Source of the DNA: a virus
Direction: 5' to 3' (one strand)
DNA length: 64,000 nucleotides
IMG/VR virus record: IMGVR_UViG_2754412344_000002
Coordinates: 1,647-65,646 of that record
Numbering within the stretch: the first letter of the stretch is position 1; every line of letters starts with the position of its first letter. A model generated the notes under the pieces. That model had not been told where the DNA came from and ran no database searches. It worked only from the letters and a program-made list of their open reading frames with translations. Shown one piece after another: positions 1 through 64,000 of the stretch. The translations under genes were made by a program, and so were the position numbers.

Positions 1-136
1 GATCAGTCAGGTCGCCCCAGCGGTCCGCGTTGACGAGCGACACCGCGACGGTCATCCAGAACTGGACGAGCGAGTCGGGGTACGTCGTCGTGTCCTTGAA
101 CTCGGGGAACGACTGTCTGAACTGGGAAACGTCCAC
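1..136 (-). CDS. DUF4054-like head-tail adaptor protein (runs off window)
   Basis: GTG at 134-136; reads MDVSQFRQSFPEFKDTTTYPDSLVQFW..., the F-R-x-x-F-P-E-F motif typical of genes two downstream of DUF2184 capsids. Confidence 0.7.
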   Translation of the reverse strand, partial: MDVSQFRQSFPEFKDTTTYPDSLVQFWMTVAVSLVNADRWGDLTD

Positions 137-144
137 GGGTCACC

Positions 145-417
145 TTACTTGTTGCCGGCCTTGGCAGCCGTCTTTGCCGGTGCCGCGTCGGGCACGGCAT
201 CCTTCCCAGCGTCGGCCTGCGGCGGATCCGCGTCGGCTCCCTTCGCAGGCGCAGCCGCGACGCCGTCCGGCAGCGGGCCAGTGTGCGCCTGCGTGTACCA
301 GTGGTCGGCGATGTAATCCTCGACCTCCTGCACGCCGGCGACGACGCGGCGCTCGATCGACTCGCCCTCGTGGACGAGCCGCACGGTGAATGCCTTCAGC
401 ACGTTGATGAGCTGCAT
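145..417 (-). CDS. Small phage head-associated protein (STY1053-like)
   Basis: 90 aa, DHWY motif, Ala/Pro-rich tail, directly downstream of the capsid gene. Confidence 0.65.
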   Translation of the reverse strand: MQLINVLKAFTVRLVHEGESIERRVVAGVQEVEDYIADHWYTQAHTGPLPDGVAAAPAKGADADPPQADAGKDAVPDAAPAKTAAKAGNK

Positions 418-418
418 G

Positions 419-1310
419 TTACACCCCGTCCCGGTAGCCGATCGTTTCCGGATACACGACTTCGACCACGCCGAGGCGGCCGAAATACGTCACCAGCTGG
501 CGCAGGTCGCGATACTCGAGCGGCGTGCGCTGCAGCGGCACCAGCGGGAAGCGAACGCGGCCCTTGTCCTTCGTGTATGCGACCATGCGGTTCTTGCCGG
601 CAGCACCGCGGCCGGTGAGCCACTTCGACGGGAAGATCTCCAGCGGCCGGCCGTTGAGCTGGTTCGCGAGGCTGTTGTCCTGCAGATAGCGCAGCACGCT
701 GATGTTGCCGGCGTCGCTGACTTTGCGCTGCACGAGCAGCGAAAAGCTCTTCGGGTCGAGCAACAGGCGGCCCGGGCACACCGCGTAGCCGGCTGCCGCC
801 CACGCGCTGTTCAGCAGCTCGTTCACATCGTCGAGCATCTGGTCCGGCGTCGCCGTCTGCCAGCTGCCCGTCTGCGCATTCGAGACGTTCTCGACCGCCG
901 TGCTGTTCACGAGGCCCGTCACGCCGATCACGGTGTCGCCGATGTAGACCTGCTCATCGACGTCCATGTTGTGCTTGAGCTGCATGCCCTCGAACTTCTG
1001 CTGGTCGACCGGGCGGCCGAGCTTCTGCGCGGATTCGAGTTCCGGGATCGTCCAGCCGATTTGCATGCCCCAGAGCGTCAGCGGGTTCGGCGTCTTGCCG
1101 ATATCCAGGCCGAGGCTCTGGATCGCGTTCGCGTCCTTGCCGACCCACGACTTGCCGGCCGGCGACGGGCCGCCCGCAGCAGCGAACATCGAGTTCGTGA
1201 ACGAGGACACCTCGTCGGCGATCGACACGTCCTCGCGGAGGTCGATGTCGCGCGACCACGTCACCGACGCGAGCGGCATGTGCAGCGTCTGGTCGAGGCG
1301 TTCGAGTTCC
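419..1310 (-). pseudogene. DUF2184-family major capsid protein, 5'-truncated
   Basis: Capsid-like sequence (ELERLDQTLHMPLASVTWSRDIDLRED...YFGRLGVVEVVYPET) continues upstream of the Met at 1279 to ~1310, then turns into unrelated sequence with no in-frame start before a stop at ~1383. Confidence 0.8.
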
Positions 1311-1311
1311 C

Positions 1312-1494
1312 GAGCGCGACCGGTTGCTCTACTGGCTCGACGACCTCGCTTACACCGAGCAGATCGACACGGCGCTCGTCTTCATGAGCCTGAAGACCGC
1401 GCCCGCAGGCCTGCCGGAGGGCATCGAGGCATTCTGGGTCGAGGATGGACAGGTCGCGGCGGCAGCGCCGCGTGCCGTACGGGAGGCAGCATGA
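1312..1494 (+). pseudogene. C-terminal fragment of a phage AAA/SMC-like ATPase gene
   Basis: Reads ERDRLLYWLDDLAYTEQIDTALVFMSLKTAPAGLPEGIEAFWVEDG...REAA*; stop overlaps next ATG (ATGA); no start codon; family assignment from memory of similar C-termini. Confidence 0.5.
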
Positions 1495-2114
1495 GAGAGG
1501 ACATCGAACGGTACCTGGCCGCGACGTCGGAGGCCACTGCGAAGGCGGTCGCCGCAGGAACCGGGCTCCCGCAGCTCGACGTGACGAAAGAGCTGAACCG
1601 CATGCTCGGCGACGGGCTGGTAGAGCGCGAAAAGCGCGCGGGTGGCGGCAACGAGTATGTGTACTGGCTCACGCGCACAGCGCGGCCGGCGGCGGTCGTC
1701 GGCGACGCACCGCAGCCTGATGCGGCGCCGATGCTGGTATCGATTGGCCTGGTCGAGAAGTCGGTGGATCCGAATGCCAGCGTCGTCGATGTCGCGCAGA
1801 TCATCGCCAGCCTGCGCGCCGACGTCGAGCGCGTCACCGCCGAGCGAGACGCCGCGCTGCAAAAGGCGGACACTTGGCGCTCGACCGCCGCGACGCTCGA
1901 GGCGCGCATCGACGAACTGACGCTCGGCCCGGTCGGCGCACGTGCGCCGCTATTCGTGACTGTCGGCCGCAACTGCAAGCCGCAGCGCCACGAATCACTG
2001 GAGAAGGCACAGCGTCGTGGCCGCGCGCTCGTGCGCAGCGAGAAGGAATCCGAGGTACTCGTGCTCGAACCGGTCGGCCGGATTGTGCGCGGCACGGAGT
2101 GGATGCCCCGCTGA
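1491..2114 (+). CDS. Phage protein with N-terminal winged-HTH-like region and coiled coil
   Basis: ATG 1491 after GGAGG; 207 aa; LERE..GGGNEYVYW wHTH-like end. Confidence 0.7.
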   Translation: MREDIERYLAATSEATAKAVAAGTGLPQLDVTKELNRMLGDGLVEREKRAGGGNEYVYWLTRTARPAAVVGDAPQPDAAPMLVSIGLVEKSVDPNASVVDVAQIIASLRADVERVTAERDAALQKADTWRSTAATLEARIDELTLGPVGARAPLFVTVGRNCKPQRHESLEKAQRRGRALVRSEKESEVLVLEPVGRIVRGTEWMPR

Positions 2115-2163
2115 TCTCATAGAGCTTACCCCGCGCGGTGTGCCTCGGTCCGCGCGGTATTTG

Positions 2164-2198
2164 AAGGGCGCCGAACTTTTTCGGCGCCCTTTCTTTTT
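2164..2198 (+). terminator. Intrinsic terminator
   Basis: 12-bp stem AAGGGCGCCGAA/TTCGGCGCCCTT followed by T-rich tract. Confidence 0.7.
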
Positions 2199-2346
2199 CC
2201 ACCGGCTTCAACGGTGGGTGCTCGGAGTGACGGGTGGGCGCCGTCACAAAGCCAACACGATGCAGCGCAGCCGGCTCTCATGCTACCCGCTGCCATATGC
2301 GAGCCGAGCACCCGCCATTGAGGCTTTATCTGTAGAGGAAGCGACC

Positions 2347-2970
2347 ATGACCACCCAAAATGAAAATAGCCCGCTCACGCAGAACGCGGGCGGGCAAGGC
2401 ACTGGATCAGCATTCGAGGCACGACGGCTGTCCAGGGAAGATAACGGCAGCGTCGCGCGAAACCTTAGCGAGAAAAGGTGCCCCGCTCCCGAACTGGCGA
2501 GCGAGGCGACAGCTCAGCGACCGAGTACGGAGAACCCGACCGCTGAGTGCATTTTCGGTGCGAAAACAGCCGGCGGCAATGAGACGAATCTGAAAATGAG
2601 CGCAGGTCCCATGCTCCAGAAGATCCCCGTCGTGCGCGACGAGAACGGATATTTCATCCACCCGGACCTGCGCCACTTCTGGACGGTCACCATGGACGGC
2701 GCGGAGGGCTGCACTGATGAGCAGTGGGCCGCTCTTGAAGCGCAGGCCGGCATCAAGATGGCGATCTACCACCTCGAAAATGAGAGCGTGGATCACGCGG
2801 CATACGTCTCGTACTTCGACAACGGGAACCTCGACATCACCGCATGGGATCCGTCGCCCGAACCGGGATGGTGGCTGATCGAGATCGGCGACAGCGAAGA
2901 CGGGCCATATGCCGTGTATGCAACCCACGCTGATGAAACGGCCTGTGCCGTCAAACAATCGAGCAAATGA
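2347..2970 (+). CDS. Phage hypothetical protein; C-terminal ~110 aa homologous to 15273-15611
   Basis: IPVVRDENGYFIHPDL...EPGWWLIEIGDSEDGPYAVYATHA shared with the prophage 2 gene; ATG after GAGGAAG. Confidence 0.65.
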   Translation: MTTQNENSPLTQNAGGQGTGSAFEARRLSREDNGSVARNLSEKRCPAPELASEATAQRPSTENPTAECIFGAKTAGGNETNLKMSAGPMLQKIPVVRDENGYFIHPDLRHFWTVTMDGAEGCTDEQWAALEAQAGIKMAIYHLENESVDHAAYVSYFDNGNLDITAWDPSPEPGWWLIEIGDSEDGPYAVYATHADETACAVKQSSK

Positions 2971-3006
2971 GCACGCCAAGCGTTCCGATGCGGGCGGACG
3001 GACGGC

Positions 3007-3264
3007 TCATTCCGACGGGTCGCGCGACTCGAAATAGTCGTCAATTGTCCGTTTCACCTTGACGATCTCTTGTTCGATATCAGCTGCCGCTCGATTCGGA
3101 CGCCACGCATTGGCACCGAGAAAAACCGAGGTGCGCAGTGCAGCAATAAGCTCAATGTCCGTTGCAATCACGCTCGTGCTGAGCGTTACCGGGCCGCCAA
3201 TCAGTGGGGTAAGAGCCACGGTGATTTGAAAGCCACGGTAATTGGTGATTTGCGCATCTGACAT
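3007..3264 (-). CDS. Small hypothetical protein, counter-oriented moron-like insert
   Basis: 85 aa MSDAQITNYRGFQITVAL...; lower GC than neighbours; opposite strand to operon. Confidence 0.5.
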   Translation of the reverse strand: MSDAQITNYRGFQITVALTPLIGGPVTLSTSVIATDIELIAALRTSVFLGANAWRPNRAAADIEQEIVKVKRTIDDYFESRDPSE

Positions 3265-3300
3265 TTGCAACTCCATAAGCGTTGGGAAGGAAATCCTAGC

Positions 3301-4350
3301 ATGAGCGAGAACACCAAAATCGAGTGGTGCGACCACACATTCAACCCGTGGGAAGGCTGCCAGAAGGTCGGGCCGGGGTGCGATCACTGCTACGCCGAGA
3401 TGCGCAATGCCCGCTTCGGCGGAGGCACCCCCGTGAACTGGGGGCCCGGCGCGCCGCGCCGCCGCACGTCGGCCGCGAACTGGCGGAAGCCGCTGCAGTG
3501 GAACCGCGACGGCACGTTCTACGCGATCCACGGGCGGCGCCAGCGCGTGTTCTGCGCGTCGCTCGCCGACGTGTTCGACAACGCCGTTCCGGACGCCTGG
3601 CGCGCGGACCTGTTCGACCTGATCTGGAATACGCCGAACCTCGACTGGCTGCTGCTGACGAAACGAATCGGTAATGCCGGGCCGATGATCACCCGCGCGC
3701 TCGAGCTCGCCGGGCGCGGTGTAAACACACCGTGGCCATGGTCAAACGTCTGGCTCGGCGCGACGATCGTTGACCAGGTCGAGGCTGATCGCGACATCGA
3801 AAAGCTGCTCATGACACCCGCGCACCGCCGGTTTCTATCCATGGAGCCGCTGCTTGGTCCCGTCGATCTTCGAGCATGGTTCGATCCGACTGGCATCTGC
3901 TGTATGCGGGAAATGCAGTCCTGCGCCGACTGCCCTGCCGACGCGCCGTGGATTCACGGACCGACGACCGAGTACGCGGAGGACGGGACGGGTTACAGCT
4001 CGCCCGAAATCGACTGGGTAATCGTAGGTGGAGAAAGCGGCGCCGGCGCGCGACCGATGCATTCGGCATGGGCGCGCGATCTCCGCGACCAGTGCGCCGC
4101 CTACGGCGTGCCCTTCCTGTTCAAGCAATGGGGAGAGTGGCGCGAGCCGCTGGACCGGGAACGCTACGACACCACGATGGGCCGCGCCCAGCGCGTGCCC
4201 GCGTTCATCGTCTCGACGGCTGGCACCGTCCATTGCTTCGAGAACGAGCAGACGCGCGATGGCGGCCAAACGATGCTGCGGGTTGGCAAGCGCGCCGCCG
4301 GCCGGCTGCTCGACGGCCGCACGCACGACGAATTCCCGGAGGCACGATGA
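3301..4350 (+). CDS. Phage Gp37/Gp68 (DUF5131) family protein
   Basis: IEWCDHTFNPWEGC.KV.PGCDHCYAE, RVFCASLADVF, WLLLTKR, RFLSMEPLLG, IDWVIVGGESG motifs. Confidence 0.9.
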   Translation: MSENTKIEWCDHTFNPWEGCQKVGPGCDHCYAEMRNARFGGGTPVNWGPGAPRRRTSAANWRKPLQWNRDGTFYAIHGRRQRVFCASLADVFDNAVPDAWRADLFDLIWNTPNLDWLLLTKRIGNAGPMITRALELAGRGVNTPWPWSNVWLGATIVDQVEADRDIEKLLMTPAHRRFLSMEPLLGPVDLRAWFDPTGICCMREMQSCADCPADAPWIHGPTTEYAEDGTGYSSPEIDWVIVGGESGAGARPMHSAWARDLRDQCAAYGVPFLFKQWGEWREPLDRERYDTTMGRAQRVPAFIVSTAGTVHCFENEQTRDGGQTMLRVGKRAAGRLLDGRTHDEFPEAR

Positions 4351-5042
4351 AAGAACGCTCGATCCTTTTCAGCGGCCCGATGGTGCGCGCCATCCTCGAA
4401 GGCCGGAAGACGCAGACGCGCCGGCTCGCGATCCCGAAGCGCAGCTGCATCGATTTCATCGGCGGCGGCCCGAAGGATGGCCCGGACTGGAACGACCCGG
4501 CATGCTGGGGGTTCGAGGACGCAAACACCGGCGTCTGGTGGGCGCTGCGCGGCGACGATCAGTGCCGCCAGTTGCCATGTCCGCATGGCGAGCCCGGCGA
4601 CCGGCGGTGGGTGCGCGAGACGTGCAGCGCGGACGAGCTCGACAGCGGCCTCGACGGCGTGCGCTATCCCGCCGATGATGCGTTCCGTGCGATCGAAGAC
4701 TCGAGCGAGGCAGCCGGCCGATGGGTCGAGCTGTACGGGTACCGCGGCCAGACTGGTGCGACGGTTCCAGCGATCCACATGCCGCGTTGGGCATCGCGCA
4801 TCACGCTCGAGATCACTGGCGTGCGCGCCGAGCGCCTGCAGTCGATCAGCGAATCGGATGCTCGCGCCGAAGGTGTAACGATCGAGGACCACCACATGCG
4901 CGGATACTGCGCCGGCTCCTACCGGCCGCCGAGCATCCGCGCCTTCCACGACCTGTGGGACGGCCTGAACGCCGCGCGCGGGCACGGCTGGGACGTGAAC
5001 CCGTGGGTGTGGGTTGTCGAATTCAGGAGGATTGAGACGTGA
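4347..5042 (+). CDS. Phage ASCH/PUA-like protein
   Basis: MKERSILFSGPMVRAILEGRKTQTRR ... IHMPRWASRITLEITGVRAERLQ ... W..NPWVWVVEF. Confidence 0.8.
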   Translation: MKERSILFSGPMVRAILEGRKTQTRRLAIPKRSCIDFIGGGPKDGPDWNDPACWGFEDANTGVWWALRGDDQCRQLPCPHGEPGDRRWVRETCSADELDSGLDGVRYPADDAFRAIEDSSEAAGRWVELYGYRGQTGATVPAIHMPRWASRITLEITGVRAERLQSISESDARAEGVTIEDHHMRGYCAGSYRPPSIRAFHDLWDGLNAARGHGWDVNPWVWVVEFRRIET

Positions 5043-5284
5043 GCCTCTACCTGTCTACGGTCGAACTGGCCGAGCTCGTCGGCTGCCGGCCGCGCAGCCT
5101 GGCGTGCATGAAACGTTGGTTGGAGCGGAACCACTGGCCGTATGCGGTGAACATCGCGGGTGTCCCGCTCGTCGCCCGGGCCTACTACGAGTCCCGCATG
5201 AACGGAACCGCACCGCCCGCCCCCGCGCGCCGGCCCCGCGCCGCCGCATCAGATGAACCGAATTTCGCCGCACTCACAGCATGA
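5039..5284 (+). CDS. DUF4224-like excisionase/recombination directionality factor
   Basis: 81 aa, YLS..ELAELVG HTH start, overlaps integrase start. Confidence 0.7.
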   Translation: MSLYLSTVELAELVGCRPRSLACMKRWLERNHWPYAVNIAGVPLVARAYYESRMNGTAPPAPARRPRAAASDEPNFAALTA

Positions 5285-6402
5285 TCGGACGACGCAAACG
5301 GCCGGACGGATTGCCCTTCCGGCTCTACGCCCACTACGGGAAGCACAAGGTCAGCTTCGGCTACAAGCTGCCGACTGGTCGCTGGGCGTTCCGCCTCTCG
5401 GCGCCCGCACGCCACAAGGATGCGATCGCGGAGATCCGCAAACAGGCGATCGAACGCGCGGAAGCGCTCAACGGAGACGCTGTCGAGCCGGGCACGTTCG
5501 AGGCACTCGCCGACGCATATTTCGACTGGCAAGAGGGTCTGCCGCATACCGACGAACGCCGGAAGGCGCAGATCACCCTCGACGAAAACCGAAACGAGCT
5601 GAAACGCCTCGTCGCCGTCTTCGGCAAGATGTCGCCGGCCGCCATCAAGCCGAAGCACGTCTACGGGTACCTCGACAAGCGCGCGCAGATGGGCGCGCCG
5701 GCGAAGGCGAACAAGGAAGTCGCCCTATTGTCCGCCATACTCGAATTCGGCCGGCGCCGCGGCGAGGTCGAAACGAACCCGTGCCGCGGCATTGAATACA
5801 ACCCGACGCGGCCGCGCCAACGCTATGTGCGGCAGGACGAAATCGATCTTGCGGTGGAAGTCGCGCGGTCGCGCCGGAGCGTCGGCGACCAGCACCCGAG
5901 TTCCGCGTACTTGATTCTCGCGCTTTGCGTGAAGGCAGCCTATCTGACCGTCAGCCGGCCGACCGAGATGCGGGAACTGCATCGTCAGAGTATCCGGCCC
6001 GAAGGCGTCGAGGTGCCGATCGGAAAGCGAAAGGCCGGCGAGCAGCAGCGCGTGAAACTCGTCCTGTGGTCACCGGAGTTGAAGGCGGTGATCGATGAAG
6101 CGCTGGCCCTGCAGCGCACGTCGAGCGTGCACGTGTTCGGGAACACGGCCGGCCAGGTGTACACGCGCAGCGGATGGAACACGAACTGGTCGCGGCTGAT
6201 GGGCTACTGCGAGAAGGAGGCGCAGGCGCGCGGCGTGCCGTTCGAGCGCTTCGCACTGCGCGACATGCGGCCGGCCGCCGTGACCGATCGCCAAGAGGAA
6301 GGCGACGATCGCATCATCGACGCGACCGGCCATGCAGACGAACGTATGGTGCGGAAGACATACGACCGACGCCGACAGAGGAAAGTGCGAGCGACGCGCT
6401 AA
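5281..6402 (+). CDS. int: Tyrosine recombinase (phage integrase)
   Basis: RPTEMR, LRDMR, TGH and terminal TYDRR catalytic-type motifs; adjacent to tRNA-His. Confidence 0.9.
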   Translation: MIGRRKRPDGLPFRLYAHYGKHKVSFGYKLPTGRWAFRLSAPARHKDAIAEIRKQAIERAEALNGDAVEPGTFEALADAYFDWQEGLPHTDERRKAQITLDENRNELKRLVAVFGKMSPAAIKPKHVYGYLDKRAQMGAPAKANKEVALLSAILEFGRRRGEVETNPCRGIEYNPTRPRQRYVRQDEIDLAVEVARSRRSVGDQHPSSAYLILALCVKAAYLTVSRPTEMRELHRQSIRPEGVEVPIGKRKAGEQQRVKLVLWSPELKAVIDEALALQRTSSVHVFGNTAGQVYTRSGWNTNWSRLMGYCEKEAQARGVPFERFALRDMRPAAVTDRQEEGDDRIIDATGHADERMVRKTYDRRRQRKVRATR

Positions 6403-6914
6403 GCGGCGCCTCGTTCATCGGTACGAGGAAGCTGCGCAGCGTGTAGGCGCTCTGACATATTAGCGCATCGGACTATCGTCACCGTCGCCGACGCAATACA
6501 CAAAATAGACAAGAGCCCGGAAAAGATACCAAATACTTGCACCGCAACAAGCGCGAAAGCGCTAACGTCCCCCATCAATCCATGCTTTGCGGCGTAATGC
6601 GTCGCAATTGAGAAAAGCATTATTAAGAGGCCTGACACTGCCTGGATCGTGGCCAGCGTGGCGCGATGACGCCCTCTCATTTCAGCTTGGAAACACAGGT
6701 CACGCAACCCAGGGTCCGTCTGGAGCAGTGCGACTTGCGCCTCGAATGACTCGCGCGCAGCTTTGCTTCGCAGCGTCCATTTCCCCCAAGCCCTTTTAGC
6801 GAGCTTATCGAGGCCGTCCTTAATGTACATCCCGAAGAGCCCGAGAATCACTACACCGACTGCAGATGAGACCCACCATGCTGAAGAGAGGATGGTCGAC
6901 TGTACGAAAGACAT
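6399..6914 (-). CDS. Membrane protein (about 3 TM) between integrase and att
   Basis: 171 aa from MSFVQ; hydrophobic stretches at N-terminus and ~aa 88-150; GGGGAG RBS; lower GC. Confidence 0.65.
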   Translation of the reverse strand: MSFVQSTILSSAWWVSSAVGVVILGLFGMYIKDGLDKLAKRAWGKWTLRSKAARESFEAQVALLQTDPGLRDLCFQAEMRGRHRATLATIQAVSGLLIMLFSIATHYAAKHGLMGDVSAFALVAVQVFGIFSGLLSILCIASATVTIVRCANMSERLHAAQLPRTDERGAA

Positions 6915-6936
6915 CTTTTTGCTGCTCCCCGGATGC

Positions 6937-6964
6937 AAAAAAGCCCGCTCATCGGCGGGCTTTT
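6937..6964. terminator. Bidirectional intrinsic terminator downstream of tRNA-His
   Basis: AAAAAAGCCCGC-TCATCG-GCGGGCTTTT. Confidence 0.75.
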
Positions 6965-6970
6965 GTTTCA

Positions 6971-7004
6971 TCATCTTCCAAATTTTGGAATCTCATCTTC
7001 CAAA
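6971..7004. repeat. Direct repeat TCATCTTCCAAA x2, candidate integrase arm-type sites
   Basis: Copies at 6971-6982 and 6993-7004 (22-bp period) just inside the att end. Confidence 0.5.
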
Positions 7005-7050
7005 ACTTGTAACACGTCAGCTTGTTTTTGCTGCAAGTGCTTGAATTCGT

Positions 7051-7127
7051 TGGGGTGGCTGATGGGACTCGAACCCACGACAACAGGAATCACAATCCTG
7101 GACTCTACCAACTGAGCTACAGCCACC
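7051..7127 (-). tRNA. tRNA-His (GTG), host; att site of prophage 1
   Basis: GGTGGCTGTAGCTCAGTTGGTAGAGTCCAGGATTGTGATTCCTGTTGTCGTGGGTTCGAGTCCCATCAGCCACCCCA, 77 nt with G-1 and CCA. Confidence 0.97.
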
Positions 7128-7185
7128 ACTGATACCGCTTTGTTTCTTCGCTGTTTCGTTTCGTGTTCAGCAGCGAAGAACAAGA

Positions 7186-8220
7186 TTATACGAAGACTTT
7201 TCCATCTTGCAAAGCATTTTTTTCAAAATTTTCGAGAGCGTCGTTCAGATGCGTACGCGCCTCGTCGAACACGGCCAGATCGCCGCGCGCGAGCTTCTTG
7301 TTGTCCGACAGCACGCGACGCCAGCCGCGCGCCCCCGCGACGCCGCGATACAGCCCGAGTGCGTGCCGGACGATCGCGCCGAGATACGTGCCGCGCTTCA
7401 GCTCCGCCGCGCAGTATTCGATCAGTTTCGCCTCGGCCTCTTCGCGCGTCGGCGCGGCGGCGGTCGCTCCATAGAAGCGCGCATCGACTTCGGCGAGCAC
7501 GTACGGGTTGTGATACGCCTCACGGCCGAGCATCACGCCGTCCACATGCTCGAGATGCTGCGCGACTTCATCCAGCGTCTTGATGCCGCCGTTGATCACG
7601 ATCTCCAGCGACGGGAAATCGCGCTTCAGCCGGTACGCATAGTCGTACTTGAGCGGCGGAATCTCACGATTCTCCTTCGGCGAAAGCCCCTTCAGGATCG
7701 CATTGCGCGCGTGCACGACGAACGTCTGGCAGCCCGCCTCGGCTACCGTGCCGACGAAGTCCCGCACGAACGCGTAGTCCTCGACCGCATCGACCCCGAT
7801 CCGATGCTTGACCGTGACCGGCACCGACACCGCATCGCGCATCGCCTTCACGCAATCGGCGACGAGCTGCGGCTCGTTCATCAGGCACGCGCCGAACGCA
7901 CCGCGCTGCACGCGTTCGGACGGACAGCCGCAATTCAGGTTGATCTCGTCATAGCCCCATTGCTCGCCGAGTTTCGCGGCGCGTGCGAGATCGTCCGGTT
8001 CGCTGCCGCCCAGCTGAAGCGCGATCGGCGATTCGTTCGGCGTGAACGCGAGATGTCGCTGGGCGTCGCCGAACAACAGCGCGCCCGTCGTGATCATTTC
8101 CGTATACAGCCACGTGTCGCGCGTCAGCGTGCGATGGAACGACCGGCAATGACGGTCGGTCCAGTCGAGCATGGGGGCTACAGCTACCTTGCGACCTTTG
8201 AATTTTCGAGAAACTTCCAT
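7186..8220 (-). CDS. dusA: tRNA-dihydrouridine(20/20a) synthase DusA with phage-supplied N-terminus
   Basis: APMLDWTDRHCR, NLNCGCPSERVQ, VTVKHRIG, VHARNAIL, GVMLGREAY motifs; first ~15 codons AT-rich. Confidence 0.95.
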   Translation of the reverse strand: MEVSRKFKGRKVAVAPMLDWTDRHCRSFHRTLTRDTWLYTEMITTGALLFGDAQRHLAFTPNESPIALQLGGSEPDDLARAAKLGEQWGYDEINLNCGCPSERVQRGAFGACLMNEPQLVADCVKAMRDAVSVPVTVKHRIGVDAVEDYAFVRDFVGTVAEAGCQTFVVHARNAILKGLSPKENREIPPLKYDYAYRLKRDFPSLEIVINGGIKTLDEVAQHLEHVDGVMLGREAYHNPYVLAEVDARFYGATAAAPTREEAEAKLIEYCAAELKRGTYLGAIVRHALGLYRGVAGARGWRRVLSDNKKLARGDLAVFDEARTHLNDALENFEKNALQDGKVFV

Positions 8221-8346
8221 AAAATCAATGCCATGAGGCCAAATTTGCTACGTGGCAATTTACCGACACTACCCTCGATTTACTGCCATTTCACCTTTCT
8301 GTGCTACAGAATTGCTACAATCGCCTCGCTCACAAGCGAGGTGGCG

Positions 8347-9363
8347 ATGGCATCCATCCTGAAGATCGGCGAAAAGTGGCGTGCACAAGTCAGACGAAAA
8401 GGGCATCCGCCGCTCACGCGGACCTTCGACAGGCGCAAGCATGCCGAGGACTGGGCCCGCAGCGTCGAAGAAGAGATGCGCGCCGGCAAGTTCGCCGATG
8501 AGCGAAAACTGGCCGATATTACCATCCCCAAGCTCATCGAAAGATATGAGGAAGAAGTCGGCAAACACAAGCCGATTGGTCGGTCCAAGCTCGGGGCGCT
8601 CAATTTCCTGAAGGCGGGACTGGCCGATAAGACGCTGGCTAGTCTCGACGCGCACGCGGTCATTGATTACGCCAAGAAACGCAGAGCGGCCGGCGCGGGC
8701 GGCGTAACCATTGGACTCGAGATGACATATCTCGGGAACGTCCTACGCATTGCCCGCACCGTCCTGAAAATCCCGATCACGGCGACTCCCGTCGAAGAAG
8801 CGCGCCCCTCCCTTAAATTTCTGACGCTTGTCTCGAAATCTCAGGAGCGCGACCGGCGTCCGACGGATGAGGAAATCATCGCGCTTTGCAAACATTTTGA
8901 TAGCAAGGCTCGGCAGCGCGTTCCCATGTCTGACATCATCCGATTTGCCATTGCCACGGCCATGCGGGCCAGCGAGATCACCGCCATCCGTTGGGATGAC
9001 CTCAATGAACAGGACCGCACCATTATCATCCGCGACCGCAAGCATCCGAACGAGAAGATAGGCAACAATCAAACGGTCCCGCTACTCGGTGAAGCCTTCG
9101 AGATTGTCAAGCGCCAGCCAAAATCCGCCGATGGCCGCATCTTCCCCTATAACGAGAAGACATTTTCGACGATCTTTCCGCGGGCTTGCGCCGAGTTGAA
9201 GATCGTCGATCTGCGGTTCCATGATCTGCGACACGAAGGCATCTCAAGGTTGTTCGAACAGGGCTATCGTATAGAGCAGGTTGCTTTGGTCAGCGGGCAC
9301 CGAGAATGGAAGATGTTGAGACGCTACACGCAGGTCAAGGCGAAAGACCTGCATCGCAGCTAG
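8347..9363 (+). CDS. int: DusA-associated integrase (tyrosine recombinase)
   Basis: MASILKIGEKWRAQVRRKG start; TAMRASEI, FHDLRHEGISRLFE, SGH, LRRY motifs; divergent from dusA. Confidence 0.93.
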   Translation: MASILKIGEKWRAQVRRKGHPPLTRTFDRRKHAEDWARSVEEEMRAGKFADERKLADITIPKLIERYEEEVGKHKPIGRSKLGALNFLKAGLADKTLASLDAHAVIDYAKKRRAAGAGGVTIGLEMTYLGNVLRIARTVLKIPITATPVEEARPSLKFLTLVSKSQERDRRPTDEEIIALCKHFDSKARQRVPMSDIIRFAIATAMRASEITAIRWDDLNEQDRTIIIRDRKHPNEKIGNNQTVPLLGEAFEIVKRQPKSADGRIFPYNEKTFSTIFPRACAELKIVDLRFHDLRHEGISRLFEQGYRIEQVALVSGHREWKMLRRYTQVKAKDLHRS

Positions 9364-9611
9364 GCGGCGATATGGTTCAGCCTGGCGTGACGCTCCTTCG
9401 CGATTTCCCGTTCACGATCCAAGTATTCGGCCACATCGCGGATATCGGCGACCCACTTGTTGGCGCACTTTTGCATCGGGATCGGGAATTGCCCGAGACT
9501 GAGTTCGTTATAAGCAGTCTGCTTGGCATATCCGATGGCCTCGCAAACCTCGTCGAGCGACAGACGCAACTTGGAATCAAACTGCGCCATCAGGATAAAT
9601 AGGGACTTCAT
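9360..9611 (-). CDS. PrtN/excisionase-like DNA-binding protein
   Basis: LMAQF...LSLDEVC...AYN..S.GQFPIP...W..DIRDVAEYLD; convergent with integrase. Confidence 0.8.
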   Translation of the reverse strand: MKSLFILMAQFDSKLRLSLDEVCEAIGYAKQTAYNELSLGQFPIPMQKCANKWVADIRDVAEYLDREREIAKERHARLNHIAA

Positions 9612-9645
9612 ATTTCCTCGCTATAGACTTCCCCCGATATTCATA

Positions 9646-9813
9646 TCATGCGGTCTTTGCCGCTTCCCATCCCTTCTCCTGTTCCCGCTCAATCACCTTC
9701 CGCGCCTCATCGACTTCCCGCCCGTGACGCACCTCCGTTTCAAGCGCAAGCAGAAATTCGCATTTAGCGCAGTAGCATTTCCACGGGACGCCGTGTTTGC
9801 AGTGGCCTTCCAT
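9646..9813 (-). CDS. Small Cys-rich hypothetical protein (55 aa)
   Basis: MEGHCKHGVPWKCYCAKC...; below ORF-track size cutoff, read manually. Confidence 0.55.
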   Translation of the reverse strand: MEGHCKHGVPWKCYCAKCEFLLALETEVRHGREVDEARKVIEREQEKGWEAAKTA

Positions 9814-9815
9814 AT

Positions 9816-9986
9816 CTAATCCTTCATGGTAAAGTGAAGAATCGCATGCAATTGTTCGGAAGTAAAACGACCGTCGAGCGTGACATATTCTCCCGCCCAG
9901 TTTGGAGAATCTTTCTCCTTATCCCAAGAAATCCACCCATCGCAATCGTCGGCCTTCAAAATACTGCGAGCTTCGTCGTCAGTCAT
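9816..9986 (-). CDS. Phage hypothetical protein
   Basis: MTDDEARSIL...; stop/start coupling with neighbours. Confidence 0.6.
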   Translation of the reverse strand: MTDDEARSILKADDCDGWISWDKEKDSPNWAGEYVTLDGRFTSEQLHAILHFTMKD

Positions 9987-10225
9987 TTTTCCATTCCTTC
10001 CCACGCAAAATCCCATTCCTCGCACATATACTGCACTGCGCGCATATCTTTCTCGGTCGGCACATAACCCTTTCGCGCTCGAATCATACCTCCGGGCCAG
10101 CGGAAATTTCCGGCTAGCCATTCCAGCGCTGTGGTATCCGTCCATTCTTCGCGCAATTCTTCGGTAGCTTGTGGCATGAACTCCCTCCAGCTAATCTCTA
10201 GTATCCGGTTCAGTGCTGCTTGCAT
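9983..10225 (-). CDS. Phage hypothetical protein
   Basis: 80 aa, in early leftward operon. Confidence 0.6.
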   Translation of the reverse strand: MQAALNRILEISWREFMPQATEELREEWTDTTALEWLAGNFRWPGGMIRARKGYVPTEKDMRAVQYMCEEWDFAWEGMEK

Positions 10226-10414
10226 TCAGGCTCCGTCACATCTCGACCATGGGCCTTTGCCGCCCCAGTTTTGCCAAGCGACTGACTTCAGCATCAGCCA
10301 GTTGTACGGGGTGTAGAGATGGCCGGCCCAGTCCCACCATAGCATCGGCCTTGATACCCAATCGCCGAGCCAGAAGAAGGACCACGACGCGATGAATCCG
10401 ATGGCGGCCTTCAT
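10226..10414 (-). CDS. Trp-rich small protein, possibly membrane-associated
   Basis: 62 aa with 9 Trp. Confidence 0.55.
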   Translation of the reverse strand: MKAAIGFIASWSFFWLGDWVSRPMLWWDWAGHLYTPYNWLMLKSVAWQNWGGKGPWSRCDGA

Positions 10415-10761
10415 TTCTGTTCTCCGCGCTTACCGATTTCTGCCGCTGCGCGAACGATGGCGCAGCGGGTCGCCGCACAATGATCGTCGCCGTAATTCTC
10501 CACGGCATATGGGCGCCCCGGAGCTTTGAAGTTTGTGGCTACCACTCCGAGGTCTAACAGCTGAATATCGAGCCGGAGCTTCACCGCCAGCCGCAGCGCG
10601 TCGCCGTCGTCGGTGAGAGGATTCCAGTATTCTTCGACATCCTTGAGCCAGAGCGCCGCCTTGATCCCGTAACGGATCTCGAACCAGTCGGCATCCTCGT
10701 AATGACCCGGATCGTATCCCGCCGCCCTTGCGGCGAGTTCGAGCAGTTCTCGGTCGGTCAT
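10411..10761 (-). CDS. Phage hypothetical protein
   Basis: MTDRELLELAARAAG...WNPLTDDGDALRLAVKL...ATRCAIVRAAAEIG, a common phage motif set. Confidence 0.8.
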   Translation of the reverse strand: MTDRELLELAARAAGYDPGHYEDADWFEIRYGIKAALWLKDVEEYWNPLTDDGDALRLAVKLRLDIQLLDLGVVATNFKAPGRPYAVENYGDDHCAATRCAIVRAAAEIGKRGEQK

Positions 10762-10886
10762 TTCACTTCCCTCGCCCGATTTGCTCGGGATACTTGTCGC
10801 GGATATTGCGCTCCCATGCCTTGCCGATTCCGCAAAGGCAGGCGATCATGATAAAAAACAAGACTCCGAGTCCGATCAAACCCATT

Positions 10887-11102
10887 TCACTGTTCTCCCT
10901 CACTAGCAGGGGTGCGGCGATTCTTCGGATAAACGGTCGTCAAAGGCGCTCCATCAGGACCGTCTTCCCACCACTCGACACGCCCAACGTCCTTGCGCTG
11001 TAGCGCACATTCGATCTCCATGTCGCGTGAATGCTCACCCTTATTCCACGTTTGAAGGAGAAATTCCCCGCTCGAAGAGTAAATTCTGACGTGGTAGGTC
11101 AC
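10887..11102 (-). CDS. Phage hypothetical protein
   Basis: 71 aa, coupled to upstream gene. Confidence 0.6.
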   Translation of the reverse strand: MTYHVRIYSSSGEFLLQTWNKGEHSRDMEIECALQRKDVGRVEWWEDGPDGAPLTTVYPKNRRTPASEGEQ

Positions 11103-11611
11103 GATCCTTCTCCCTGTCGTTGCGCGAGGGCGGCGTCGATCGCTTGATCCAGAACCTGACCTTCGTATGCGTCGCCAATCTCACCGATCGCGCGGAGGTC
11201 TAGTTCAGGCCCATCGTCTGGAAGCGCGACGAAGCGCGTATAGTGCGCGCGCAGCCACCGATACCGCTCCGCATCTTTCTCCGCTGCTTCCAGTTTGGCC
11301 CGCAGTTCGCTAACGGTTTGGCCGACGAATGCCGGCACTTCGTCAGGACTTCCGACCGCTGCGCCTAGCAGCGAGTCAGCATAACCCTCGATAAACGCCT
11401 TCTCACGACACTCAGCAACGGTCGCCAGCAGCGCGTCGATCTGCTGCTTACCGGCTTCCATTTCTGCCAGCAGGAGGTCGATTGCGTTCGCTGCCTGTAA
11501 CGGTACTTTAGAGACAGCATCTCGGTATCGCGACGACGTAATGCTGATTATCGCCTCGTATTCGTCGCGCAGCTTCACCGCCAGCGTCCGCATCTTTTCG
11601 TGGTCGATCAT
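11099..11611 (-). CDS. Ead/Ea22-like protein
   Basis: MIDHEKMR.LA...coiled coil...KDAERYRWLR...LDQAIDAALA. Confidence 0.7.
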   Translation of the reverse strand: MIDHEKMRTLAVKLRDEYEAIISITSSRYRDAVSKVPLQAANAIDLLLAEMEAGKQQIDALLATVAECREKAFIEGYADSLLGAAVGSPDEVPAFVGQTVSELRAKLEAAEKDAERYRWLRAHYTRFVALPDDGPELDLRAIGEIGDAYEGQVLDQAIDAALAQRQGEGS

Positions 11612-11735
11612 CGGTTAGTATCCCTCAGTGGATATTGAGACTTCCACATTTTGCATTTCTGGCATTGCTGAGGCCCAAGCCTGATGGGGTTCCAGCCACA
11701 TTTGCAGCGCCAGTAATCGGCGGTGTGATACACCA

Positions 11736-12242
11736 TCACGCACCTCCCTTATCACTAATGGCCTGAAGAGCCAAGTACAGCGCGTGCATATGAAGAGGCA
11801 GGCGCCGAGCTTTTACATCGCCATCGTGTTGGTCGCATGGGTGAACAACCACGTCATCGAGCGCTTCGCGAACGACTTTCCATGCGGAGGCGATGATCGC
11901 GTCCCTGTCGGGAGTGGTGCGGCGGCCGAGGCTTCTAAGCCATCTTTCGATGTCTTCCTTGAATTCGGCACACGCATTCTGATCATCCAGAGCCGCAGAT
12001 AACCATCTGCCCAGATTCCATTCTTCAGCGCTCCATGATTCAGGTTTGTCCTCGTTATCGAATCCATCCTCTCGCAAGGGGGTCGGTCCTTTGGCTTCGG
12101 CCCACGCTTCATCCCAAACGATTTCTAAGGCAGTCCAAGTAGGATCGCTTTTGCTGATGCCCATTTTTCTCATCAAAGCGGCAAACTTCATCTCGCGCTC
12201 ATCCATGGCGCCATCCGGTTTGATATGCACTCCGTAGTTCAT
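11736..12242 (-). CDS. Phage hypothetical protein
   Basis: 168 aa; AGGAG RBS at 12252-12256 (minus). Confidence 0.7.
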   Translation of the reverse strand: MNYGVHIKPDGAMDEREMKFAALMRKMGISKSDPTWTALEIVWDEAWAEAKGPTPLREDGFDNEDKPESWSAEEWNLGRWLSAALDDQNACAEFKEDIERWLRSLGRRTTPDRDAIIASAWKVVREALDDVVVHPCDQHDGDVKARRLPLHMHALYLALQAISDKGGA

Positions 12243-12256
12243 GTTAAAATTCTCCT

Positions 12257-13306
12257 ATGATTTCCGTCTATCGTTACCGCGTTAAATCATTGAATGGGTT
12301 GCTGAATCAGCAAGCCCGCGCGGTGAACTACGTCTGGAATTTCTGTAACGACACGCAGAAGCACGCGCTCAAGTGGGGCAAGAAGTGGCCGACGGGTTTT
12401 GATCTGAACGTGCTGACGGCCGGCAGCAGCAAGGAACTTGGTGTTCATTCCGGCACTATCAACGCAACGTGCGAGCAATACGCGAAGTCGCGCAGCCAGC
12501 ACCGGCGCCCTTACCTGCGCTATCGCGGAAGAAAATCGCTCGGCTGGGTTCCGCTGAAGGGGCGCGACCTGAAGCGTGAAGGCGATGCGTTTCGCTTTGC
12601 TGGCAGCACCTTTCGCGTATTTAATAGTCGGCCGCTTCCCGAAGGCAAGATCAAGGACGGAACCAACTTTTCGCAAGATGCTCGCGGCAACTGGTTTCTC
12701 AACATCGTGATCGAGATGCCCGATGTTCAGGCACGTCCGATCCGTTCCGGCGTCGGCATCGATCTTGGCCTGAAAGACTTCGCCACACTTTCGACCGGCG
12801 AGAAGCTGCCCAATGATCGGTTCGGTCGACGAGCGGCGGAAAAGCTGGCGAAAGCGCAGCGAGCACGAAAGCACAAACGGCATATCGCGAAGTTGCACGC
12901 CAAGGTCGCGAACGCTCGCGCCGACTTCCAGCACAAGCTCGCGCTCGATCTGGTGCAACGCTTCGACTACATCGCGGTCGGCAACGTGTCGGCCGCGAAG
13001 CTCGCCAAGACCAAGATGGCGAAAAGCGTCTATGACGTATCCTGGTCGTCCTTCCGGAACAAGCTCCGTTACAAAGCGATTGCGCACGGAGCTATGTTCG
13101 AGGAAGTGAACGAATCGCTTTCTACCGTAACCTGTTCTGCGTGCGGTTCGCGCAGCGGCCCAAAAGGTATCGCAGGTTTGCGAATAAGGGAATGGACGTG
13201 CGGTGATTGCGGAACGGTTCATGATCGTGACATAAATGCTGCTTTGAACATTCTCCGATGCGGACGTGCATCGCTTGCAGAAGGAATCTCGCGTTTGCCA
13301 GCGTGA
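12257..13306 (+). CDS. tnpB: RNA-guided endonuclease TnpB, rearranged-RuvC type
   Basis: VGIDLG (RuvC-I D), IAVGNV (Gly at canonical Glu), VNE 44 aa later, CSACG/WTCGDCG zinc finger, DRDINAALNI (RuvC-III D). Confidence 0.93.
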   Translation: MISVYRYRVKSLNGLLNQQARAVNYVWNFCNDTQKHALKWGKKWPTGFDLNVLTAGSSKELGVHSGTINATCEQYAKSRSQHRRPYLRYRGRKSLGWVPLKGRDLKREGDAFRFAGSTFRVFNSRPLPEGKIKDGTNFSQDARGNWFLNIVIEMPDVQARPIRSGVGIDLGLKDFATLSTGEKLPNDRFGRRAAEKLAKAQRARKHKRHIAKLHAKVANARADFQHKLALDLVQRFDYIAVGNVSAAKLAKTKMAKSVYDVSWSSFRNKLRYKAIAHGAMFEEVNESLSTVTCSACGSRSGPKGIAGLRIREWTCGDCGTVHDRDINAALNILRCGRASLAEGISRLPA

Positions 13307-13337
13307 GAGGACGTCAAGATTGGCCCTTGAGGGTGTA
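13150..13337 (+). ncRNA. Predicted omega/reRNA: IS200/IS605 right end plus flank-derived guide
   Basis: GGAATC-CTCGCGTT(TGCC)AGCGTGAG hairpin-AGGACGTCAA ending 13317; guide would start GATTGGCCCTTGAGGG; 5' boundary is a guess. Confidence 0.55.
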
Positions 13338-13613
13338 GAGGGGAGTTTTGCGTGCGCCGTCATTTCGTTCGGCGATCGAATTGTTGGCTTGCAACTCGCC
13401 AATAAACACCTTGTCTCGGAACGTTCGACCTTCCTCGACAAGCCACGCCACCGGCTCTCCGCGCAGTTTCTCCAGCAATGCAGATTCGAGGGCCGCGACT
13501 CCCTTGTAAAAATCCTCAGCGTCACCTTCTACTTGGCCGCTGCTGTAGAAATCGACACCCGCGCTAGCAAAAATGTCTTCAACTTCCTCGCGCGACAGAA
13601 TCGGCTCACTCAT
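13314..13613 (-). CDS. Phage hypothetical protein (stop codon now supplied by the IS end)
   Basis: 99 aa ending LYTLKGQS; TGA is the complement of the IS TCA at 13314-13316. Confidence 0.7.
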   Translation of the reverse strand: MSEPILSREEVEDIFASAGVDFYSSGQVEGDAEDFYKGVAALESALLEKLRGEPVAWLVEEGRTFRDKVFIGELQANNSIAERNDGARKTPLYTLKGQS

Positions 13614-13816
13614 GACGGTTTCCTCTCGCCGGTTTCGAATTTTTCCCGCCCATCAAAAGCGTTGTGCACAATGACATTCGGATCATCTTCGTCTTCTTCC
13701 GGATGACATTGACAGAGCATCGGTAAATGTCGATCAACCTCGTCCACCGGGACAACATGGAATTCGCTGCCGTATTCGATGATCCGCCAACCTCTTTCAA
13801 TCATCGGCTCACTCAT
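13610..13816 (-). CDS. Phage hypothetical protein
   Basis: H.VP..D...H...CQCHP...IVHNAFDGRE..E motif. Confidence 0.7.
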   Translation of the reverse strand: MSEPMIERGWRIIEYGSEFHVVPVDEVDRHLPMLCQCHPEEDEDDPNVIVHNAFDGREKFETGERKPS

Positions 13817-14288
13817 GGGAGTCTCCTTGGGCGCGGGCGGCGATCGCCGGGGAAGCGGGCATCGGCAGCCAGTGCGTCGGCTTCCAGCTGGACACCCAAT
13901 GATTCAACGGTTCTTCCCAATACCAGTTACCGGACTCGCCTTTCCCTGCGTCGAATTCTGCTTTGGCGATAGAGCCTTCGCCATAGAAGTGCCAGTGCGT
14001 TTGTCTCGCGCCATAATTGCTGCACCATCCAAGGATTTGCCTCCCATCCTTCGGCGCCGTCTCGATCGGCTGCCACCCCGTCACCTCGCCGCTCGGCTGC
14101 TGCGTGGGGGCGCGCCGGTTCCAGGCAGCGAACGCTGCTTCCTTCGTGTCAAAAATCTTGCCCGACGTGCCGCAGGTGACACAATCGATGAAGTGGGAGT
14201 CGTCGAGTGGCTCAAAACCTTGGATGTGCTTGACGGCGCCACCGCAGAACGGGCATGGCAAGAGCTTGTCAGTCATGGTCGGCTCCAT
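13809..14288 (-). CDS. Lar-family restriction-alleviation domain fused to DUF551-like domain
   Basis: LLPCPFCGG...C..CG...AAWNRRA then WQPIETAPKDG...PTHWLPMP. Confidence 0.8.
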   Translation of the reverse strand: MEPTMTDKLLPCPFCGGAVKHIQGFEPLDDSHFIDCVTCGTSGKIFDTKEAAFAAWNRRAPTQQPSGEVTGWQPIETAPKDGRQILGWCSNYGARQTHWHFYGEGSIAKAEFDAGKGESGNWYWEEPLNHWVSSWKPTHWLPMPASPAIAARAQGDSHE

Positions 14289-15264
14289 TGAGAAGGCGCT
14301 GAATTGCAGCGCGCGTACGCGGGCCGATGTTTCCTTCAGCGAGGCACCATTCGAACTCGGTGCGAAGGTCGTCCGTCAGGCGCGCCTCTCCCGCATCGGC
14401 GGGGGCGCGATAGTTGGCATCCCGATAGACAGGCATGAATTGCATGTCGGAAGCATGTTGGTAGCGCTCGACAGTGCTCTTCCCGCAAGATTTCCATTCC
14501 GTCCACTGGCCGTTCACACGTACCCGGTAATGCCACCCGACCGGCTCGCGCGCCTCTGCCTGTGCGTCGGCCTGCGCGGGTTGCGGGGCGGCGGCGCACA
14601 TGGCGAGAAACACGGCGTCCACCGTATCCCCTCGCGTGTGGTGGAATTCGGCAAGGGCGCGCAGCCCAGCTTGATTCATAGCGTCAGTCGGCCATACGCC
14701 GGGCGATGCCGCCGGGACCGACGCAGCGGGCGTTGCTGCCGCGCGGGACGCTCCGAGGCGATCTACGGCAGCGTGGATCACGTTCGCCCTGCGATCCCAC
14801 AACGGCTTGTCTGCCGACGCGGGTGCAGTGGCCGCGATCCGCTTTTTCCCGCTCCACGCGTTGTACTGCGCCTCGGTTGCGGCGAACCATTCACCGCCAG
14901 CCGACACCTCGAAACGCGGCGCCGCTGCCGCCATAGCGGGTACGAACCAGCCTTCGACGATCCGCTCGCCTTCTTGCGGGAGATATTCGTTGTGCCAGTT
15001 CGCGTGATAGAAGAACTCCTGCCCACCGTTCTCATCGGGACGCGTGCGAAACACGCCGTATGCACGCACAGCCCCTTCCGCACCTGTCTCATTGGCAGAG
15101 GTGGCGAGAACGCCGAGCACGTCTTCGAGCGCCGTGTTGTACCCGAAACGATATTTAGATTCCGGCTCGTCGGTCGGCCCGAGTTCGTCCGCCGGGTTCG
15201 GCACGAACATCGCCTTGATTCGGTCGGTCAGCGCATCAGCGCGGCTCTGTTGTTGGTCGTTCAT
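14269..15264 (-). CDS. Mosaic phage early protein
   Basis: MNDQQQSRADALTD start, Ala-rich linkers between small domains. Confidence 0.7.
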   Translation of the reverse strand: MNDQQQSRADALTDRIKAMFVPNPADELGPTDEPESKYRFGYNTALEDVLGVLATSANETGAEGAVRAYGVFRTRPDENGGQEFFYHANWHNEYLPQEGERIVEGWFVPAMAAAAPRFEVSAGGEWFAATEAQYNAWSGKKRIAATAPASADKPLWDRRANVIHAAVDRLGASRAAATPAASVPAASPGVWPTDAMNQAGLRALAEFHHTRGDTVDAVFLAMCAAAPQPAQADAQAEAREPVGWHYRVRVNGQWTEWKSCGKSTVERYQHASDMQFMPVYRDANYRAPADAGEARLTDDLRTEFEWCLAEGNIGPRTRAAIQRLLNGADHD

Positions 15265-15272
15265 GGTTCGCC

Positions 15273-15611
15273 TCACGCGTGAGTTGCATACACGGCGTAC
15301 GGGCCGTCTTCGCTGTCGCCGATTTCGAGCAGCCACCATCCGGGTTCGGGCGACACGTCCCACACGCTGATGTCGAGGTTCCCGTTGTCGAAGTACGAGA
15401 CGTATGCCGGGTGATCGATGTTCTCGCTTTCGAGGTGGTAGATCGACGTCTTGATGCCGGCACGCGTTTCAAGGTCTTCCCACTGCTGCGGCGTGCAGTT
15501 CTCGGCGCCGTCCATCGTGACCGTCCAGAAATGGAGCAGGTCCGGGTGGATGAAATAGCCGTTCTCGTCGCGCACGACGGGGATCTGCTGGAGAATCGGT
15601 TGGTCGTTCAT
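15273..15611 (-). CDS. Phage hypothetical protein, homolog of 2347-2970 C-terminus
   Basis: IPVVRDENGYFIHPDL...DGPYAVYATHA. Confidence 0.75.
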   Translation of the reverse strand: MNDQPILQQIPVVRDENGYFIHPDLLHFWTVTMDGAENCTPQQWEDLETRAGIKTSIYHLESENIDHPAYVSYFDNGNLDISVWDVSPEPGWWLLEIGDSEDGPYAVYATHA

Positions 15612-15698
15612 GGTCGCTTCCTCTACAGATAAAGCCTCAATGGCGGGAAAAGAGCGGAGCGCCATACTGGCCGCTCCTAAACACACCACCGGGGTCGA

Positions 15699-16085
15699 CT
15701 AAATCGATGCGAATTCGACGCCGAGTTCCTGAACTGCGTGGCACTCAATGCGCGTCACAAAATTGGCGAACTGTTCTTTCGTCATCTGGCTGGATCCGAC
15801 CGGCACCAGACCACGCGGGCCTTCCTGCTTGGGCGCGTAAAGGTCGAGGTAGTGGGCGTACCAAGCTTCCTTGGTGAACTTCTTTCCTTCGAGTTCCACT
15901 TGCTCTGCGATCTCGGTCAGAAGCGCCCACAGAAGCCGATTCTGCTCGCTGCTGCGCTTGGCTTGGTATTCGCCGACCTCGACCACAATGGGCTTACCAG
16001 CTGCCGCAGCGGGCCCAGCAACAGCCTTGATGTAATCCACCATCCGCTGTGCGATGTCTTTGTTTCGGAGGATGTAGGTCGGCAT
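15699..16085 (-). CDS. ninB: NinB-family recombination protein
   Basis: KRSSEQNRLLWALLTEIAEQV...SSQMTKEQFANFVTRIE. Confidence 0.85.
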   Translation of the reverse strand: MPTYILRNKDIAQRMVDYIKAVAGPAAAAGKPIVVEVGEYQAKRSSEQNRLLWALLTEIAEQVELEGKKFTKEAWYAHYLDLYAPKQEGPRGLVPVGSSQMTKEQFANFVTRIECHAVQELGVEFASI

Positions 16086-16093
16086 GGCTTACC

Positions 16094-16747
16094 TCACGCT
16101 ACTTTCTTGCTGAGAAGGGCGACTGCTTCGTTCACGCGTGCGTCGAATGCGAGTAACTTTTCGACCATCTGATCGATGAATATTTCGTCTCGCTCAATTC
16201 GTTTGACGAACAGGTGATTTCCGCCGTTTTCAAGAGCGGGGACGTACTGGATGAAATCGCACCACTTACGGCCAGAAATCCACAGACCGCCCTGTATCTG
16301 GTGGTAGTACTCCGACACATCGCCCGTGCGCAGCATGTCGATGATCTTGACGCTATCGACCGGGCACTTGATCTCGATGAGCCCATCGTCTTCCACCAGA
16401 CCATCTGAGCTGTAGCCGAACCGGCGATCGTCAGTCAGAATCACGCCAGACTCAGACGCAAGATAGCCTGTCTGCGCCTCGTATTCGATACGCGCCTCAA
16501 CTTCCAGCGCATGTCCTCGGTCTAGTGTCCATGCCTTCACTGGCTCGCCATACGGACGCCCGCTGACTCGCTCAATTGCGAGGTCATAACAGTACTTGTC
16601 AGACGCTCCAGTCGGATCGCCAGCGTCCTTGTTGCCCGACTTGCGGGTGAGAACAGAAATAGCATCAGCAAAGCATGAAGCAGTGACTGCTCCGCATCGA
16701 GCGGCGAGCCATTCAGGCGTTCCTTGCTGGCAGGTGACGATGATCAT
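16094..16747 (-). CDS. YqaJ/lambda-exonuclease-family nuclease
   Basis: QGTPEWL..R.G.VTAS, GHALE..AR, GYSSDGLV, IEIKCP, YYHQIQG.LW. Confidence 0.9.
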   Translation of the reverse strand: MIIVTCQQGTPEWLAARCGAVTASCFADAISVLTRKSGNKDAGDPTGASDKYCYDLAIERVSGRPYGEPVKAWTLDRGHALEVEARIEYEAQTGYLASESGVILTDDRRFGYSSDGLVEDDGLIEIKCPVDSVKIIDMLRTGDVSEYYHQIQGGLWISGRKWCDFIQYVPALENGGNHLFVKRIERDEIFIDQMVEKLLAFDARVNEAVALLSKKVA

Positions 16748-17544
16748 TTCGCCTCCGCTGCAGATTGAAAATCGACGATCTTGCTTTCCACCAGCTTTTT
16801 GACTTCCTTGTGTCCCTCGGTTGCTTTGACTGCGCGGAGTGCTGCCGCAGCAACCGCCCAAATCTGGCGAACTTCGCCTTCAGATTTGGCATCGCGAACC
16901 TGAGCAAGGAACTGATCGACCAGTACTCGCTGATCAACTCCGGACGGTGGATTGCCGTCTTTATCGTCGTCTTGCTCAGACAGGCCGGTGATAGCCTTCA
17001 GCGTGTAACGTTCGAGGTATGTCTTAGTGCTGGCTCGCGCCTGGATCACGTTCTTTGCGCCTCCAGTGTCAGGAGGGCCACCCATTGATACGCTTTCCTC
17101 GTGACCGTTCACATGACGCAGATAGCAGGTAACTTCCATCCAATCTTTTTCATCGCGCGTCAGCTTCCAAGACGATGACAGGCCGTGCTTCGAGAGGGCT
17201 GGTGTAACGGCGTTCACAACATCATGGAGTTCCGCGTACTTCTTGCCCTTTAGCGGCCCATCCGTCACGTCCTTGCCCTTCGGGATTACGACGGCCTCGG
17301 CCTTGAACGCGGCGAACGCGATGTCGTAAGCCTGCTTGGCTTGTTTCGCTTCCCAGCGATCCTGAAGCGACATGAGACGCTCCAGCCGATCCAGATCAGC
17401 GCCGCTTTCTACGGCGATGCGCAGCAGGTCGGCAGGCGTCGTCGTGGCAATTGTCATTCCGGTGGGCTGCGCGACAGCCACCGACAGCTCCGGCTGAGCA
17501 CCCGTTTCCATGTCAATGACAGCTTGTTCTGCAACGCGATTCAT
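16744..17544 (-). CDS. erf: ERF-family ssDNA annealing protein
   Basis: KYAELHDVV.AV.PAL.KHGLS...Q...ST.TY..RY...AI.G..EQDDDKDG; alternative in-frame start at 17610. Confidence 0.85.
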   Translation of the reverse strand: MNRVAEQAVIDMETGAQPELSVAVAQPTGMTIATTTPADLLRIAVESGADLDRLERLMSLQDRWEAKQAKQAYDIAFAAFKAEAVVIPKGKDVTDGPLKGKKYAELHDVVNAVTPALSKHGLSSSWKLTRDEKDWMEVTCYLRHVNGHEESVSMGGPPDTGGAKNVIQARASTKTYLERYTLKAITGLSEQDDDKDGNPPSGVDQRVLVDQFLAQVRDAKSEGEVRQIWAVAAAALRAVKATEGHKEVKKLVESKIVDFQSAAEAK

Positions 17545-17606
17545 CGCTTGTTCCTCATATGCTTGTAGCGTGTCAGCCGCGAGCCAGTCGGGGCCTTCAT
17601 CAGTGT

Positions 17607-17738
17607 TCACGTCTTGCTCCGATGCGCGACAGCCTGATCCACATACGGCGGATCAACAGGCAGCACCATCCAGAACAAGAACAGAAGAATCCAGCCTGCT
17701 AAGACCCTAGTAAGATCGTGGGTGAGGATGCGGCGCAT
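17607..17738 (-). CDS. Small single-TM protein
   Basis: 43 aa with VLAGWILLFLFWMVL. Confidence 0.55.
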   Translation of the reverse strand: MRRILTHDLTRVLAGWILLFLFWMVLPVDPPYVDQAVAHRSKT

Positions 17739-17739
17739 A

Positions 17740-17997
17740 TCAGGCTCCCGTGGCTTTGGCGATAGCGGCGTATGCCTTCGACATGGGCGTACCCACGACA
17801 GGATCGAGCTTTCCGAAATGGCGTTCGAGTGCACCCATGACGGCAATAAGCGCTTCGAGCAATTCCGGGGCAGCAGCGACAAGGTGTGCATGCTTTTCGT
17901 TTCTGACAAAACAGATTTGTCGCCCGTCGGCGGTTTCGATGCTCATGGCGCCATGTCCGTCGTGGGAAGCGCTCCAATGTTCAATTTCGTCACTCAT
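17740..17997 (-). CDS. Phage hypothetical protein
   Basis: AHLVAAAPELLEAL...AIAKATG motif. Confidence 0.75.
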   Translation of the reverse strand: MSDEIEHWSASHDGHGAMSIETADGRQICFVRNEKHAHLVAAAPELLEALIAVMGALERHFGKLDPVVGTPMSKAYAAIAKATGA

Positions 17998-18527
17998 ACC
18001 ATCACCTTCGCAAGAACGTCACCAAACTGATCGCCGCAGTACATACAGACGAGACGCTGCGGGAACGTGAAAATTTCCTTCGTTTCGCGGTTACGAACTA
18101 GGCCAGCCAAGATATGAGGATCGTCAGGCCGGGTAATTTCCACATGGCGCCCATTTGCGCATCCGTGCGCACTGGACATCTTGTCCATTCCCTTACGCCC
18201 TGCCATATAGTTTGGATGGCTCCCGCGGCCCCAATCACCACCCCATGCTGTTTCGCCGTCGCGAAGTGCGTAATGCCATGCATTTCCTCCGGGGTGACGA
18301 TGCTCAATCGATGTCCAATGTCCATCAAGCCATCCTGCGATGATGTTGCGCTGGTATCCATGCTCAACGTACAGACATACGGGAGCCAAGCATTGGCCGA
18401 TGAACGCAATGTCATATTCGCCATCGTCTTCGAGCCACTTGCCATCTGCATAACGGCGCACCGCGCCTTTGAAGAAGCCATCCAGTGGACGGAACTCATA
18501 CACTGGGCGCTCGATGATATTTTTCAT
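17994..18527 (-). CDS. Hypothetical protein
   Basis: 177 aa ORF coupled to downstream gene. Confidence 0.6.
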   Translation of the reverse strand: MKNIIERPVYEFRPLDGFFKGAVRRYADGKWLEDDGEYDIAFIGQCLAPVCLYVEHGYQRNIIAGWLDGHWTSIEHRHPGGNAWHYALRDGETAWGGDWGRGSHPNYMAGRKGMDKMSSAHGCANGRHVEITRPDDPHILAGLVRNRETKEIFTFPQRLVCMYCGDQFGDVLAKVMV

Positions 18528-18698
18528 GCCAAGCTCCTTGCCAATGTGTCACCAAATTGAATCGTGACCGCAGCCACAATCAGCACACAGCACATCGATG
18601 CAAGACCTGCATACGATCTGGCGCAGGCTTTCAGAAGCTCGTTGTCGTTTTCGGTTCGCATGGTCGTCCTCTCAATTCTCGTCGTAGATCAGCCGCCC

Positions 18699-19013
18699 TT
18701 ACATCAGGAATCCGCAGGTGAAAACCTTATCAATGGGACCGCATTCGGGTAAGGATTCTTGCGGGATCGCCTTGGAGCGCCACACGCCGATCCACGAGCG
18801 CGCTTGGCCTTGTAGGTAGTCGCAGTGCTCTGATACCGATAGGGCGGCGCCGATAAGCTCTAGAGCGGCCTCAGCAACCGGGCTGGTTCCAACGGCATTA
18901 GCGAAACTCCCGTGCGCTGAATTCAAAACAGAAAGCTCGTCAGGCGATGGGTTTTCGATCACATACCAGTCGGTGCTTTCCGGAACATTTTGGTACACAA
19001 GCAAAACCTTCAT
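18699..19013 (-). CDS. Hypothetical protein
   Basis: 104 aa with GGAG RBS. Confidence 0.65.
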   Translation of the reverse strand: MKVLLVYQNVPESTDWYVIENPSPDELSVLNSAHGSFANAVGTSPVAEAALELIGAALSVSEHCDYLQGQARSWIGVWRSKAIPQESLPECGPIDKVFTCGFLM

Positions 19014-19290
19014 TTGAATCTCCTAGTTACCGTCGTATATCCGCTTCGCCCACCGGCACGCTCCTTCGAACGTCCTGAATGGCAGCGCCAGATCATCCTC
19101 AAGCCGCGCTACCCACAGACCGCAGCGCATGTAGATATGGGCTCTCATTGCCAAACCATCCTTGCATCCTGCCAATCCACCTGATCAGTACGCACGTGGA
19201 TACGATGCCCATCCCGGCATACGTACTCAGTCAGCATTAGGACTGCATATTGCAGGTAGAAGAATGAGGTCACGTATCCGGTGCGCATGA

Positions 19291-19497
19291 TTACTTCTCG
19301 TCAGCGTCGATGGCTTCGAGCAGATCCAAATCGCTCGCAGTCATGCAGTAGGTATCGCGCTCGCTGTACACCGTGCGTTGCTCGCGCTTGATCGACATCG
19401 CTTCGAGGGCGGCTTCGTGCGACGAAAACGAGCCGAGCCAGCGCGATCCGGCGTACATGGTGCCGTTGGTGATCGTCAGTTCTTGGTACCAGTTCAT
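19291..19497 (-). CDS. Phage hypothetical protein
   Basis: 68 aa, operon context. Confidence 0.65.
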   Translation of the reverse strand: MNWYQELTITNGTMYAGSRWLGSFSSHEAALEAMSIKREQRTVYSERDTYCMTASDLDLLEAIDADEK

Positions 19498-19498
19498 T

Positions 19499-19825
19499 TC
19501 AGTCTCCGTTACGCTCCGGCGTTTCCTTGCGCCCGGCCTTGATGAGGGCGGCGTCGAGCGTCATGCGAACGCCGGACGTGAGCAGGGGCGTGCCGTTGTG
19601 CCGCGCTGCGTCGTCCTCGGCGGCGATCATTTCGAGGGCGAGAATCGCGTCGTAGGACGCGGCGATTACTCGCGCGTTGTGCTCCTGCGGCTTGTCGTTG
19701 TCGCAGAGGACGACTGCGATGCAAAGGTCGCCGGCCATGATGCACAGGCCATTGGCCGGCGCGCGATAGCCAGAGTCGTCAACTTCCCACGGCCCCGGCG
19801 TGTGCTTGATCTCGTTCATGGTCAT
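19499..19825 (-). CDS. Phage hypothetical protein
   Basis: KHTPGPW...NARVIAAS motif. Confidence 0.75.
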   Translation of the reverse strand: MTMNEIKHTPGPWEVDDSGYRAPANGLCIMAGDLCIAVVLCDNDKPQEHNARVIAASYDAILALEMIAAEDDAARHNGTPLLTSGVRMTLDAALIKAGRKETPERNGD

Positions 19826-19867
19826 CCCTCGGTGTGGTGTGATTGCCCGCAGGGCGGGTGCGGTTGG

Positions 19868-20074
19868 TCAGGCTTTGGTGGGGCAAATGCCCACCCAGCG
19901 ACCGCCTTGTTTGATCAAAGCTGCGCAAACCGGATGACCGTTTGCCACAAGGCTGTCGGCTCTCTGAATCGCAATCTTTTTTGCGTCGCTTTCGCAGTCC
20001 GCAATCACTTCCATATGAAACTCAGCCCCGTCGTCACGTCCTGCAACGCGTGCTGCAATCTCGAACTTTTCCAT
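19868..20074 (-). CDS. Phage hypothetical protein
   Basis: MEKFEIAARV..., AGGAG RBS within repeat. Confidence 0.65.
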   Translation of the reverse strand: MEKFEIAARVAGRDDGAEFHMEVIADCESDAKKIAIQRADSLVANGHPVCAALIKQGGRWVGICPTKA

Positions 20075-20075
20075 C

Positions 20076-20372
20076 GTCGTTCTCCTGTAGCGGGCGGGGT
20101 TACTCTTCGTCTTCGTACCAGAAGCGCTCAAACGTCGCCAAACGCGCGTTTTCAGCCGGGCACTTACGTGCGAAATAGCCATTCCGCCAAGCTTCGAAGA
20201 TCTTTTGCTTATTGCCGCCAGTGAGCCAATCGATCATCAGCCACATTTCCTCGATTGCTTCGATGCAGTCTTTGCGGTTCTCTACGAGTCCGAAACCACG
20301 AAACGTTCCGTCCGCATTCGTTACATGTCGGTAGCTGCCAGCCATGTCGTTCTCCTGTAGCGGGCGCGGTTA
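20076..20372. repeat. 27-bp direct repeat (1 mismatch) flanking one gene
   Basis: GTCGTTCTCCTGTAGCGGGCG(G/C)GGTTA at 20076-20102 and 20346-20372. Confidence 0.85.
20100..20345 (-). CDS. Phage hypothetical protein
   Basis: 81 aa between the repeats. Confidence 0.7.
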   Translation of the reverse strand: MAGSYRHVTNADGTFRGFGLVENRKDCIEAIEEMWLMIDWLTGGNKQKIFEAWRNGYFARKCPAENARLATFERFWYEDEE

Positions 20373-20693
20373 AGCAGCCCGGTCGCGAACCGATTCGGCC
20401 GCGATCTGCTCGTCTTGAAACAAACCGACAGCATTAGCGATTGCCTTCGACAACTCGTCGTAACAGCAGTCGCAGCGCCCGATGAACTCGGCGACAAACC
20501 GGCGGCAGCGCTCGTCGGTCGATTCGGATGGATCGGCAACGAACCGTTTAGCGAAGCCAACGAGGTCGTGCTCTGCCTCTGCCATGCCCGTCTCATAGCC
20601 TGCGTCGAAGTGACGATCGTCGCGTTCGGTTTGAGCCTGCATCCGTGCGTCCCGATACTCGACGCCACTCATGGTTTTGGAAAGCGTGGACAT
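20370..20693 (-). CDS. Phage hypothetical protein
   Basis: 107 aa, GAGG RBS. Confidence 0.65.
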   Translation of the reverse strand: MSTLSKTMSGVEYRDARMQAQTERDDRHFDAGYETGMAEAEHDLVGFAKRFVADPSESTDERCRRFVAEFIGRCDCCYDELSKAIANAVGLFQDEQIAAESVRDRAA

Positions 20694-20876
20694 GGTTACC
20701 TCTTAACGGCGGTCCATGCCGCCAGATAAAGGACAATCACTGCCCTATCACATGCAATTGAACAAATCGGATAGCCTGATACATGCAGAACGATCCGATA
20801 ATCACGTTTGCACTCACAGCTGCGTAGAAGCGTAGCCAGAATCCGTTCATGCCGTTCTCCACAACGCGCGGACGCA

Positions 20877-21026
20877 TTACAGCGGTTGCTGAATTTTCTC
20901 CATGAACGCACGGAATGCAGCGTCGTCGCGCTTGCGCTGTTCTCCGCGAATCCAGTCTTTGAAATCGACCATGATTCGACGAGCTTCATCGGCGCGCTCC
21001 CAGATTCTTTGGTGATCTTCATTCAT
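20877..21026 (-). CDS. Small hypothetical protein
   Basis: MNEDHQRIWERADEARR..., 49 aa. Confidence 0.5.
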   Translation of the reverse strand: MNEDHQRIWERADEARRIMVDFKDWIRGEQRKRDDAAFRAFMEKIQQPL

Positions 21027-21477
21027 GGCATCACCAGTGTTTCGAGATGAAGTGAAAAACAACGTAGATCAACCCACCCCAAAACGTCAGAGCGACCATC
21101 GCCCAAACAAGAGCCACTGCGATGATTCCTTTCATGTTGCCTCCTTGACATACTGGTTGTATGCCGGCCACGCGTATTCCACATAACCGGACACTGCGTA
21201 TGAAATGGCTGCGGCGATTTCGTCCATGGCTTTCTTGTCGCCAGCGTCTCGTGCTGCTTCATACGCTCGGCGAAGCTTGCTTATGTCCATGGCGTTACCT
21301 CGCGCTTTTCTGGCCGACGCCGTGACTTACGGGCGCGGAATGTGACGAAATTTTCTGAACTCGCGATACACGGCCCAACCGTACAAACCGAGCGATGCAA
21401 GCAATGCTGATAGCGCGACGTACATTTGCAGTCCTAAATCAGTGACGGATAGATCGGTCGCATCAACACCGCTTCAG

Positions 21478-22857
21478 TTACTGCTCTGCTTCGAGCGTCT
21501 GGATGAACTTGACAACCGCTTCGCTGAAGCCGTCAATCTTCGTCCACGATCCATACCCGACGCCATTTTGGTGCGAGGCGACATTTATCATGTAGCCCCG
21601 CGCTGTGGGGTTGCCCACGGGATCATAAGACTGCTCATCGGTGATAACGATCAGGCGGTCTGCCGGAATCGTGTTGGCCGCACGAACCGCAGCACCAAGA
21701 TAGGTTCCGCCGTGAGGTTGTGACAGAACGATTGCATCGATGAGGCCCATGCCATATCGCGGGGGGACTTCAACAATTTGGCCGGAGAATGTGAACACCC
21801 GTGTCTCCGGGCAAATTCCGCGAACCAGAACGGCCAATGCCGCCGCCGCATCCAGTCGACTGAGATCTGATTTCAACGAAAGTGGCGCGTCCATCGATCC
21901 AGATACGTCAACCAAGACGTTCGTGCGCCCACCCATCGGAGCGAAGGAGCGCATCGCCTCCATCATTGCCGCATCGATCATTGGTTCCCACTGCTTTACC
22001 GCTCGTGCTGCCGCGACAAATCGAAAAGGCAGCGCATTGGAACGCGGAGCACCTTCGGTCAAACGCTGCTTGACCAACTCCACGTTGACACCGGAATCGG
22101 CCATGTTCCGCAGATTTCGAAGGAGCGCCAGATAGCCGAGCTTGTTTTCGCCCAGCAGTCGCTCAAAAGTTTCGCGTTTTTCAGCGCCGCCCGAAAGAGC
22201 GACCTCCCAAGTATCCGGCGTATCCAATGTCCGATCTGCGATCTGTCGATACAGGCGTTCATCGCGAGACAATTTGGGCGTTGCGTTCAATCGCCGCTCT
22301 TCTGCCCGCTCCGCTTTCGTGTAGTGACGCTCCGAATCTTTCGGCCGCGCATGGCTCAAGAACAGCGCATCGCGAAGTTTTACAGTGGTCCCGCGATCAT
22401 ACTTCGCGAACTGATAAGCATCGAACTTGCGAAACGCTCCAGCCAACCCCAGCTTAACCTGCTTGCTCACGGGGCATTTCCCATCTTGCCAGTAGATCGC
22501 CAAGAACTCGGCGATTTCGTCTGCTCGTTGGATAACACGAGTAAGCGTCTTCCCGACGATAGCGCCAGTGTTTTTGCGTCGTGCCATTTCTCGGACAAGA
22601 AGCAGCGGCGCATGGCGGAGTTTCATGTCCTCACGCGCTTCGACTGCCAATTTTGCGACATCTTCAAGATCACATTGCGCCACAAGCGTTTTGATTCGCT
22701 CCGCAATGCTCTCCCCGCTCTCATAGAAATTGCTCTCCCACAAGAGGCAGGCCATAACCGTGCGACGTAGTTGCTGAATTGGCTTTACATGAAGCGACGC
22801 TGGCGCCCCTTCGTGCGTATAGACCTTCGGGGTAGATGCGTTCGAATTGATTTTCAC
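21478..22857 (-). CDS. rsr: Ro60-like RNA-binding protein (TROVE + vWA)
   Basis: THEGAPA, LRR..MACLLWE..FYESG, FDAYQFAKY, LDTPDTWE, LGYLALLRNLRNM, vWA MIDAS DVSGSM and VITDEQ; AAGGAG RBS, GTG start. Confidence 0.93.
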   Translation of the reverse strand: MKINSNASTPKVYTHEGAPASLHVKPIQQLRRTVMACLLWESNFYESGESIAERIKTLVAQCDLEDVAKLAVEAREDMKLRHAPLLLVREMARRKNTGAIVGKTLTRVIQRADEIAEFLAIYWQDGKCPVSKQVKLGLAGAFRKFDAYQFAKYDRGTTVKLRDALFLSHARPKDSERHYTKAERAEERRLNATPKLSRDERLYRQIADRTLDTPDTWEVALSGGAEKRETFERLLGENKLGYLALLRNLRNMADSGVNVELVKQRLTEGAPRSNALPFRFVAAARAVKQWEPMIDAAMMEAMRSFAPMGGRTNVLVDVSGSMDAPLSLKSDLSRLDAAAALAVLVRGICPETRVFTFSGQIVEVPPRYGMGLIDAIVLSQPHGGTYLGAAVRAANTIPADRLIVITDEQSYDPVGNPTARGYMINVASHQNGVGYGSWTKIDGFSEAVVKFIQTLEAEQ

Positions 22858-22869
22858 TACTTCTCCTTA

Positions 22870-22930
22870 GCGGGAACAAGCAGCAACGGGTAGATTTCAT
22901 AGCAAGAAGTAACCGTTACCTTCACCACGC
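22870..22930 (-). ncRNA. Y-RNA-like gene 1 (short, YrlB-like)
   Basis: GCGTGGTGAAGGTAACGGTTACTTC...CCGTTGCTGCTTGTTCCCGC; terminal stem shared with units 2 and 3; abuts rsr. Confidence 0.75.
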
Positions 22931-22945
22931 AAACTTAAATTCATG

Positions 22946-23067
22946 GGGCAACAAGCGAAGCGAGTACGTTTAGCGCTCTACCAACTGAGCTACGGCCTTT
23001 CAGCCGGCTGGACTCGAACCAGCGACCTCTCGATTAGCAGTCGAAGGAACTCGCTTCTACGGCACCC
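22946..23067 (-). ncRNA. yrlA: YrlA-like Y RNA with circularly permuted tRNA module
   Basis: Terminal stem GAAGCGAGT/ACTCGCTTC enclosing anticodon hairpin, AGGTC, T arm GCTGG-TTCGAGT-CCAGC, loop-closed acceptor CGGC-TGAAAG-GCCG and D arm GCTC-AGTTGGTA-GAGC. Confidence 0.88.
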
Positions 23068-23079
23068 AAACAAAATCCT

Positions 23080-23169
23080 GCGGGAACAGACCAGAGCGGA
23101 ACATGAGCGCGCAGATCGAAATCCCGCCTTCTCGCTCCCATAGCGAAGTAACCGCGCTGTACGCCACGC
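23080..23169 (-). ncRNA. Y-RNA-like gene 3
   Basis: GCGTGGCGTACAGCGCGGTTACTTC...CCGCTCTGGTCTGTTCCCGC; same end motifs as units 1 and 2. Confidence 0.75.
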
Positions 23170-23173
23170 AATC

Positions 23174-23559
23174 GCAAGATTTCAGAGAATGCACTGCATA
23201 CAATGCACTCCCTGCAATCTTGCCCACATCAGCGCCGGCTACACCCTGCTATGCAGGCTCCGGCTGCCGATGTGAGTCTTCAACTACCGTCATCGTTCTT
23301 TAGCGCCTCTGGACGCCAGGCGATGGGGTAGTAGCCGCTGATCTTCGGTTCTTCTCAGGAGTAGCGGATTGAGCCCTGTGCCTATCCGCCCTTTCGGGCC
23401 ATTGGCATGTTCTATCTCTTGTGTTGTGGATCGAATGTCGTCAGGGCTGGCGGCTGCCTGTGCAGTCCCAAGGCCGGCCAGCTTCCCCGCCGCGTGTCGC
23501 AGCAGGCTTGGCTTGCAATGTCAGCGCTCAGCCACCAGCCCTGACTAACATTCGTCCAC
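23174..23559 (-). ncRNA. Highly structured non-coding leader of the leftward early transcript
   Basis: Consecutive long hairpins 23174-23223, 23225-23274, 23426-23559 and a GCCC-GAAA-GGGC hairpin at 23388-23399. Confidence 0.55.
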
Positions 23560-23563
23560 GTCG

Positions 23564-23573
23564 GTTAAAGAAC
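23564..23573 (-). promoter_or_regulatory. boxA-like antitermination element
   Basis: GTTCTTTAAC on minus strand vs boxA consensus GCTCTTTAAC, immediately 5' of the structured region. Confidence 0.55.
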
Positions 23574-23676
23574 TCGCCCTACTTCGGCGCGCGCCCGTTG
23601 GCGCTTGATCTCATCAGTACGGGCCTAACCCGTAGATCACCCGGCTCTAACTGCCTCCGGGGATTTCGATCTGCAA

Positions 23677-23871
23677 TCAGATGAGCAGTGGTCCGGTCAC
23701 ATTCCTAATCACACCAGACGCGGCATTCGCAGAGAAAGTGCAATCTGGAAGAACTGACGCATAAAACCCTTTCCGAACCTCTTCAATTGCTTGCTCGCGA
23801 GCATCTTCGAAGCGCTCTGCTTCGGCGAAGGCAATTTCGGCGTCTTGGTAGAGGATCGTAAAGGTGTACAT
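23677..23871 (-). CDS. First gene of leftward early operon, hypothetical
   Basis: 64 aa, GGAG RBS, just after pL. Confidence 0.7.
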   Translation of the reverse strand: MYTFTILYQDAEIAFAEAERFEDAREQAIEEVRKGFYASVLPDCTFSANAASGVIRNVTGPLLI

Positions 23872-23908
23872 GGGTAGCTCCGGTGTGTTGTCTGCTTCCT
23901 TGGATTGA

Positions 23909-23950
23909 ATAATAGGCGTCCCTATCGGCTAGGTCAATAGGGATTTCGAT
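23909..23950 (-). promoter_or_regulatory. pL promoter with two operator sites
   Basis: -35 TTGACC (23932-23937), 17 bp, -10 TATTAT (23909-23914); ATAG-N6-CTAT at 23912-23925 and ATAG-N6-CGAT at 23937-23950. Confidence 0.75.
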
Positions 23951-23980
23951 CATCGATTGAGGAAATTTGTAACAGGCAAC

Positions 23981-24001
23981 AAAAACCCCGCATGTGCGGG
24001 G
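23981..24001 (-). terminator. Intrinsic terminator closing the cI transcript
   Basis: CCCCGC-ATGT-GCGGGG hairpin with A5 on plus (U5 on minus). Confidence 0.65.
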
Positions 24002-24024
24002 CTGTCGGAGACGAGAGGCGGGAA

Positions 24025-24213
24025 TTACAGATGGGAGCGCGGAGGCTCTTCTATGATGGGTGCTACGTCAAGCAGTTTTGCGGCAGCACGAAGACAGACG
24101 TGGGCTTGTTCTAATCGCGACTTCAAAATGCATGTGGAACACTTGTCTTCCTCGTCGGCCTGGTTCTGCGGGCGCTTTACAGGCCATACAACGCCTTCTA
24201 TGAGTGTGCCCAT
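24025..24213 (-). CDS. Small protein downstream of cI
   Basis: 62 aa with GGAGG RBS; inside immunity transcript. Confidence 0.5.
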   Translation of the reverse strand: MGTLIEGVVWPVKRPQNQADEEDKCSTCILKSRLEQAHVCLRAAAKLLDVAPIIEEPPRSHL

Positions 24214-24290
24214 GGCACCTCCACATGTACCCAGCCCAGCGCAATGGGCTTACGCTGGACTGTCATACGAAAACACCAAGGGAGTTCGGC

Positions 24291-24794
24291 CTAGCCTTTC
24301 CAGTTACTGGCGCGCTCGATCGGCACCTCGTCCTGAGCTGGTTCGGTCGTTGCGATGATTGCCCCGATTGACGCAATAAGTATCCCCCGGCGCCGCCCCT
24401 GGATGCGGTCGATTCTTGCAAGTTCTTTGATAATCACCTGCATTTCTTCGGAAATACCATCCAGCGAAAGCATCTTATCACTTTCTTTCGACTGGTTTTC
24501 GGGGGCAGAAATTGGGGGTTTCTCTAACGTCAGATCGTAGTTTGATTGATCTTTGTCAACATCTGGCTCACCTTCCCCGCGCGCCAGCCATCGAGGATTC
24601 ACATTGAGCGCAGTCGCGAGATCCACGATACGCGCCGTCTCTCCCTCCCCGTTTTCAAGCGCCCATAGCGTCGGCTGCGACATGCCCGCCATCTTGGCTA
24701 GGGCTCGCTGTGAGAGGCGTTTGGGTTTGGCGAGCTTCTCGCGGGCGTAGCGCACCCGGCCGCCAACCGTCATCAAATCGTAGGGCTTATCCAT
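24291..24794 (-). CDS. cI: CI-like HTH repressor without S24 peptidase domain
   Basis: RVRYARE...LSQRALAKMAGMSQPTLWALENG...LATALNVNPRWLARGEG; 167 aa; divergent from cro. Confidence 0.85.
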   Translation of the reverse strand: MDKPYDLMTVGGRVRYAREKLAKPKRLSQRALAKMAGMSQPTLWALENGEGETARIVDLATALNVNPRWLARGEGEPDVDKDQSNYDLTLEKPPISAPENQSKESDKMLSLDGISEEMQVIIKELARIDRIQGRRRGILIASIGAIIATTEPAQDEVPIERASNWKG

Positions 24795-24860
24795 ATAGGA
24801 ATTCTTATCTATCTGCTGACCGGAATTCCTATTGACTTGCCCAATAGTCGTGACTATCAT
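24795..24860 (+). promoter_or_regulatory. OR operators and pR promoter
   Basis: ATAG-N6-CTAT-type sites at 24795-24808, 24819-24832, 24844-24857; -35 TTGACT (24832-24837), 17 bp, -10 TATCAT (24855-24860). Confidence 0.8.
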
Positions 24861-24866
24861 TTGGTC

Positions 24867-25079
24867 ATGGAAATCGATCTTCAAAGCTTGGTTCGCACCC
24901 TCGTCGAGGCCGGATGCTCTCAGCGTCAGATCGCTCGCCGAGTTGGATGCAGTCAGCCAACCATCTCGAACATCCTTAGCGGAAACATCGGTAAGGTTCG
25001 GCCCTCCTATACGGTCGTGACGGGCATCAAGGATATGGTTGCTGAGGTCCAAGCACGAAAGGATTCGGTCGGAGCTTGA
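24867..25079 (+). CDS. cro: Cro-like HTH protein
   Basis: SQRQIARRVGCSQPTISNILSG HTH; 70 aa. Confidence 0.85.
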   Translation: MEIDLQSLVRTLVEAGCSQRQIARRVGCSQPTISNILSGNIGKVRPSYTVVTGIKDMVAEVQARKDSVGA

Positions 25080-25297
25080 TGCTCCGGTCAAACGGTGGTC
25101 TCCGCACACGATCCCCCGACGTGTGACGGTTTGGGCGATGTTCGCATCGCTCTTTTTTACAGCAAGCTGGCTGGCGTAACGCGGGTCGGCAACGTGGTTC
25201 ATAAATAAGGCGTCCTTAGTGACGCCTCAATATTTGACCAAGATCAACCGGTGATTCAACTGATTAACCGATTGATTTTTCTAAAAAGGTGAAAGAA

Positions 25298-25642
25298 ATG
25301 AGCAACTTGGGGCTGATGGGCGGGATGGTGAACGGCCCGGCGTTTTTGCCGGCTGACATCGTGGCGAAGTGCAAGAGCTATCGGGAGATCGTCCGTGTGT
25401 CGTGGGCGAACCGGCGCTCCAAAGGGATGACGCAGCGAACGTTGGCTGAGTGCATTGGCTGCTACGCATCCCACGTTTCGGACTATCTCCAGGCAGATGA
25501 CAAGCCGACTCGGCGTGATCTGCCCGCAGAGCGCCTGAACGATTGGGCGGCAACAGTCGGCAACTGGGGCATCCAACAGTGGATCGCTCAACAAGCCAAG
25601 TTGACCATCATGGAAGAAGTCATTGCTCAGAGGGCTGCGTAA
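25298..25642 (+). CDS. CII-like HTH regulator
   Basis: MTQRTLAECIGCYASHVSDYL HTH; position after cro. Confidence 0.65.
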   Translation: MSNLGLMGGMVNGPAFLPADIVAKCKSYREIVRVSWANRRSKGMTQRTLAECIGCYASHVSDYLQADDKPTRRDLPAERLNDWAATVGNWGIQQWIAQQAKLTIMEEVIAQRAA

Positions 25643-25706
25643 TGGATGCGCTAATTGATCTTTGGGTACGGATTTTCATTTCAGCCATCTATGGGTGGAG
25701 GTGGAT

Positions 25707-25883
25707 GTGAGCGCCGATACCGACAAAGAGCGTGAGGCCCGGATTGATCGTCTGGGGGCCGAGATGGTTATGGCTAATTCGCCGGCAGAGCGACAGCGGA
25801 TTTGGCTTGATCTGAAAAGGGAGATTTCGGGCCGCTCGCAGGCCCAGGTACAGCGGATGGAGCGCCAGAAGGGGCTGAGATGA
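25707..25883 (+). CDS. Small hypothetical protein
   Basis: GTG start after GGAGG; 58 aa. Confidence 0.55.
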   Translation: MSADTDKEREARIDRLGAEMVMANSPAERQRIWLDLKREISGRSQAQVQRMERQKGLR

Positions 25884-25996
25884 ACGCGTGCAAAACCTGC
25901 CTGAAACAGACCCTCATGTGGCTCGTGAATCATCACCTTGTCGGCGAATCTCTCATCGACTGGGCGTTCAAGAAATTCGATCTGAAGGGGCATTGA

Positions 25997-26662
25997 GTGG
26001 ACTGGTTCCGCTTGTACCACGAGTTCGCCACCGACCCGAAAGTGCAAAGCATGTCGGAGGCAATGCAACGTCGGCTGATCATGCTGATGTGCCTCCGTTG
26101 CAGTAACACCCTTGAAACGTTACAGGAACAGGACATCTGTTTCGCACTGCGAATCGATGAAACGGAGCTTGCTGCAACGAAGGCTCTTTTTATGCAGAAA
26201 AAGTTCATCGATGAGCGCTGGGAGATCCTTCAATGGGATAAGCGCCAAAAGCCGTCAGACTCAAGCACGGAGCGGGTTCGCAGGCATCGTGAGATGCAGA
26301 AACAGTTACAGGAACAGGAATGTAACGTTACAGAAACGGCCCAGATAAGAGAAGAGAAGAAGAGAATAGATAAGAAAGACAAGATCGTATCGTCGTCTAC
26401 CGACGACTCGTTCGAGAGATTTTGGCAGGCGTGGCCCAGGACGGATCGCAAACAAGGTAAGGCGAAGTGTGCCGAGAGATGGGCGAAGGCCGATCTTGGC
26501 GCGAAGGCAAACGAAATCATCGCGCATGTGCAGGCCATGAAATCGACCAACCAGCAGTGGCGTACCGGATATGAACCTGCACCACTCACGTACCTGAATC
26601 AGAGGCGCTGGGAAGACGGGAACGAAGCCGGAAACAACGACGACGCGCGTTTCGAGAACTGA
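25997..26662 (+). CDS. Phage replication initiator (O-like)
   Basis: MDWFRLYHEFATDPKVQ, STERVRRHRE, FERFWQAWPR...K.K, P.P.TYLNQRRWED. Confidence 0.8.
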   Translation: MDWFRLYHEFATDPKVQSMSEAMQRRLIMLMCLRCSNTLETLQEQDICFALRIDETELAATKALFMQKKFIDERWEILQWDKRQKPSDSSTERVRRHREMQKQLQEQECNVTETAQIREEKKRIDKKDKIVSSSTDDSFERFWQAWPRTDRKQGKAKCAERWAKADLGAKANEIIAHVQAMKSTNQQWRTGYEPAPLTYLNQRRWEDGNEAGNNDDARFEN

Positions 26663-26664
26663 AC

Positions 26665-28446
26665 ATGAGCAACTGGAACGAAGTAAGCGAACGACTTGCG
26701 CAGGAGGCGGAGGCCATCGCCGGGATGCTGCTCCCGAACGGCAAGCGCGCCGGCCCGGAATGGGTCGCAGGCAGTGTCAACGGTGAGGCTGGCGATTCGC
26801 TTAAGGTGCGCCTGACGGGCAACAAGGCTGGCGTGTGGAAGGACTTTGCCGCAGGAAACGGCGGCGATCTCATCGATCTTTGGGCGGCAACGCGCGGCTT
26901 ATCGCTCAAGCAGGCATTCGAGGCCGCACGCGAATACCTTGGCATCAGCGAGCCGAAATTCGCCAATGATCTTCGGCGCACCTATTCCAAGCCCGCGAAG
27001 CCGCCCGTGACGAAGCCGGTTGGTAAGGTGCTGTCGTATCTGACAGAAGTTCGCAAGCTGTCGATCGAAACGATTCAGGCATTCAAGGTCGGCGCATCGA
27101 AGGAAGACGACGCGATAATTTTCCCGTTCCTGCGCGATGATGGCCTGGTAAATGTCAAACATCTGGCGCTTGAGCGCGATGCGAATGGAAAGAAAAAGAC
27201 TTGGCAGGCGTCTGGCGCAGAGCCCTGTCTATTTGGCTGGCATCTGATTCCGGACGACGTGAAGGCAGTTCTGATCGTTGAAGGCGAACTCGACGCAATG
27301 AGTCTTCATCAGTACGGATTCGACGCCCTGTCAATTAATCAAGGCGCCGGCAATCATCAGTGGATCGATCAAGATTTCGAGCGTCTTGAGCGATTCCAAG
27401 AGATCTTCCTCTGGTTCGACAACGATGAGGCAGGCAAGAAGGGCGTCGCAGAAGTCGCCGCTCGGCTCGGCCTTGATCGTTGCCGGATCGTATCATTCCG
27501 TTTGAAGGACGCGAACGAGGCGTTGCAGCGAGGTGTAGATCAAGAAGAGATTATTGAGGCAATCGCCGCAGCACAACGCATTGAGCCGTCCGACCTGAAG
27601 ACACCGGCATCGTATCTCGATGGTGTCATGGAGATGTTCAACGGGACACCGCTGGGCCACACCGGTGCTCCGCTGCCGTGGCCGGCATGGTCGGAACGTG
27701 TACGCCTGCGCCCTTCTGAGCTGTCGATCTGGACTGGTATTAATGGTCATGGCAAAAGCGATTTGCTCGGCAACGTTCTGATCAACTTGGTACAGAACAA
27801 GCAAAGGATTTGCATCTTCTCCGGAGAAATCAAGCCGACGATGCTGCTGTACCGGATGACCGTGCAAGCGTGCGCCACGAACAAGGCGACGCGTCCATTC
27901 ATCAAAGCAGCCAACGAATGGATGACGGGCTCTATTTGGATTTATGACCATGTGGGCAGTATCGACCAAACAAAATTGCTGGATGCATTCAAGTACGCCG
28001 CCAAGCGTTATCGCGTCACTCACTTCGTCATCGACTCTTTGATGAAGTGCGGAATCGCCGAAGATGACTACAAAGGGCAGAAGCAATTTATCGATGCGCT
28101 TTGCGATTTCAAGAATGATTTCAACGTTCATGTGCATTTGATCGCTCACGCTCGCAAGGGGGAGTCCGAGGAAAAGGCCCCCGGTAAATTGGACATTAAG
28201 GGTACCGGCGCGATTTCCGACCTTGCCGACAACGTGTTCACGGTCTGGCGTAACAAGCGAAAGGAGATGGATAAGGAGCCGAACAAAGACGACGAAGACG
28301 CGCGACTTTATTGTCACAAGCAACGCGCGACTGGCTACGAAGGCGCTCTTCGGCTCTGGTTCCACAAGGACTCGCTGATCTTCACGCAGAGCAATGAATG
28401 GCATCCTAGGCCTGCGTTTCAATTCACGACCAGAGAGGCTGCATGA
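26665..28446 (+). CDS. Toprim primase-SF4 helicase fusion
   Basis: LIVEGELDAMS and WFDNDEAG toprim; Walker A GINGHGKS; FVIDSLMK; HLIAHARK. Confidence 0.9.
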   Translation: MSNWNEVSERLAQEAEAIAGMLLPNGKRAGPEWVAGSVNGEAGDSLKVRLTGNKAGVWKDFAAGNGGDLIDLWAATRGLSLKQAFEAAREYLGISEPKFANDLRRTYSKPAKPPVTKPVGKVLSYLTEVRKLSIETIQAFKVGASKEDDAIIFPFLRDDGLVNVKHLALERDANGKKKTWQASGAEPCLFGWHLIPDDVKAVLIVEGELDAMSLHQYGFDALSINQGAGNHQWIDQDFERLERFQEIFLWFDNDEAGKKGVAEVAARLGLDRCRIVSFRLKDANEALQRGVDQEEIIEAIAAAQRIEPSDLKTPASYLDGVMEMFNGTPLGHTGAPLPWPAWSERVRLRPSELSIWTGINGHGKSDLLGNVLINLVQNKQRICIFSGEIKPTMLLYRMTVQACATNKATRPFIKAANEWMTGSIWIYDHVGSIDQTKLLDAFKYAAKRYRVTHFVIDSLMKCGIAEDDYKGQKQFIDALCDFKNDFNVHVHLIAHARKGESEEKAPGKLDIKGTGAISDLADNVFTVWRNKRKEMDKEPNKDDEDARLYCHKQRATGYEGALRLWFHKDSLIFTQSNEWHPRPAFQFTTREAA

Positions 28447-28657
28447 CTGAGCGCCAATGCCGCACATGTCGACACGCGACCAAAGATCCCGGCAACGAAT
28501 CGCACTATCGGGTCGGCTTGAGGAACTGCAAGCGTCGCCCAGTCTGGATGTTTGTCGTTGGCGGCCAGACATGCGATAGATGGGCGGCGAAGTAATGAGG
28601 GTTGACTTTTTGCAGCGGTCCACGCGACTAACTAAGCAGTACTTATGGAGTGAGAGA

Positions 28658-28972
28658 TTGAGACGAGCCGCACGCGCAGACGGAAACCAAGCCGATATTG
28701 TTGTCGGCCTTCGCCAGATCGGTGCCAGCGTCACGCCGCTTCACATGGTCGGCAGCGGGTGTCCTGACCTAGCGGTCGGATACAAAGGGCGAACCGTGTT
28801 ATTCGAGGTGAAAGACCCGAAGCAGCCGCCTAGCAAGCGCCGCCTTACAGATGACGAGGCGATCTGGTTTGGAAATTGGCGCGGCGAGGCATACGTAATC
28901 GAGACGCTAGAGCAAGCGATTGAGTACTTGATGAAGAAGGAGGTGTGTGATGGCAGCAAGCAAGAAGCGTAA
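28658..28972 (+). CDS. VRR-NUC-like PD-(D/E)XK nuclease
   Basis: ARADGNQADIV..LR..GASV, GCPDLAVG, FEVKD; start uncertain (ORF track 28580). Confidence 0.8.
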   Translation: MRRAARADGNQADIVVGLRQIGASVTPLHMVGSGCPDLAVGYKGRTVLFEVKDPKQPPSKRRLTDDEAIWFGNWRGEAYVIETLEQAIEYLMKKEVCDGSKQEA

Positions 28973-29447
28973 GGGAGCGAAAAAGTACGACGCAGGCCGC
29001 TGGCTTGCTCGCACCGTATCACGCGCAGAGTGCCGGCGTGACGCACATCCTCTTAAGGACGACCAGCAGCGCGACCTCGCCCTCTGCTACCACATCTCCT
29101 TCGAGAACATGCTTAAGCGCGGCAACGAGGAAGATTGGTATGTGCTCGCGAGCGCAATGAACGTCACACTCGTTCTCGCAGAGCAAGGATATGGCGAGGA
29201 ATACATCCCCGATATCAAGCGCGCGATGGAGTCGCTGATGGATGTGAAGTACCGCGCTGATCGCACGGGGCATTGGGCCTTCGATGGTCCCGGCATCCAG
29301 CGTATGCGTATCGCCATCGAGTTGCACGACCAGCAGTGCGCACTTGCCAATCGCGGGGAGATCAAGAAAGCGCTCAAGGTGATTGTGGAACGCGCGAACG
29401 CGGGGCATATGTATGCCGCTGAGCAATGTCAATTGGAGGCAGCATGA
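28950..29447 (+). CDS. Conserved phage hypothetical protein
   Basis: 165 aa, GGAGG RBS. Confidence 0.75.
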   Translation: MAASKKRKGAKKYDAGRWLARTVSRAECRRDAHPLKDDQQRDLALCYHISFENMLKRGNEEDWYVLASAMNVTLVLAEQGYGEEYIPDIKRAMESLMDVKYRADRTGHWAFDGPGIQRMRIAIELHDQQCALANRGEIKKALKVIVERANAGHMYAAEQCQLEAA

Positions 29448-30016
29448 AATCGACCTTTACTCCGGAACAAAGTGCGCTTGTTGCAAAGATCTGGGTCTCA
29501 GGAGGCAGCATCAAGCCTTATCTAACCCAACTTGGAAATCGTCCTTACTCGACGGTCGTAAGTCATGCGCTGTATGCGCTCAATCTCGGACCGCGGCCCA
29601 AGTCGGATCGCGGACTTAAGGAATATGCATGGGGCGAGATCGAGAAAGAGTTGAAGCGCGGCCCCGGCACTGTTCCAGAGATTGCCGCTCGAATCGGCTT
29701 CACATGGTCCACCGTCAACAAACGGTTATGTCCCGCCAATGCTGGCGAATCTGGGATCGTGCACATCATCGATTGGCGTCGTCGTTCCAACGGCGGCAAG
29801 CCGGTTCCAGTCTATGCGATTGGGCCGGGGACGAATGCACCGATTCCCGCACCTCTCACCGCTTCAGAGAAATGTCGCCGCGCACGCGCTATCAAGAAGT
29901 CGAAGCAAAACCCATGGGCGGCCGCAATTGGGCAGATCAAGGCTCCCGAGGGTGCGAAAGGGACAGTTTATAAGCACCTTGTCGATTACGAACAAGATGA
30001 ACTGGAGGAAGCATGA
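29444..30016 (+). CDS. Phage protein with wHTH-like region
   Basis: PGTVPEIAARIGFTWSTVNKRL; ATGA coupling. Confidence 0.7.
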   Translation: MKSTFTPEQSALVAKIWVSGGSIKPYLTQLGNRPYSTVVSHALYALNLGPRPKSDRGLKEYAWGEIEKELKRGPGTVPEIAARIGFTWSTVNKRLCPANAGESGIVHIIDWRRRSNGGKPVPVYAIGPGTNAPIPAPLTASEKCRRARAIKKSKQNPWAAAIGQIKAPEGAKGTVYKHLVDYEQDELEEA

Positions 30017-30387
30017 AGAAAGTTCTATTTGTGGCCGCATGTCTTTCGGCATTAGCTGGATGTAACGATGCCGACGTAGCATCGCGCAATCTGTCCCAAG
30101 CTGCCGATAACTTCCAAGTCAATTGCCGCATCGTGTTTTACAACGGGATCACCGGAGACTACATGCTGTCGATCGAGGGCCTCTGCTCTCTCGGTAACAA
30201 CGACAAAGCACGCGAGCTATCGGTGACGTGCAAGACTGGCCCGAGCAGCTATAAGAAGCACTTTCTCGGTCTGTCGGACAACGTGACGTACTTTGTGGAA
30301 CAGGTAGATGGCGCAGATGTGAGCACGTATCACTACAAGGTCGTGTTCAAGCCGTCTGTCATCGTGCCGGATATCCAGATCAAATAA
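30013..30387 (+). CDS. Phage lipoprotein
   Basis: Lipobox LAGC; DADVASRNLS.AADNF...IVFYNGITGDYML. Confidence 0.85.
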   Translation: MKKVLFVAACLSALAGCNDADVASRNLSQAADNFQVNCRIVFYNGITGDYMLSIEGLCSLGNNDKARELSVTCKTGPSSYKKHFLGLSDNVTYFVEQVDGADVSTYHYKVVFKPSVIVPDIQIK

Positions 30388-30398
30388 AGGAGGAAGCG

Positions 30399-30617
30399 AT
30401 GGCAATGGATTGGTATAACCCTGGTACCGACCAATACTGGTCAATCCAACAAATGCAACAGCGTGAGATTGAGTGGCAGAAACAGGAGGAACAGATCCGC
30501 CATCAATTCGCAATACTTCAGGCGCAACAGCAATACCGATCAAGCATTAAAGCGCCCAAAGTAATCGTCTCTATCCCTACTAATGAGCATTTGCTCGTAC
30601 TTCTTTGCGAGGAGTAA
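30399..30617 (+). CDS. Gln-rich hypothetical protein
   Basis: 72 aa, GGAGG RBS. Confidence 0.65.
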   Translation: MAMDWYNPGTDQYWSIQQMQQREIEWQKQEEQIRHQFAILQAQQQYRSSIKAPKVIVSIPTNEHLLVLLCEE

Positions 30618-30619
30618 CC

Positions 30620-30907
30620 ATGAAACTCAAGCCCTATAAGGAACTGATCGCTTTGTCCAAAGAAAAGCTTGATGCCGCGCTGGCTCCCGTCCGCGCACGT
30701 CAGGTCAAGACTCAGGCCGAGCTTGAGGTGGCGAAGATCGATGAACAACTGATCTCGACAGAGGCAAAGATTCAGGAACTCTGCGCGCAGAAGTCGATTG
30801 ATTTTCCTGCCCTGCTAAAACTGATGGATGAGCATGCGCTCGCGGAACGCCGCAAGAAGCAATACGACCAGATCCTGCGCGAACTGTTTCCCTCTTCCGA
30901 CGACTGA
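30620..30907 (+). CDS. Coiled-coil hypothetical protein
   Basis: MKLKPYKEL..., GAGGAG RBS. Confidence 0.7.
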   Translation: MKLKPYKELIALSKEKLDAALAPVRARQVKTQAELEVAKIDEQLISTEAKIQELCAQKSIDFPALLKLMDEHALAERRKKQYDQILRELFPSSDD

Positions 30908-30977
30908 GTATGCAATCCCGTCGAGTGTCGATGATCGAGGCCAAAACTAGTGCCGGTATAAATATGGAGAATTCTAT

Positions 30978-31658
30978 ATGAATCAACCATGCAAAATATC
31001 GTCGAAAGATAGGAGTCGGAAGGTTATTGATATAGCGGGGAAGAAATTCGGTCGACTGCTGGTTGTATCAATGGCCGGAATGAATTCGCAGCGCACTATG
31101 CTTTGGAATTGCGTTTGCGATTGTGGAAATAATGCCATGGTAGCGGGAACTAAGTTGCGCTCGGGTCATACTGTGAGTTGCGGTTGTGCCCAACGGGACG
31201 CTACACGTTTATCCAATACCACGCATGGAATGCGCCGCATGCCCGAATACAACGCCTGGAGGTCAATGAAAAGCAGGTGCTACAAAAAAACAAATTCCGC
31301 ATATCATAACTACGGTGGCCGCGGAATAGAAGTATGTGAAAGGTGGCGTGAATCATTCGAAAATTTCATAAGCGACATGGGCAGGCGACCGTCAGCCTTT
31401 CATTCCATTGACCGAATAAATAATAATGGGAATTACGAGCCCGGAAATTGCCATTGGTCTACCGGGGTAGCTCAAGGAAATAATAAGCGCAACAACCGTC
31501 GATTAGAGGTCGACGGGAGAAACATGACGATCGCGGAATGGGCGAGAGAGAGGTCGATTCCATATATCACGCTTATCCAGCGCGTTTCACGGTACGGATG
31601 GAGCGCGCAGCAGGCTTTAGGATTTGAGCCGCCTCCGAGCAGAAAAATTCCGAGATGA
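30978..31658 (+). CDS. HNH-type homing-endonuclease-like protein
   Basis: GKKFGRL, WNCVCDCG, SCGC, YGGRGIEVCERW, SIDRINNNGNYEPGNC.W...Q.NN; AT-rich. Confidence 0.85.
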   Translation: MNQPCKISSKDRSRKVIDIAGKKFGRLLVVSMAGMNSQRTMLWNCVCDCGNNAMVAGTKLRSGHTVSCGCAQRDATRLSNTTHGMRRMPEYNAWRSMKSRCYKKTNSAYHNYGGRGIEVCERWRESFENFISDMGRRPSAFHSIDRINNNGNYEPGNCHWSTGVAQGNNKRNNRRLEVDGRNMTIAEWARERSIPYITLIQRVSRYGWSAQQALGFEPPPSRKIPR

Positions 31659-31761
31659 ATCTTGCTTACCGATTTATCTCCCGCATGACTTGGCGGCTTG
31701 GGCACGTGAAAGGCATGAAAGAGCCATCGGAGACCGCATGACACCCCTTATCGGAGCAAAC

Positions 31762-31941
31762 ATGAACACAGCCGAACTGGTAGTCCGTATCAGCAATGCC
31801 ACGCACGAAGTAGCCGAAGCATCTGCCAAGGGCTTTCTCAATAATCCGAAGGCCGTAGCCATGGTAACGGAGTTGACGGACATGGCAGAGAAGCTGGAAG
31901 AAATGGCACTGGCCGAATGTGTTGGCCGGAAGATTGCATAG
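31762..31941 (+). CDS. Small hypothetical protein
   Basis: MNTAELVVRI..., GGAG RBS. Confidence 0.5.
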   Translation: MNTAELVVRISNATHEVAEASAKGFLNNPKAVAMVTELTDMAEKLEEMALAECVGRKIA

Positions 31942-32044
31942 CACGGGACTCTGAAATGAAAACTGTCTTCGCCTACTTCTGTCTTGCGGTGATATCGCTG
32001 CTCTGGCTGTCTACCGGTTGCGCGTTGATTGAACGGTTAATGCG

Positions 32045-32356
32045 ATGACTGCGCGAGTGATCGGGTTCCCGAAGCAAAAGACGTTTCGCAGCGAGAAGTT
32101 GCGGCGCGCTGTTGCCGCCCTTCCCTGTATGGACTGCGGACGCGAGGGGCAGACGCAAGCGGCACATTCCAACCAAGGTAAAGGTCTAGCAATCAAGGCA
32201 AGCGACGCGCGGCTGATGGCACTTTGCGTAACGTGTCACTCGAAGCTAGACCAAGGCGGCGTCTTCACGAAAGACGAACGACGCCGATACGAAGATGAGA
32301 TGGTCGCGCGAACTCTTGTCGCGCTGATCGAGAACGGGAAATTGGAGGTGGCATGA
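32045..32356 (+). CDS. DUF968/DUF1364-like Zn-binding nuclease-fold protein
   Basis: VAALPCMDCG...AAH...GKG...KASD...ALC..CH. Confidence 0.75.
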   Translation: MTARVIGFPKQKTFRSEKLRRAVAALPCMDCGREGQTQAAHSNQGKGLAIKASDARLMALCVTCHSKLDQGGVFTKDERRRYEDEMVARTLVALIENGKLEVA

Positions 32357-33078
32357 AGAACTTCTTCGTGCGGCGTTACGCCAAAAACGAAGCCGGTCGG
32401 GACTTCTGTGTGGGCGATATTCACGGCTGCTTTTCGAGACTTGAAGCCGCACTCGCAGCGCTCGGCTTTGACGAATCGCGCGACCGGTTGTTCTCGGTCG
32501 GCGATCTTGTTGATCGCGGGCCCGAGTCTGAGCGGGTACTCGAATGGCTCGACAAGCCGTGGTTTCACCCGGTGCAAGGCAATCATGAGGACATGGCGAT
32601 TCAGTTCACGCACGGGACTCGTGATCCGGACCACTATCTGATGAACGGCGGATCGTGGCTGATCTGCAAGTTGCCACAGGAACAGTTCCCATTCGCGGAT
32701 GCACTTGTCGCGCTGCCCTATGCGATCGAGGTGGAAACGGATGGCGGCCTCGTCGGCATCGTGCATGCAGATGTATCGGGCGGCGCTTGGGGCGGCATGG
32801 TCGAAAGTTTCGCGCAAGTGACGAGCAAGAACAAGCTGCGTACCATCACGGACACTTGTCTTTGGAAGCGCGATCGCATCGAAAGCGAAGATCGTTCTGG
32901 CGTCCCCGATGTGCGCGCCGTCATCGTCGGTCATACACCGATCAAGCGTCCTGTCGTACTCGGAAACGTCTATCACATCGACACTGCCGGCTGGACAGGC
33001 ACTGGACATTTCACGTTCATCGAACTCGCAACGCTGGAAATGTATCCGGCCGCGCCTGAGAAACTGGAGTGGGCATGA
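32353..33078 (+). CDS. NinI/PphA-like metallophosphoesterase (Ser/Thr phosphatase)
   Basis: VGDIHG, VGDLVDRGP, QGNHE, IVHAD, VGHTP, IDT motifs. Confidence 0.92.
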   Translation: MKNFFVRRYAKNEAGRDFCVGDIHGCFSRLEAALAALGFDESRDRLFSVGDLVDRGPESERVLEWLDKPWFHPVQGNHEDMAIQFTHGTRDPDHYLMNGGSWLICKLPQEQFPFADALVALPYAIEVETDGGLVGIVHADVSGGAWGGMVESFAQVTSKNKLRTITDTCLWKRDRIESEDRSGVPDVRAVIVGHTPIKRPVVLGNVYHIDTAGWTGTGHFTFIELATLEMYPAAPEKLEWA

Positions 33079-33229
33079 CGAACACCATCGAATTCCGCCG
33101 CTGGAACAGCCGCAGGAAGATCGTATTCTGCTTCTGGGAAGATGGCGAGCTGAAGATGTTCAAAGATCCTGAGACGGCAACGAAATGGGCCGAGCGTCAG
33201 GGGTTCAAGGCTACATTTGTGGAGGGGTG

Positions 33230-33667
33230 ATGAGCGGAGTGATGAACACGATTAGGCAGCTTACGGGGCGGCTTGCCCTTCTCCGTTCAGAGCGCGAGCG
33301 CTACCAAGCATTATGCGCTGCCGCATACCAGCTTGCCGGTGCCGTGAACGCGCCGGTTCGCTTCCTTGACGCGTTCGCGGATGCTGCAAACGGAGAGATC
33401 GAAGCGCGACAAAAGACGGACGACTTGTTGCCGGTCGATCCGGCGGAGGCGGGAGCGTTTCCGGCGTGGTCGGATACGGAGATGGGAAAATGGAAACGCA
33501 ATTCTGAGCGCCTTGAATATCTATGCAGAGAAGGCGCTTATGTGGAAAAAACCGGTTATGGGTGGTATGTCGTCAAGCGCCACAATGGGGAAGACGACTT
33601 TGAAAGCCTTTCGGCCGTTTGTGAGACCGCGCAAGATGCGATTGATGACGCGATGGAGAGGAAATGA
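33230..33667 (+). CDS. Phage hypothetical protein
   Basis: 145 aa, GGAGG RBS. Confidence 0.65.
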   Translation: MSGVMNTIRQLTGRLALLRSERERYQALCAAAYQLAGAVNAPVRFLDAFADAANGEIEARQKTDDLLPVDPAEAGAFPAWSDTEMGKWKRNSERLEYLCREGAYVEKTGYGWYVVKRHNGEDDFESLSAVCETAQDAIDDAMERK

Positions 33668-33873
33668 AATTCTGCAAAGACTGCATCTACTACACGCCAG
33701 CGTTTGTGGGGAGCAAAGTCTATGTACCTTCCCAATGCAGAGCAAACTTTGGTGAAAAGCAATTCGATCCAGTAACAGGGAACGAGATTCACTTCCAAGG
33801 CGATCCATACGAATTGCGTAAAAATGAAGAGAAATGCGGCATAATTGCTAATTGGTTCGAACCCAAAGAATAA
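33664..33873 (+). CDS. Cys-rich hypothetical protein
   Basis: CKDC...C...CG..ANWFE. Confidence 0.7.
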   Translation: MKFCKDCIYYTPAFVGSKVYVPSQCRANFGEKQFDPVTGNEIHFQGDPYELRKNEEKCGIIANWFEPKE

Positions 33874-33912
33874 GACTCAAAGCTCGGGGTAACGCAATGC
33901 ATGAGGTAAGGC

Positions 33913-34161
33913 ATGCGCTACGCATCCGAAGTCATCGATCTTTTGTCGGCTCATCCGGGCCGACCATTCAAGAAGCAACTCATCGTCAACCACGTAGCCG
34001 AACATCACCGCAAGGATAAGCGCATCCTTCGCGTTGGCGTTTGGCGCGTTCTCAAGATGCTCGAAGCATCCCAGCAGATCGAAGTGATGGACAAGGGGCA
34101 GTCGCATCACTACGTCTGGATCGCGAAAACTATAACATTATGTTCTGGACAATATCGCTAA
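33913..34161 (+). CDS. Small wHTH-like protein
   Basis: MRYASEVIDLLSAHPGRPF...VWRVL..L..S. Confidence 0.6.
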   Translation: MRYASEVIDLLSAHPGRPFKKQLIVNHVAEHHRKDKRILRVGVWRVLKMLEASQQIEVMDKGQSHHYVWIAKTITLCSGQYR

Positions 34162-34200
34162 GCTTGGTACGCTTATATAAATTGTGTAGGCGTACTGATC

Positions 34201-34416
34201 ATGGCGACAAGACGGACAAAGAAGGTAGTTGAAGAACCGACGAACACATGCAAGTTCTGTCGGCATTGTCACGTCTTGCCGGAAGGGTTCGCACTCTGTC
34301 GTCGCTTTCCGCCAGTCGTCGTCTACGACATTGACGATCACGACATCTTCAGCACTTTTCCTGTAACACCACTGGATTCTTCTTGCGGGGAGTTTTCGGT
34401 GATTCTGAATTCCTAG
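34201..34416 (+). CDS. Cys-rich hypothetical protein
   Basis: CKFCRHC...CRRFPP...FP......CGEF. Confidence 0.7.
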   Translation: MATRRTKKVVEEPTNTCKFCRHCHVLPEGFALCRRFPPVVVYDIDDHDIFSTFPVTPLDSSCGEFSVILNS

Positions 34417-34419
34417 GCC

Positions 34420-35583
34420 ATGGACGACAAACTGAAGGAATTCGCTACTGATCGCCAAAGAGAAATCCTAGAGGCGATTGAACGATGCGGCTCGCAACGG
34501 GCTGCTGCCGAAGCGCTCGGCATCTCGCCCGGCACCGTGTCAAACACGGTCGCCGTTGTCGAGAGGAAGGCTGCGCGGTCTGGATACAGTCCGGTTCACG
34601 ATTTCACGCACATTGTGCCGCCGGGATTCCTCGCGGATGGAATTTCCACATACTACAACGAGGAAGGTAAGCCGACTGCGCAATGGGTGAAGGCTCGCGC
34701 GGATAAGTCGCAACAAGAGGAATTGATCCGCGAGATTGTTCGCACAATGACAGAAAGCGTTCGAGGCATGTCGACGCTAGTCGATCCGCCCTGCTTTGCG
34801 AATGCTGACTTGCTCGCCGTCTATCCGTTTGGCGACCCGCACGTAGGGCTGTATGTATGGGCCAAAGAGTGCGGGGACGACTTTGATTTGGAGATTGGCC
34901 GCAAGCTAACGATGGGCGCCGTCGATCGCGTTGTGGCTAGTGCCCCAGCCGCTGAGACGGCAATCCTATTGCTGCTCGGCGACGTATTCCACGCAGATGA
35001 CAGCACTAACAGGACGCCACTGCACCAGCACCCGCTTGATGTGGACTCGCGCTATGTGAAGGTCTTGCAGGTCGGCATCGAGACGTATCGATACGCAATC
35101 ATTCGCGCCCTCGAAAAGCATCAAACGGTGGTAGTCAAGGCCATTCCGGGAAATCACGATCCGCACGCCATTTGGGCGCTCGCGTTCACCTTGTCGGCGT
35201 ACTTTGCAAACAATCCGCGCGTCGAGGTAGATCTGAGCCCTGCGAAACACTGGTACTTCCGCTTCGGGAACGTGCTGATCGGCGCAACCCATGGGGATAC
35301 GGTAAAGCATGAAAAGCTCGGCGGCATGATGGCATGCGATCGCGCGCAGGACTGGGGTGAAACGCAATACCGCTACTGGTACACGGGCCATATCCACTCC
35401 AAGATGGTGACGGAACTCCCCGGGGTCGTCTGCGAATCGTTTCGCACGCTTGCTGCTCAGGATGCATATGCGGCGGGGCATGGCTACCGCGCAGGCCGAG
35501 ACATGATGTGCATCGTCCATCACCGCAAATTCGGCGAGATCGAGCGTCACCGTGCCGACATTGGGATGCTGGAGGCAGCATGA
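34420..35583 (+). CDS. HTH + calcineurin-like phosphoesterase
   Basis: N-terminal SQRAAAEALGISPGTVS; GDPH, GDVFH, PGNHD, HGD, GHIH motifs. Confidence 0.85.
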   Translation: MDDKLKEFATDRQREILEAIERCGSQRAAAEALGISPGTVSNTVAVVERKAARSGYSPVHDFTHIVPPGFLADGISTYYNEEGKPTAQWVKARADKSQQEELIREIVRTMTESVRGMSTLVDPPCFANADLLAVYPFGDPHVGLYVWAKECGDDFDLEIGRKLTMGAVDRVVASAPAAETAILLLLGDVFHADDSTNRTPLHQHPLDVDSRYVKVLQVGIETYRYAIIRALEKHQTVVVKAIPGNHDPHAIWALAFTLSAYFANNPRVEVDLSPAKHWYFRFGNVLIGATHGDTVKHEKLGGMMACDRAQDWGETQYRYWYTGHIHSKMVTELPGVVCESFRTLAAQDAYAAGHGYRAGRDMMCIVHHRKFGEIERHRADIGMLEAA

Positions 35584-35906
35584 CTCCCCGCAAGCACAAA
35601 CTCACCCCGTCGCCCGAGGCGCTGCGCGATTTCCTCAAGACGCGCCGTCCTTACACCCTCCCCGAGCTGATGATGACGTTCGCTGGTGGCGAGGAAGAAG
35701 TTCAGTTCGCGCTATTCACGGCGCAGCAGTTGGGATGGATCAGCTACTTCCCGCCTGGTCGGAAGCGCTGCGCTCGCTGGGCGTACAACGATCAGTCGGA
35801 TAACTCAGTTGCTGGTCCGCGCATCTCCCCTCTTTCGACGAGCACGGATTTCAAGTACGACCTGTATTCACACGCCAATCTCACAAAGGGGTTCCGGAGG
35901 CAGTAG
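35580..35906 (+). CDS. Hypothetical protein, possible wHTH
   Basis: 108 aa coupled to upstream stop. Confidence 0.6.
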   Translation: MTPRKHKLTPSPEALRDFLKTRRPYTLPELMMTFAGGEEEVQFALFTAQQLGWISYFPPGRKRCARWAYNDQSDNSVAGPRISPLSTSTDFKYDLYSHANLTKGFRRQ

Positions 35907-35930
35907 TTGCGCGATTTCACTATGGGCCTA
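35906..35930 (+). promoter_or_regulatory. Shared upstream motif, copy 1 (candidate late promoter/activator site)
   Basis: GTTGC-N4-TTTCACTATGGGCCTA, also at 42892-42916. Confidence 0.55.
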
Positions 35931-35983
35931 CGATAGACGTAGAAACCGCCATTCTGGCGGCGCTCACTCATTTGGAGTACAGA

Positions 35984-36151
35984 ATGGCGATCAAGGATGG
36001 CGGCAACATGAAGGAAGCGACCGAGTGCGTGCACCACGCACGTACCGGTAAGGCTGGCACGTACAAGGCCGAGCCGCCGAAGGGGCCGAAGCCCGAGCCG
36101 GTTCGCACGAACGGCATCAAAGCTCCGAAAGAGCGCGGCGTGAGCAAGTAA
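35984..36151 (+). CDS. Small basic protein (55 aa)
   Basis: MAIKDGGNMKE..., GGAG RBS, stop overlaps next ATG. Confidence 0.6.
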   Translation: MAIKDGGNMKEATECVHHARTGKAGTYKAEPPKGPKPEPVRTNGIKAPKERGVSK

Positions 36152-36339
36152 TGGCCGAGAAGAAGTGGATCGCAGGCGCGATCAACCCGAAGCATAAGGG
36201 CGCCCTTCGCAAAGAACTGGGCGTCAAGAAAGGCGAGAAAATCCCCGAGAAAAAGCTTGAGGCGGCTGCGAAGAAGCCCGGCAAGGAAGGTCAACGTGCT
36301 CGGCTCGCTGAAACCCTGAAAGGGATGAAAAAGAAATGA
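36151..36339 (+). CDS. Small Lys-rich phage protein
   Basis: KWI.GAI..K.GAL...LGV..GEKIP..KL..AA...G..G.RARLA.TL. Confidence 0.8.
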   Translation: MAEKKWIAGAINPKHKGALRKELGVKKGEKIPEKKLEAAAKKPGKEGQRARLAETLKGMKKK

Positions 36340-36572
36340 GCGACGTACAAGCGCAAGATACCCCGAGTGTGGTCGATCAGGTCGTCGCGACGATGGCCGA
36401 TGTTGGCGAAGTCGTGGCTGCTGTTGTTGGCCCGACCGCGCCGTTTGCTGCGGAAGTGACGGCTGCAACACTTCTGCTTCGTGCGGTCAACGAGATCAAG
36501 AAAGTCGGCCGTGGGCTGTCGCCGGAGATGGAATCGGTACTGGCTGACGCACAGAAGTTTCTCGGGCTGTAA
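36336..36572 (+). CDS. Hypothetical protein
   Basis: 78 aa coupled to upstream gene. Confidence 0.65.
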   Translation: MSDVQAQDTPSVVDQVVATMADVGEVVAAVVGPTAPFAAEVTAATLLLRAVNEIKKVGRGLSPEMESVLADAQKFLGL

Positions 36573-36809
36573 TCGTATTTGAGCGGGAACGTGGCGACAC
36601 TGCAATAGGCGAATTACGCTGTTTCGTTGCCGAGCAGTTACCAATCCGGATGGCGACAGAGGCATGGGCGGTGTCCCTCTCTGTTTGCCTGCCGGGCTCA
36701 CATGTAGACGCTTTGGATGCTGCTGGGCGTGACCAGTGGCTTCAGTCGGACGACACTAGAGCGTCTTCACGTGGGCGTGGAAATCGCATCCCGCGAAAGT
36801 ACTTCCGCC

Positions 36810-36895
36810 CGAATCTTGGGTGCGCGATGTTTGCGCCGTATGCCACACGAAACGTGGCGCTTTCAAGTGTGCAGTTCGAATCTGCTGGCTCGCCG
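36810..36895 (+). ncRNA. Degenerate tRNA-like element
   Basis: D arm GCGC-GATGTTT-GCGC, hairpin GCCAC-ACGAAAC-GTGGC, T arm GCAG-TTCGAAT-CTGC; acceptor poorly paired, no CCA. Confidence 0.45.
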
Positions 36896-36964
36896 ACCCT
36901 AGGAGGCGCATGGGAGATGGAATTCCCTGGCGTGGCGAGTGAGTGGGCTACGGCCCGCACACTT

Positions 36965-37050
36965 GAGAGCGAATGCGCAGGCTGATGCGCTCCCAGGGGT
37001 ATATTTCTTGGGTCTCCTATGCCAGAGATCAGCACTGGCCGCTCTCACCA
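36965..37050 (+). ncRNA. Non-canonical tRNA-like cloverleaf with encoded CCA
   Basis: Acceptor GAGAGCG/CGCTCTC + ACCA; D GCGC-AGGCTGAT-GCGC; CCCAGG/CTTGGG arm; GCCAG-AGATCAGCA-CTGGC in place of T arm. Confidence 0.7.
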
Positions 37051-37055
37051 AACAC

Positions 37056-37134
37056 CTGAGTGTAATGTCAGTCCGGTTAGACGGCCTGCTTTGGAAGCAG
37101 GAGGCCGAAGGTTCAAATCCTTCCACTCAGACCA
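37056..37134 (+). tRNA. tRNA-Pro (TGG)
   Basis: CTGAGTG/CACTCAG acceptor, CCTGC-TTTGGAA-GCAGG, GTTCAAATC T loop, ACCA. Confidence 0.9.
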
Positions 37135-37138
37135 TATT

Positions 37139-37212
37139 GCGGGCTTGGCCGATCGGTTAGGCCGTGGCCTTCCAAGCCATTCAGGCGAGTTCAATTCTCG
37201 CAGCCCGCTCCA
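37139..37212 (+). tRNA. tRNA-Gly (TCC)
   Basis: GCGGGCT/AGCCCGC acceptor, TGGC-CTTCCAA-GCCA, GTTCAATTC, TCCA end. Confidence 0.92.
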
Positions 37213-37268
37213 CGTACACCTGTACACATTCTATGTACAGGGAATAAAAAATGAACGCCGGAGATTAA

Positions 37269-37493
37269 GTGAAACGCAACGGCATTGAATACCGCATCCG
37301 CCGTAAAGCCGAATTGAGCGACTTTATGGGCGCTGATATCGACGCATTGGTGGAAGAAGAAGCGCGTCAAGCTCGCGCCCGGGTGGCGGCTGAGGTGATT
37401 GGATCATATGTAGCGCGATGCCGCGTATCCGCTGGGAATCTTGGCGAGATGGCGATTCAGGCGCGGGCGTTTGAGATTCGCAATCGCAGTTAA
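37269..37493 (+). CDS. Hypothetical protein
   Basis: 74 aa, GGAG RBS, GTG start. Confidence 0.55.
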   Translation: MKRNGIEYRIRRKAELSDFMGADIDALVEEEARQARARVAAEVIGSYVARCRVSAGNLGEMAIQARAFEIRNRS

Positions 37494-37508
37494 TAACCCA
37501 CGATAGAA

Positions 37509-37976
37509 ATGGCACGCGGTCGCATTTCCACCTACACCGAAAAGGCAGCAGAGGAGATTTGCCAGCGCATTGCTGACGGCGAACCGCTGCGCGTTATTTG
37601 CCGCGACGAGCATATGCCTGCATGGCGAACGGTCTATCAATGGATCGAGGATCACGCAGATTTTGCCGCACGCATCGCGCGCGCGAGAATTATGGGGCGC
37701 GAAGCGATTTTTGAGGACACGTTGATCATTGCTGACACGCCAGTTGACGGTGTGCGGCGTGAGATCAGCGAAACTGGCAAGAAAGAGGTGCACGAGGACA
37801 TGCTTGGGCACCGGAAGCTTCAGATCGAAACGCGGCTGAAATTGCTGGCTAAGTGGGATCCGAAGAAATACGGCGAAAAGCTTCACTCTGAAGTGACCGG
37901 CGCAGATGGCGCGCCGTTCGTGGTGCAGATTGTGCGGTTCGGAGATTCTGGTGGCGACAATACAGATTCCGAATAA
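37509..37976 (+). CDS. terS: Terminase small subunit
   Basis: EEICQRIADGEPLR.IC....MP..RTVY.W...RKLQIETR.KLLAKW.PKKYG. Confidence 0.85.
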   Translation: MARGRISTYTEKAAEEICQRIADGEPLRVICRDEHMPAWRTVYQWIEDHADFAARIARARIMGREAIFEDTLIIADTPVDGVRREISETGKKEVHEDMLGHRKLQIETRLKLLAKWDPKKYGEKLHSEVTGADGAPFVVQIVRFGDSGGDNTDSE

Positions 37977-39288
37977 CTGGCGCCCACGAGATTACCAGCG
38001 CGAGGCGTGGAGCTACTTGGAGCGCGGCGGCAAACACGCAGAAATCGTATGGCATCGCCGTTCGGGCAAGGATGAAGTCGGATTGCATTGGACGGCTGTA
38101 GCGTCGTTCCAGCGAGTCGGAACTTACTGGTACATGCTGCCGCTAGCCAACCAGGCGAAGAAAGCTATCTGGAATGCTGTCAATCCCCATACCGGCAAGA
38201 AGCGCATTGACGAGGCATTCCCGCCAGAGATCCGGCGTCGCAAGAACGATCAGGAAATGTACATCGAGTTCATCAACGGCTCGACGTGGCAGGTGGTTGG
38301 TTCCGACAACTTCAACGCGCTGGTTGGATCGCCCCCAATTGGTCTGGTGTATTCGGAATGGGCGCTTTCAAATCCGGCCGCAAAAGCATATCTGCGGCCG
38401 ATACTTGCGGAAAACGGCGGCTGGCAAATCTTCAACACCACCCCGCGTGGCAAGAACCATGCATACCGCACTTTGATGGCGGCGAAAGAAGATCCGAATG
38501 CGTTCGCTCAAGTGCTGACTGCCAAACAAACTGGTGTCATCACGGCCGAACAGTTGGACAAACTCTTGGCCGATTACATCAAGGATTACGGAGAAGCCCT
38601 TGGCACCGCCTACTTCGAGCAGGAATTCTTGTGCTCATTCGAGACGCCGATTATGGGCGCTGTATATGCAAAGGAACTCCGTGAAGCAGCAGACCGCATC
38701 CGGCCGGTTCCATACGATCCCAGCAAGCCGGTCCATATCTTCTGGGACTTGGGCCGCGCAGACAAAACGGCGATCTGGTTCGCACAGCTTGGTCCATTCG
38801 AATACCGGATCATTGATTATCACGAGGGTGTTGGGAAGCACATCGGCGAATACATCGTCGATTTGCAGGCAAAGAAATATGTCTACGGGGATTGCTGGCT
38901 GCCTCATGACGCGAACAACGAGCTTCTAGCCGCAGAGCGCACGGTGGCCCAGCAACTTCGGGCTGCCGGATTCAAGACTCGTACCGTCGCAAAGACTTCT
39001 ATCGATACACGCATCGAAGCAGCGCGACTAATGTTGCCGCTTACCTATTTCGATGAGCGTAAATGCGAGACTGGTTTAGACGCGCTTCGCAACTATCGCT
39101 ACCGAGTAGACGAAGAAACGAAGCAATTCAGCAAAGAGCCACTCCATGACTGGGCTTCCCATGCCGCGGACGCATTCGGGTACATGGCGATCGCCTTTAA
39201 GGAAGAAAAGCCGAAGAAGCGCGACTTTCAGACTATCCCGAAACGACAGTTCAACACTGGCCGCAATCTCGGCGGCAATTGGATGTGA
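37951..39288 (+). CDS. terL: Terminase large subunit
   Basis: HRRSGKD Walker A, LVYSEW Walker B, WDLGRAD and HDWASHAADAFGY nuclease motifs; GTG start. Confidence 0.92.
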   Translation: MATIQIPNNWRPRDYQREAWSYLERGGKHAEIVWHRRSGKDEVGLHWTAVASFQRVGTYWYMLPLANQAKKAIWNAVNPHTGKKRIDEAFPPEIRRRKNDQEMYIEFINGSTWQVVGSDNFNALVGSPPIGLVYSEWALSNPAAKAYLRPILAENGGWQIFNTTPRGKNHAYRTLMAAKEDPNAFAQVLTAKQTGVITAEQLDKLLADYIKDYGEALGTAYFEQEFLCSFETPIMGAVYAKELREAADRIRPVPYDPSKPVHIFWDLGRADKTAIWFAQLGPFEYRIIDYHEGVGKHIGEYIVDLQAKKYVYGDCWLPHDANNELLAAERTVAQQLRAAGFKTRTVAKTSIDTRIEAARLMLPLTYFDERKCETGLDALRNYRYRVDEETKQFSKEPLHDWASHAADAFGYMAIAFKEEKPKKRDFQTIPKRQFNTGRNLGGNWM

Positions 39289-39290
39289 GC

Positions 39291-39578
39291 ATGCGAATCG
39301 CTATTGATTACGACAATACCTACACCGCCGACGAATTCTTGTGGTACCACTTCATCACAATGGCGCAGATTGGCGGCCATTCCGTAGAGCTGGTGACTAT
39401 GCGCTATAAAACGCCGGTCGAGGAAATTCCGGAACACATTTGCCGACTCTTTGACAACGTTGAATATACCGAACGTAAATCAAAAAAGTCTCACATGGAT
39501 TCAATCGGACGGCCTGTCGATATCTGGATTGACGACATGCCTAACTTCATTATGCAAGACGCATGGGCGGGCGACTAA
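39291..39578 (+). CDS. Minimal HAD-superfamily phosphatase-like protein
   Basis: IAIDYDNT (DxDxT), VT.R, K, IWIDD. Confidence 0.75.
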   Translation: MRIAIDYDNTYTADEFLWYHFITMAQIGGHSVELVTMRYKTPVEEIPEHICRLFDNVEYTERKSKKSHMDSIGRPVDIWIDDMPNFIMQDAWAGD

Positions 39579-39850
39579 TGATTGACTGGAAACCAATTGG
39601 AACCATTCCACTCGCTCCAACCCGTAATGGACTAGACATGCGATCCCAAGATGTATTGCTGTGGGTTAAATCTGACTTTGGCTATTCAGGCCCTGTTGTC
39701 GGATATTTCTCAGTCAACGTATCAGTCGATGGCACGGTGTTTGAAAGTGTCTCGGTCAGCGGCGTAGGTGGTTGGGAATGTGAAGAAGATTTCGGTGCTT
39801 CCGATGTAACACATTGGGCCGAACTGCCAAAAGGCCCGGGTGAAGAATAA
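39578..39850 (+). CDS. DUF551-like protein
   Basis: WKPI.T.P...VLLW...VTHWAELP. Confidence 0.65.
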   Translation: MIDWKPIGTIPLAPTRNGLDMRSQDVLLWVKSDFGYSGPVVGYFSVNVSVDGTVFESVSVSGVGGWECEEDFGASDVTHWAELPKGPGEE

Positions 39851-42111
39851 TGGCTGAGCGCAAACAGGACATCATTAAGCGGGCCCACGATCGGTTTCGC
39901 TCGTGCATCGAATGGGAAGGCGACGCGCGGCAGCGGTTCAAGGACGACATTCGGTTCCTCTATGCTGATCCCGACAATCAAGAACAATGGAATGCGGCCG
40001 TTCGTGCTCAGCGTCAGCTAGCCGGTCAGCCGATGGTGACGATCAACAAAGTGCACACGCACTGGCTGCACGTCGTTAACCAAGGCAAAGAGAACAAGCC
40101 GCAGATCCGGATCAGCCCGACCGGCGACGAAGCTACCTACGAATCGGCGCAGATTTTCGAGCAGATTATCCGGCGCATCGAGTACATCTCGGACGCTCAG
40201 ACGGCCTATGACAAGGCCAGCGAGTTCCAGGTGGGCGGAGGGATCGGCTACTGGCGCATTGTCAGTCGTTACACCGACGACAACACGTTTGACCAAGAGC
40301 TGTACATCGACCAGATCCCCGACCCGCTGTCGGTCTACATGGACCCGAACATCAAGAAGCAGGACGGATCGGACGCGCGGTTTGCATTCATCTACGACGA
40401 CATGCCTCGGGATGAGGCACAGAAGAAGTACCCGAACATCGTCAAGCGCCAGAACCACGGCGATGACGCGCTGGAATGGTCGCGGCGGGATACGGTGCGT
40501 GTGGCTGAGTATTACGAGCGCTCCGAGTCGAAGGATTGGCTGTATGCGATCCCGCGTGACGATGGCGGCGTCATGTTGGTGCGCGAATCGAGCATGCCGG
40601 ACGACGCGCGAGACATGCTCAAGCAGGCACTAGATAACGGTTCGAACGTCCAGCGTCGCCGCATCCCCCGTTTTTCGGTCGACTGGTATCTCATCGTAGG
40701 CGACGAGATCGCCGAGAAGTCGGAATGGCTCGGCAAGTACATCCCGATCATTCGCGTTCCCGGTGAGGAGGTCATCATCGAGGGCCGTCTCGATCGTAAG
40801 GGAATGGTGCGTTATCTGAAGGACGCCCAGCGCGCCTTCAACTACAACGCATCGGCCGCGCTTGAATACGGCGCGCTGCAAAGCAAATCGCCCTACATCG
40901 CTCCGGTTGAGGCTATTGAAGGGCTGGAAAACTACTGGGCGACGGCGAACACGCAGAACCACGCGTATCTCCCGTACAACAATGCGGACGAGAGCGGCAA
41001 TCCTATTCCCCCGCCTACTCGCCAGCCTGCGCCTGGTTCGGCTCCCGTGTTCATGGATGGCATGCAAGCCGCGGAACACGAGATGATGATGGCGTCGGGT
41101 CAGTACGAGGCTACGTTCAGTGCTCAGGGTAACGAGGTCAGCGGCATCTCGATCGAGCAACGCCAAAAACAGGGCGAGCGCGTCACGTTCCACTTCCAGG
41201 ACAACCTCGCCAAGGCCATCAAGTTCACCGGCAAGCAGCTTATCGACCTGATCCCGAAGTATTACGACACGCGTCGTGTAATTCGGATCATGTCGGAATC
41301 CGGGGAGGAACAGCAGATCCAGATCGATCCGCAGGCCAAGCAAGCGCTGCAACAGCAGCAGGATGAGGGTGAATCCAAGGTCGCGGCGATCTTCAACCCG
41401 AATGTCGGGACGTACGAAGTCATGGCGTCGGTTGGGCCGAACTTCGAGACGCGCCGCAAGCAGGCTTTCGACGCGATGACGCAACTGCTGATGAACAACC
41501 CAGCACTGCCGAACGTCATTGGCGATCTGTACATGGGTTCGGCTGATTTCCCGACCGCCGACAAGCTGCAAGAGCGCATGCGCAACTGGATCAAGGCCAG
41601 CAATCCGGCCGTCCTCGGTGAAGTCGATCCGCAGGTTCAGCAGATGGAGCAGCAACTTCAGGCAGCGGCTCAGTTCATCAAAGAATTGCAGCAGCAGCTT
41701 CACGACAAGAGTGTCGAGCAACAGCTCCAGGCCAAGCGCGTCGATATTGACGCCCTGAACCATCTCGCCCTGCGCATGGAGAACGACAACGAGGCTATCC
41801 GCAAGGCGTTTGAGGCAGAGACGAACCGGCTCAAGGTCATGTGGCCTGCGATGGCGGCCGAAGCCATGGAGCCGCTCGTCCGCAAGATGCTGGCCGAGAT
41901 CATTCGCGCGCCGGCACCTGATGGCGGTGTGCAGCCTGATCCGGTCGATCCGGCAAACGCCTATGCCGCGGGCATTACCCAAGTCCTTCAACCCGTTCCG
42001 CAGATCGAGCAAGAGAAGTCACAGGGCGAACAGCAAGCCCATCAGCAGAGCATGAATCAAGCAGCGCAGCAGTTGGCGCAATCACAACAGCCCGCGACGA
42101 CGGGCCAGTAA
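39850..42111 (+). CDS. P22-like portal protein
   Basis: 753 aa; QW...R, TINKV, GGIGYW, IPIIRVPG, KDAQR.FNY, SGISI..RQ, Gln-rich barrel tail. Confidence 0.92.
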   Translation: MAERKQDIIKRAHDRFRSCIEWEGDARQRFKDDIRFLYADPDNQEQWNAAVRAQRQLAGQPMVTINKVHTHWLHVVNQGKENKPQIRISPTGDEATYESAQIFEQIIRRIEYISDAQTAYDKASEFQVGGGIGYWRIVSRYTDDNTFDQELYIDQIPDPLSVYMDPNIKKQDGSDARFAFIYDDMPRDEAQKKYPNIVKRQNHGDDALEWSRRDTVRVAEYYERSESKDWLYAIPRDDGGVMLVRESSMPDDARDMLKQALDNGSNVQRRRIPRFSVDWYLIVGDEIAEKSEWLGKYIPIIRVPGEEVIIEGRLDRKGMVRYLKDAQRAFNYNASAALEYGALQSKSPYIAPVEAIEGLENYWATANTQNHAYLPYNNADESGNPIPPPTRQPAPGSAPVFMDGMQAAEHEMMMASGQYEATFSAQGNEVSGISIEQRQKQGERVTFHFQDNLAKAIKFTGKQLIDLIPKYYDTRRVIRIMSESGEEQQIQIDPQAKQALQQQQDEGESKVAAIFNPNVGTYEVMASVGPNFETRRKQAFDAMTQLLMNNPALPNVIGDLYMGSADFPTADKLQERMRNWIKASNPAVLGEVDPQVQQMEQQLQAAAQFIKELQQQLHDKSVEQQLQAKRVDIDALNHLALRMENDNEAIRKAFEAETNRLKVMWPAMAAEAMEPLVRKMLAEIIRAPAPDGGVQPDPVDPANAYAAGITQVLQPVPQIEQEKSQGEQQAHQQSMNQAAQQLAQSQQPATTGQ

Positions 42112-42122
42112 CCGGAGCAACC

Positions 42123-42851
42123 ATGAGCGAAATCCAAGATCCGCTAGTCACCGATCCCGCAAACCTTGATACGCCGCCGACTGATCCGGCTCCGTCGGAT
42201 CCTCCGGCCGATGACCCGCCCCAGCAGCACGACACAAGCTGGGTGCCGAAGCGCATCAGCGAAATCACGGCAGCTCGTCGTAAGGCAGAGGAAGAGCGTG
42301 ATGCACTGAAGGCCGAAATCGAACGCCTGCGCGCAGCTACGGCAGCAGAACCGGCTCAACCGACAGCCGCAGCGGTTCCCCAGCCTGACATCGAGAAGCT
42401 CGCCGACGCACTGGCGGAACGCAAGCTCAACGACCGCGAGATGAGCCGCAAGATTGCCGCGATCAACGAAGCTGGTGCCAAGGAATTCGGCGATGACTTC
42501 GAAAAGTCGGTGCAGAACCTGAACATGGCTGGTATCGGCGGCCCGGATTTCCTGAAGGTACTTACCAGCATCGACGGCGCAGAAAAGGTCGTGACGTATC
42601 TCGGCAAGCCCGAGCACCTGAACGAAGCGCTGCGCATTGGCTCGCTTGACCCGGTGCAGATGGGTATCGAGATGGTCAAGCTGTCCGAGAAGGCCAGCAA
42701 AGCGTTTGCCAAGCAGGTCAGCAAAGCCCCTCCTCCCATCGAGACTGTGACGAGCCGAGGCAATGCTGGCGGGGATGGTCCCGAACCGGACCCGAGCGAT
42801 CAGAAAGCGTGGATCGCGTGGCGCAACAAGAACGCGCGGAAGAAGCGCTAA
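42123..42851 (+). CDS. Scaffolding protein
   Basis: Acidic/Pro N-terminus, KRISEITAARR..E coiled coil, KAPPPI, basic C-terminal helix. Confidence 0.8.
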   Translation: MSEIQDPLVTDPANLDTPPTDPAPSDPPADDPPQQHDTSWVPKRISEITAARRKAEEERDALKAEIERLRAATAAEPAQPTAAAVPQPDIEKLADALAERKLNDREMSRKIAAINEAGAKEFGDDFEKSVQNLNMAGIGGPDFLKVLTSIDGAEKVVTYLGKPEHLNEALRIGSLDPVQMGIEMVKLSEKASKAFAKQVSKAPPPIETVTSRGNAGGDGPEPDPSDQKAWIAWRNKNARKKR

Positions 42852-42891
42852 CAAGCATTCGACTGTATCGGGGGAATACAAGCAGCAGCCT

Positions 42892-42916
42892 GTTGCATAG
42901 TTTCACTATGGGCCTA
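42892..42916 (+). promoter_or_regulatory. Shared upstream motif, copy 2
   Basis: GTTGC-ATAG-TTTCACTATGGGCCTA. Confidence 0.55.
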
Positions 42917-42954
42917 AAGTCGGAGATGTTAGAAGAACATTCGACACGGAACGC

Positions 42955-43629
42955 ATGAAGAAATGCTGCAAATGCGGGAATTTCCTTCCGCTATCTGAGT
43001 TCACAAAGGACAAACAAAAAAAGGACGGCCTGAACACCTATTGCAAATCATGCAGAAAAGAGATGGCCGCCAAGAAATACTCAGCTCACAAAGACGAGAT
43101 CTTGGCTCGTAACAAGGCATGGGCTCAGAACAATCCCGAAAAGGTCAAAGCACAACGATCAGCCTATCGTAAAGAAAATTTAGAGGCTAGCCGAGAATAT
43201 CAGCGCGAGTGGAGAAAGAAGAACCCTGGACGCGCTGCTCAATACGTTGAAAAATGGCGCCAAAAGATTGGTAACGAGAAGGTGCTGGAGGCAGCCAAGG
43301 AATACCGTGAAGCCAATCGAGAAAAGACCAGAGAAGCTGCGTCTCGGTGGCAGAAGAACAATCGCGCCAAAGCCACGGCCGCACAAAATCGCCGAGAAGC
43401 AGAAAAACTCCGCGCCACGCCCAAATGGGCTAACCAAGACAAAATTGAGGAGTTCTACAAAGAGGCGGAACGTTTGTCAAAAATTCACTATCGGCATTAT
43501 CATGTGGACCATGTTGTTCCGCTGCGCAGCAAGATTGTTTGCGGCCTCCATTGGGAGGGTAATTTGCAAGTGATCCCGGCAGAAGAGAACATCAGGAAAG
43601 GCAACCGGCATTGGCCTGATATGCCGTAG
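42955..43629 (+). CDS. HNH endonuclease inserted between scaffold and coat genes
   Basis: N-terminal CxxC...CxxC, helical repeats, YHVDHVVPL...CGLH...NLQVI...EN..K.N; AT-rich. Confidence 0.88.
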   Translation: MKKCCKCGNFLPLSEFTKDKQKKDGLNTYCKSCRKEMAAKKYSAHKDEILARNKAWAQNNPEKVKAQRSAYRKENLEASREYQREWRKKNPGRAAQYVEKWRQKIGNEKVLEAAKEYREANREKTREAASRWQKNNRAKATAAQNRREAEKLRATPKWANQDKIEEFYKEAERLSKIHYRHYHVDHVVPLRSKIVCGLHWEGNLQVIPAEENIRKGNRHWPDMP

Positions 43630-43634
43630 CCACT

Positions 43635-43717
43635 AGGTCCGTCGGAACCGTCAATCTGACCTGTATCGCCAGTCAGCGAGGGTTAGCCCGTTAAGTCAGT
43701 TCCAGCAGGGCAGGAAC
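43635..43717 (+). ncRNA. Pseudoknot RNA motif, copy 1 (upstream of coat gene)
   Basis: AGGTCC-hairpin-...GCCCGTTAA...A GTTCC AGCA GGGC A GGAAC. Confidence 0.7.
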
Positions 43718-43765
43718 GAAAGTTCGCCGCAAGGCGCGTTTTCCCTGTCCTTTTGGAGATGACAA

Positions 43766-44965
43766 ATGGCCGGCAACTCCTTGTTGACCATCAACCAAAT
43801 CACGAACGAGGCAGTCCGCCTCTTCACGCAGTCCAACGCTTTCCTTCGCACGGTTTCGCGCCAGTACGACGATCAGTTCGCCCGCTCGGGTGCCAAGATC
43901 GGTAACACGCTGCGCATCCGCCTGCCGAACGATTACGTCGTCAACACCGGCCCGGCGATCACGCCGCAAGGCACCAACGAACAGAACACGACGCTGACGG
44001 TTGCGACCCAAGCGAACGTGCCGGTTTCGTTTGGTACGGCCGAAAAAACGATGTCGTTGGACGACTACAGCGAGCGCATCCTCGCACCTGCTATCAACCG
44101 TCTCGCCGCTCACATGGCGGACGACCTGATGTCGGTGGCGCAGCAGTCGTGCAACCTGGTGTACAAGAATTCGTCGGGCCTCGTCTCGCCGGATGCAAGC
44201 ACCTGGCTTACCGCTGGTGCCACGCTGTCGCAGAACCTTGCGCCGGAAATGGATCGCAAGATCATCATGGATCCGCTGACGCAAGCTCGCTCGGTCTCGT
44301 CGCTTGCTGGTCTCTTCAACCCGCAACGCAAGATCAGCGACCAGTACGAAACCGGGATGATCACGACCGATACCCTCGGCTTCGACTGGATGATGGATCA
44401 GACGACCCGCGTTCACACGGTCGGTTCGTTCTCGGCTGGCACGGTCAACGGCGCAGGCCAAACGGGCAACACGCTTACCGTCAACGCAATCACCGGCACT
44501 CTGAACGCTGGCGATGTCATCACGATTGCTGGCGTCAATGCGATCAACCGCCTGACTGGCCAAGACCAGGGCGCTCTGCGTCAGTTCGTGGTTACGCAAA
44601 ACGTCGCTTCGGGCGCTACGTCGATTCCGATCTACCCGGCAATCGTCCCGGCTCCCGCAGCGTTCAACACGGTCACGGCATCGCCTGCCAACAGCGCAGC
44701 AATCAGCCTCGTGCTCCCGGCCAGCTCGCAGTATCGCCAGAACCTCGCGTATTACCCCGAGGCATTCACGCTGGCAACGGCCGACCTCGAAATGCCGACG
44801 ACCGGTGTTGTCGAAGCGGCCCGAGCTGAGTTTGATGGCGTGTCGCTGCGTCTTCTGACCGCGTATGACGTGATGAGCGACAGTTTGGTGACAAGAATTG
44901 ACTGCTTGTACGGATATGCAGCAATTCGCCCCGAATGGGCCTGTATCGTCGCCGATCAGGTGTAA
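43766..44965 (+). CDS. P22-like major capsid (coat) protein
   Basis: MAGNSLLTINQITNEA, F..SGAKIG.TLRIRLP, RIDCLYG...RPEWA. Confidence 0.93.
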   Translation: MAGNSLLTINQITNEAVRLFTQSNAFLRTVSRQYDDQFARSGAKIGNTLRIRLPNDYVVNTGPAITPQGTNEQNTTLTVATQANVPVSFGTAEKTMSLDDYSERILAPAINRLAAHMADDLMSVAQQSCNLVYKNSSGLVSPDASTWLTAGATLSQNLAPEMDRKIIMDPLTQARSVSSLAGLFNPQRKISDQYETGMITTDTLGFDWMMDQTTRVHTVGSFSAGTVNGAGQTGNTLTVNAITGTLNAGDVITIAGVNAINRLTGQDQGALRQFVVTQNVASGATSIPIYPAIVPAPAAFNTVTASPANSAAISLVLPASSQYRQNLAYYPEAFTLATADLEMPTTGVVEAARAEFDGVSLRLLTAYDVMSDSLVTRIDCLYGYAAIRPEWACIVADQV

Positions 44966-44985
44966 GCCTTTCTCCGGTGCGGTTT

Positions 44986-45016
44986 GGAGCCGGGGGAATA
45001 CCTCGGCTCCTTTTTT
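44986..45016 (+). terminator. Intrinsic terminator after coat gene
   Basis: GGAGCCGGGG-GAATA-CCTCGGCTCC-TTTTTT. Confidence 0.8.
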
Positions 45017-45025
45017 GGACTGCTA

Positions 45026-45310
45026 ATGGGTCACATCAACATCTCCAATGGCCGCAATTTCACGGCCCCCTACACGTTCTCCGAATATCCCAAGTGGGTG
45101 ACGCTGGCCGATGGATCGCAGGTCATCGTGCATGACGAGGACGAAGAAGCGTCTGCAATGGGCGCTGATGCTGCGGACGCCCAGTCCGTGCGCGAAGAAA
45201 TCTCCGAGCGTGAACGCTTGTTCGCAGAGGCGCGAGCACTCGGGCTGAAGCCACATCACAAGATGCGATCGGAACGGCTTCGAGAAATGATCGACGCTGC
45301 GAAATCCTGA
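45026..45310 (+). CDS. Head-associated hypothetical protein
   Basis: EYPKWV...VHDEDEE; C-terminal GLKPHHKM..E.L HeH-like motif. Confidence 0.7.
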   Translation: MGHINISNGRNFTAPYTFSEYPKWVTLADGSQVIVHDEDEEASAMGADAADAQSVREEISERERLFAEARALGLKPHHKMRSERLREMIDAAKS

Positions 45311-45327
45311 CCTTTCGAGGAAATCTC

Positions 45328-45750
45328 ATGAAGAAGCTTTTCGGTTTTATCGCTACTGCGGTTGCTGTTGCATTTGCTGCCCTTTCGGCTCCTGCATATG
45401 CTCAGTTCAACGCGAACAATGGCTTTTCGACCATCAACACCCAGTGTGGCACGTACTTCCTCCAAGGCAGTACCTACTACAACTGGCAAGGCGTTTCGGT
45501 TGGCTCGTCGCTCCCCTTTTGCGCCGGTTCGATGAGTTCGCAAAACGCAAACTCGGCGCTCGTGATCCCGGCGAAGTACACGAACGCAACGCTTCCGACC
45601 TGCAACGCATCGAGCGCTGGTCTGGTCGCGATCGAGACGGACGGCGCTGCTAGCCCGGTCTATGCGGCTACTGCAACGGGTGGCGGCACGCTGTACGTGG
45701 AAGTGCTCTGCACGAACAGCAACGGCTCGTATAGCTGGACGAACCACTAA
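45328..45750 (+). CDS. Protein with Sec signal peptide and beta-rich body
   Basis: MKKLFGFIATAVAVAFAALSAPAYA|Q; C-terminal ATLPTCNAS..G...TDG fibre-like module. Confidence 0.75.
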   Translation: MKKLFGFIATAVAVAFAALSAPAYAQFNANNGFSTINTQCGTYFLQGSTYYNWQGVSVGSSLPFCAGSMSSQNANSALVIPAKYTNATLPTCNASSAGLVAIETDGAASPVYAATATGGGTLYVEVLCTNSNGSYSWTNH

Positions 45751-45753
45751 GCC

Positions 45754-48417
45754 ATGCGCAAGTATTGGGACGTCGTTTTCTTCACCAACAGCATCCCTGC
45801 TGCTGGGGCAAAAGTATTTGTGACGGATTCCACGTCCGGGAACCTCGTCACGCTCTATTCTGACAACGGCGTTACCCAAATCACGAACCCGGTCACGTGT
45901 GATCAGACCGGGTTCTACTCATTCTATGTCGCTGATGGTACTTACAACCTTCAGTACATGATTGGCCCGGTCACTCTGCGCACGCTAACTAATGTGCAGA
46001 TCTATGACCAAAGCAATATCCCGGAAATTTCCGGAGCGGTCACGATCACGAACGAGATAGCGGATGGTACTGCTACTGATGCGGCGACGCTGACGGGTGC
46101 AGAAACGATTCCGATGTCGCGTGGCGTTGGCCTTCTGCAAACTTCGCTTACCAAGATTGGTCAATGGGTTCTACAGACCTATCAGGGATTCACGCAAGGA
46201 GCGACTGGGTCTGTCAATCGCACGGTCAAGTCGAAGTTAAGCGATGTGGTCTCTGTGGCTGATTTCGGCGCTGTAGGTGATGGAGTGACGGACGATACGA
46301 TAGCAATCACTAACGCCATCACGTATGCCGCAACAAACGACGTTCCGCTGTATTGGCCTGCCGGAAAAATTTACGGTGTGACTAACGTCAACGTCAGTGT
46401 TGGCGGAGGCGTCTTTGATTGGACTGGGTTTGCTCGTATCAAACAGCTTGCAACCGGCAATCCTGCTTTACCCGTACTGCTCATAGGCGGCGTTGTAGTA
46501 GGCAATACTACCGCAACCGCAACTTCGCTTTCGCAAAGTCAAACGCTTACGCTAGCGAGCGTGGCAGGTATCCAGCCAGGATATTTGCTTAGAGCCATGA
46601 CAGATCGCCTTGCATATGGAGCGCATCAGTTCGATCCCAATAATGCTTTCGGTCAATTATGCAAGGTTCAATCAATTGCTGGGAATACCGTCACACTTAC
46701 TGACAATCTTGTTTTTGATATGCCTGTCGGCACTATCACTAGCGGGACCGCGCAAGCCGGAACTAGTGGCACCATCACGCTTTCTGCGTCCGATTCATCG
46801 ACATATTACCAACTAAAGAATTACCTATTGACTATCACAGCTGGAACAGGAGCTGGGCAGTCAAAATATATTGATCTATATAATCCATCGACAAAAGTCG
46901 TGGATATCGGCACTAGTTACACCGGTATTCCTCAGGCACCGTGGGCGACGATTCCAGACAATACGTCGCAGTATTCTGTCGCCGCGACAGTTTCTGTTCG
47001 AATTATTCAACCAGCCTATATCAAGGACCTTGCAAACCTTGAGTTGCAAGGATATCGCGTCCCATCGGTCTCAACTAATGGCCTACAGTTCCAATTTTGC
47101 GACGCTCCCAATATATATGGCGTGAAAATATGGGATTGTAGCGTACAGGCGCTTATTGATTACCAGAACTATCATCCAAAGATGATTTCGTGTGATATAT
47201 CTGGTGCAAATGTAAATAACGCCGGAAACACCACGTTTGGATTCGGGCAAGTTAGTTACGGGAGTTATAGCCCGATTATTGCATACTGTACATTCAGTAA
47301 TTGCAGCCAAGCATGCGATGCCAACAACGCAACCATGTTTCTGACTCGCATCGGGAATGTTATCAATGGCGGCGGCATGAGTTGGGATGGCGTCACGCCG
47401 ATGTGGCCGGCCACAACAACTATGCAGACGTGTGGTCTTGCGACTCATACTAGCGTCTTTGGATGTGTAGACCAAGGGAACACAATCACCGATGTTTTTT
47501 TTAACAAACAACGGGGGATGTGGCAAACGTTCATTGGTAATACATTGCGCGGGCGTATGCAATATTGCGTTCAACCATCGTATGCTACCAGCGTTACGTA
47601 TCTTGATAATGTCTATGATGATGGCATGACAAATCAGCCATCGACGGGGACAAATGGAATAATTAGTGGCGATGACGGGTTGCCAATTGTGTCGTCATTC
47701 GTGAATCGGCCGCTTGCGTTCATGAATTTGCGGTTTAACACGATGGTTATCAACGCATCTATAGTTGCGAAAGGTAATGTCGTAAAAAGCCTGAATTCTA
47801 CGTTCGTGTGGGTAACGGATTGCGGTGTCGCTCCTGGTGGGGACTCCCCCAATAATATTGCCCTTACGACTACCGACAACGATATAGATATCGTTTCTTC
47901 AGGTTCTGGGTTGCTTGGCATCGTAGAAAGTGATGGATCTGGGGCGCCTAACTTCGCGCAATTTACCTCCTATCATAATGTTGTGCGTGTCGGCGGCACG
48001 TCTTATCTTGGATCGGTGCAGGCCGACAACATCAACCTGTATCCGTTTTTATCCAACATAACAGTGAGTAACCCACTGACTTTTCAGATGGGTATCAACA
48101 AATGGCTATGCATATTGCCAGCTAACACGGTCACGCCACTAACTTTCCCGGTTGGTAACAATACATTCAGACTTACAGTCTTCGAGAAAGATTCAGCAGC
48201 GTCCAATGTTTTCGATGGGATCGTAACGCGAGGCAATACGACTCCGATTGCGTCATTTGCCAATACAAACGTTAATTTTTCAACAGGAACGCCTAGCGGG
48301 TCAGCGGGCACTGCCGGGAATGTATACGTTTTTATCAGAACGGACGCTTTATATATAAGCAATAAGAACAGCACCCAATGCAATTTCGTAGTGATGCTCA
48401 GTGGAGCTTATGACTGA
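45754..48417 (+). CDS. Tailspike/receptor-binding protein 1 (beta-helix)
   Basis: RTVKSKLSDVVSVADFGAVGDGVTDDTIAI pectate-lyase-3-like entry motif; low-GC C-terminal two thirds. Confidence 0.85.
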   Translation: MRKYWDVVFFTNSIPAAGAKVFVTDSTSGNLVTLYSDNGVTQITNPVTCDQTGFYSFYVADGTYNLQYMIGPVTLRTLTNVQIYDQSNIPEISGAVTITNEIADGTATDAATLTGAETIPMSRGVGLLQTSLTKIGQWVLQTYQGFTQGATGSVNRTVKSKLSDVVSVADFGAVGDGVTDDTIAITNAITYAATNDVPLYWPAGKIYGVTNVNVSVGGGVFDWTGFARIKQLATGNPALPVLLIGGVVVGNTTATATSLSQSQTLTLASVAGIQPGYLLRAMTDRLAYGAHQFDPNNAFGQLCKVQSIAGNTVTLTDNLVFDMPVGTITSGTAQAGTSGTITLSASDSSTYYQLKNYLLTITAGTGAGQSKYIDLYNPSTKVVDIGTSYTGIPQAPWATIPDNTSQYSVAATVSVRIIQPAYIKDLANLELQGYRVPSVSTNGLQFQFCDAPNIYGVKIWDCSVQALIDYQNYHPKMISCDISGANVNNAGNTTFGFGQVSYGSYSPIIAYCTFSNCSQACDANNATMFLTRIGNVINGGGMSWDGVTPMWPATTTMQTCGLATHTSVFGCVDQGNTITDVFFNKQRGMWQTFIGNTLRGRMQYCVQPSYATSVTYLDNVYDDGMTNQPSTGTNGIISGDDGLPIVSSFVNRPLAFMNLRFNTMVINASIVAKGNVVKSLNSTFVWVTDCGVAPGGDSPNNIALTTTDNDIDIVSSGSGLLGIVESDGSGAPNFAQFTSYHNVVRVGGTSYLGSVQADNINLYPFLSNITVSNPLTFQMGINKWLCILPANTVTPLTFPVGNNTFRLTVFEKDSAASNVFDGIVTRGNTTPIASFANTNVNFSTGTPSGSAGTAGNVYVFIRTDALYISNKNSTQCNFVVMLSGAYD

Positions 48418-48461
48418 TTTTTATTTTCGCAATTGCTTTCCAAGATATTAGATCTAACGCA

Positions 48462-49223
48462 ATGACAATCGCCATTTCGACCGTTCCTCCCCAGACAACA
48501 GTTCGAGACATCATCAATCTCGCTCTGAAGACTGCGAACGTTCTCGGCGTCGGCCAAGTCGCGTCCGCTGAGGACATGACGGACTCGTTCAATCTGTTGA
48601 ACATGTTGATGGCGCAGCTCCAGCGGCGCCGCTACATGATCTACCAGCTCGTTACGCTGGCGAAACAGGCGACGGGCGCGATTTCGTACACGGTTGGGCC
48701 TGGTGGCGATTTTGATGTAGCACGTCCGGCGAAACTGGAGTCTGCATTCTTCCGTCAGAACGTGCAAACTCCCCTTCCGGTGGATTACCCGCTGGAAATT
48801 CTTCGATCGACCGAAGACTACAACCGGATCTCGATCAAGAACCTGAATGCCTTCCCGCGATATGCCTTTTACGATATGGCATACCCGATCGGCAATCTGT
48901 ACGTATGGCCCGTGCCGAACTCGATGTATGAGATTCACATCACGGTCATGCAGCAACTCCAACAGTTCCAGACCGTCAACGACACGATTGCTATGCCGCC
49001 TGAATATAGCGCGGCTTTGATGTGGAATCTTGTGCTTGAGTTGTACCCGTTTTACGGGTTGCCGGTCAGCGACGTTGTGCGAGGTAAGGCAGAGGCTTCG
49101 CTTCGGATCATCGAAGAAGCAAATACGGCGATTCCGCAGCTTCAGTTGCCGCCGTCTGTGCGGCCTCAACGGGGAGCAACTTACAACGTGTACGGGGACT
49201 TCCAGATCGGGAGCACCCCGTGA
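48462..49223 (+). CDS. Head-tail adaptor (P22 gp4-like)
   Basis: DIINLAL...VLG.GQ..SAED..D....LN.L motif; position. Confidence 0.7.
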   Translation: MTIAISTVPPQTTVRDIINLALKTANVLGVGQVASAEDMTDSFNLLNMLMAQLQRRRYMIYQLVTLAKQATGAISYTVGPGGDFDVARPAKLESAFFRQNVQTPLPVDYPLEILRSTEDYNRISIKNLNAFPRYAFYDMAYPIGNLYVWPVPNSMYEIHITVMQQLQQFQTVNDTIAMPPEYSAALMWNLVLELYPFYGLPVSDVVRGKAEASLRIIEEANTAIPQLQLPPSVRPQRGATYNVYGDFQIGSTP

Positions 49224-50644
49224 AGTTTGCACTTACCACGGGAGCTTATTCTGCAAAGTCGCTGGTCGCGAACGCGCAGCGCTGCGTGAATTTGTATGCC
49301 GAAAAGAATACGCAAGACTCTCCGTTCCCGTTTACGTACTACCAAACGCCGGGTCTTACGCAGCTAGTCATGGCAACACCGACATCTGGAAGCGGCTGGC
49401 GCGCGCTATTTGCTGCGTCTGATGGATACGGGTACGGAGTGTGTGGGTCGACCGTCTATAAGATCGATTCGTCGTGGAATCTGAAGAAGCTGGGCGACAT
49501 CGCGAGCCAAACCGGTTTCGTCTCGATGATCGACAACGGCACGACGTTGATGATCGTAGATGGCTCGACTCAAGGTTGGCTTGTTACCTTGAATAGCGGT
49601 GCATTCTCAGCAGTAATTGACCCGGGATTCTACGGTTCGGCGCGGATTGATTTCGTTGACGGGTATCTCGTATTCAACCGCCCGGGTACGTCGCAGTGGT
49701 ACATCTCGCTCGTCAACGAAACTAACTTTGATGCTACGGATTTTGCTTCGAAGTCGGGATTCTCCGATCAGCTCGTCGCGGTAGCTGTTGCCAAGCGCTA
49801 CGTCTACCTTTTTGGCGAAGCAACGACCGAAGTTTGGTTTGACGCTGGCGATACGCCCTTTCCGTTTGATCGTCTGCCCGGCGTATTCATCCAGTTTGGG
49901 TGCACGTCGGCCGCATCGATTTCGCAGATGGACGGTGACATTTACTGGCTGGCGCAGTCGCCGCAAGGTAATGCGGTCGTCTGCAAGACCGAACAGTTCA
50001 GCGCCTCGCAGATTTCGACGTTCGCTATCGACAATGAGATTGCCTCCTATCCGGATCTGAACCAAGCAATCGGGTTCACGTACCAGATCGAAGGCCATTT
50101 TTTCTACGTGCTGACGTTCCCGGTCAGCGATAAGACGTGGCAGTTTGACCTTAGCACGGGTCAATGGAACGAGCTTGCTTGGGTCGATACGAACGGCAAT
50201 TTGCATCGCCATCGCGCGAACTGCTATGCCTTTATCAATGGCGTTCCTGTCGTCGGTGATTGGCAGAACGGGAATCTGTATAAGTGGGACGTTTCAAACT
50301 ACACGGACAACGGCAATCCGATTCCACGCATTCGGTCGTTCATGCACAGCGTTGACGACAACTCGGATCGTATTCGCTATCGCGAGTTTATTGCGAATAT
50401 GGAAGTGGGTAATGGCAACAACTATGCCCCCGTTCCCGTGTTTCTTCGTTGGAGTGACACCCGTGGTAAATCGTGGGGAAACGCTATCAGCACGAGTCTG
50501 GGTCTAGAAGGCGAATACCTGACTTCATTGCAATTTCAACGGCTCGGAATGGCCCGTGACCGGGTGTTCGAGCTTTCATGGTCGGCGCCAGTCAAGACCG
50601 CGCTTCTTGGGGCATGGGTGCAGGCGCAATCGAACAACCAGTGA
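49220..50644 (+). CDS. Packaged-DNA stabilisation/tail hub protein (P22 gp10-like)
   Basis: Beta-propeller-like, FVDGYLVF, FGEATTEVW, GMARDRVFE. Confidence 0.85.
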   Translation: MKFALTTGAYSAKSLVANAQRCVNLYAEKNTQDSPFPFTYYQTPGLTQLVMATPTSGSGWRALFAASDGYGYGVCGSTVYKIDSSWNLKKLGDIASQTGFVSMIDNGTTLMIVDGSTQGWLVTLNSGAFSAVIDPGFYGSARIDFVDGYLVFNRPGTSQWYISLVNETNFDATDFASKSGFSDQLVAVAVAKRYVYLFGEATTEVWFDAGDTPFPFDRLPGVFIQFGCTSAASISQMDGDIYWLAQSPQGNAVVCKTEQFSASQISTFAIDNEIASYPDLNQAIGFTYQIEGHFFYVLTFPVSDKTWQFDLSTGQWNELAWVDTNGNLHRHRANCYAFINGVPVVGDWQNGNLYKWDVSNYTDNGNPIPRIRSFMHSVDDNSDRIRYREFIANMEVGNGNNYAPVPVFLRWSDTRGKSWGNAISTSLGLEGEYLTSLQFQRLGMARDRVFELSWSAPVKTALLGAWVQAQSNNQ

Positions 50645-50646
50645 CC

Positions 50647-51414
50647 ATGGCTAACCTGCAAGCAAACGTCCCGCTGATTGATGTGCCTCCGGTTGACCCA
50701 AAGACCGGGAAGTGGAATGAAGCATGGTTCCTTTTCCTCGTGCAGCTTTTCCGGCGCACTGGCGGAACGAACGGCGGTGACGGGCAATTGACGATTGAAG
50801 ACGTGCTGGGCGTCGAAGAAACGTTCGCACTTCCTCCGATTGATACGTCATCCCCGCTCAGCGAAATGACGCTGGCTCAGCCGAGCAGCGACACGTTGAT
50901 CGACATGCTGTTTGCGTCGCCCGTGAACACTGATTACGCGCAAGCTGCGGCCACTGTAACGCTCGGGGCATCGCCCGCAACCTATACGGCCACGTCTCGC
51001 CAAGGATTCCATATCACAGGAGGCGCAGTAACGGCTCTAACGCTTCAGCGCGGGCCGACAGTGCTCCCGGTCGGTAATTCGGCGTCAGACATCGTGGACA
51101 AGACGTTTGTATCTGGGACTGATTTCACGCCGGGTACAACCACAACGCTGACTTTGCCGAACTCGTTTGGTGCGATCTCGCGGCTATGGCTGTTCTTCGA
51201 TGCGACGTTCCAAGGCGATGACCAGATCCTGTCTCTGGTCGGAACGACGCTCACACTCACAAGCGCCATTCCTGTAGGAACTAGCCGTGTGTATGTGAAG
51301 GGTCTGCTGCAAGGCGCTGTAGGTATCGGCTCGACGCTGATTGAGTTGAACGCTGGCGACAAGGTGAACGTCACCTATTCGAGCGCACCGACTGTAACGA
51401 TTTTGCCGAGGTAG
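50647..51414 (+). CDS. Tail protein sharing a ~72-aa domain with RBP2
   Basis: P.ID..TG.W..AWF.FL N-terminus; GTDFTPG.TT.LTLP...FFDA domain. Confidence 0.7.
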   Translation: MANLQANVPLIDVPPVDPKTGKWNEAWFLFLVQLFRRTGGTNGGDGQLTIEDVLGVEETFALPPIDTSSPLSEMTLAQPSSDTLIDMLFASPVNTDYAQAAATVTLGASPATYTATSRQGFHITGGAVTALTLQRGPTVLPVGNSASDIVDKTFVSGTDFTPGTTTTLTLPNSFGAISRLWLFFDATFQGDDQILSLVGTTLTLTSAIPVGTSRVYVKGLLQGAVGIGSTLIELNAGDKVNVTYSSAPTVTILPR

Positions 51415-51416
51415 TA

Positions 51417-51758
51417 ATGAAGCGCGTCCCCGTAGCAATCGCACCTGTTCAGCTCACTACGAGCAATCAAATCGTCTATACGGTTCCGGCAGGTACGACT
51501 ACGACCATTGGGAATTTGTCGATCACGAATACATCGGCCGCAGTGGTATCGGTGAATCTCTACAACGTGCCGTCGGGCGGAACCCCTTCGGCGGCCAACC
51601 AATTCGCTCCCACGTTTTCCCTGTCTCCTGGACAACCGTGGGTCCCTCCCCCTGCTATCGGCCTGAGCATGGGAGCTGGTGCAACTTTGCAGGCTAGTGC
51701 GTCCGCAGGCGCGTCTTTGACGCTGATGGGCGGTGTTTACGAAACCAGCGGCTCTTAG
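51417..51758 (+). CDS. Virion structural protein (putative)
   Basis: 113 aa beta-rich, structural operon. Confidence 0.7.
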   Translation: MKRVPVAIAPVQLTTSNQIVYTVPAGTTTTIGNLSITNTSAAVVSVNLYNVPSGGTPSAANQFAPTFSLSPGQPWVPPPAIGLSMGAGATLQASASAGASLTLMGGVYETSGS

Positions 51759-51790
51759 CCTGCATGGGTCATTATTTAGGGAGTTAGCAG

Positions 51791-52132
51791 ATGAGCAATT
51801 ACACGCAAGGCGTCATGACGAGTGATGCACAACTTGACTCGGTCACGATGACCAGCAAGGGCGCAACCAAGATCACGCGGATGTACAACATCAAACAAAC
51901 GCTGACGCCAACGTCTGTCGGCGCAAACACGACCGCGATCCAGACGTTCACCGTCAACGGTCTTGCTGTTGGCGACAGCATCGATGTGAACAAGCCGTCC
52001 CATCAAGCAGGTCTGTCGATCGGCAACGTGTTTGTTAGTGCTGCGAATACGCTGCAAATCCAGTTCGTCAATACGACGGGATCTCCGATCACGCCCGCAT
52101 CCGAACAGTACATCATCGGCGGAATGGCCTGA
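51791..52132 (+). CDS. Virion structural protein (putative)
   Basis: 113 aa, VNGLAVGD...GLSIGNVFVSAANTLQI.F.N. Confidence 0.7.
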   Translation: MSNYTQGVMTSDAQLDSVTMTSKGATKITRMYNIKQTLTPTSVGANTTAIQTFTVNGLAVGDSIDVNKPSHQAGLSIGNVFVSAANTLQIQFVNTTGSPITPASEQYIIGGMA

Positions 52133-52707
52133 TGCGGAATTTCCAAAAAATCGCAGAGGGCGTCAATGTAACGCCCTTGCTCAATGCACTGTACCGAAAG
52201 CCGGACCTCTGGAAGGCGGACGATTTCTTGCGGAAGTACCCGCAAGGCCCGTTCGGTGATACCGACACGATCTATCTGCGATTTCAAGATCATGTCCACG
52301 TCAATTCGGCTGAGGAGGAAGAGCTTTACAAGCAGAACAAGCTCGCCGGTCATGATCTGCATGAGTGCCCGTGGCGCCCAGAGGTCAATGAGTTGCCCGA
52401 AGCTCGCAATCACATTATGGCGCTGATGACTGCTCTTGGCGGGACGCGGCTCGGTCGGTGCATGGTGAATCGCCTTAAGCCGGGGGGGCGCATTTTCCCG
52501 CACGCTGATTCGCCGTGGCATGCGGAATACTGGGATCGATATCACCTTGTTCTGCAATCGGAGCCAGGCAATACGTTCCGATGTGGTGATGAGCAAGTAT
52601 GGATGCGTCCTGGCGAGATTTGGTGGTTTCAGAACGCGCTCGAGCATGAAGTTGTGAACAACAGCGCCGATGATCGTATCCACCTTGTAATTGATGTGAG
52701 GTTCTAG
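52132..52707 (+). CDS. Asp/Asn beta-hydroxylase-like 2OG-Fe(II) oxygenase
   Basis: L.PGG.I.PHAD, RYHLVL, GE.WWF.N..EHEV.N....RIHLVID. Confidence 0.88.
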   Translation: MRNFQKIAEGVNVTPLLNALYRKPDLWKADDFLRKYPQGPFGDTDTIYLRFQDHVHVNSAEEEELYKQNKLAGHDLHECPWRPEVNELPEARNHIMALMTALGGTRLGRCMVNRLKPGGRIFPHADSPWHAEYWDRYHLVLQSEPGNTFRCGDEQVWMRPGEIWWFQNALEHEVVNNSADDRIHLVIDVRF

Positions 52708-53159
52708 TGATTACGTTTGCGATCGAACGGTTCAGCGATGTGTATGGCGAGCTTAAGCCGTTGCTGGAAGAGCACTACGGTGAAATTTCGACGCATATCC
52801 ATCATGGCATCGCATTGGAGCCTCAAGAGGAAGTGTATCGAGCGCGTGAAGCGGATGGCTCACTGATGATGGTGATCGGTCGCGAAGCTGGAGAAATCGT
52901 CGCCTACTTCGTGTGCTTTATCGCACCGGGTCTTCATTACCGCTCATGCCTCACCTGCTCGCCCGACATTTTTTATGTGGCTCCCGAGCGACGCACCGAG
53001 CTTGCTGGCATTCGCATGTTCCGGTTCGTGGAGAAAGAACTGAAGCGACGCGGCGTGAAGCGATGGGCTGTTGGAAGCAAGGTTCAACACGATGCATCGG
53101 CGCTGTTCAAGTTTCTCAAGTTTGAACCGGTCGAAACGACTTACGAAAAGTGGCTGTAA
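52707..53159 (+). CDS. GNAT-family acetyltransferase-like protein
   Basis: DIFYVAPERR....G..M..F.E..L..RGV..W; precedes ejection proteins. Confidence 0.8.
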   Translation: MITFAIERFSDVYGELKPLLEEHYGEISTHIHHGIALEPQEEVYRAREADGSLMMVIGREAGEIVAYFVCFIAPGLHYRSCLTCSPDIFYVAPERRTELAGIRMFRFVEKELKRRGVKRWAVGSKVQHDASALFKFLKFEPVETTYEKWL

Positions 53160-53171
53160 CAGGGAGTTGAC

Positions 53172-53966
53172 ATGGTAGCAGCAGCAATCGGTGGTGCAGC
53201 GGTAGCAGGCTTGGCGGGTTCCGCCATGCAGGCCGGGGCGGCCTCGGACGCTGCTAGCGCACAAGCAGACGCCGCAAATAATGCAGCTGGTCTGCAATGG
53301 CAGCAGTTCCAGCAGATGCAGAAGAACTTGCAGCCGTACATGAACCTTGGTACTAACAATATCCAAGGTATGCAGGATCAGCTCGCGAAACTTGGAGGGA
53401 TGCAGTTCAGCTTCAACCCGACTGAAGCGCAGCTCGAACAGACGCCCGGTTACCAGTTCACTCTCCAGCAAGGCTTGAAGAATACGAACAACGCACTGGC
53501 CGCCAAGGGCCTGAATTTGTCCGGTGCGCAGGCCAAAGGGCTATCGCAATATACAACAGGACTCGCGGATCAAACGTTCCAGCAACAGTATCAAAACGCG
53601 TTGCAACAGTTTGCGACAAACTACGGTGTCAACACGGACCAGTTCAACCGTCTTTCCGGCCTCGTTGGTCTCGGTGAAAATGCTGCCGCTGGCGTTGGTA
53701 ACGCCGGTCTTCAAACCGCATCGAATGCGGGCAACATTCTCATGTCAGGCGCGAACGCTCGCGCGGCTGGAACGGTTGGATCGGCTAATGCTATCAGCAA
53801 CGGCTTGTCGTCACTTGGGGGCAATGGATTGCTGTATTCGCTCATGAACAACAATGCTGGCGGCGCAGGCGGATTTTACGGTGGCAACTTCAGCACTGGT
53901 ATTAGCCCTGCCGACTACGCAACAAGCTCAATGTCGGGCCTCGGCGGCCTTGGATACGGGTACTAG
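53172..53966 (+). CDS. DNA ejection (pilot) protein, P22 gp7-like
   Basis: Gly/Ala/Gln-rich, TPGYQF.LQQG, SGAQAKGL. Confidence 0.8.
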   Translation: MVAAAIGGAAVAGLAGSAMQAGAASDAASAQADAANNAAGLQWQQFQQMQKNLQPYMNLGTNNIQGMQDQLAKLGGMQFSFNPTEAQLEQTPGYQFTLQQGLKNTNNALAAKGLNLSGAQAKGLSQYTTGLADQTFQQQYQNALQQFATNYGVNTDQFNRLSGLVGLGENAAAGVGNAGLQTASNAGNILMSGANARAAGTVGSANAISNGLSSLGGNGLLYSLMNNNAGGAGGFYGGNFSTGISPADYATSSMSGLGGLGYGY

Positions 53967-53974
53967 GAGACACG

Positions 53975-55456
53975 ATGCCGCTCGATCCCTCGATCCCCCT
54001 GCAAATCCAGACGCAGCAGAATCCGTTTCAGGCCATTCAGCAGCCGATCCAGACTGCGGCCGGGCTGCTTGCGCTCAAACAGAATTCCATGCGCCTGAAC
54101 GCGAATCAGGCCATTTCTGATGCCTATTCGCAGTCGTTAAATCCCGATGGATCTGTGGATTTCAATAAGCTTCAGACGTTGGCAAGCCAGAACGGCGCTG
54201 GCGCATTTTTGCCCGAATTCATGGGGCAAATTGCACAACAGCGAAACAGCCAACTCCAGTACGACACCGGCAAGCTTGATCTCGCACTGAAGCAACAACA
54301 GGACATCCGCAACCGCATTGGGTCGCTCGCGCTTGATCCGAATCTCGGCAAAGCGGACATGTCTAGTTCTATCGTGCAGCAGATCACCCAAGCGGTCCAG
54401 AACGGGACACTGCCGCTTGATCAAGGTGTGCGTGAGATTCAGTCGATTCCGTCAGACCCGAGCGCTCAAGCTGGGTGGGTGCGCAACCACCTAATGAACT
54501 CGCTGTCTGGCGAAGCGAAGATTCAGGCACTGATGCCGAAGGTTCAAACGATCGATAGCGGTGGTCAAGTCAATATCGTCCCGCTCAACACGATGACTGG
54601 CGCTCCGCAGGGGCAAGTCACGACTATCAACAAGACTCTTACTCCCGGTGAGGCGGCACAGCGCATCGCTGCGGTTGGGCCTGACGGCACTCCTGGGACA
54701 ATCCCCCTCGGGTCGACTGTTCCGGGGGCTCAGGGCGGATATACGGGACGTTACGGCGACCAGGGCGGCAACGGAGCGCCCGCTGGTTTCGTGGCGACTG
54801 GGATGAGTCCGGCCGCGCAGTCGGCGTCTGCCTCACAAGGTGCAACGTCTAACACCGCAGCACAGACGCTTCACGATGCCGCGGCCGATGCGCCGATGCG
54901 CCTCAATCTGCTCTCGCAAGCGCGAGATGCTCTCGCCGGAATCAACACGGGTCCCGGTTCTGACTGGCGCAATCAGGCGAAGTCGTTCTTCAATGCGTTG
55001 GCACCTGAGACCGCTAAAGCAATCGGATTCACCGGAGAAGTCAAGGATTACGACGAGTTCAAGAAGATCCTGACGAACTACGCGTCGTCGGTTTCTGGAT
55101 CGCTTGGGACGGGCACAGATGCGCGTTTGAATGCGGCTGTTACCGGGAATGCAAACCCGGGTATTTCGAAAATGGCGAACGAGGATATTCTCGCCAAGAC
55201 GATAGCCGCCGAGAAGATGCGCGCAGCGCAAGACTATGCATTCCAAAACTCTGGCTTGACGACCGACAAGTTCAACCAGTGGCAATCGCAGTGGAACAAG
55301 GCCGTCGATCCGCAGGCATTCGTCTACGACTCGATGAGTCCGAAGCAACGGCGCGCAATGCTTGAGCGCATGTCGCCTCAGCAGGTTCAGCAACTCCGAA
55401 GCAACTATAACGCGCTTGTGAACCAAGGGATTATCCAACCCGGGAGCGGCCAGTAA
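53975..55456 (+). CDS. DNA ejection protein, gp20-like
   Basis: MPLDPSIPL start, Gln-rich, position. Confidence 0.7.
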   Translation: MPLDPSIPLQIQTQQNPFQAIQQPIQTAAGLLALKQNSMRLNANQAISDAYSQSLNPDGSVDFNKLQTLASQNGAGAFLPEFMGQIAQQRNSQLQYDTGKLDLALKQQQDIRNRIGSLALDPNLGKADMSSSIVQQITQAVQNGTLPLDQGVREIQSIPSDPSAQAGWVRNHLMNSLSGEAKIQALMPKVQTIDSGGQVNIVPLNTMTGAPQGQVTTINKTLTPGEAAQRIAAVGPDGTPGTIPLGSTVPGAQGGYTGRYGDQGGNGAPAGFVATGMSPAAQSASASQGATSNTAAQTLHDAAADAPMRLNLLSQARDALAGINTGPGSDWRNQAKSFFNALAPETAKAIGFTGEVKDYDEFKKILTNYASSVSGSLGTGTDARLNAAVTGNANPGISKMANEDILAKTIAAEKMRAAQDYAFQNSGLTTDKFNQWQSQWNKAVDPQAFVYDSMSPKQRRAMLERMSPQQVQQLRSNYNALVNQGIIQPGSGQ

Positions 55457-57705
55457 TGGATCTCAGCGCGATCATCCTTGCATCTGGTCGCAAGCACAAC
55501 CTTGACCCGAACTTGATTAACGCTGTCGTACAGCAGGAATCAGGTGGGAACCCGTCTGCCTGGAACAAAGCAGGTGGGGGACAAGGAGCTGCCGGTCCAA
55601 TGCAAGTGCGCGCGCCTGCCCTGTCTGACTACAACGCCGCAAATGGTACCAAGTACACGATGCAGGACCTCACCAATCCGCAGGTTGGCGTTGAAGTTGG
55701 ATCGTGGTACCTCGGACAGCAGCTTGATCGATTCAACGATCCACGAAAGGCCGTAGCAGCATACAAAGACGGTGCGGGATCCCAGCAAGCGCAAACGGGG
55801 AATAGCCCGTATGCGCAGCAAGTTTTTGGACGGCTCAATATGCCTCAGAAACAACAACCGTCGTCGCTCCCGGGAATTCCCGTGATGCAGCCGGCATCCG
55901 CGCAAGGCTCTGATCCGTTCTCAAGCTTGGCTGTTGACGGACAGAATAAGCCGACTGCTCCTGCTGCGGGCGGCAATGATCCGTTCTCGTCTCTGCCTGT
56001 GGAACCGAAACAAGGCGCCCAGCAGGCTGCACAGCCAGCCCCTCAATCGCCGGCTGCACTGGGTCAACAACAGGGAAGCCTCGAATCTTTTGCAGCTGGT
56101 TTGGGTAAAGGTTTCGGCTCTACCGTTCTCGGCGCCCAACAACTGTTGGGCCACGGACTGCAATCACTCGGCTCGAATTCGCAAGGCATGACGCAAGGCG
56201 GCAGCGATCTTATGGGTATGATCGGCCGCGCAGGCAATTGGCTTGTGAATGATGCAAATACGGGCCTGAAGAATCTGAATCAGCAATACTCGCCCTATTC
56301 TCAAGCGCATCCAATTGCTGCGGGCGCTGGCAATATTGGTGGATCCCTTGTCGCAACCGCCCCGCTTGCTGCCGCTGCTCCAGTAGCGCGCGGCTATTTC
56401 GGGGCCGCTGGAATCGGCGCGGGACTTGGCGCCGCCACGGGAGCGCTCACGCCGGTTGAAAATGACCATCCAGCGAATCTGACTTCACTTGTCACGGGAC
56501 AGCAACCGACGGATTTCTGGAAGGAAAAGCTCAATCAGATCGGCCTTGGGGCTGCCACAGGCGGCGCAATGTCACCGCTTGCTATGCTAGCTGGCCGCGT
56601 AATTTCGCCGCAAGTTTCAGATGACGTGAAGACCCTGATCGAATCGGGCGTCACGCCCACTCCCGGCCAGATCCTTGGCGGCGGTTTTGCAAAAACAGAA
56701 GACAAACTTACTAGCATTCCTGTCCTTGGCGACATGATCAAGAATGCTCAGCAGCGGGCAGTTGGGCAGTTCAATGCTGCTACATACAACAATGCTCTTG
56801 CACCGATTGGCAAGACATTTAATGGGAAAATCGGCCAAGAAGGGATCGAACAAGTAGGCAATTCAATTAGTGATGTATATGATTCCGTTTTGCCTAAAAT
56901 GCAGTTTAAGGTTGACCCACAATTCCAAGCTGATATCACAAATCTTGGTTCCCTTGCTCAGGGTTTGCCAGACGCTCAAGCAAAAACGTTTATGAGCGTT
57001 TTGAAGAATCAAATTTTTAGCAAAATGTCTCCGCAAGGTTCCATGGATGGCGAAACGCTTAAAGGCGTGCAAAGTGAACTCGCGCGAAAGGCAAACGGGT
57101 ACCTCGGCGATGCTTCTTTTGATAATCGCGAACTGGGAGCGGCAATCAGCGAAATTCGAAATGCTGTTGATGACAATCTTTCTCGCGTTAATCCCCCTGA
57201 TCTAGCCCAGCAATTAGCCAATGCCAATTCTGCGTGGGCTAGATTCACGCGCTTACGCACTGCCGCAGCATCGCAAGGCGCAATGAACAATGAGGGCGTT
57301 TTCACGGCAGCAATGCTTAACAGAGCTGTGCGATCAGCGGATCAAAGCGTAGGCAAGGGCGCGACCGCCACAGGAAATGCATTAATGCAGGATTTGGCCG
57401 GGGCGGGCCAAAGAGTTCTTGGTGCAAAATATCCAGACTCCGGAACCATTGGGCGTGGATTAATGACGCTGTTGGCGCCCACAGGAATTGCGGCAGGCTT
57501 TGCTACCCAACCGGTGGCAACCGCAGCAACTTTAGGCGGCATCGGGCTGGGGTCCCTGCCTTATACCCAACTTGGGCAGCGAGCCACCTCCGCATTACTT
57601 ACGTCGCGCCCACAGTTTGCCCAACCGGTAGCCAACGCGGTATCGAAGCTCGGCCCGAAAGTCGTAGCCGGGAGCTTGCCGGCGCTGCTTTCGCTCGGCC
57701 AGTGA
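55456..57705 (+). CDS. Ejection protein with N-terminal lytic transglycosylase domain, gp16-like
   Basis: AVVQQESGG, A.GPMQV, YL...LDRF.....AVAAY..G. Confidence 0.85.
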   Translation: MDLSAIILASGRKHNLDPNLINAVVQQESGGNPSAWNKAGGGQGAAGPMQVRAPALSDYNAANGTKYTMQDLTNPQVGVEVGSWYLGQQLDRFNDPRKAVAAYKDGAGSQQAQTGNSPYAQQVFGRLNMPQKQQPSSLPGIPVMQPASAQGSDPFSSLAVDGQNKPTAPAAGGNDPFSSLPVEPKQGAQQAAQPAPQSPAALGQQQGSLESFAAGLGKGFGSTVLGAQQLLGHGLQSLGSNSQGMTQGGSDLMGMIGRAGNWLVNDANTGLKNLNQQYSPYSQAHPIAAGAGNIGGSLVATAPLAAAAPVARGYFGAAGIGAGLGAATGALTPVENDHPANLTSLVTGQQPTDFWKEKLNQIGLGAATGGAMSPLAMLAGRVISPQVSDDVKTLIESGVTPTPGQILGGGFAKTEDKLTSIPVLGDMIKNAQQRAVGQFNAATYNNALAPIGKTFNGKIGQEGIEQVGNSISDVYDSVLPKMQFKVDPQFQADITNLGSLAQGLPDAQAKTFMSVLKNQIFSKMSPQGSMDGETLKGVQSELARKANGYLGDASFDNRELGAAISEIRNAVDDNLSRVNPPDLAQQLANANSAWARFTRLRTAAASQGAMNNEGVFTAAMLNRAVRSADQSVGKGATATGNALMQDLAGAGQRVLGAKYPDSGTIGRGLMTLLAPTGIAAGFATQPVATAATLGGIGLGSLPYTQLGQRATSALLTSRPQFAQPVANAVSKLGPKVVAGSLPALLSLGQ

Positions 57706-57774
57706 GCATTTGATACCGTAAATGACAGCTGTACCAACTGCCATTCCGATGGCATGAAATTCTGATTCGGTCAT
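57595..57774 (-). CDS. Small counter-oriented protein with N-terminal hydrophobic helix (59 aa)
   Basis: MTESEFHAIGMAVGTAVIYGIK...YRLGKLWARRK*; overlaps 3' end of ejection gene; read manually. Confidence 0.45.
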   Translation of the reverse strand: MTESEFHAIGMAVGTAVIYGIKCSLAERKQRRQAPGYDFRAELRYRVGYRLGKLWARRK

Positions 57775-57835
57775 AGGTCTAGTCGAGCCTCAAATCGACG
57801 GGCGGCCCGTCAAAAAGTCTCCAGAGGGCAGAGAC
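57775..57835 (+). ncRNA. Pseudoknot RNA motif, copy 2 (upstream of lysis cassette)
   Basis: AGGTCT-A-GTCGA/TCGAC hairpin-...GCCCGTCAA AAA GTCTC CAGA GGGC A GAGAC. Confidence 0.7.
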
Positions 57836-57891
57836 AGGTAGGCGAACTGCTGTTCGCTTACGTGATTCTACCTCTCTGCTTCGAGATTTAC

Positions 57892-58089
57892 ATGAAAGAT
57901 CCGGCCGCAATCAGCACGGCAGCATCGACGCCCGCAGTGGCGGTAACGGCGGCCCATTGGTTCGGGGCACATATCCCCGAATACGTGATGGTCGCTACGG
58001 CCGTCCTTACGACTATCAATCTTGCGGCGTGGGTTTATAAATTCCTGCGCTGGGCCGTCGGCAAAGAGGCTCCGCATGGCAACGATTGA
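57892..58089 (+). CDS. Holin-like membrane protein
   Basis: 65 aa with TM segment YVMVATAVLTTINLAAWVY; overlaps endolysin start. Confidence 0.65.
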   Translation: MKDPAAISTAASTPAVAVTAAHWFGAHIPEYVMVATAVLTTINLAAWVYKFLRWAVGKEAPHGND

Positions 58090-58576
58090 CGCCCAAACTG
58101 CGGGCGGTAAAAACCGCGTCGCACTGCTTGATGTGATCGCTAATAGCGAGATCGGCCCAGCGCTTCTCGCCATTCCAGAGACGGACAACGGGTATCTGGT
58201 TTTGGTTGGAGCTACGCCGCAAAACCCGCTGACATTCAGCAATTTCGCGAAGCACCCGAACATTTATAACGCGCAATGCGGGTCTACAGCAGCCGGACGA
58301 TATCAGATCCTGTATCGCTGGTGGGTGATCTACCAAAAGCGACTCAATTTGCCCGATTTCTCGCCGTTGTCTCAAGACAAGTACGCCCTTCAACAGTTCA
58401 AAGAACGTGGCGCACTTCCACTAATTGACGCCGGGAATCTCCAGGGAGCGCTGGCAAAACTCAACAACATTTGGGCGAGTTTGCCTGGATCTCCGTACGG
58501 ACAACATACCAATTCATATGCGCCGCTTGAGGCTGCGTATCTGGCCGCAGGGGGAACCCTTTCACAAGGTAGTTGA
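58076..58576 (+). CDS. Endolysin, lambda R-like (GH104)
   Basis: LD.IA.SE, STAAGRYQIL, DFSPLSQD, WASLPGSPYGQ. Confidence 0.92.
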   Translation: MATIDAQTAGGKNRVALLDVIANSEIGPALLAIPETDNGYLVLVGATPQNPLTFSNFAKHPNIYNAQCGSTAAGRYQILYRWWVIYQKRLNLPDFSPLSQDKYALQQFKERGALPLIDAGNLQGALAKLNNIWASLPGSPYGQHTNSYAPLEAAYLAAGGTLSQGS

Positions 58577-58577
58577 T

Positions 58578-58805
58578 ATGGATAAAACCTCCAGCTTCGT
58601 AACCGGCGGCGTCACGTTAAGCGCTGCAACTATCGAGCCTCTCGTCGCATGGGGAATGGGTGGGTTTCACGCTCCTGTCCCGGCTTCAGTTCCGCTTGTA
58701 GTGGCATCCCTCGCGATTACTGGACTCCACGCCGCGTACAACCTTTTGCGCGCCCGCTTTGCTGCTAAGGCAGCAGCGAAGGTCGCTCCCGCAGTTCAAC
58801 AGTAA
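58578..58805 (+). CDS. Small membrane protein in lysis cassette
   Basis: 75 aa, hydrophobic segments. Confidence 0.65.
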   Translation: MDKTSSFVTGGVTLSAATIEPLVAWGMGGFHAPVPASVPLVVASLAITGLHAAYNLLRARFAAKAAAKVAPAVQQ

Positions 58806-58814
58806 GGAATGGAA

Positions 58815-59234
58815 ATGAAGAAGCTTATCGCAATTGCTGCCCTCATCGCTCTCACCGCATGTACTGCGGCCCAGCAACAGAACGCCGCCACTCTGGCTGC
58901 CAATGCTCAAAAACAAGTTGGTAACGCGTGTTTGGTGGTGCAGCCGACTCTTGCCGATCTGAGCGCCTCCATGCCGGCAGATGAAAATCTGGCGAAACTG
59001 ACTGCTGCGAACGCCAAAATTTGCACTGCCGTTGCGTCGCTCAATGTCGCGAATGCGCAAAGCCTGATCGATACCGTGATCCCGCAAGCGATCGGTCTCG
59101 TGTCGCTGCTTCCGATTGATCCCGCGACCCAAACGACGATCAAAATTGCGTTGGGTGCGGCATCGCTCGCCCTCTCGAATTGGCTGATGGTCTACGGTCA
59201 GCCCGCGGCAACTGTCGCCCCCGCATCGGCATGA
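58815..59234 (+). CDS. Lipoprotein with hydrophobic C-terminal helix (spanin candidate)
   Basis: Lipobox LTAC; C-terminal IKIALGAASLALSNWLMVYG. Confidence 0.7.
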   Translation: MKKLIAIAALIALTACTAAQQQNAATLAANAQKQVGNACLVVQPTLADLSASMPADENLAKLTAANAKICTAVASLNVANAQSLIDTVIPQAIGLVSLLPIDPATQTTIKIALGAASLALSNWLMVYGQPAATVAPASA

Positions 59235-59953
59235 TCGACTTCGATCAAATCCTTGCGGCGGCAGAACGTGCCAACGCTGCGTATTTGGACACGACGGATA
59301 AGGCGCGCGCCGCGTTCGTCACTCTCGGCCTAGAATTTCTGGGTCAGTACCAAAACGCATCGCATCAAGCATGTTTGTCTCGCGATGCTGATAACGTCTA
59401 TCTGTCCATCTCTGGTACCCGGTTCAGCCAGAGAAAAATCGGCGATCTGTTCAGCGATATCGACCTTGATCCGATAGATGTTGGCGGCGGAGCAAAGGTC
59501 ACAGCGGGTGCCTACGAGGGCATGTCGGATATGTGGGAATGGGCGCGCGACATCGTGAATGATGATGTCGTGTGGAACGTCGAAGGACATAGTCTCGGCG
59601 CTTGGCGAACGCGCTATACCCCTCTGTTCGTGAAGCCGGAGAAGATTGGAAAGCTCCATAGTTTCGAATCCCCCAAGGGCGCGAATCGCGAGTACTGGCA
59701 GAAATACGAAGGTGAGTTGGCTTCGATGGTTTCTGTTGTGAATGGGCGTGATTGCTGGGTCAGTTGGCCGTTCAAAATTATCAACGACTGGGCGGTTCAT
59801 CCCGACCGAGATTTCATCTGGCTGAGCGCTAATTCATTTTCGATTGCCACGCCAGATACATGGCCCGGGGGTTTTTCCGCTCGTGACCATGATATGGACT
59901 TGGTAGAGCAACGAATCCGCGTCCTCGCGCAAAGCGGTAAGGAAGCGGCTTAA
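59231..59953 (+). CDS. Lipase class 3-like alpha/beta hydrolase
   Basis: ISGTR...D...D, V..GAY, VEGHSLGA nucleophile elbow, C-terminal DHDM. Confidence 0.85.
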   Translation: MIDFDQILAAAERANAAYLDTTDKARAAFVTLGLEFLGQYQNASHQACLSRDADNVYLSISGTRFSQRKIGDLFSDIDLDPIDVGGGAKVTAGAYEGMSDMWEWARDIVNDDVVWNVEGHSLGAWRTRYTPLFVKPEKIGKLHSFESPKGANREYWQKYEGELASMVSVVNGRDCWVSWPFKIINDWAVHPDRDFIWLSANSFSIATPDTWPGGFSARDHDMDLVEQRIRVLAQSGKEAA

Positions 59954-59958
59954 GCAAC

Positions 59959-60015
59959 AGGTCTAGCCGACCTAATCGGCGGAAGCCCGTTAAGCAGTCT
60001 CCCTAGGGCAGAGAC
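59959..60015 (+). ncRNA. Pseudoknot RNA motif, copy 3 (upstream of RBP2)
   Basis: AGGTCT-A-GCCGA/TCGGC hairpin-GGAA-GCCCGTTAA GCA GTCTC CCTA GGGC A GAGAC. Confidence 0.7.
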
Positions 60016-60070
60016 AACCGGCACAACCGGCATGAGGCGCCACGCGCTTGTTTCTGATCTAGGTATAAAA

Positions 60071-62458
60071 ATGTCAGCTTCCTTGCTGCCTAACGCCAAA
60101 ACACAATTTCTCGACGGGAATGGGAAGCCATTGGCTGGAGGTCAGGTCTTCTTCTACATTCCCAACACCAGCACCAAAAAAGACACGTATCAGGATCCGG
60201 CGCAAACGATTCTGAATACCAACCCTGTCATTCTTGACGCGAGTGGTGAAGCGCTCATTTGGGGCAGCGGCACATATCGGCAAGTCGTCTACGATCAGAA
60301 TAACAACCTGATCTGGGATCAAATTACCCAAGATGCAAATGCGTCTCTGACTGGCAATCTTGTCGACAAGGTGTACGTCGCAGGCACGGATTTTACGCCG
60401 GGTGTCACGACTCAGCTTACTTTGCCTGCCGCGCCTGGTTCCGTAACGAACACATGGGTATTCTTCGACGCTGCCTATCAGGACGATACGCAGATTCAGT
60501 CGATCGTCGGCACGACTCTCACCTTCAATTCTGCGATTCCGATCGGCATTACCAAAGTCACGGTCAAGATCGGGACAACAGTTGCGATCGGAATTCCTGG
60601 GAATGGCACTATCACCGATTCGATGGTAGCCACTGGTTCGAAACTCTCGAACCGGCTGAAGTACATCGTCTATGCTCAAGACTTCGGCGCAGTTGGCAAC
60701 TGGAACGGCGTTACTGGCACGAACGACACCGCAGCGATTCAAAGCGCTCTGAACAGTTTCACCATTGCGGGGGGTACGCTTCATCTCGGCAACCTCTCCT
60801 ATCTCGTGGATTCGCTCACGATCCCGCAAAACGTTAGTATCGTGGGCGACATGGAGAATCCAGAGCAGACAATCGAATCGGCGAGTCAGAACTATTACTC
60901 GTGGGGATCTCAGCTCTGTTTGACAAGCGGATCGACTATTACGATGAACCAAGGATCCGCCATGCGAGGCGTCCTTGTGATCCGTCAAGGTCTTTCGCTA
61001 CCCGTCACGACTGATGCTCAGGCGACTACTGTTATTGGGCAATTCTCTGGTACCGGCCTGACGGTTGCTGGCACGGGCGTAAAGCTGGAAGATGTAATGC
61101 TGCTTGGCCACACTCAAGCAGTAACGGTCACGACGAATAACACTACGCAGGGCCGGTTTTACATGACCAATGTTCACATCGATTCGACGAACGGTGTGAG
61201 CATCAGTGGTGCATATGACCTCTGCCGACTGTTTGCGGTGCATTGCTGGCCTTTTCTGACTGTCGATGTTCCGGGGATCTCTAACGCAAATCTGGCACGC
61301 AGCGGCGTAGCGTTTTCGCTTGATACGATCGATGATTGGACGCAACTGATCTCGTGCTTTGGATATGGATACAGCACCACCTACAAGGTATTGAGTGCCA
61401 ATAATATCGGGTTCATTGGCTGCCAAAGCGATACATCGGGGTCTGCATACACGACGTACGGATGGGACATTCAAGGCTCGTCTATCTACACGCATCTCGA
61501 AGGGTGCATGCAGAATGGCGCCGCAACATGTCTTCACATCAATACAACCGGAACTTGGCCTGAAGTTCGGACGGTCAACTGTAACTGGAATGCAGGAACA
61601 ACCTGTATTGACGTGACTGCGGGGCGCCTCCAGTCTTGCAACGATGTTTTCCATTCTGGTAATCAAGGCATTGGATTCGCACCGGCTACCGTCGCGGGTT
61701 GCTCGGTTATTTCGCCTTACTTTATCAATGTGGCGACGCCGTGGAACTTTGCGAGCAGCGCCATCTCGCAGACCGTTTCTATTGTCGCGCCATCGTTCGG
61801 GAATAATGTATCCCCTAACCCCAGTACGATTCTCAGTAATCTCGCGCTCATCAGTCAGCAATCAGCGACCGCAGGTAATGGCCCGCAGCTGATGTTCAAT
61901 GGGAACTACGGAACATACACCGGTATTTGGGGCCAATGGCAACCACGACTTGTTAGCGGCACCGTTGGTGCTGAAGCAACTGATACGGTCTATTCGTCGT
62001 ATCGCAGTGGCGCATTGATCGATCGTTTGATGATCCATCATGACGGTCACTTGTATCCGGCTCAGGACAATGCCTATACATGCGGTGGGCCGTCCAATCG
62101 CTGGACTATTGTCTATGCGGTCAATGGAACCATTCAGACCTCGGATGAGAATGAAAAGGAAGATTTTCGGGCGATCGATGATGTATTGCTTGATGCTTTC
62201 GCATCGCTCACTCCCGTTCAATTCCGGTGGAAAGAGTCTGGTGATCGCCGCTGGCGGATCGGCTACAAAGCTCAGGACTTGGAACGGGCCTTGATCGAGC
62301 GTGGCGCTAATCCCGCAGATTATTCGGTATGGTCTAACGAGGAAATTATCGAAGACGGCAAGCCAACCGGGAAATTCCGCCAAGGGCTTGACTATAACCA
62401 GATCGCTGTCTTGCGCGATGCTCTCTCGCGCCGCAACGAATCAAATGGAGTTCACTAA
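60071..62458 (+). CDS. Tailspike/receptor-binding protein 2 with C-terminal Peptidase_S74 chaperone
   Basis: QFLDGNGKPLAGGQVFFYIPNT head-binding-like N-terminus; DFGAVG beta-helix entry; SDENEKEDF...FRWK...IGYKAQDL. Confidence 0.88.
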   Translation: MSASLLPNAKTQFLDGNGKPLAGGQVFFYIPNTSTKKDTYQDPAQTILNTNPVILDASGEALIWGSGTYRQVVYDQNNNLIWDQITQDANASLTGNLVDKVYVAGTDFTPGVTTQLTLPAAPGSVTNTWVFFDAAYQDDTQIQSIVGTTLTFNSAIPIGITKVTVKIGTTVAIGIPGNGTITDSMVATGSKLSNRLKYIVYAQDFGAVGNWNGVTGTNDTAAIQSALNSFTIAGGTLHLGNLSYLVDSLTIPQNVSIVGDMENPEQTIESASQNYYSWGSQLCLTSGSTITMNQGSAMRGVLVIRQGLSLPVTTDAQATTVIGQFSGTGLTVAGTGVKLEDVMLLGHTQAVTVTTNNTTQGRFYMTNVHIDSTNGVSISGAYDLCRLFAVHCWPFLTVDVPGISNANLARSGVAFSLDTIDDWTQLISCFGYGYSTTYKVLSANNIGFIGCQSDTSGSAYTTYGWDIQGSSIYTHLEGCMQNGAATCLHINTTGTWPEVRTVNCNWNAGTTCIDVTAGRLQSCNDVFHSGNQGIGFAPATVAGCSVISPYFINVATPWNFASSAISQTVSIVAPSFGNNVSPNPSTILSNLALISQQSATAGNGPQLMFNGNYGTYTGIWGQWQPRLVSGTVGAEATDTVYSSYRSGALIDRLMIHHDGHLYPAQDNAYTCGGPSNRWTIVYAVNGTIQTSDENEKEDFRAIDDVLLDAFASLTPVQFRWKESGDRRWRIGYKAQDLERALIERGANPADYSVWSNEEIIEDGKPTGKFRQGLDYNQIAVLRDALSRRNESNGVH

Positions 62459-63462
62459 TGAAGAAAATTCTTGCTTTTGTGGCACTCACATATTCGGCAT
62501 TTGCGCTGAGTGCGACGCAAGTCCCGGTTCAACTGCTGAACCCCGCGGGATCGACGGCTGGTCAAACCATCGTATCGACAGGTCCCGCGACTGCTCCCGG
62601 ATGGGCGACCGTTCCTCTTTCTGGCCTATCCTCGATCGCATCAAATACGGTTCTTGCTAACGCAACGGCTTCTGCTGCTGCGCCCTCAGCCTTCTCAATG
62701 CCGAGCTGTAGTTCGACCGGCAACGCGCTGAACTGGACGACCAATACGGGCTTTACTTGCCAAACTGGACTTGCGCCGCTGGCGTCGCCAACTTTCACGG
62801 GAACGGCGACGGTTGCCAATATCACTGCAACTGGGACTATCACGGGATTCCCCGGGCGGCTTCTTGCCGTTCAGGTATTTTCTGCCAGCGGAACATATAC
62901 GCCGACAACTGGCACCGGCCGCGCAATCATCCGCGTGCAAGCGCCGGGTGGTGGTGGTGGTGGCTCAACGACGACCGGATCGGGCCAAGTCTCGATCGCG
63001 CAAGGTGGCTCAGCCGGATCTTATGCTGAGGTGTATTGGACGAGCCCTAGTTCGCAGACCGTGACGATTGGTGCAGTAGGCGCAGCGGGAGCTGCTGGTG
63101 GCTCTGGGGGTACTGGTGGAACAACGAGCGTTGGCGCAATCGTATCGTGCCCGGGTGGAATTGGGGGGGCGACTCAAGCCGCAAGTACGCCACCTCTCGC
63201 AAATGGTGGTGCAGCGGCACCTTCTGCTTGTACGGTTAGTGGTGCAACGCTGACGCTTTCGCGTCAGGGGTCTGCTGGTCAGGTTGGTGCTGCGCTTAGC
63301 GCTACTCAATACTGGCCCGTTCAGGGCGGCATTTCATCGTGGGGTGCTTATACGACCGGCTACGGATTCGGCGGCTTTGGTAGTGCGATCGGTCAAAGTA
63401 CGAGCGGAGCAGCCGGTTCGGCTGGCGGCGCTGGATTCATCATTGTGTACGACTACCAATGA
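62458..63462 (+). CDS. Gly-rich tail-fibre-like protein with Sec signal peptide
   Basis: MKKILAFVALTYSAFALS|A; LAPLASPTFTG; GRLLAVQVFSASGTYTP...GGGGGGS...GAGG.GFIIVYDY. Confidence 0.8.
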   Translation: MKKILAFVALTYSAFALSATQVPVQLLNPAGSTAGQTIVSTGPATAPGWATVPLSGLSSIASNTVLANATASAAAPSAFSMPSCSSTGNALNWTTNTGFTCQTGLAPLASPTFTGTATVANITATGTITGFPGRLLAVQVFSASGTYTPTTGTGRAIIRVQAPGGGGGGSTTTGSGQVSIAQGGSAGSYAEVYWTSPSSQTVTIGAVGAAGAAGGSGGTGGTTSVGAIVSCPGGIGGATQAASTPPLANGGAAAPSACTVSGATLTLSRQGSAGQVGAALSATQYWPVQGGISSWGAYTTGYGFGGFGSAIGQSTSGAAGSAGGAGFIIVYDYQ

Positions 63463-64000
63463 TTGTCGATTCAGGCGATCAATGAACTTCCTGCCGAATT
63501 TCTGCCCCGGCCGCTCGACGTAGCGTTCCGTCAGTGTGCCGGCGATCCCCACCAGCACGAACGTCACTACGATCAAGAACAGCAGTCCGGCCAACGGCGA
63601 GAGAGACATGCTCGGTAGAACGTGGTGCGACAGCAGCAGCACGATCGGCAGATGCAGCAGGTACACACTAAAGCTGATTTTCCCGAACCACTCCGTCACC
63701 GGGTTCACGAGCAGCACGTTCGAGTGCACGCCGAGCGACAGGATGATCGTTACAAACGAGAATTCATAGAGCAGCTGGTGCGGCAGGAATCGAACCGCCC
63801 CGCCGCCGATGTATAGCGCCGTCATGAACGCGAGGCCGCTCACCATCAGCATGCGCGCACCGGCTCGCGAGATCGGCAGGCGACTCAGGAAGAAGCCGGC
63901 GATGCCGAACGCAAACGCCGACATCTGGTTCGGAAACCAGAAGTAGGCGTAGGGTGGAAAGGCCTTCGTCAGTTCTGGGTGCCCAACAAGCCAGAGCGTC
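63334..64000 (-). CDS. Acyltransferase family 3 (OafA-like O-antigen/polysaccharide O-acyltransferase), runs off window
   Basis: Polytopic membrane protein with W.GKISFSVYLLH and TERYVERP motifs; counter-oriented at prophage end. Confidence 0.85.
   Translation of the reverse strand, partial: TLWLVGHPELTKAFPPYAYFWFPNQMSAFAFGIAGFFLSRLPISRAGARMLMVSGLAFMTALYIGGGAVRFLPHQLLYEFSFVTIILSLGVHSNVLLVNPVTEWFGKISFSVYLLHLPIVLLLSHHVLPSMSLSPLAGLLFLIVVTFVLVGIAGTLTERYVERPGQKFGRKFIDRLNRQSLVVVHNDESSAASRTGCSARTLTDRTTKAAESVAGRISTPR

Follow-up and report, generated by a model that had tools for sequence, protein, structure and literature searches.

The tnpB gene analyzed here, in a 64,000-nt stretch of DNA (hereafter the window) from a Burkholderia prophage (host assembly GCA_001531005.1, contig LPGY01000072.1), belongs, judging from sequence similarity, to a copy of an IS200/IS605 insertion sequence of the IS1341 type (TnpB only) that is present in multiple copies in chromosomes of the Burkholderia cepacia complex. 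We consider it probable that this copy entered by an ordinary insertion at a TCAT target and that the part of its left end recognized by TnpA was lost afterwards, leaving an immobile element that probably still acts as an RNA-guided cutter of alleles lacking it. The features concerned are listed below in window coordinates.

11736-12242, minus strand: phage 168-aa ORF, DUF551-related; homologues start with MDEREM, corresponding to the ATG at 12204-12206
12210-12214, plus strand: GCCAT, one base off nTCAT; what may be left of the original target (TAM), should the left-end stub measure 42 nt
12215-12256, plus strand: short left-end stub, its extent a best guess from similarity to the element L089 and from promoter geometry; no hairpin
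12238-12242, plus strand: TTCAT, second candidate target, which would give an empty site with an ATGA overlap and a left end of 14 nt (12243-12256)
12257-13306, plus strand: tnpB ORF, 349 aa, intact (Pfam domains, alignment to ISDra2 TnpB)
13243-13317, plus strand: right end together with the 3' portion of the omegaRNA scaffold (family homology, covariation)
13314-13613, minus strand: phage 99-aa early gene, whose stop codon TGA (13314-13316) now comes from the right-end TCAA
13318-13337, plus strand: guide-encoding flank GATTGGCCCTTGAGGGTGTA, matched behind ATCAT in provirus L102 and behind TTCAT in provirus L148

An intact TnpB from an abundant Burkholderia family

The 349-aa ORF carries the OrfB_IS605 and Cas12f1-like_TNB domains (PF01385, 59.5 bits, and PF07282, 75 bits, respectively). 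Alignment to ISDra2 TnpB (8EXA/8H1J) placed the RuvC-I aspartate at Asp169 (GIDLG, codon 12761-12763) and RuvC-III at the HDRD motif (Asp323/325), with a CSAC...CGDC zinc finger, and showed that the canonical position of the RuvC-II glutamate is held by Gly242 (IAVGNV), a substitute glutamate, Glu286 (EEVNES), lying 44 residues further on. This pattern of Asp, rearranged Glu and Asp is kept in the relatives of the protein and assigns it to the rearranged RuvC-II type, in whose largest group the RuvC-II glutamate is replaced by glycine and a downstream substitute (PMC10691335); catalysis is predicted on this basis. The protein is full-length, with no C-terminal truncation and with all catalytic and zinc-finger residues intact.

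Annotated Burkholderia TnpBs are 90% identical to the window protein, homologues of about 350 aa number in the thousands, up to 14 or more of them in a single genome, and the family is very abundant in the B. cepacia complex. In the window copy itself, at least three element lineages have recombined. Comparison with relatives, including those with short left ends, gave tnpB dN/dS values of 0.03-0.15, which indicate purifying selection along whole lineages and do not date it to the time after the left end was lost. Searches for a Y1 transposase (PF01797) returned no match in the provirus, in line with the claim of an earlier note on this DNA that TnpA is missing; three copy-rich Burkholderia genomes yielded only a weak, 237-aa RAYT-like match.

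Right end, guide and target alleles

The right end closes with GGACGTCAA at 13309-13317, its tip bearing the cleavage end GACGTCAA with 13317 as last base, and family homology stops exactly there. It contains two helices, one pairing 13256-13261 with 13268-13273, the other pairing 13287-13295 with 13300-13308 (9 bp including two G-U pairs, loop TGCC), preceded by an invariant GGAAT and situated 9 nt from the tip. Among 22 diverse copies these helices were 97% paired and showed 71 double-sided changes, a covariation reached by none of 500 shuffles; an Rfam scan of 11000-15000 matched no family. The right end is thus intact and ends where the earlier note had placed it. At the level of the family, the tip of the right end mimics the target, so that the stop codon of the gene upstream is preserved.

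The family target was nTCAT in 69 of 70 copies, most often TTCAT (57/70), and not the CCTAT-like TAM proposed before. The family often sits exactly on start codons (nTCAT being the complement of ATGAn). The guide-encoding flank of the window copy coincides with the 3' end of the minus-strand 99-aa phage gene, and related proviruses have TCAT immediately before GATTGGCCC: in L102 (IMG/VR) ATCAT is followed by 20/20 bases identical to the right flank of the window copy, and in L148 (IMG/VR) TTCAT is followed by 26/26, in agreement with the prediction that the guide would match related phages. In both, the target falls where the 99-aa gene ends, on a TCATGA stop/start overlap; the homologues of this gene in the two proviruses end in KGQS* with an ATGA overlap. 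Within the 64-kb window the guide matched only its own site, with no second match at up to 3 mismatches, and the resident copy should be shielded from self-cutting because GTCAA, not TCAT, precedes the guide flank.

The right homology arm shared with the window measures 164 nt at 82% identity in the L102 contig and 26 nt in L148, and neither provirus has a left one. Searches for relatives brought up no closer relative of the window phage: megablast of 10400-15400 against GenBank phages returned short unrelated patches only, the left-flank DNA found no close relative in 95 Burkholderia species genomes, and a search of sequencing runs located the arrangement in one genome and one run, that of the source sample.

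A short left end shared with other prophage copies

Chromosomal copies have 83-92 nt (some about 119) between target and ATG, including a GC hairpin. This canonical left-end motif is absent from the entire window, no hairpin above background was found in the 100 nt upstream of the window ATG, and the homology of canonical copies (more than 150, from the 95 genomes) to the window starts only at the ATG. Hairpin energies differed weakly between chromosomal and phage-borne copies (p = 0.01), on a GC-rich background that itself folds well. The segment 12215-12256 is unlike canonical left-end sequence. It resembles that of L089, a copy in B. pseudomallei with 37-38 nt in common before the ATG and about 90% identity over the first 90 nt of tnpB, the similarity running from 12219 to the ATG and on into the gene. 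Together with L140 (B. cenocepacia) and L141, these form a set of four short-left-end copies, all prophage-borne; in L089 and L140, canonical targets directly abut stubs of 37 and 43 nt. L089, L140 and L141 are themselves intact, with a mutual dN/dS of about 0.12 at dS above 1. The family-type left end is absent, as the earlier note had said, and a stub of probably about 40 nt, common to the short-left-end copies, is still in place. The same note had regarded a longer N-terminus and left end in homologues as signs of a deletion remnant: the N-terminal length of the window TnpB equals that of its family, and the long left end does exist in the homologues.

The tnpB start codon had been assigned to flanking sequence. 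It belongs to the element, since ATGAT(T/C) is conserved across the family. Six nucleotides upstream of it lies the extended -10 box already described, TG-T-TAAAAT (12242-12250), which had been taken for borrowed phage DNA; it recurs in L089, L140 and L141, at the same distance from the ATG in all four copies, and canonical and short-left-end copies alike have TAnAAT 6-7 nt before the ATG. The stub also contains a -35-like TTGATA (12220-12225) followed by a 19-nt spacer, an unusual length that is also found in the family left-end promoter (TTGACA-19-TAGGAT-7-ATG). Scored against the family promoter matrix, the block 12220-12250 ranked 232 of 127,940; its spacer showed no significant homology to the canonical left end (rank 86,631 of 127,940), and a standard sigma-70 scan with 16-18-nt spacers returned no promoter. 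The stub of about 40 nt may carry the element's own putative promoter. The position of this candidate promoter, 6 nt before the ATG, suggests a leaderless tnpB mRNA, and leaderless tnpB mRNA is probable for the family as a whole.

On the minus strand of the stub, AGGAG (12252-12256) and an ATG (12240-12242) now open the phage 168-aa ORF, the first 12 codons of which (MNYGVHIKPDGA) lie largely within the stub. No relatives of this gene were found in IMG/VR, and the protein database holds only three homologues, all partial and starting with MDEREM. Neighboring genes in the operon, which also encodes the recombination proteins ERF, YqaJ and NinB, overlap by ATGA. The family left end carries a GGAG for the downstream gene.

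The left boundary of the window copy may lie at 12215-12220 or at 12243; no empty allele of the window phage was found. Similarity of the phage sequence to L120/L121 extends to about 12212. A 42-nt stub leaves GCCAT as the adjoining pentamer, one base off the family target; with a 14-nt stub, the similarity of L089 upstream of TTCAT calls for another explanation. The joint of the uninterrupted site is predicted to read ...GGGCCAATC + ATGGCGCCATGG... for the 42-nt stub, ...CAATC + ATGAACTAC... for the 14-nt stub, and ...CAATCATAGGAG... (CTCCTAT directly onto GATTGG) for a joint of 12258 to 13318. When three reconstructed empty sites were aligned to L102 downstream of the joint, none reached significance. 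A degenerate IMG/VR search with the 24 nt upstream of TTCAT recovered only the L089 contig and AT-rich chance matches, and a metagenome search for copies with TAAAAT 6 nt before the ATG gave one canonical element with a full left end and nothing else. We also considered an RNA-mediated copy, reverse-transcribed from a leaderless transcript, which would explain why canonical homology starts at the ATG; it was set aside, as the sequence in common with L089 reaches beyond the ATG on its upstream side and a reverse transcriptase plays no part.

Alternative explanations

The earlier note saw the element as consisting of the ORF and right end only (12259-13317), inserted seamlessly without a left end between TAT and GATT, with the ATG and the -10 box borrowed from the phage. 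This has in its favor that canonical copies show homology from the ATG on, that in L089 a 9-nt sequence (AATTATCGC) stands both immediately upstream of the ATG and immediately beyond the right end, and that joining 12258 to 13318 gives KGQS* followed by a ribosome binding site. The arithmetic of that joint is right (minus strand ...CAA TCA TAG GAG...), but the joint has no match among IMG/VR viral contigs, and the restored KGQS* ending does not discriminate between the models because the TCAA of the right end mimics TCAT, so that any left flank ending in TCAT restores the serine and TGA. The 4-bp GATT repeat at the two junctions is no more than expected by chance. The CCTAT flank that such an insertion requires is not the family target and would therefore be recognized by neither TnpA nor TnpB; ATGAT(T/C) belongs to the element, and related elements inserted elsewhere have the -10 box too. 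We know of no mechanism by which an IS200/IS605 element inserts without a left end, and we consider this history very improbable. Of the earlier note, the lack of TnpA and of a TnpA-competent left end, the intact tnpB and right end and the guide match are borne out, and the boundary, the start codon, the TAM and the phage origin of the promoter are not. A left end of 14 nt (12243-12256), inserted behind the TTCAT at 12238-12242 that forms the start codon of the 168-aa ORF, is a more serious proposal, although we still judge it unlikely. TTCAT is the commonest target of the family, the empty site would read ...GGGCCAATC joined to ATGAACTAC... with the ATGA overlap usual for neighbors in this operon, and removal of 12243-13317 yields CTCAAGGGCCAATCATGA, exactly as in L102 and L148. 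In addition, the four short-left-end copies lose their resemblance to one another about 17 nt upstream of the ATG, and four of the five differences between the window and L089 in the 24 nt further upstream fall at third codon positions of the minus-strand ORF (p about 0.045). Yet L089 shares those 24 nt although its element sits elsewhere in the gene order, and the same reading applied to L089 produces TGCAT and an unnatural read-through, as against ATCAT and an ATGA overlap with a stub of 37 nt. Homologues of the 168-aa protein start with MDEREM and not with MNYGV, the TTCAT-based joint has no exact match in IMG/VR, and the -35-like hexamer at the 19-nt spacing would have to fall in phage coding DNA by chance.

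Two further alternatives concern function. The copy could be a plain decaying IS remnant, its left end deleted or recombined away, carried as neutral prophage cargo with an ORF that has not yet decayed, and this is the alternative to which we give most room while still thinking it rather unlikely. Loss of a left end does resemble decay, the arrangement was found in one genome and one sequencing run only, and the match between any TnpB guide and its own empty site follows by construction; the guide being flank DNA, its match to the relatives would then be trivial. The ORF, its catalytic and zinc-finger residues and the two right-end helices are all intact, which speaks against neutral decay, as do the intactness and constraint of the three other short-left-end copies and the -10 box kept by all four at one distance from the ATG. 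A domesticated regulator of phage or host genes that binds DNA and leaves it uncut would also fit an element that is immobile and lies antisense within an operon, and there are known RNA-guided repressors among the TnpB derivatives of prophages (PMC10705468, PMC13418256). The retention of the RuvC-I and RuvC-III aspartates and the substitute glutamate, the full C-terminus, and a guide that is plain transposon flank without a second match in the window make such a role scarcely credible here.

Proposed history and behavior

We infer the following order of events. The element would have entered the early-left operon of the prophage, antisense to the phage genes and just 3' of an nTCAT target, this target being the TCATGA stop/start overlap that closes the 99-aa gene, as in the related proviruses. 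The outer half of the left end, with the hairpin and the guide bases needed by the Y1 TnpA, would then have been lost or replaced, about 40 nt common to the short-left-end prophage lineage and bearing the element's own putative promoter being kept upstream of the ATG. TnpA could no longer move the resulting copy. Because tnpB and the right-end/omegaRNA helices are intact, the TnpB-omegaRNA complex should still cut relatives that carry TCAT-GATTGGCCCTTGAGGG. Cutting of incoming or co-resident relatives could lead to drive-like retention, that is, TnpA-independent homing where both flanks are homologous, or to the exclusion of competitors. Transposase-free spread by cut-and-copy is possible; for L102 and L148, killing of the competitor would be likelier than gene conversion because only the right homology arm is shared, and copy-in homing into these two proviruses is doubtful.

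A broader proposal, which we advance only tentatively, is that the window copy, L089, L140 and L141 represent a lineage of Burkholderia prophage TnpBs resident in early operons that gave up TnpA-dependent transposition, is maintained by selection and would serve as an RNA-guided, transposase-free gene drive and as a superinfection-exclusion weapon between related temperate phages. Such a lineage would have kept only the promoter stub, the nuclease and the omegaRNA, and would cut at the TCATGA junction, the conserved 3' end of an early gene; the opposite strand of the stub would re-supply translation signals to the downstream phage gene and so render the insertion non-polar.

Comparison with known systems

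In having a TnpB with OrfB_IS605 and zinc-ribbon domains, and a right end in which GGAAT precedes a subterminal hairpin some 10 nt away from the TCAA cleavage end, the element resembles the IS1341 group of IS200/IS605 (e.g. ISPa18-type elements), for which IS608 and ISDra2 are the mechanistic models. The cleavage end of IS608 is likewise TCAA. A guide drawn from the 3' flank is also that of IS200/IS605, as would be the probable insertion just 3' of a short, fixed target that is not duplicated; the nTCAT target and the preference for start codons set the family apart within this group, and the absence of a hairpin-bearing outer left end distinguishes the window copy from a mobilizable member. 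The start-codon target, the stop-preserving tip, the GGAG in the left end and the probably leaderless mRNA are family traits useful for annotation. By its glycine at the RuvC-II glutamate position and its downstream substitute, the nuclease resembles the RIIr TnpB branches of Altae-Tran et al. 2023 (PMC10691335).

TnpB is the ancestor of Cas12, and its natural role is thought to be the selfish retention of the transposon. As in TnpB homing, the guide would target the transposon-less allele behind a TAM, the TAM of the resident copy being replaced by the right end, and repair from the occupied allele copies the element. Restorative homing of this kind was described by Meers et al. (PMC10055086), and TnpA-independent "non-restorative homing" or gene drive by TnpB has been reported for plasmids (reviewed in PMC13565253), so that transposase-free homing is already published and not a new idea. 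Reports so far concern plasmids, whereas for phages such spread has been a matter of theoretical discussion; the present locus, in contrast to the plasmid systems, has a prophage carrier, an apparently permanent loss of transposition and a single homology arm in its target-bearing relatives, and is known from sequence alone. It offers a testable natural case in a temperate phage, with an immobile copy, an intact nuclease and guide RNA and two sequenced target-bearing relatives, to which the three intact short-left-end copies in other Burkholderia prophages add further material. Like TldR (PMC10705468), it is a relative of TnpB that has become fixed in a prophage, but it does not belong to that group of nuclease-dead repressors, since its catalytic residues are kept and its guide is the adjacent flank instead of a distant promoter.

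The arrangement also recalls the free-standing homing endonucleases Seg and Mob of phage T4, where a nuclease gene between conserved phage genes may cut genomes that lack it. Cutting by Seg and Mob results in co-conversion or in killing of the competitor (marker exclusion). The window element differs from them by its transposon origin and by a putative recognition through an RNA guide and a TAM instead of a protein. Should its nuclease be inactive, the element would be an ordinary IS remnant; should it be active, the element would be an RNA-guided counterpart of the T-even free-standing homing endonucleases and might mark an intermediate step from a transposon nuclease to a defense or competition system.

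Locus and family anatomy

The window covers 64 kb of an IMG/VR provirus of 66.9 kb, and its arrangement is also present in one Burkholderia assembly contig and one sequencing run. tnpB lies antisense within a compact early operon on the minus strand, which also codes for Lar, NinB, a YqaJ exonuclease and an ERF annealing protein and ends near an integrase; the provirus has no gene for a Y1 transposase.

11736-12242, minus strand: 168-aa phage ORF
12257-13306, plus strand: tnpB, uninterrupted, 349 aa (Pfam OrfB_IS605 and Cas12f1-like_TNB), its right end extending to 13317
13318-13337: guide-encoding flank
13314-13613, minus strand: 99-aa phage early gene

Homologues of this TnpB number in the thousands (about 347-350 aa, identity up to 90%) and are found in the Burkholderia cepacia complex, Paraburkholderia, Cupriavidus and Pseudomonas, with numerous copies per genome in many genomes. 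The canonical anatomy was defined from 80 chromosomal copies, whose flank ends in nTCAT (TTCAT in 57/70, CTCAT in 7/70, GTCAT in 3/70, ATCAT in 2/70 and TGCAT in 1/70). Their left end of 83-92 nt (about 119 nt in some) consists, in order, of CAG(AAT)TTGCTCC, a GC-rich hairpin, a promoter (TTGACA, 19 nt, TAGGAT, TAAAAT or TAGAAT, 7 nt) and the ATG of tnpB, which opens ATGAT(T/C), and the right end forms two helices with the tip GACGTCAA. Because no Shine-Dalgarno sequence precedes the family's tnpB ATG and variants retain TAnnnT instead of AGGA, its mRNA looks leaderless.

The family's sites tend to be start codons: the CAT of nTCAT is the called start of a divergent gene in 3/3 chromosomal loci with gene calls (e.g. 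L003:2900-3001) and, at 56/68 distinct sites, begins an ORF of 100 codons or more, versus 49% of control CATs. On the strand of the divergent gene the outer left end reads GGAGCAA(ATT)CTG, a replacement ribosome-binding site, and an overlapping upstream TGA stop is maintained by the right-end tip TCAA. Three copy-rich Burkholderia genomes (L136, L137 and L138, at least 5-8 scored copies per genome) carry no canonical IS200-type TnpA, their sole Y1_Tnp match being weak (22.9 bits) and corresponding to one 237-aa RAYT/COG1943-like gene (L136:1120-1833). Near the 5' end of tnpB, TTGCTGAATCAGCAA (window 12297-12311, coding for LLNQQ) is a perfect 7-bp inverted repeat, at the position of which canonical copies carry CTGCT-CAACA-AGCAG; the symmetry may be no more than a consequence of CTG being the reverse complement of CAG.

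Intact right end, missing left end and target alleles

The earlier note had described an intact right end finishing at 13317, and homology to all relatives indeed stops there. Among 22 diverse copies the right-end helices are 97% paired with 71 double-sided changes, a value as high being reached in 0/500 shuffles; helix 2 of the window copy has two G-U pairs. The absence of a left end was likewise borne out, the canonical motif and hairpin being found nowhere in the window, with which more than 150 copies from 95 Burkholderia species genomes align from no earlier than the ATG. The note had also reasoned that homologues with a longer N-terminus and left end would make this copy a deletion remnant: their left end is long, their protein is not longer, and the N-terminus of the window TnpB is full length (MxxVYRYRVKSL). 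This is an IS1341-type element devoid of the TnpA-recognised left half in which tnpB, right end and RNA helices are intact.

Within the window the 20-nt guide matches its own flank alone; as GTCAA precedes it, that flank is no target. As the earlier note had anticipated, it does match empty alleles of related phages, perfectly so in two other proviruses: L102 carries ATCAT followed by 20/20 identical bases and L148 (67.9 kb) TTCAT followed by 26/26. Each carries a homologue of the 99-aa gene that closes with KGQS* and whose TGA overlaps the start codon (ATG) of the gene after it. These sites are real unoccupied target alleles, giving the element matching targets flanked by the family TAM in two related proviruses, and they point to nTCAT followed by GATTGGCCC, apparently an ordinary TnpA-type target, as the site of the original insertion. 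The homology arms shared with the window are right-hand only, 164 nt at 82% in the L102 contig and 26 nt in L148.

The left boundary

The earlier note, whose observation was partly confirmed and whose interpretation is partly supported, had the element begin at about 12259 with an ATG and an extended -10 box borrowed from the phage, a boundary that we now consider very improbable. The empty joint that it implies (12258/13318) is absent from IMG/VR and would place CCTAT, not nTCAT, ahead of the guide. The restored KGQS* end invoked in its favour does not discriminate between models because the tip TCAA mimics the target TCAT (TTGA for ATGA on the opposite strand), Ser and TGA resulting from any left flank with TCAT at its end. 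The start codon belongs to the conserved ATGAT(T/C). Nor was the extended -10 box taken from the phage: the same box recurs at the same distance in three related prophage copies located at other sites.

Boxes ahead of tnpB in prophage copies with short left ends
L089 (B. pseudomallei): TGGTAAAAT, 6 nt, ATG
L140 (B. cenocepacia): GGTAAAAT, 7 nt, ATG
L141: GTATAAT, 7 nt, ATG

The window and L089 are alike for 37-38 nt 5' of the ATG, from TTTGAT (window 12219), and about 90% identical over the first 90 nt of tnpB. When the window is scored with the family promoter matrix, 12220-12250 (TTGATA, 19 nt, TAAAAT) falls within the top 0.2%, owing to hexamers and spacing only and not to spacer homology; a generic sigma-70 scan confined to 16-18-nt spacers found no promoter.

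Probably, a stub of the left end persists at 12215-12256. Homology to the TnpB-less phages L120 and L121 reaches about 12212, through a conserved ...CCATGGATGAG that bears the MDEREM start and, in these phages, also the stop of the preceding gene, and similarity to L089 begins at 12219. Since the L089 element occupies another place in the gene order, the block upstream of the ATG common to both is best read as element sequence. Canonical targets, ATCAT in L089 and GTCAT in L140, directly adjoin stubs of 37 and 43 nt, and the 37-nt reading of L089 rebuilds an ATGA overlap. However, the pentamer adjoining the stub in the window is GCCAT; the true target may have been deleted along with the genes that L148 retains between the two flanks. 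A target at TTCAT 12238-12242, leaving only 14 nt of left end, would give ...GGGCCAATCATGA exactly like L102 and L148 and fits the third-codon-position pattern of the window/L089 differences; we regard it as rather unlikely and retain the stub at 12215-12256 as the preferred reading.

L089 carries a 9-nt direct repeat, AATTATCGC, one copy of which directly precedes the tnpB ATG (L089:2487-2500) and the other of which, at L089:3566-3574, covers the right-end tip and the first 7 guide bases (chance about 1e-4); its window counterpart is GATT only. The L140 copy (L140:2458-2500, L140:3539-3567) seems to divide a phage ORF in two: the upstream portion continues through the right end into tnpB, and the downstream portion restarts in frame at an ATG within the 43-nt stub; a distant homologue lies within a longer ORF of 479 aa.

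The first 12 codons of the 168-aa ORF lack a counterpart in its homologues, which begin at MDEREM (ATG 12204-12206). Whichever boundary is taken, its annotated start (MNYGVHIKPDGA ahead of MDEREM) lies in or beside the stub, the opposite strand of which provides AGGAG and ATG. The product is now either an N-terminally extended fusion, or the gene is mis-annotated. Among the early genes of these Burkholderia prophages, several that are unrelated close with a shared motif (...ASEGEQK*, DNA CTGCTAGTGAGGGAGAAC...) that includes the ribosome-binding site for the next gene.

Loci with the ...ASEGEQK* motif
Window 10887-11102, minus strand
L089:1748-2128, minus strand
L148:2260-2670, minus strand
L141, flanks: a variant of the motif on either side of the tnpB cassette

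The motif is apparently a conserved junction sequence, at which mosaic recombination could take place.

History and selection

The window element is itself a mosaic. Its first ~90 nt are similar to L089 and L141 (88-93%, versus 74-78% to canonical copies), nt 90-800 resemble canonical chromosomal copies (85-95%) and the RNA scaffold, which takes up the last ~250 nt, is below 80% identity to everything sampled, L088 being nearest just upstream of the scaffold (84-87% over nt 630-810). Its past has therefore included recombination among copies. dN/dS was 0.03-0.15 in all comparisons, including those among short-left-end copies at dS >1, which shows a long-term constraint not datable relative to left-end loss.

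Proposed mechanism and relation to known systems

The window copy would be immobile as a transposon. Transcription from its own stub promoter would yield a leaderless mRNA out of which the omegaRNA would be processed, as reported for TnpB (PMC10278001), and the TnpB-omegaRNA complex could then cut related phage genomes carrying the unoccupied junction. For the two known target-bearing relatives, destruction of the competitor is more plausible than copy-in, because the L102 contig and L148 have the right-hand arm only; in closer relatives the cut allele could be converted by the phage's own ERF, YqaJ and NinB proteins. Use of TnpB by one phage against another becomes directly testable with these recurrent, intact prophage copies, which lack a left end and have real targets.

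The anatomy of the element is largely explained by known biology. Its RuvC site is rearranged, with Asp169 in GIDLG, Gly242 at the position of ISDra2 TnpB Glu278, a substitute Glu286 in EEVNES and an intact HDRD, matching the Gly-for-Glu class of Altae-Tran et al. (PMC10691335). On two viral contigs (L090:2870-3001 and L091:2870-3001) a ribbon-helix-helix (CopG/MazE-like) ORF overlaps the tnpB start by GTGA, an arrangement corresponding to the RHH/MazE-TnpB association of the same study. For TnpB, "non-restorative homing" independent of TnpA has been reported in plasmids and suggested for phages (PMC13565253), so the concept is not new; the novelty here lies in a naturally occurring prophage case whose short-left-end lineage is recurrent.

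Follow-up and report, generated by a model that had tools for sequence, protein, structure and literature searches.

What does the 1.7-kb stretch that carries a phage Ro60 gene and three small units upstream of it encode: a Ro60 protein with Y RNAs of its own, a Ro60 message with a structured leader, or a Ro60 gene preceded by decayed tRNA genes? The stretch lies in a 64-kb piece of viral DNA that was analyzed as a whole (hereafter referred to as the window). We consider it quite likely that positions 23171–21478 of the minus strand form a self-contained cassette of a Y-RNA array and Ro60, for which we infer co-transcription, processing of the RNAs, their binding by Ro60 and the tethering of host proteins.

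The Ro60 gene and its prophage setting

The gene occupies positions 21478–22857 on the minus strand and codes for 459 amino acids from a GTG start at 22857. Its Shine-Dalgarno sequence AAGGAG (22863–22868, minus strand, read from the sequence) is located 5 nt ahead of the GTG and 1–2 nt past the 3' end of the nearest RNA unit. The Pfam TROVE family (PF05731) matches with 51.6 bits (cut-off 23), covering only residues 211–291, and the two vWA families, vWA_Ro60 (23.0 bits) and VWA_2 (22.7 bits), score slightly below their cut-offs. PHROG 850 matches over the full length with an E-value of 5e-44. So does phiRo60 of the Thermus phage phiLo (PDB-entries 9KOP and 9L5Y), with E-values of 1.1e-28 for the single sequence and 1.7e-49 for the profile. 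Alignments place the MIDAS motif D317-x-S319-x-S321 of the vWA domain (VDVSGSM) at 21895–21909 on the minus strand. The three residues are invariant in alignments of 8 and of 52 sequences and align with DVSGSM of phiRo60.

An AlphaFold2 model of the ORF reached a pLDDT of 87.6 and a pTM of 0.83. The 13 best Foldseek matches in the PDB are all Ro60 proteins (TM-scores from 0.65 to 0.69), among them those of phage phiLo, human, Xenopus and Deinococcus. The predicted fold confirms the vWA domain, and the model confirms the ORF as a full-length Ro60 with an intact vWA MIDAS, in which a ring of HEAT repeats is closed by the vWA fold. Pfam, the MIDAS and the model agree with the complete TROVE and vWA reading frame described in an earlier note on this DNA, and the comparison with Ro60 structures proposed there came out in its favor. 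By sequence and fold, the nearest solved relative is phiRo60; among named proteins, one of Burkholderia cepacia is closest (78%). The first related Ro60 loci that we found came from Acidobacteriota.

The surrounding element was correctly taken for a temperate phage. It carries an integrase, Erf/RecE-like recombination genes, a primase-helicase, a terminase, a portal and a coat protein, and it is integrated beside a dusA gene with host-like flanks of ~67% G+C. Only one public sequencing run contains this DNA; it is a DNA run and may be its source. RtcB (PF01139) and RtcA (PF01137), which had been reported as missing from the window, have no match anywhere in the 66.9-kb provirus record; the control genomes did give matches. 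The locus had also been placed at the start of a leftward operon. The strand is indeed the leftward one, but the cassette is not strictly first: a promoter-like site (TTGACC-17-TATTAT, 23909–23937, minus strand) is followed by a 64-residue ORF without a family match (23677–23871, minus strand) and by ~500 nt before the first unit. This site, the nearest candidate leftward start in a consensus scan, lies directly downstream of a terminator-like hairpin (24003–23984). It is weak evidence for a promoter, because the number of sites in the scan was no higher than in shuffled controls.

Location, base and recurrence of the Y-RNA units

To locate the RNA units we used a covariance model, R1, built from 47 units beside Ro60 genes in other phages; the window was excluded from it. 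In the 64-kb window R1 has exactly three matches, each spanning model positions 1–66, and the next best candidate has an E-value of 0.82. All three are on the minus strand: u1, a short, YrlB-like Y RNA (22869–22931, 64.1 bits, E = 1.7e-15), u2, a YrlA-type Y RNA (22944–23068, 45.0 bits, E = 3.5e-10), and u3, a Y RNA with a truncated tRNA-like head (23079–23170, 48.9 bits, E = 3e-11). The same three units had been proposed from the sequence with ends that differ by 1–2 nt. They are situated 12–313 nt upstream of the Ro60 start and are separated by A/U-rich spacers of 10 and 12 nt. This places them on the same strand as Ro60 and within the distance of at most 4 kb that has been used to recognize YrlA (PMC4201824). 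All three units belong to the Y-RNA family, and the boundaries of the cassette are defined. An initial, loose filter written by hand, which asked for the motif and an end stem of 3 bp, returned ~40 background matches in the window; it was tightened and then replaced by R1.

The three units share a base composed of a variable end stem, a bulged U, 2 bp, the strand UGGYGNAG opposite GYUUGUU, a covarying stem of 8–9 bp and UUAC. In u1 this becomes a GCG/CGC end stem, the bulged U, GG/CC, UGGUGAAG opposite GCUUGUU, a stem of 8 bp and UUAC. The base of u2 is the same except for GC/GC in place of GG/CC. The complementary stems pointed out previously are real and correspond to the second helix: AACGG/CCGUU lies inside GGUAACGG/CCGUUGCU, and GAAGCGAGU/ACUCGCUUC is present as quoted. 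In the seed alignment 95.7% of the cells are paired and 221 cells are changed on both sides, a level of covariation that was reached by none of 500 shuffles; with the partner shifted by 1–3 columns as a control, 40–52% were paired. An alignment of 150 hits is 94.9% paired with 638 double changes. The 2-bp element varies from GG/CC to GC/GC, GU/AC or GA/UC and, in the 150-hit set, occasionally to AG/CU. Single-sequence folding energies were no better than those of shuffled sequences (z = -1.4, -1.4 and +0.9), and folding was therefore not used as evidence. The predicted structure of the units is supported by this strong covariation across loci.

The UGGYGNAG strand can be read as the form that the published contact motif for Ro60, GNCGAAN0-1G, takes in this clade, and UUAC corresponds to the published YUAY (PMC4201824). 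The three units of the window deviate from the contact motif at one position each (GGUGAAG in u1, GCCGUAG in u2 and GGCGUAC in u3), and the exact motif (UGGCGAAG) occurs in 16 of 134 distinct R1 matches elsewhere in the family. At more distant Ro60 loci with 36–44% identity (Ralstonia RsoM2USA, Rhizobium RHph_TM39 and crAss001) R1 gave no matches. On this comparison the R1 consensus is specific to the Ro60 clade of the window.

Within this clade, RNA and protein are closely linked. Across 86 homologous loci all 220 R1 matches are on the Ro60 strand, nearly all of them within 500 nt upstream of the gene. A search from the RNA side with an exact 22-nt pattern (17 specified bases) yielded 70 viral loci. 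Fifty of these have a Ro60 homolog, at a median distance of 231 nt downstream and in 49 cases on the same strand; among the remaining 20, nine were chance matches without the full module. One complete phage genome contains a full Y unit and no detectable Ro60, so that the link between RNA and protein is strong and not absolute.

Arrays are common as well. Two or more units were found in 72 of 74 related loci and exactly three in 27 of them; the three tandem units are thus the normal state in the clade and no special feature of this locus. R1 detected eight tandem units upstream of Ro60 in the Caulobacter phage CcrColossus, five in the Xanthomonas phage 10KY502B and four in the Brevundimonas phage Gurke. 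The clade is large, with 355 IMG/VR matches and at least 8000 protein clusters. The cassette occurs in hundreds of phages, in a few of which it has been described before, and the one in the window is an ordinary example. Homology to the closest relative (76% Ro60 identity) is confined to positions 23171–21512, and an all-against-all BLASTP comparison of the ORFs within 2.5 kb of 87 loci revealed no common neighboring protein family. Since the array and Ro60 are all that the window has in common with its closest relative, we regard them as a mobile cassette without a conserved protein partner. The other BLASTP 'families' at the 87 loci were antisense ORFs inside Ro60 only.

The position of the array raises the question of whether the main action of the units is in cis. 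Bound by Ro60 in the leader of its mRNA, they would let the protein regulate its own translation or the stability of its message, and would not serve as stable small RNAs in trans. The end of u1 just ahead of the Shine-Dalgarno sequence fits such a leader, as does the last unit of many homologous loci, 11–60 nt before the tblastn match to Ro60 and hence near the gene start. A scan for terminator-like and promoter-like sites between array and gene found none. Units are also located, however, downstream of Ro60 (locus L071), more than 1 kb upstream of it behind other ORFs (L003 and L077) or among 20 true tRNA genes with no Ro60 nearby (L135), and the characterized relatives are stable, processed RNAs (PMC4201824). 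We therefore consider a mainly cis-acting leader improbable. A role in cis and one as small RNAs in trans are not mutually exclusive.

Heads of the three units

Above the common base the three units differ. The head of u1 is a 3-bp hairpin with a pyrimidine-rich loop of 7 nt (UUGCUAU) and has neither a T arm nor a D arm. Its centroid fold yields the end stem, the 8-bp stem and this hairpin, as expected for a short Y RNA of the YrlB/Yrn2 type, a type for which there is no curated sequence family for comparison.

The head of u2 contains the complete tRNA-like module of YrlA. A hairpin with a 7-nt loop is followed by a T arm (GCUGG-UUCGAGU-CCAGC), a closed acceptor-like hairpin (CGGCU-GAAA-GGCCG), the dinucleotide UA and a D arm (GCUC-AGUUGGUA-GAGC). 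The minimum free energy fold recovers this unit. A search with the Rfam YrlA model (RF02553), as proposed in the earlier note, was partly successful: in a region of 801 nt it scores u2 at 46.6 bits (E = 3.8e-9), which is below the gathering score of 69. At gathering thresholds the Rfam scan returns only a partial tRNA match in u2, and YrlA surfaces by the E-value threshold only.

This partial match, 32.2 bits over positions 23003–23063 with the Rfam tRNA model, could suggest another reading, in which the array consists of tRNA genes in decay or serves tRNA processing, and its common ends are processing signals unrelated to Ro60. Equivalent units are labeled tRNA-Thr or tRNA-Gln in public phage records, and the Y units of L135 are interspersed with true tRNA genes. 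ARAGORN, on the other hand, called no tRNA at u2, where the acceptor position is taken by a closed hairpin, and u1 lacks the T and D arms. The conserved ends resemble the published Ro60-contact motif, and the module is tied to a Ro60 gene on the same strand whether the search starts from the protein (220/220) or from the RNA (49/50). We hence regard this reading as highly improbable, and u2 as a Y RNA that mimics a tRNA.

The units u1–u3 are one-for-one orthologous with those of locus L009, u1 being the ortholog of its unit C. An alignment of u3 with its ortholog, unit A (L009:2143–2272), revealed a loss of ~38 nt that took away half of the T arm (its 3' side) together with the acceptor-like hairpin and D arm. 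It is conceivable that only two units are functional and that u3 is a remnant which has been decaying since this deletion. The loss of the tRNA-like module would agree with decay, as would a C-U mismatch in the second stem and the minimum free energy fold, which does not recover the base. In contrast, the Ro-binding base itself is intact and fully conserved, its R1 score of 48.9 bits is above that of u2, and other arrays contain units of intermediate length (81–110 nt) that lack a T loop (9 of 134 distinct matches). By analogy to the short type, a unit without a head could still bind Ro60. Decay of u3 is therefore a serious, if somewhat doubtful, possibility.

From their sequences, we classify u1 as a minimal short Y RNA, u2 as a YrlA-type tRNA mimic and u3 as a deletion derivative of the YrlA type. 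The previous proposal of three different RNA partners holds insofar as the heads differ; the set combines an intact tRNA mimic with a minimal short unit and a truncated mimic.

Known systems and proposed function

Phage Ro60 proteins with Y RNAs are already known from publications of 2014, 2024 and 2025, and YrlA has been reported in 22 phages (PMC4201824, 10.1101/312249). The role in host takeover or anti-defence that the earlier note suggested is likewise no new idea, as PNPase and anti-defence functions have been published as well. The high novelty that had been implied for this locus is not justified, because phiLo (PMC12135203) and Bas63 gp130 (10.1101/2024.10.10.617714) precede it. In phiLo, phiRo60 was shown experimentally to bind two upstream Yrl RNAs (Yrl1 and Yrl2) and to form complexes with host PNPase (PMC12135203). 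As in the window, the Y-RNA-like genes of phiLo are directly upstream of Ro60 on the same strand, and this phage encodes neither RtcB nor a PNPase. The Ro60 identity, however, is only ~25%, the RNAs of phiLo, for which a CGAA motif is the defining feature, number two instead of three, and the element in the window is a temperate prophage. The Ro60-like gp130 of Bas63, which acts against the defence system Ppl (10.1101/2024.10.10.617714), resembles our locus by its description as a phage protein beside tRNA-like genes with a demonstrated anti-defence phenotype, in line with the function guessed in the earlier note. Unlike the element in the window, Bas63 is a lytic coliphage.

Compared with bacterial YrlA beside rsr (Salmonella, M. 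smegmatis and Deinococcus), u2 has the GNCGAAN0-1G-like 5' motif, YUAY, the hairpin ahead of the T arm, the T arm, the closed acceptor-like hairpin and the D arm, whereas it stays below the Rfam gathering score. The short hairpin-type u1 is a second Y RNA in the same locus, like bacterial YrlB/Yrn2. The arrangement with the RNAs ahead of Ro60 is also that of the bacterial loci, and a single precursor is probably the source of the RNAs here too. Without RtcB and RtcA the locus falls outside the Salmonella-type Rsr-Yrl-RtcBA operon; it has no rtcBA operon and no RtcR. The clade also differs from bacterial Y RNAs in having its own base consensus (UGGYGNAG ... UUACUUC ... GYUUGUUCC) and a short type that can be found by homology, while BLASTN with Salmonella YrlB detected no orthologs beyond other serovars of S. 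enterica (PMC4201824). The loci of CcrColossus, 10KY502B and Gurke belong to the same Ro60 clade (46–56% identity) with the same tandem upstream R1 module; in contrast to the window, they come from isolated phages, and their arrays are larger. The CcrColossus record (~280 kb) shows lysis genes near the Ro60 locus, and some units of this group are labeled as tRNA genes in public records.

Based on these results and on the known systems we propose the following mechanism. A single leftward transcript most likely contains the three units along with the Ro60 mRNA, because no terminator-like or promoter-like site was seen between them and u1 ends 1–2 nt before the ribosome-binding site. The units would be excised at the short A/U-rich spacers, as for YrlA and YrlB of Mycobacterium smegmatis, which are processed from one precursor upstream of rsr (PMC4201824). 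The Ro60 ring could then bind the conserved base of each unit, and the differing heads may tether it to host proteins by analogy to Deinococcus, Salmonella and phiLo. PNPase is the documented partner in such tethering and would give a RYPER-like complex of Ro60, Y RNA and PNPase; tRNA-binding enzymes are candidates. Host RNA decay would thereby be redirected or dampened early after induction, possibly as a counter-defence.

A wider reading, which is tentative and rather unlikely, is that these cassettes are expandable adaptor arrays. Each of two to eight copies of the base would have one of several interchangeable heads (a hairpin alone, a complete tRNA mimic or a truncated one), and the copies could connect one Ro60 ring to several host RNA enzymes. 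Such a module would move between unrelated phages as a counter-defence element, and in this prophage induction would activate it along with the early leftward genes. Its targets would be, for example, systems that act via tRNA or RNA cleavage or via PNPase-dependent steps.

For the 1.7-kb stretch itself the annotation is settled: it contains a Ro60 gene and three Y-RNA genes, and neither a true tRNA gene nor an empty leader. Relative to the literature that we examined, three aspects are new. Short, YrlB-like Y RNAs can be detected by homology with a covariance model that describes the Ro-binding base; two to eight units in tandem are the usual arrangement in a large clade of phage Ro60; and array and Ro60 travel as a unit without a conserved protein partner. 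The latter points to an effector supplied by the host. The overall picture is unchanged by this, and the published ideas of PNPase capture and anti-defence become easier to test.

Ro60 protein and prophage context

The open reading frame at 21478–22857 (minus strand) encodes a Ro60 protein of 459 amino acids. It starts with GTG and is preceded by AAGGAG 5 nt upstream. The earlier note had assigned a TROVE+vWA architecture, which is borne out: the protein lies above the Pfam TROVE threshold (vWA matches are near threshold), matches PHROG 850 end to end and carries MIDAS residues (D317, S319, S321) that show no change in 52 homologs. The proposed comparison with Ro60 structures identified phiRo60 of Thermus phage phiLo as the best solved relative (E = 1.1e-28 for the single sequence, residues 13–456; 1.7e-49 for an 8-sequence profile). 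The 13 best PDB matches of an AlphaFold2 model (pLDDT 87.6, pTM 0.83) are all Ro60 proteins (phiLo, human, Xenopus, Deinococcus; TM 0.65–0.69). The family is very large, with 355 relatives in IMG/VR and at least 8000 related clusters in the protein database at E ≤ 1e-30, a count covering the 8000 candidates that share most words with the query, all of which passed. Approximately 50 nt past the stop codon of Ro60, a 32-codon frame on the same strand (21327–21425, minus) encodes a hydrophobic peptide (MYVALSALLASLGLYGW...).

The window comprises most of a 66.9-kb provirus record in IMG/VR that is rated complete. Its G+C content changes from ~0.67 to ~0.55 near position 6000–8000. The low-G+C part codes for a tyrosine integrase (~8300–9363, plus strand; Pfam match ~8869–9342), Erf-like and RecE-like recombination proteins, a primase-helicase, the large terminase, portal and major head protein, and because of these genes the phage is temperate, as had been claimed. 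The recombination genes sit in a minus-strand block from ~23.9 kb down to ~9.8 kb, consistent with a leftward early operon of the lambda type. The integrase was rejected as the gene adjoining the prophage end; that gene (7186–8220, minus) encodes a dihydrouridine synthase (Pfam Dus, E = 8e-85). The integrase is divergent from it, directly at its 5' end. This is the layout of prophages integrating into the 5' end of dusA. For Salmonella YrlA, modification of the D loop by DusA has been reported (PMC4201824); the location of the prophage next to a Dus gene is probably a coincidence in this respect. Adjacent tRNA genes (Pro-UGG and Gly-UCC, 37056–37212, plus) are found inside the prophage before the terminase gene.

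Three structured RNA units upstream of Ro60

The suggested search with the Rfam YrlA model gave a match in the middle unit u2 (22949–23057, minus; E = 3.8e-9 for an 801-nt region), but its score of 46.6 bits stays below the gathering score of 69. A partial Rfam tRNA match also lies inside u2, where ARAGORN called no tRNA. For testing the two shorter units we gathered Ro60 loci from other phages and genomes. Their upstream regions hold repeated modules of a common plan: an end stem of 3–14 bp whose sequence is not conserved, then a bulged U and two base pairs, in most cases GG/CC. An internal loop follows (5' strand UGGYGNAG, 3' strand GYUUGUU), and after it come a stem of 8–9 bp with variable sequence and UUACUUC. 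A hand-written filter for this plan gave 145 matches on the Ro60 strand versus 19 on the opposite strand (512 kb), and 118 of the 145 lie within 500 nt upstream of Ro60.

A covariance model of this putative Ro-binding base (R1) was built from 47 aligned short units, all from other loci and with the window excluded. In the window it matches exactly three places, all on the minus strand: u1 next to the gene (22869–22931; 64.1 bits, E = 1.7e-15), u2 (22944–23068; 45.0 bits, E = 3.5e-10) and u3 (23079–23170; 48.9 bits, E = 3e-11). The next best match has E = 0.82. The unit coordinates and stems quoted in the earlier note are therefore correct.

In the seed alignment 95.7% of the pair cells hold standard pairs, a value partly built in by a filter that demanded pairing, and 221 cells are altered on both sides. 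All pairs of the second stem and five of six in the end stem covary. None of 500 shuffled controls reached these values, and moving the partner by 1–3 columns reduced pairing to 40–52%. Support independent of the filter comes from the strand and position bias of the modules and from R1 matches on units the filter had missed, such as u3. Likewise filter-independent is an alignment of 150 hits (94.9% paired, 638 double changes), which was fitted to R1 and thus leans towards the modelled structure. The 2-bp element covaries as well (GG/CC, GC/GC in u2, GU/AC, GA/UC); the 150-hit set also contains an AG/CU form, with A-U as first pair in nine distinct rows. R1 matches, covariation and the tie to Ro60 genes support the proposed Y-RNA-like character: the three units are members of one structured RNA family.

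Unit types and distribution

Chen et al. defined two YrlA motifs: GNCGAAN0-1G near the 5' end, thought to contact Ro60 and common to YrlA, YrlB and Yrn1, and YUAY, which precedes the hairpin standing before the T arm (PMC4201824). UGGYGNAG would be the form of the first motif in this clade. UUAC corresponds to YUAY; its UA is the conserved dinucleotide that the paper on the YrlA crystal structure discusses (10.1101/312249). Of 134 distinct R1 matches, 16 contain the exact UGGCGAAG; the three window copies are one position off each.

The heads, i.e. the variable parts beyond the base, differ between the units. That of u2 is completely tRNA-like, with a hairpin, 5-nt linker, T arm, closed acceptor-like hairpin, UA and D arm. 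Within 22990–23045 (minus), the hairpin before the T arm combines a 7-nt loop (CUGCUAA) with a 5-bp stem; the linker AGGUC and the T arm follow. The Rfam tRNA model reads this hairpin as an anticodon arm and a variable loop, and Chen et al. assign it to the position of the variable arm. Such an arrangement agrees with a published proposal by which YrlA derived from a dimeric tRNA transcript (10.1101/312249). The u1 head is only a hairpin of 3 bp whose 7-nt loop is rich in pyrimidines, in keeping with the "long hairpin with small pyrimidine-rich loop" type of YrlB and Yrn2. In a unit-for-unit alignment with L009, the closest relative (76% Ro60 identity), u3 corresponds to the first unit. A gap of ~38 nt sets u3 apart: it lacks the 3' half of the T arm, the acceptor-like hairpin and the D arm. 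The base of u3 is complete, and the unit is a deletion derivative.

In 86 related loci R1 found 220 units, every one of them on the same strand as Ro60. Arrays of three units are the norm. A tally by hand of 74 non-redundant loci with at least 1 kb of upstream sequence gave one unit in 2 loci, two in 35, three in 27, four in 7 and five in 3. Unit length is bimodal (~60–69 and 120–139 nt), with a T loop in the long class. Cultured phages with such units include Xanthomonas phage 10KY502B (5), Caulobacter phage CcrColossus (8) and Brevundimonas phage Gurke (4); R1 had no match at the more distant Ro60 loci of Ralstonia RsoM2USA, Rhizobium RHph_TM39 and crAss001. Just upstream of Ro60, a "tRNA-Thr" of 10KY502B (L091:2292–2359) and a "tRNA-Gln" of CcrColossus (L092:1667–1734) lie inside R1 matches (2290–2417 and 1665–1825, respectively). 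In both cases a YrlA-type mimic has probably been annotated as a tRNA gene.

A search from the RNA side with an exact 22-nt pattern (17 specified bases) yielded 70 viral loci, 50 of them with a Ro60 homolog, in 49 cases on the same strand (median 231 nt downstream). Among the remainder, nine were rejected as chance matches with no full module, and in L122 a Ro60 gene lies on the record a short way beyond the stretch examined. One full module (L109:2833–2896, minus; 61.7 bits) lies in a 49.7-kb phage genome rated complete (G004) in which no Ro60 homolog is detectable; it is an orphan Y RNA that might use a host Ro60. A viral contig (68 kb, ~38% complete) carries seven full modules among 20 true tRNA genes (L135:1657–7069, minus), with no Ro60 in the 9.4-kb locus or the rest of this partial record. 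The layout suggests that Y RNAs are co-processed with tRNAs in some phages.

Cassette boundaries and proposed role

Nucleotide homology between the window and L009 extends only from 23171 to 21512, i.e. over array and Ro60, and no other protein family is common to the loci within 2.5 kb (87 loci). The cassette is mobile. RtcB and RtcA, said to be missing from the window, are absent from the whole provirus. Upstream of the array the minus strand carries an HTH regulator (25202–24291), a terminator-like hairpin (24003–23984), a promoter-like site (TTGACC-17-TATTAT, 23937–23909), a 64-aa ORF (23871–23677) and ~500 nt in which no ORF is convincing. As the promoter scan does not exceed chance, any transcription start placed here is a guess. 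No terminator-like site was found between the promoter-like site and the Ro60 gene. The 12-mer GATCGAAATCCC occurs twice (minus strand), just upstream of the -35 hexamer of the promoter-like site (23951–23940) and just past the stop of the 64-aa leader ORF (23671–23660), and is a possible regulator binding site. Directly upstream of u3 a long hairpin (CAAGAUU ... AAAUCUUG; 23174–23228, minus) encloses two direct copies of AGUGCAUU; since the L009 homology starts only at 23171, this element is part of the host phage rather than of the cassette.

By analogy with known systems we propose the following mechanism. The units and the Ro60 mRNA would be co-transcribed and then processed, as in M. smegmatis (PMC4201824). 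Ro60 would bind the bulged base, and the heads would recruit host factors. PNPase is such a factor in Deinococcus and Salmonella; for phiLo a PNPase complex, which slows the enzyme, was shown in vitro (PMC12135203). The role may be counter-defence: phage Bas63 has a Ro60-like protein with which it counters the Ppl defence system (10.1101/2024.10.10.617714).

The finding is real, and the earlier note was right in its essentials. Functional ideas on phage Ro60 and Y RNAs are already in the literature. The locus is a typical member of a widespread, partly described cassette.

Follow-up and report, generated by a model that had tools for sequence, protein, structure and literature searches.

A phage Y RNA of the YrlA class with a composite anticodon arm and a variable anticodon triplet

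The RNA encoded on the minus strand at positions 22945-23067 of the window (the whole 64,000-nucleotide stretch of viral DNA analysed here) is very probably a phage Y RNA of the YrlA class, the paired ends of which form a putative handle for the Ro60-like protein encoded directly downstream and the upper domain of which is a nearly complete, circularly permuted tRNA mimic. It is a new, phage-borne member of a published class and displays the features of that class: an rsr neighbour, pairing 5' and 3' ends, T and D arms with the tRNA invariants, a closed acceptor-like stem and a fourth stem-loop. A first reading, made from the letters alone (the sequence-only reading), had already described a circularly permuted tRNA mimic whose acceptor is sealed, and had compared it with YrlA. 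This description and the assignment to the YrlA class are supported, and all the elements listed in it for the minus strand (Ro-type helix, hairpin, variable loop, T arm, acceptor hairpin, U8 A9 and D arm with GG) were recovered in place. The 5' motif near the handle reads GCCGUAGAAG in the window and G(G/C)(C/U)G(U/A)AG in relatives, and is similar, not identical, to the published GNCGAAN0-1G. The parts of the RNA are as follows, in 5' to 3' order after the whole unit.

22945-23067, minus strand: whole Y RNA, unit Y-b, second of three tandem Y RNAs (covariance model R1, 138.8 bits over 22942-23071; Rfam YrlA, 46.6 bits)
23062-23067, minus strand: 5' strand of the terminal Ro-type helix, GGG-U-GC with a bulged U, then a conserved CGUAG; pairs with 22945-22949
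23049-23057, minus strand: 5' strand of the second stem (9 bp), GAAGCGAGU; pairs with 22957-22965
23044-23048, minus strand: 5' junction linker UCCUU; with U23049 the counterpart of the family motif UUAC-UU (the YUAY of Chen et al. 2014); family consensus GGUUACUUC
23029-23045, minus strand: hairpin UUCGA-CUGCUAA-UCGAG (sequence)
23041-23043, minus strand: anticodon stem nucleotides 29-31 (CGA), from the 5' segment (covariation of 29:41, 30:40 and 31:39)
23034-23040, minus strand: 7-nt anticodon-type loop C32 U33 G34 C35 U36 A37 A38; anticodon GCU at 23036-23038
23029-23033, minus strand: anticodon stem nucleotides 39-43 (UCGAG) (sequence and covariation)
23024-23028, minus strand: class I variable loop A44 G45 G46 U47 C48 (AGGUC, 5 nt) (sequence; 26:44 and 15:48 covary)
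23007-23023, minus strand: T arm GCUGG-UUCGAGU-CCAGC (sequence, Rfam; helix 99.7% paired among relatives)
22993-23006, minus strand: acceptor-like hairpin CGGC-UGAAAG-GCCG, closed, 4 bp, with neither CCA nor discriminator (sequence; helix covaries among relatives)
22975-22992, minus strand: U8 A9 (22991-22992), then the D arm GCUC-AGUUGGUA-GAGC with GG (22975-22990) (sequence, Rfam YrlA)
22972-22974, minus strand: G26, C27 and U28; C27 and U28 pair with G43 and A42, completing the anticodon stem (covariation)
22966-22971, minus strand: 3' junction linker AAACGU, unpaired in all models
22957-22965, minus strand: 3' strand of the second stem, ACUCGCUUC (folding and covariation)
22945-22949, minus strand: 3' strand of the terminal helix, GCCCC, after a conserved GCUUGUU (22950-22956); same ends in units Y-a and Y-c

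Scored over the whole unit with the Rfam YrlA model (RF02553), the match has an E-value of 3.8e-9 and lies under the 69-bit gathering threshold, which is a curated cut-off and marks no biological feature. The Rfam tRNA model (RF00005) matched the 5' two thirds of the Y RNA with 32.2 bits. A linear tRNA reading was nonetheless rejected: this match covers positions 4-67 only, its acceptor having 4 bp and its D stem 3 bp, ARAGORN called no tRNA on the Y RNA stretch, and a perfect D arm is located 3' of the T arm. The RNA does not form the canonical linear cloverleaf with a 7-bp acceptor stem built from free 5' and 3' ends; the combination of a 5-bp anticodon stem, 7-nt loop, U33 and purine 37 expected of a canonical tRNA is present. 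Thermodynamic folding alone does not set the RNA apart (MFE z-score of -1.15).

Searches of viral, metagenomic and genomic collections with the Ro protein as query resulted in 167 loci. The covariance model R1, built from the window RNA and four relatives (five sequences), detected full-length tRNA-like Y RNAs upstream of rsr in ∼100 of ∼160 loci, usually in arrays of two to eight, and retrieved more than 100 full-length homologues beside rsr genes. In the alignment of relatives (A4), 94.7% of cells are paired compared to 79.5% in shuffles, and 25 of the 31 pairs vary on both sides, a result that none of 500 shuffles reached; in slid registers the paired fraction drops to 35–55%. As judged from this alignment, all helices covary and the predicted structure is far beyond chance. 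In the terminal helix two pairs vary on both sides and three are invariant (99.6% of cells paired), whereas all nine pairs of the second stem vary on both sides among relatives. The acceptor-like hairpin of relatives has 4–9 contiguous pairs, mostly 6–8, and UA occupies positions 8-9 in 63 of 73 relatives.

Covariation was most informative for the anticodon stem, which in the window has G26 opposite A44, followed by the pairs C27-G43, U28-A42, C29-G41, G30-C40 and A31-U39 and the loop CUGCUAA. The loop-proximal pairs 29:41, 30:40 and 31:39 are Watson-Crick in 86–97% of relatives, with 3–4 pair types, and no shuffle out of 1000 reached these values. Against the invariant UU of the 5' strand, positions 43 and 42 form Watson-Crick pairs in only 19% and 36% of cases, respectively, which is no better than shuffles, and there are no changes on both sides. 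By contrast, the second nucleotide after the D arm is Watson-Crick with position 43 in 94%, and the third with position 42 in 91%, with four pair types (0 of 2000 shuffles), whereas neighbouring, slid registers for the same nucleotides stay at chance level. Changes on both sides of these two pairs (27-28 with 42-43) were found in 10 and 6 sequences of A4. The anticodon stem is thus, as predicted from covariation, composite, with pairs 27-28 contributed by the strand after the D arm and 29-31 by the 5' strand, and the Ro handle is a predicted side branch off the 5' strand of this stem, between nucleotides 28 and 29.

The sequence-only reading had placed the break in the chain between the D and anticodon arms. 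Since post-D nucleotides 27-28 covary with 43 and 42, the chain appears to be opened within the anticodon stem instead, between 28 and 29; the D arm, nucleotide 26 and nucleotides 27-28 are contiguous as in a real tRNA, and the mimic is nearer to tRNA than that reading supposed. The register of a tRNA is also kept by the D arm, nucleotides 26-28, the variable loop, the T arm and the closed acceptor hairpin. Of the tertiary pairs, 26:44 covaries as in tRNA (GA 43, AU 13, AA 7 and AG 4); for the Levitt pair 15:48, 92 of 115 sequences have GC and 19 have AU. Thermodynamic folding puts a 5-bp hairpin on the 5' strand alone, which covariation overrides for pairs 27-28. The 2-bp helix 27-28:42-43 has a rival in wobble pairing by the conserved 5' UU, and it is covariation that speaks for the helix.

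A stem-loop at this place has been reported before. Chen et al. (2014) described many YrlAs with a fourth stem-loop upstream of the T arm, which they named 'V' and took to be the variable arm, and noted that the V loop starts with a conserved YUAY (PMC4201824). Since YUAY corresponds to UUAC (UUCC in the window) just before the hairpin, V and the window hairpin are, from their sequence context, almost certainly the same element; in the V-arm YrlAs of P. fulva and R. etli (Fig. 1C of Chen et al. 2014) the hairpin likewise lies between the YUAY motif and the T arm. The hairpin as an element is therefore not new, and the arm is not special to this phage. The sequence-only reading had allowed that the arm might already be standard in YrlA alignments; this is so inasmuch as a V arm is published and occurs in many YrlAs, but it was treated there as a variable arm and is not found in all members. 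We rejected the variable-arm interpretation as the poorer description, given that a 5-nt class I loop (AGGUC) follows the hairpin and that 26:44 and 27-28:42-43 are in tRNA register. The published YrlA cloverleaf would be revised accordingly, with the 'variable arm' hairpin becoming the distal anticodon arm and the Ro handle a side branch. The anticodon-arm reading with hypervariable anticodons appears to be unpublished: none of the papers covered was found to describe the V hairpin as lying in anticodon register, obeying anticodon-loop rules or varying its triplet.

Comparison with known YrlAs places the window RNA among forms with and without this arm. Salmonella Typhimurium YrlA (RF02553; PDB 6CU1; PMC4201824; bioRxiv 10.1101/312249) shares with it the rsr neighbour, the 5'/3' handle, the T and D arms, the closed acceptor hairpin and the Levitt pair, and in both RNAs the nucleotides that follow the D arm pair with those that precede the variable loop. 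However, in the Salmonella RNA, which has been said to lack 'the anticodon loop' and the conserved UA of which was placed in the 'variable loop of most YrlA RNAs' (Wang 2018, bioRxiv 10.1101/312249), the proximal anticodon stem runs straight into the Ro handle, whereas the window RNA has five pairs, a 7-nt loop and a side-branch handle. The rtcR-rsr-YrlA-rtcB locus of Rhizobium phaseoli (pRphaN841c) carries two YrlAs, one (74.5 bits) without the hairpin and a second (L173:3043-3177; 63.4 bits) with AGAU-CGUUA-AUCU, which can be read as a loop UCGUUAA; the CC that follows pairs with the post-D GG. Unlike the rhizobial YrlA, the window RNA is phage-borne, is part of an array and has no rtcB neighbour. 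A unit on a Rhodococcus plasmid (L174:1245-1369) has UUCGA-CUGUUAA-UCGAG, with the same composite pairs as the window.

The triplet in the loop was studied in 73 non-redundant relatives located beside phage and bacterial rsr genes. As the sequence-only reading had supposed, the hairpin is a genuine anticodon-type stem-loop: in the 57 members with a clean 5/7/5 parse, C32 is found in 79% and A38 in 91%, while U33 and a purine at position 37 each reach 96%. The alignment of homologues that it had asked for revealed a conserved hairpin and 7-nt loop frame in which the anticodon varies. Positions 34-36 hold 23 different triplets among the 73 members, led by GCU (17), GUU (11), UGU (8), UGG (7) and UCU (4), and U36 occurs in 67–72% of members. 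The choice of nucleotide 37 obeys the natural 36/37 rule, with A37 accompanying U36 in 48 of 49 cases and G37 accompanying G36 in 12 of 15. Bacterial tRNA-Ser is a class II tRNA, and bacterial SerRS needs the long variable arm. The GCU anticodon on a class I body with a 5-nt variable loop is thus not that of a normal bacterial tRNA-Ser, as had been remarked, and since GCU is the commonest triplet and yet sits on a class I body, the loops are not simply inherited from tRNA-Ser genes. A consistent match of anticodon and body (Pro-like or Glu-like D arms) was sought among the relatives, yielding striking single cases and no rule.

The triplet also changes quickly. In close pairs (scaffold difference of ≤15%) the anticodon sites show 0.47 differences per site compared to 0.12 for the scaffold, i.e. 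they change ∼4 times faster, and triplets differ among units of one and the same array (e.g., GGU, GCA and CAU in locus L161). The clearest case is provided by two phages that are ∼90% identical (L043 and L081), the Y RNAs of which have only four differences in 135 nt. Two of these compensate each other within one base pair of the acceptor hairpin; the remaining two, which are neighbours, convert U36 A37 to G36 G37 (GUU to GUG), a switch that preserves the 36/37 rule. Taken together, the loop frame, the 36/37 rule and the skewed choice of triplets indicate selection acting on the loop itself.

Such selection bears on a somewhat unlikely alternative, according to which the Y RNA is a generic tether: the tRNA-like domain, recognised by its elbow and body, would bring to the Ro ring a decay or repair enzyme (PNPase or another exonuclease, a ligase, or the CCA-adding enzyme), and the anticodon loop would be ballast from tRNA-like ancestors, with an irrelevant triplet. 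Conservation within the family is indeed highest in the T and D arms and not in the triplet of the loop. Moreover, roughly every second tRNA-like Y RNA next to rsr has no 7-nt loop, and there is a second permutation class in which the Ro handle is in the D loop and the anticodon arm is capped by loops of 4–5 nt, so that some Ro/Y RNA functions do without an anticodon loop; both observations count in favour of the tether and against a bait function. Precedents exist as well. A Y RNA tethers Rsr to PNPase in Deinococcus radiodurans (PMC4201824), and the known effector of a bacterial Y RNA is PNPase and no defence nuclease. The Deinococcus RNA, Yrn1, resembles the window RNA in being a Y RNA with a T-like stem-loop, and in the model of Chen et al. 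2014 its potential 'anticodon arm' has a stem of 5 bp; it differs by its 6-nt loop, the different orientation of its arms and the absence of a full D arm and of a variable loop, and its evolution was deemed independent (PMC4201824). Thermus phage phiLo encodes a Ro60 homologue with Yrl1 and Yrl2 just upstream, for which a counter-defence role was suggested; this Ro60 with its Yrl RNAs binds host PNPase, the proposed partner. Unlike the window RNA, the phiLo Yrl RNAs are of the stem-bulge-stem type and have no tRNA-like domain (PMC12135203). Against the tether stands the selected U33/R37/A38 frame with its 36/37 rule and its skew to few triplets; the change from U36 A37 to G36 G37 on an otherwise near-identical RNA is hard to ascribe to drift, and the loop hairpin is retained in mini Y RNAs that have no tRNA body.

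The mini Y RNAs were found among the short members of the arrays: 23 of 54 have a hairpin with a 7-nt loop, usually on a 3–4-bp stem right after a conserved ACUUC. They consist of the handle and the hairpin only, and several have the same loops, CUGCUAA, CUUGUAA and CUUUUAA among them. One such RNA is present in the window, where the Y RNAs and rsr have the following neighbours.

23077-23173, minus strand: unit Y-a, Ro-type ends as in Y-b, hairpin UUCGC-UAUGGGA-GCGAG, degenerate T arm, neither acceptor nor D arm (R1, 36.9 bits)
22867-22934, minus strand: unit Y-c, mini Y RNA, Ro-type stem and 3-bp hairpin with 7-nt loop UUGCUAU (R1, 34.1 bits)
21478-22857, minus strand: rsr, Ro60-like protein with TROVE and vWA domains, 459 aa (Pfam TROVE, 1.1e-13; PHROG 850 RNA-binding protein, 5e-44)
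23909-23937, minus strand: promoter-like site TTGACC-17-TATTAT, which could drive the leader, the Y RNAs and rsr (consensus scan only)
23984-24003: terminator-like hairpin, after the repressor-like gene and just before the promoter-like site
24291-25202: repressor-like HTH gene, upstream of the Y RNAs
7186-8220, minus strand: dus gene, complete, beside tRNA-His and near the integrase (Pfam Dus, 8e-85)
5281-6402: integrase

The rsr open reading frame starts 88 nt downstream of Y-b on the same strand, and is itself followed by small ORFs and then an ERF recombinase. This layout resembles the early-left operon of a temperate phage (a prophage), in which the Y RNAs and rsr would be the first products to be expressed. 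Of the sequencing runs listed, one DNA run covers the stretch in full, and none is an RNA run. The genes flanking rsr in this phage include no RNA repair gene (RtcB, kinase or ligase) and consist of small ORFs of no known function.

Because the Y RNAs adjoin rsr on the same strand in what looks like an early operon, because the loop frame is kept around hypervariable triplets that obey the 36/37 rule and switch in the coordinated manner seen in the two near-identical phages, and because mini Y RNAs carry only the handle and the 7-nt-loop hairpin, we tentatively propose that the window RNA may serve as a bait, or competitive inhibitor, for a tRNA-directed defence or toxin enzyme. The Y RNA would be made early after induction or infection and would be held and protected by the Ro ring via its handle, so that a non-chargeable tRNA body with a real anticodon loop would be shown to a protein that reads anticodon loops. 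The likeliest partner would be a host defence effector that cleaves or modifies tRNA, and the three units of this phage, together with the differing anticodons of relatives, would set the range of effectors covered. Competitive inhibition of an anticodon nuclease has already been proposed for the tRNA-like domain of Salmonella YrlA (Hughes 2020, PMC7790460). [quoted passage not shown] The tRNA variants by which phage T5 neutralises AriB (PMC11464382, PMC12409363) are likewise tRNA-shaped phage RNAs for which the identity of the anticodon (Lys, Thr, Asn) matters. However, these are functional, chargeable tRNAs that replace cleaved host tRNAs, whereas the window RNA has no charging ability and is linked to a Ro protein; any action against a nuclease would be that of a bait and not of a spare part.

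A different target for the loop is also conceivable. Triplets of the NNU type with A37 and A38 fit a modification enzyme or another loop-binding protein just as well as they fit a nuclease. To our knowledge, every tRNA that reads ANN codons shares the loop C32 U33 N N U36 A37 A38. Positions C32, U36, A37 and A38 are determinants of t6A. By mimicking such loops, the RNA might titrate or tether a modification enzyme (of t6A37 synthesis, TrmD, or Tgt for GUN) or an anticodon-reading aminoacyl-tRNA synthetase, whereby translation of the host would be retuned. We consider this improbable, albeit U36 A37 is found in 67–72% of loops with C32 and A38 conserved, G37 accompanies G36 in the pattern of TrmD, and the tRNA enzymes DusA and TruB are proven to act on Salmonella YrlA (PMC4201824). 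A mimic of ANN-decoding tRNAs that served some other end would have this loop too, and the sealed acceptor, devoid of CCA, removes a determinant used by several of these enzymes. The sequence-only reading had also drawn attention to D-loop modification, stating that the phage sits inside dusA. This was not confirmed: the dus gene is full-length, and neither a second dus fragment nor an att repeat was found in the 66.9-kb record. We provisionally treat the link between dus and D-loop modification of the Y RNA as a coincidence.

Extended from this phage to the family, the bait proposal becomes more doubtful in our estimation. In this form, the YrlA 'V arm' would be a tethered anticodon stem-loop, and phages as well as bacterial RNA-repair operons would carry arrays of Ro-bound, non-chargeable baits, the anticodons of which are quickly swapped, as in the change from GUU-A37 to GUG-G37, to suit whichever anticodon nucleases or tRNA-modifying toxins are encountered. 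If true, this would constitute an RNA-based, anticodon-specific layer of counter-defence, parallel to the spare tRNAs of phages. Since 2014 it has been asked what the tRNA-like domain of bacterial Y RNAs binds. A large share of these RNAs have a bona fide anticodon arm in which the triplet alone varies, within the rules of natural anticodon loops, and can switch between near-identical phages; this leads to the prediction that the partner reads anticodon loops. New phage defences directed at tRNA are currently being discovered at a fast pace.

The same architecture is present in cultured phages, namely Xanthomonas phage 10KY502B (three units), Caulobacter phage CcrColossus (eight) and Brevundimonas phage Kikimora (four), and in each of these the deposited record labels the 5' part of one unit a tRNA gene (tRNA-Thr, tRNA-Gln and tRNA-Ser, respectively). 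These annotations would agree with a split-tRNA precursor, in which RNase P opens the acceptor loop, CCA is added and the resulting two-piece molecule is charged and decodes AGY codons. Many relatives do have acceptor stems of 7–8 bp, and Mycobacterium smegmatis YrlA, which like the window RNA is a tRNA mimic of the YrlA class, has an acceptor stem of 7 bp that RNase P opens and to which CCA is then attached (PMC4201824; bioRxiv 10.1101/312249). For the window RNA, however, a split tRNA is highly improbable: its acceptor hairpin of only 4 bp, with neither discriminator nor CCA, is an unlikely substrate of RNase P, the GCU-bearing class I body offers SerRS no long variable arm, the Ro handle juts from the anticodon stem at the site of ribosome contact, and the linear tRNA reading, with its 32 bits and 3-bp D stem, is the one that ARAGORN rejects. 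The deposition of Y RNA units as tRNA genes represents a recurring annotation error in phage genomes.

The anticodon-type loop is a point of divergence between the Y RNAs of two relatives, L043:1249-1383 and L081:1331-1465, which are near-identical and come from phages ∼90% identical to each other. Apart from a compensatory acceptor pair, the sole difference between these Y RNAs is the replacement of U36 A37 (tRNA numbering) by G36 G37, which turns an Asn-like loop into a His-like one. In a Xanthomonas phage unit (L169:1569-1702), the loop AUCUCAA (anticodon CUC) occurs together with a variable loop of 4 nt and the D arm GUCUAGUGGCUUAGGAC; these last two features are hallmarks of bacterial tRNA-Glu. 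On the basis of this combination, some Y RNA units may mimic one isoacceptor over the whole molecule, although no general rule for such mimicry was found across the units.

A further class of tRNA-like Y RNAs is differently permuted: here it is the D loop that takes up the Ro handle (the paired ends of the RNA, presumably gripped by the Ro60-like protein). These RNAs have an unbroken anticodon arm, and its cap is formed not by an anticodon loop but by loops of 4–5 nt (GCAA, GCAG, UUAUU).

L112:837-966, L133:783-923, L106:810-946, L131:1301-1431, L135:1306-1435, L161:1005-1134: D-loop-permuted Y RNAs

The array of the window contains two units besides the GCU-bearing mimic.

22867-22934, minus strand: Y-c, a 68-nt mini Y RNA made of the handle and a hairpin of 3 bp whose 7-nt loop is UUGCUAU
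23077-23173, minus strand: Y-a, with Ro-type ends matching its sister units, the hairpin UUCGC-UAUGGGA-GCGAG and then a degenerate T arm

The Y-a loop is Pro-like with A at position 33, and the unit, which has neither acceptor nor D arm, resembles a tRNA-like RNA that has decayed or been trimmed. The loop triplet of Y-c is again GCU, and its entire loop recurs identically in L033:1410-1475. Mini Y RNAs of other arrays likewise comprise only handle and hairpin, with 7-nt loops equal to natural anticodon loops (CUGCUAA, CUUGUAA, CUUUUAA); a 7-nt loop is present in 23 of the 54 short units.

L066:1273-1342, L064:1260-1329, L029:1205-1275, L084:1369-1443, L051:1014-1088: mini Y RNAs with a natural anticodon-type 7-nt loop

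A non-coding leader of ∼700 nt separates the Y RNAs of the window from a promoter-like site. On its left side (window 5281-8220), the provirus record holds an integrase gene, tRNA-His and dus; no att repeat was found inside this record.

5281-6402, plus strand: integrase
7051-7126, minus strand: tRNA-His
7186-8220, minus strand: intact dus gene
23909-23937 (within 23909-24003), minus strand: promoter-like site TTGACC-17-TATTAT, after the terminator-like hairpin
23984-24003, minus strand: terminator-like hairpin, downstream of a repressor-like gene

In the GenBank records of three cultured phages, one Y RNA unit has its 5' portion labelled as a tRNA, likely reflecting mis-annotation of permuted mimics.

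L169:1792-1859: Xanthomonas phage 10KY502B, tRNA-Thr
L170:1167-1234: Caulobacter phage CcrColossus, tRNA-Gln
L172:1799-1873: Brevundimonas phage Kikimora, tRNA-Ser

Upstream of its Ro gene, CcrColossus carries eight consecutive units (L170:755-1949) matching R1, the covariance model made from the window unit and four relatives; this array is the longest among the loci in this analysis.
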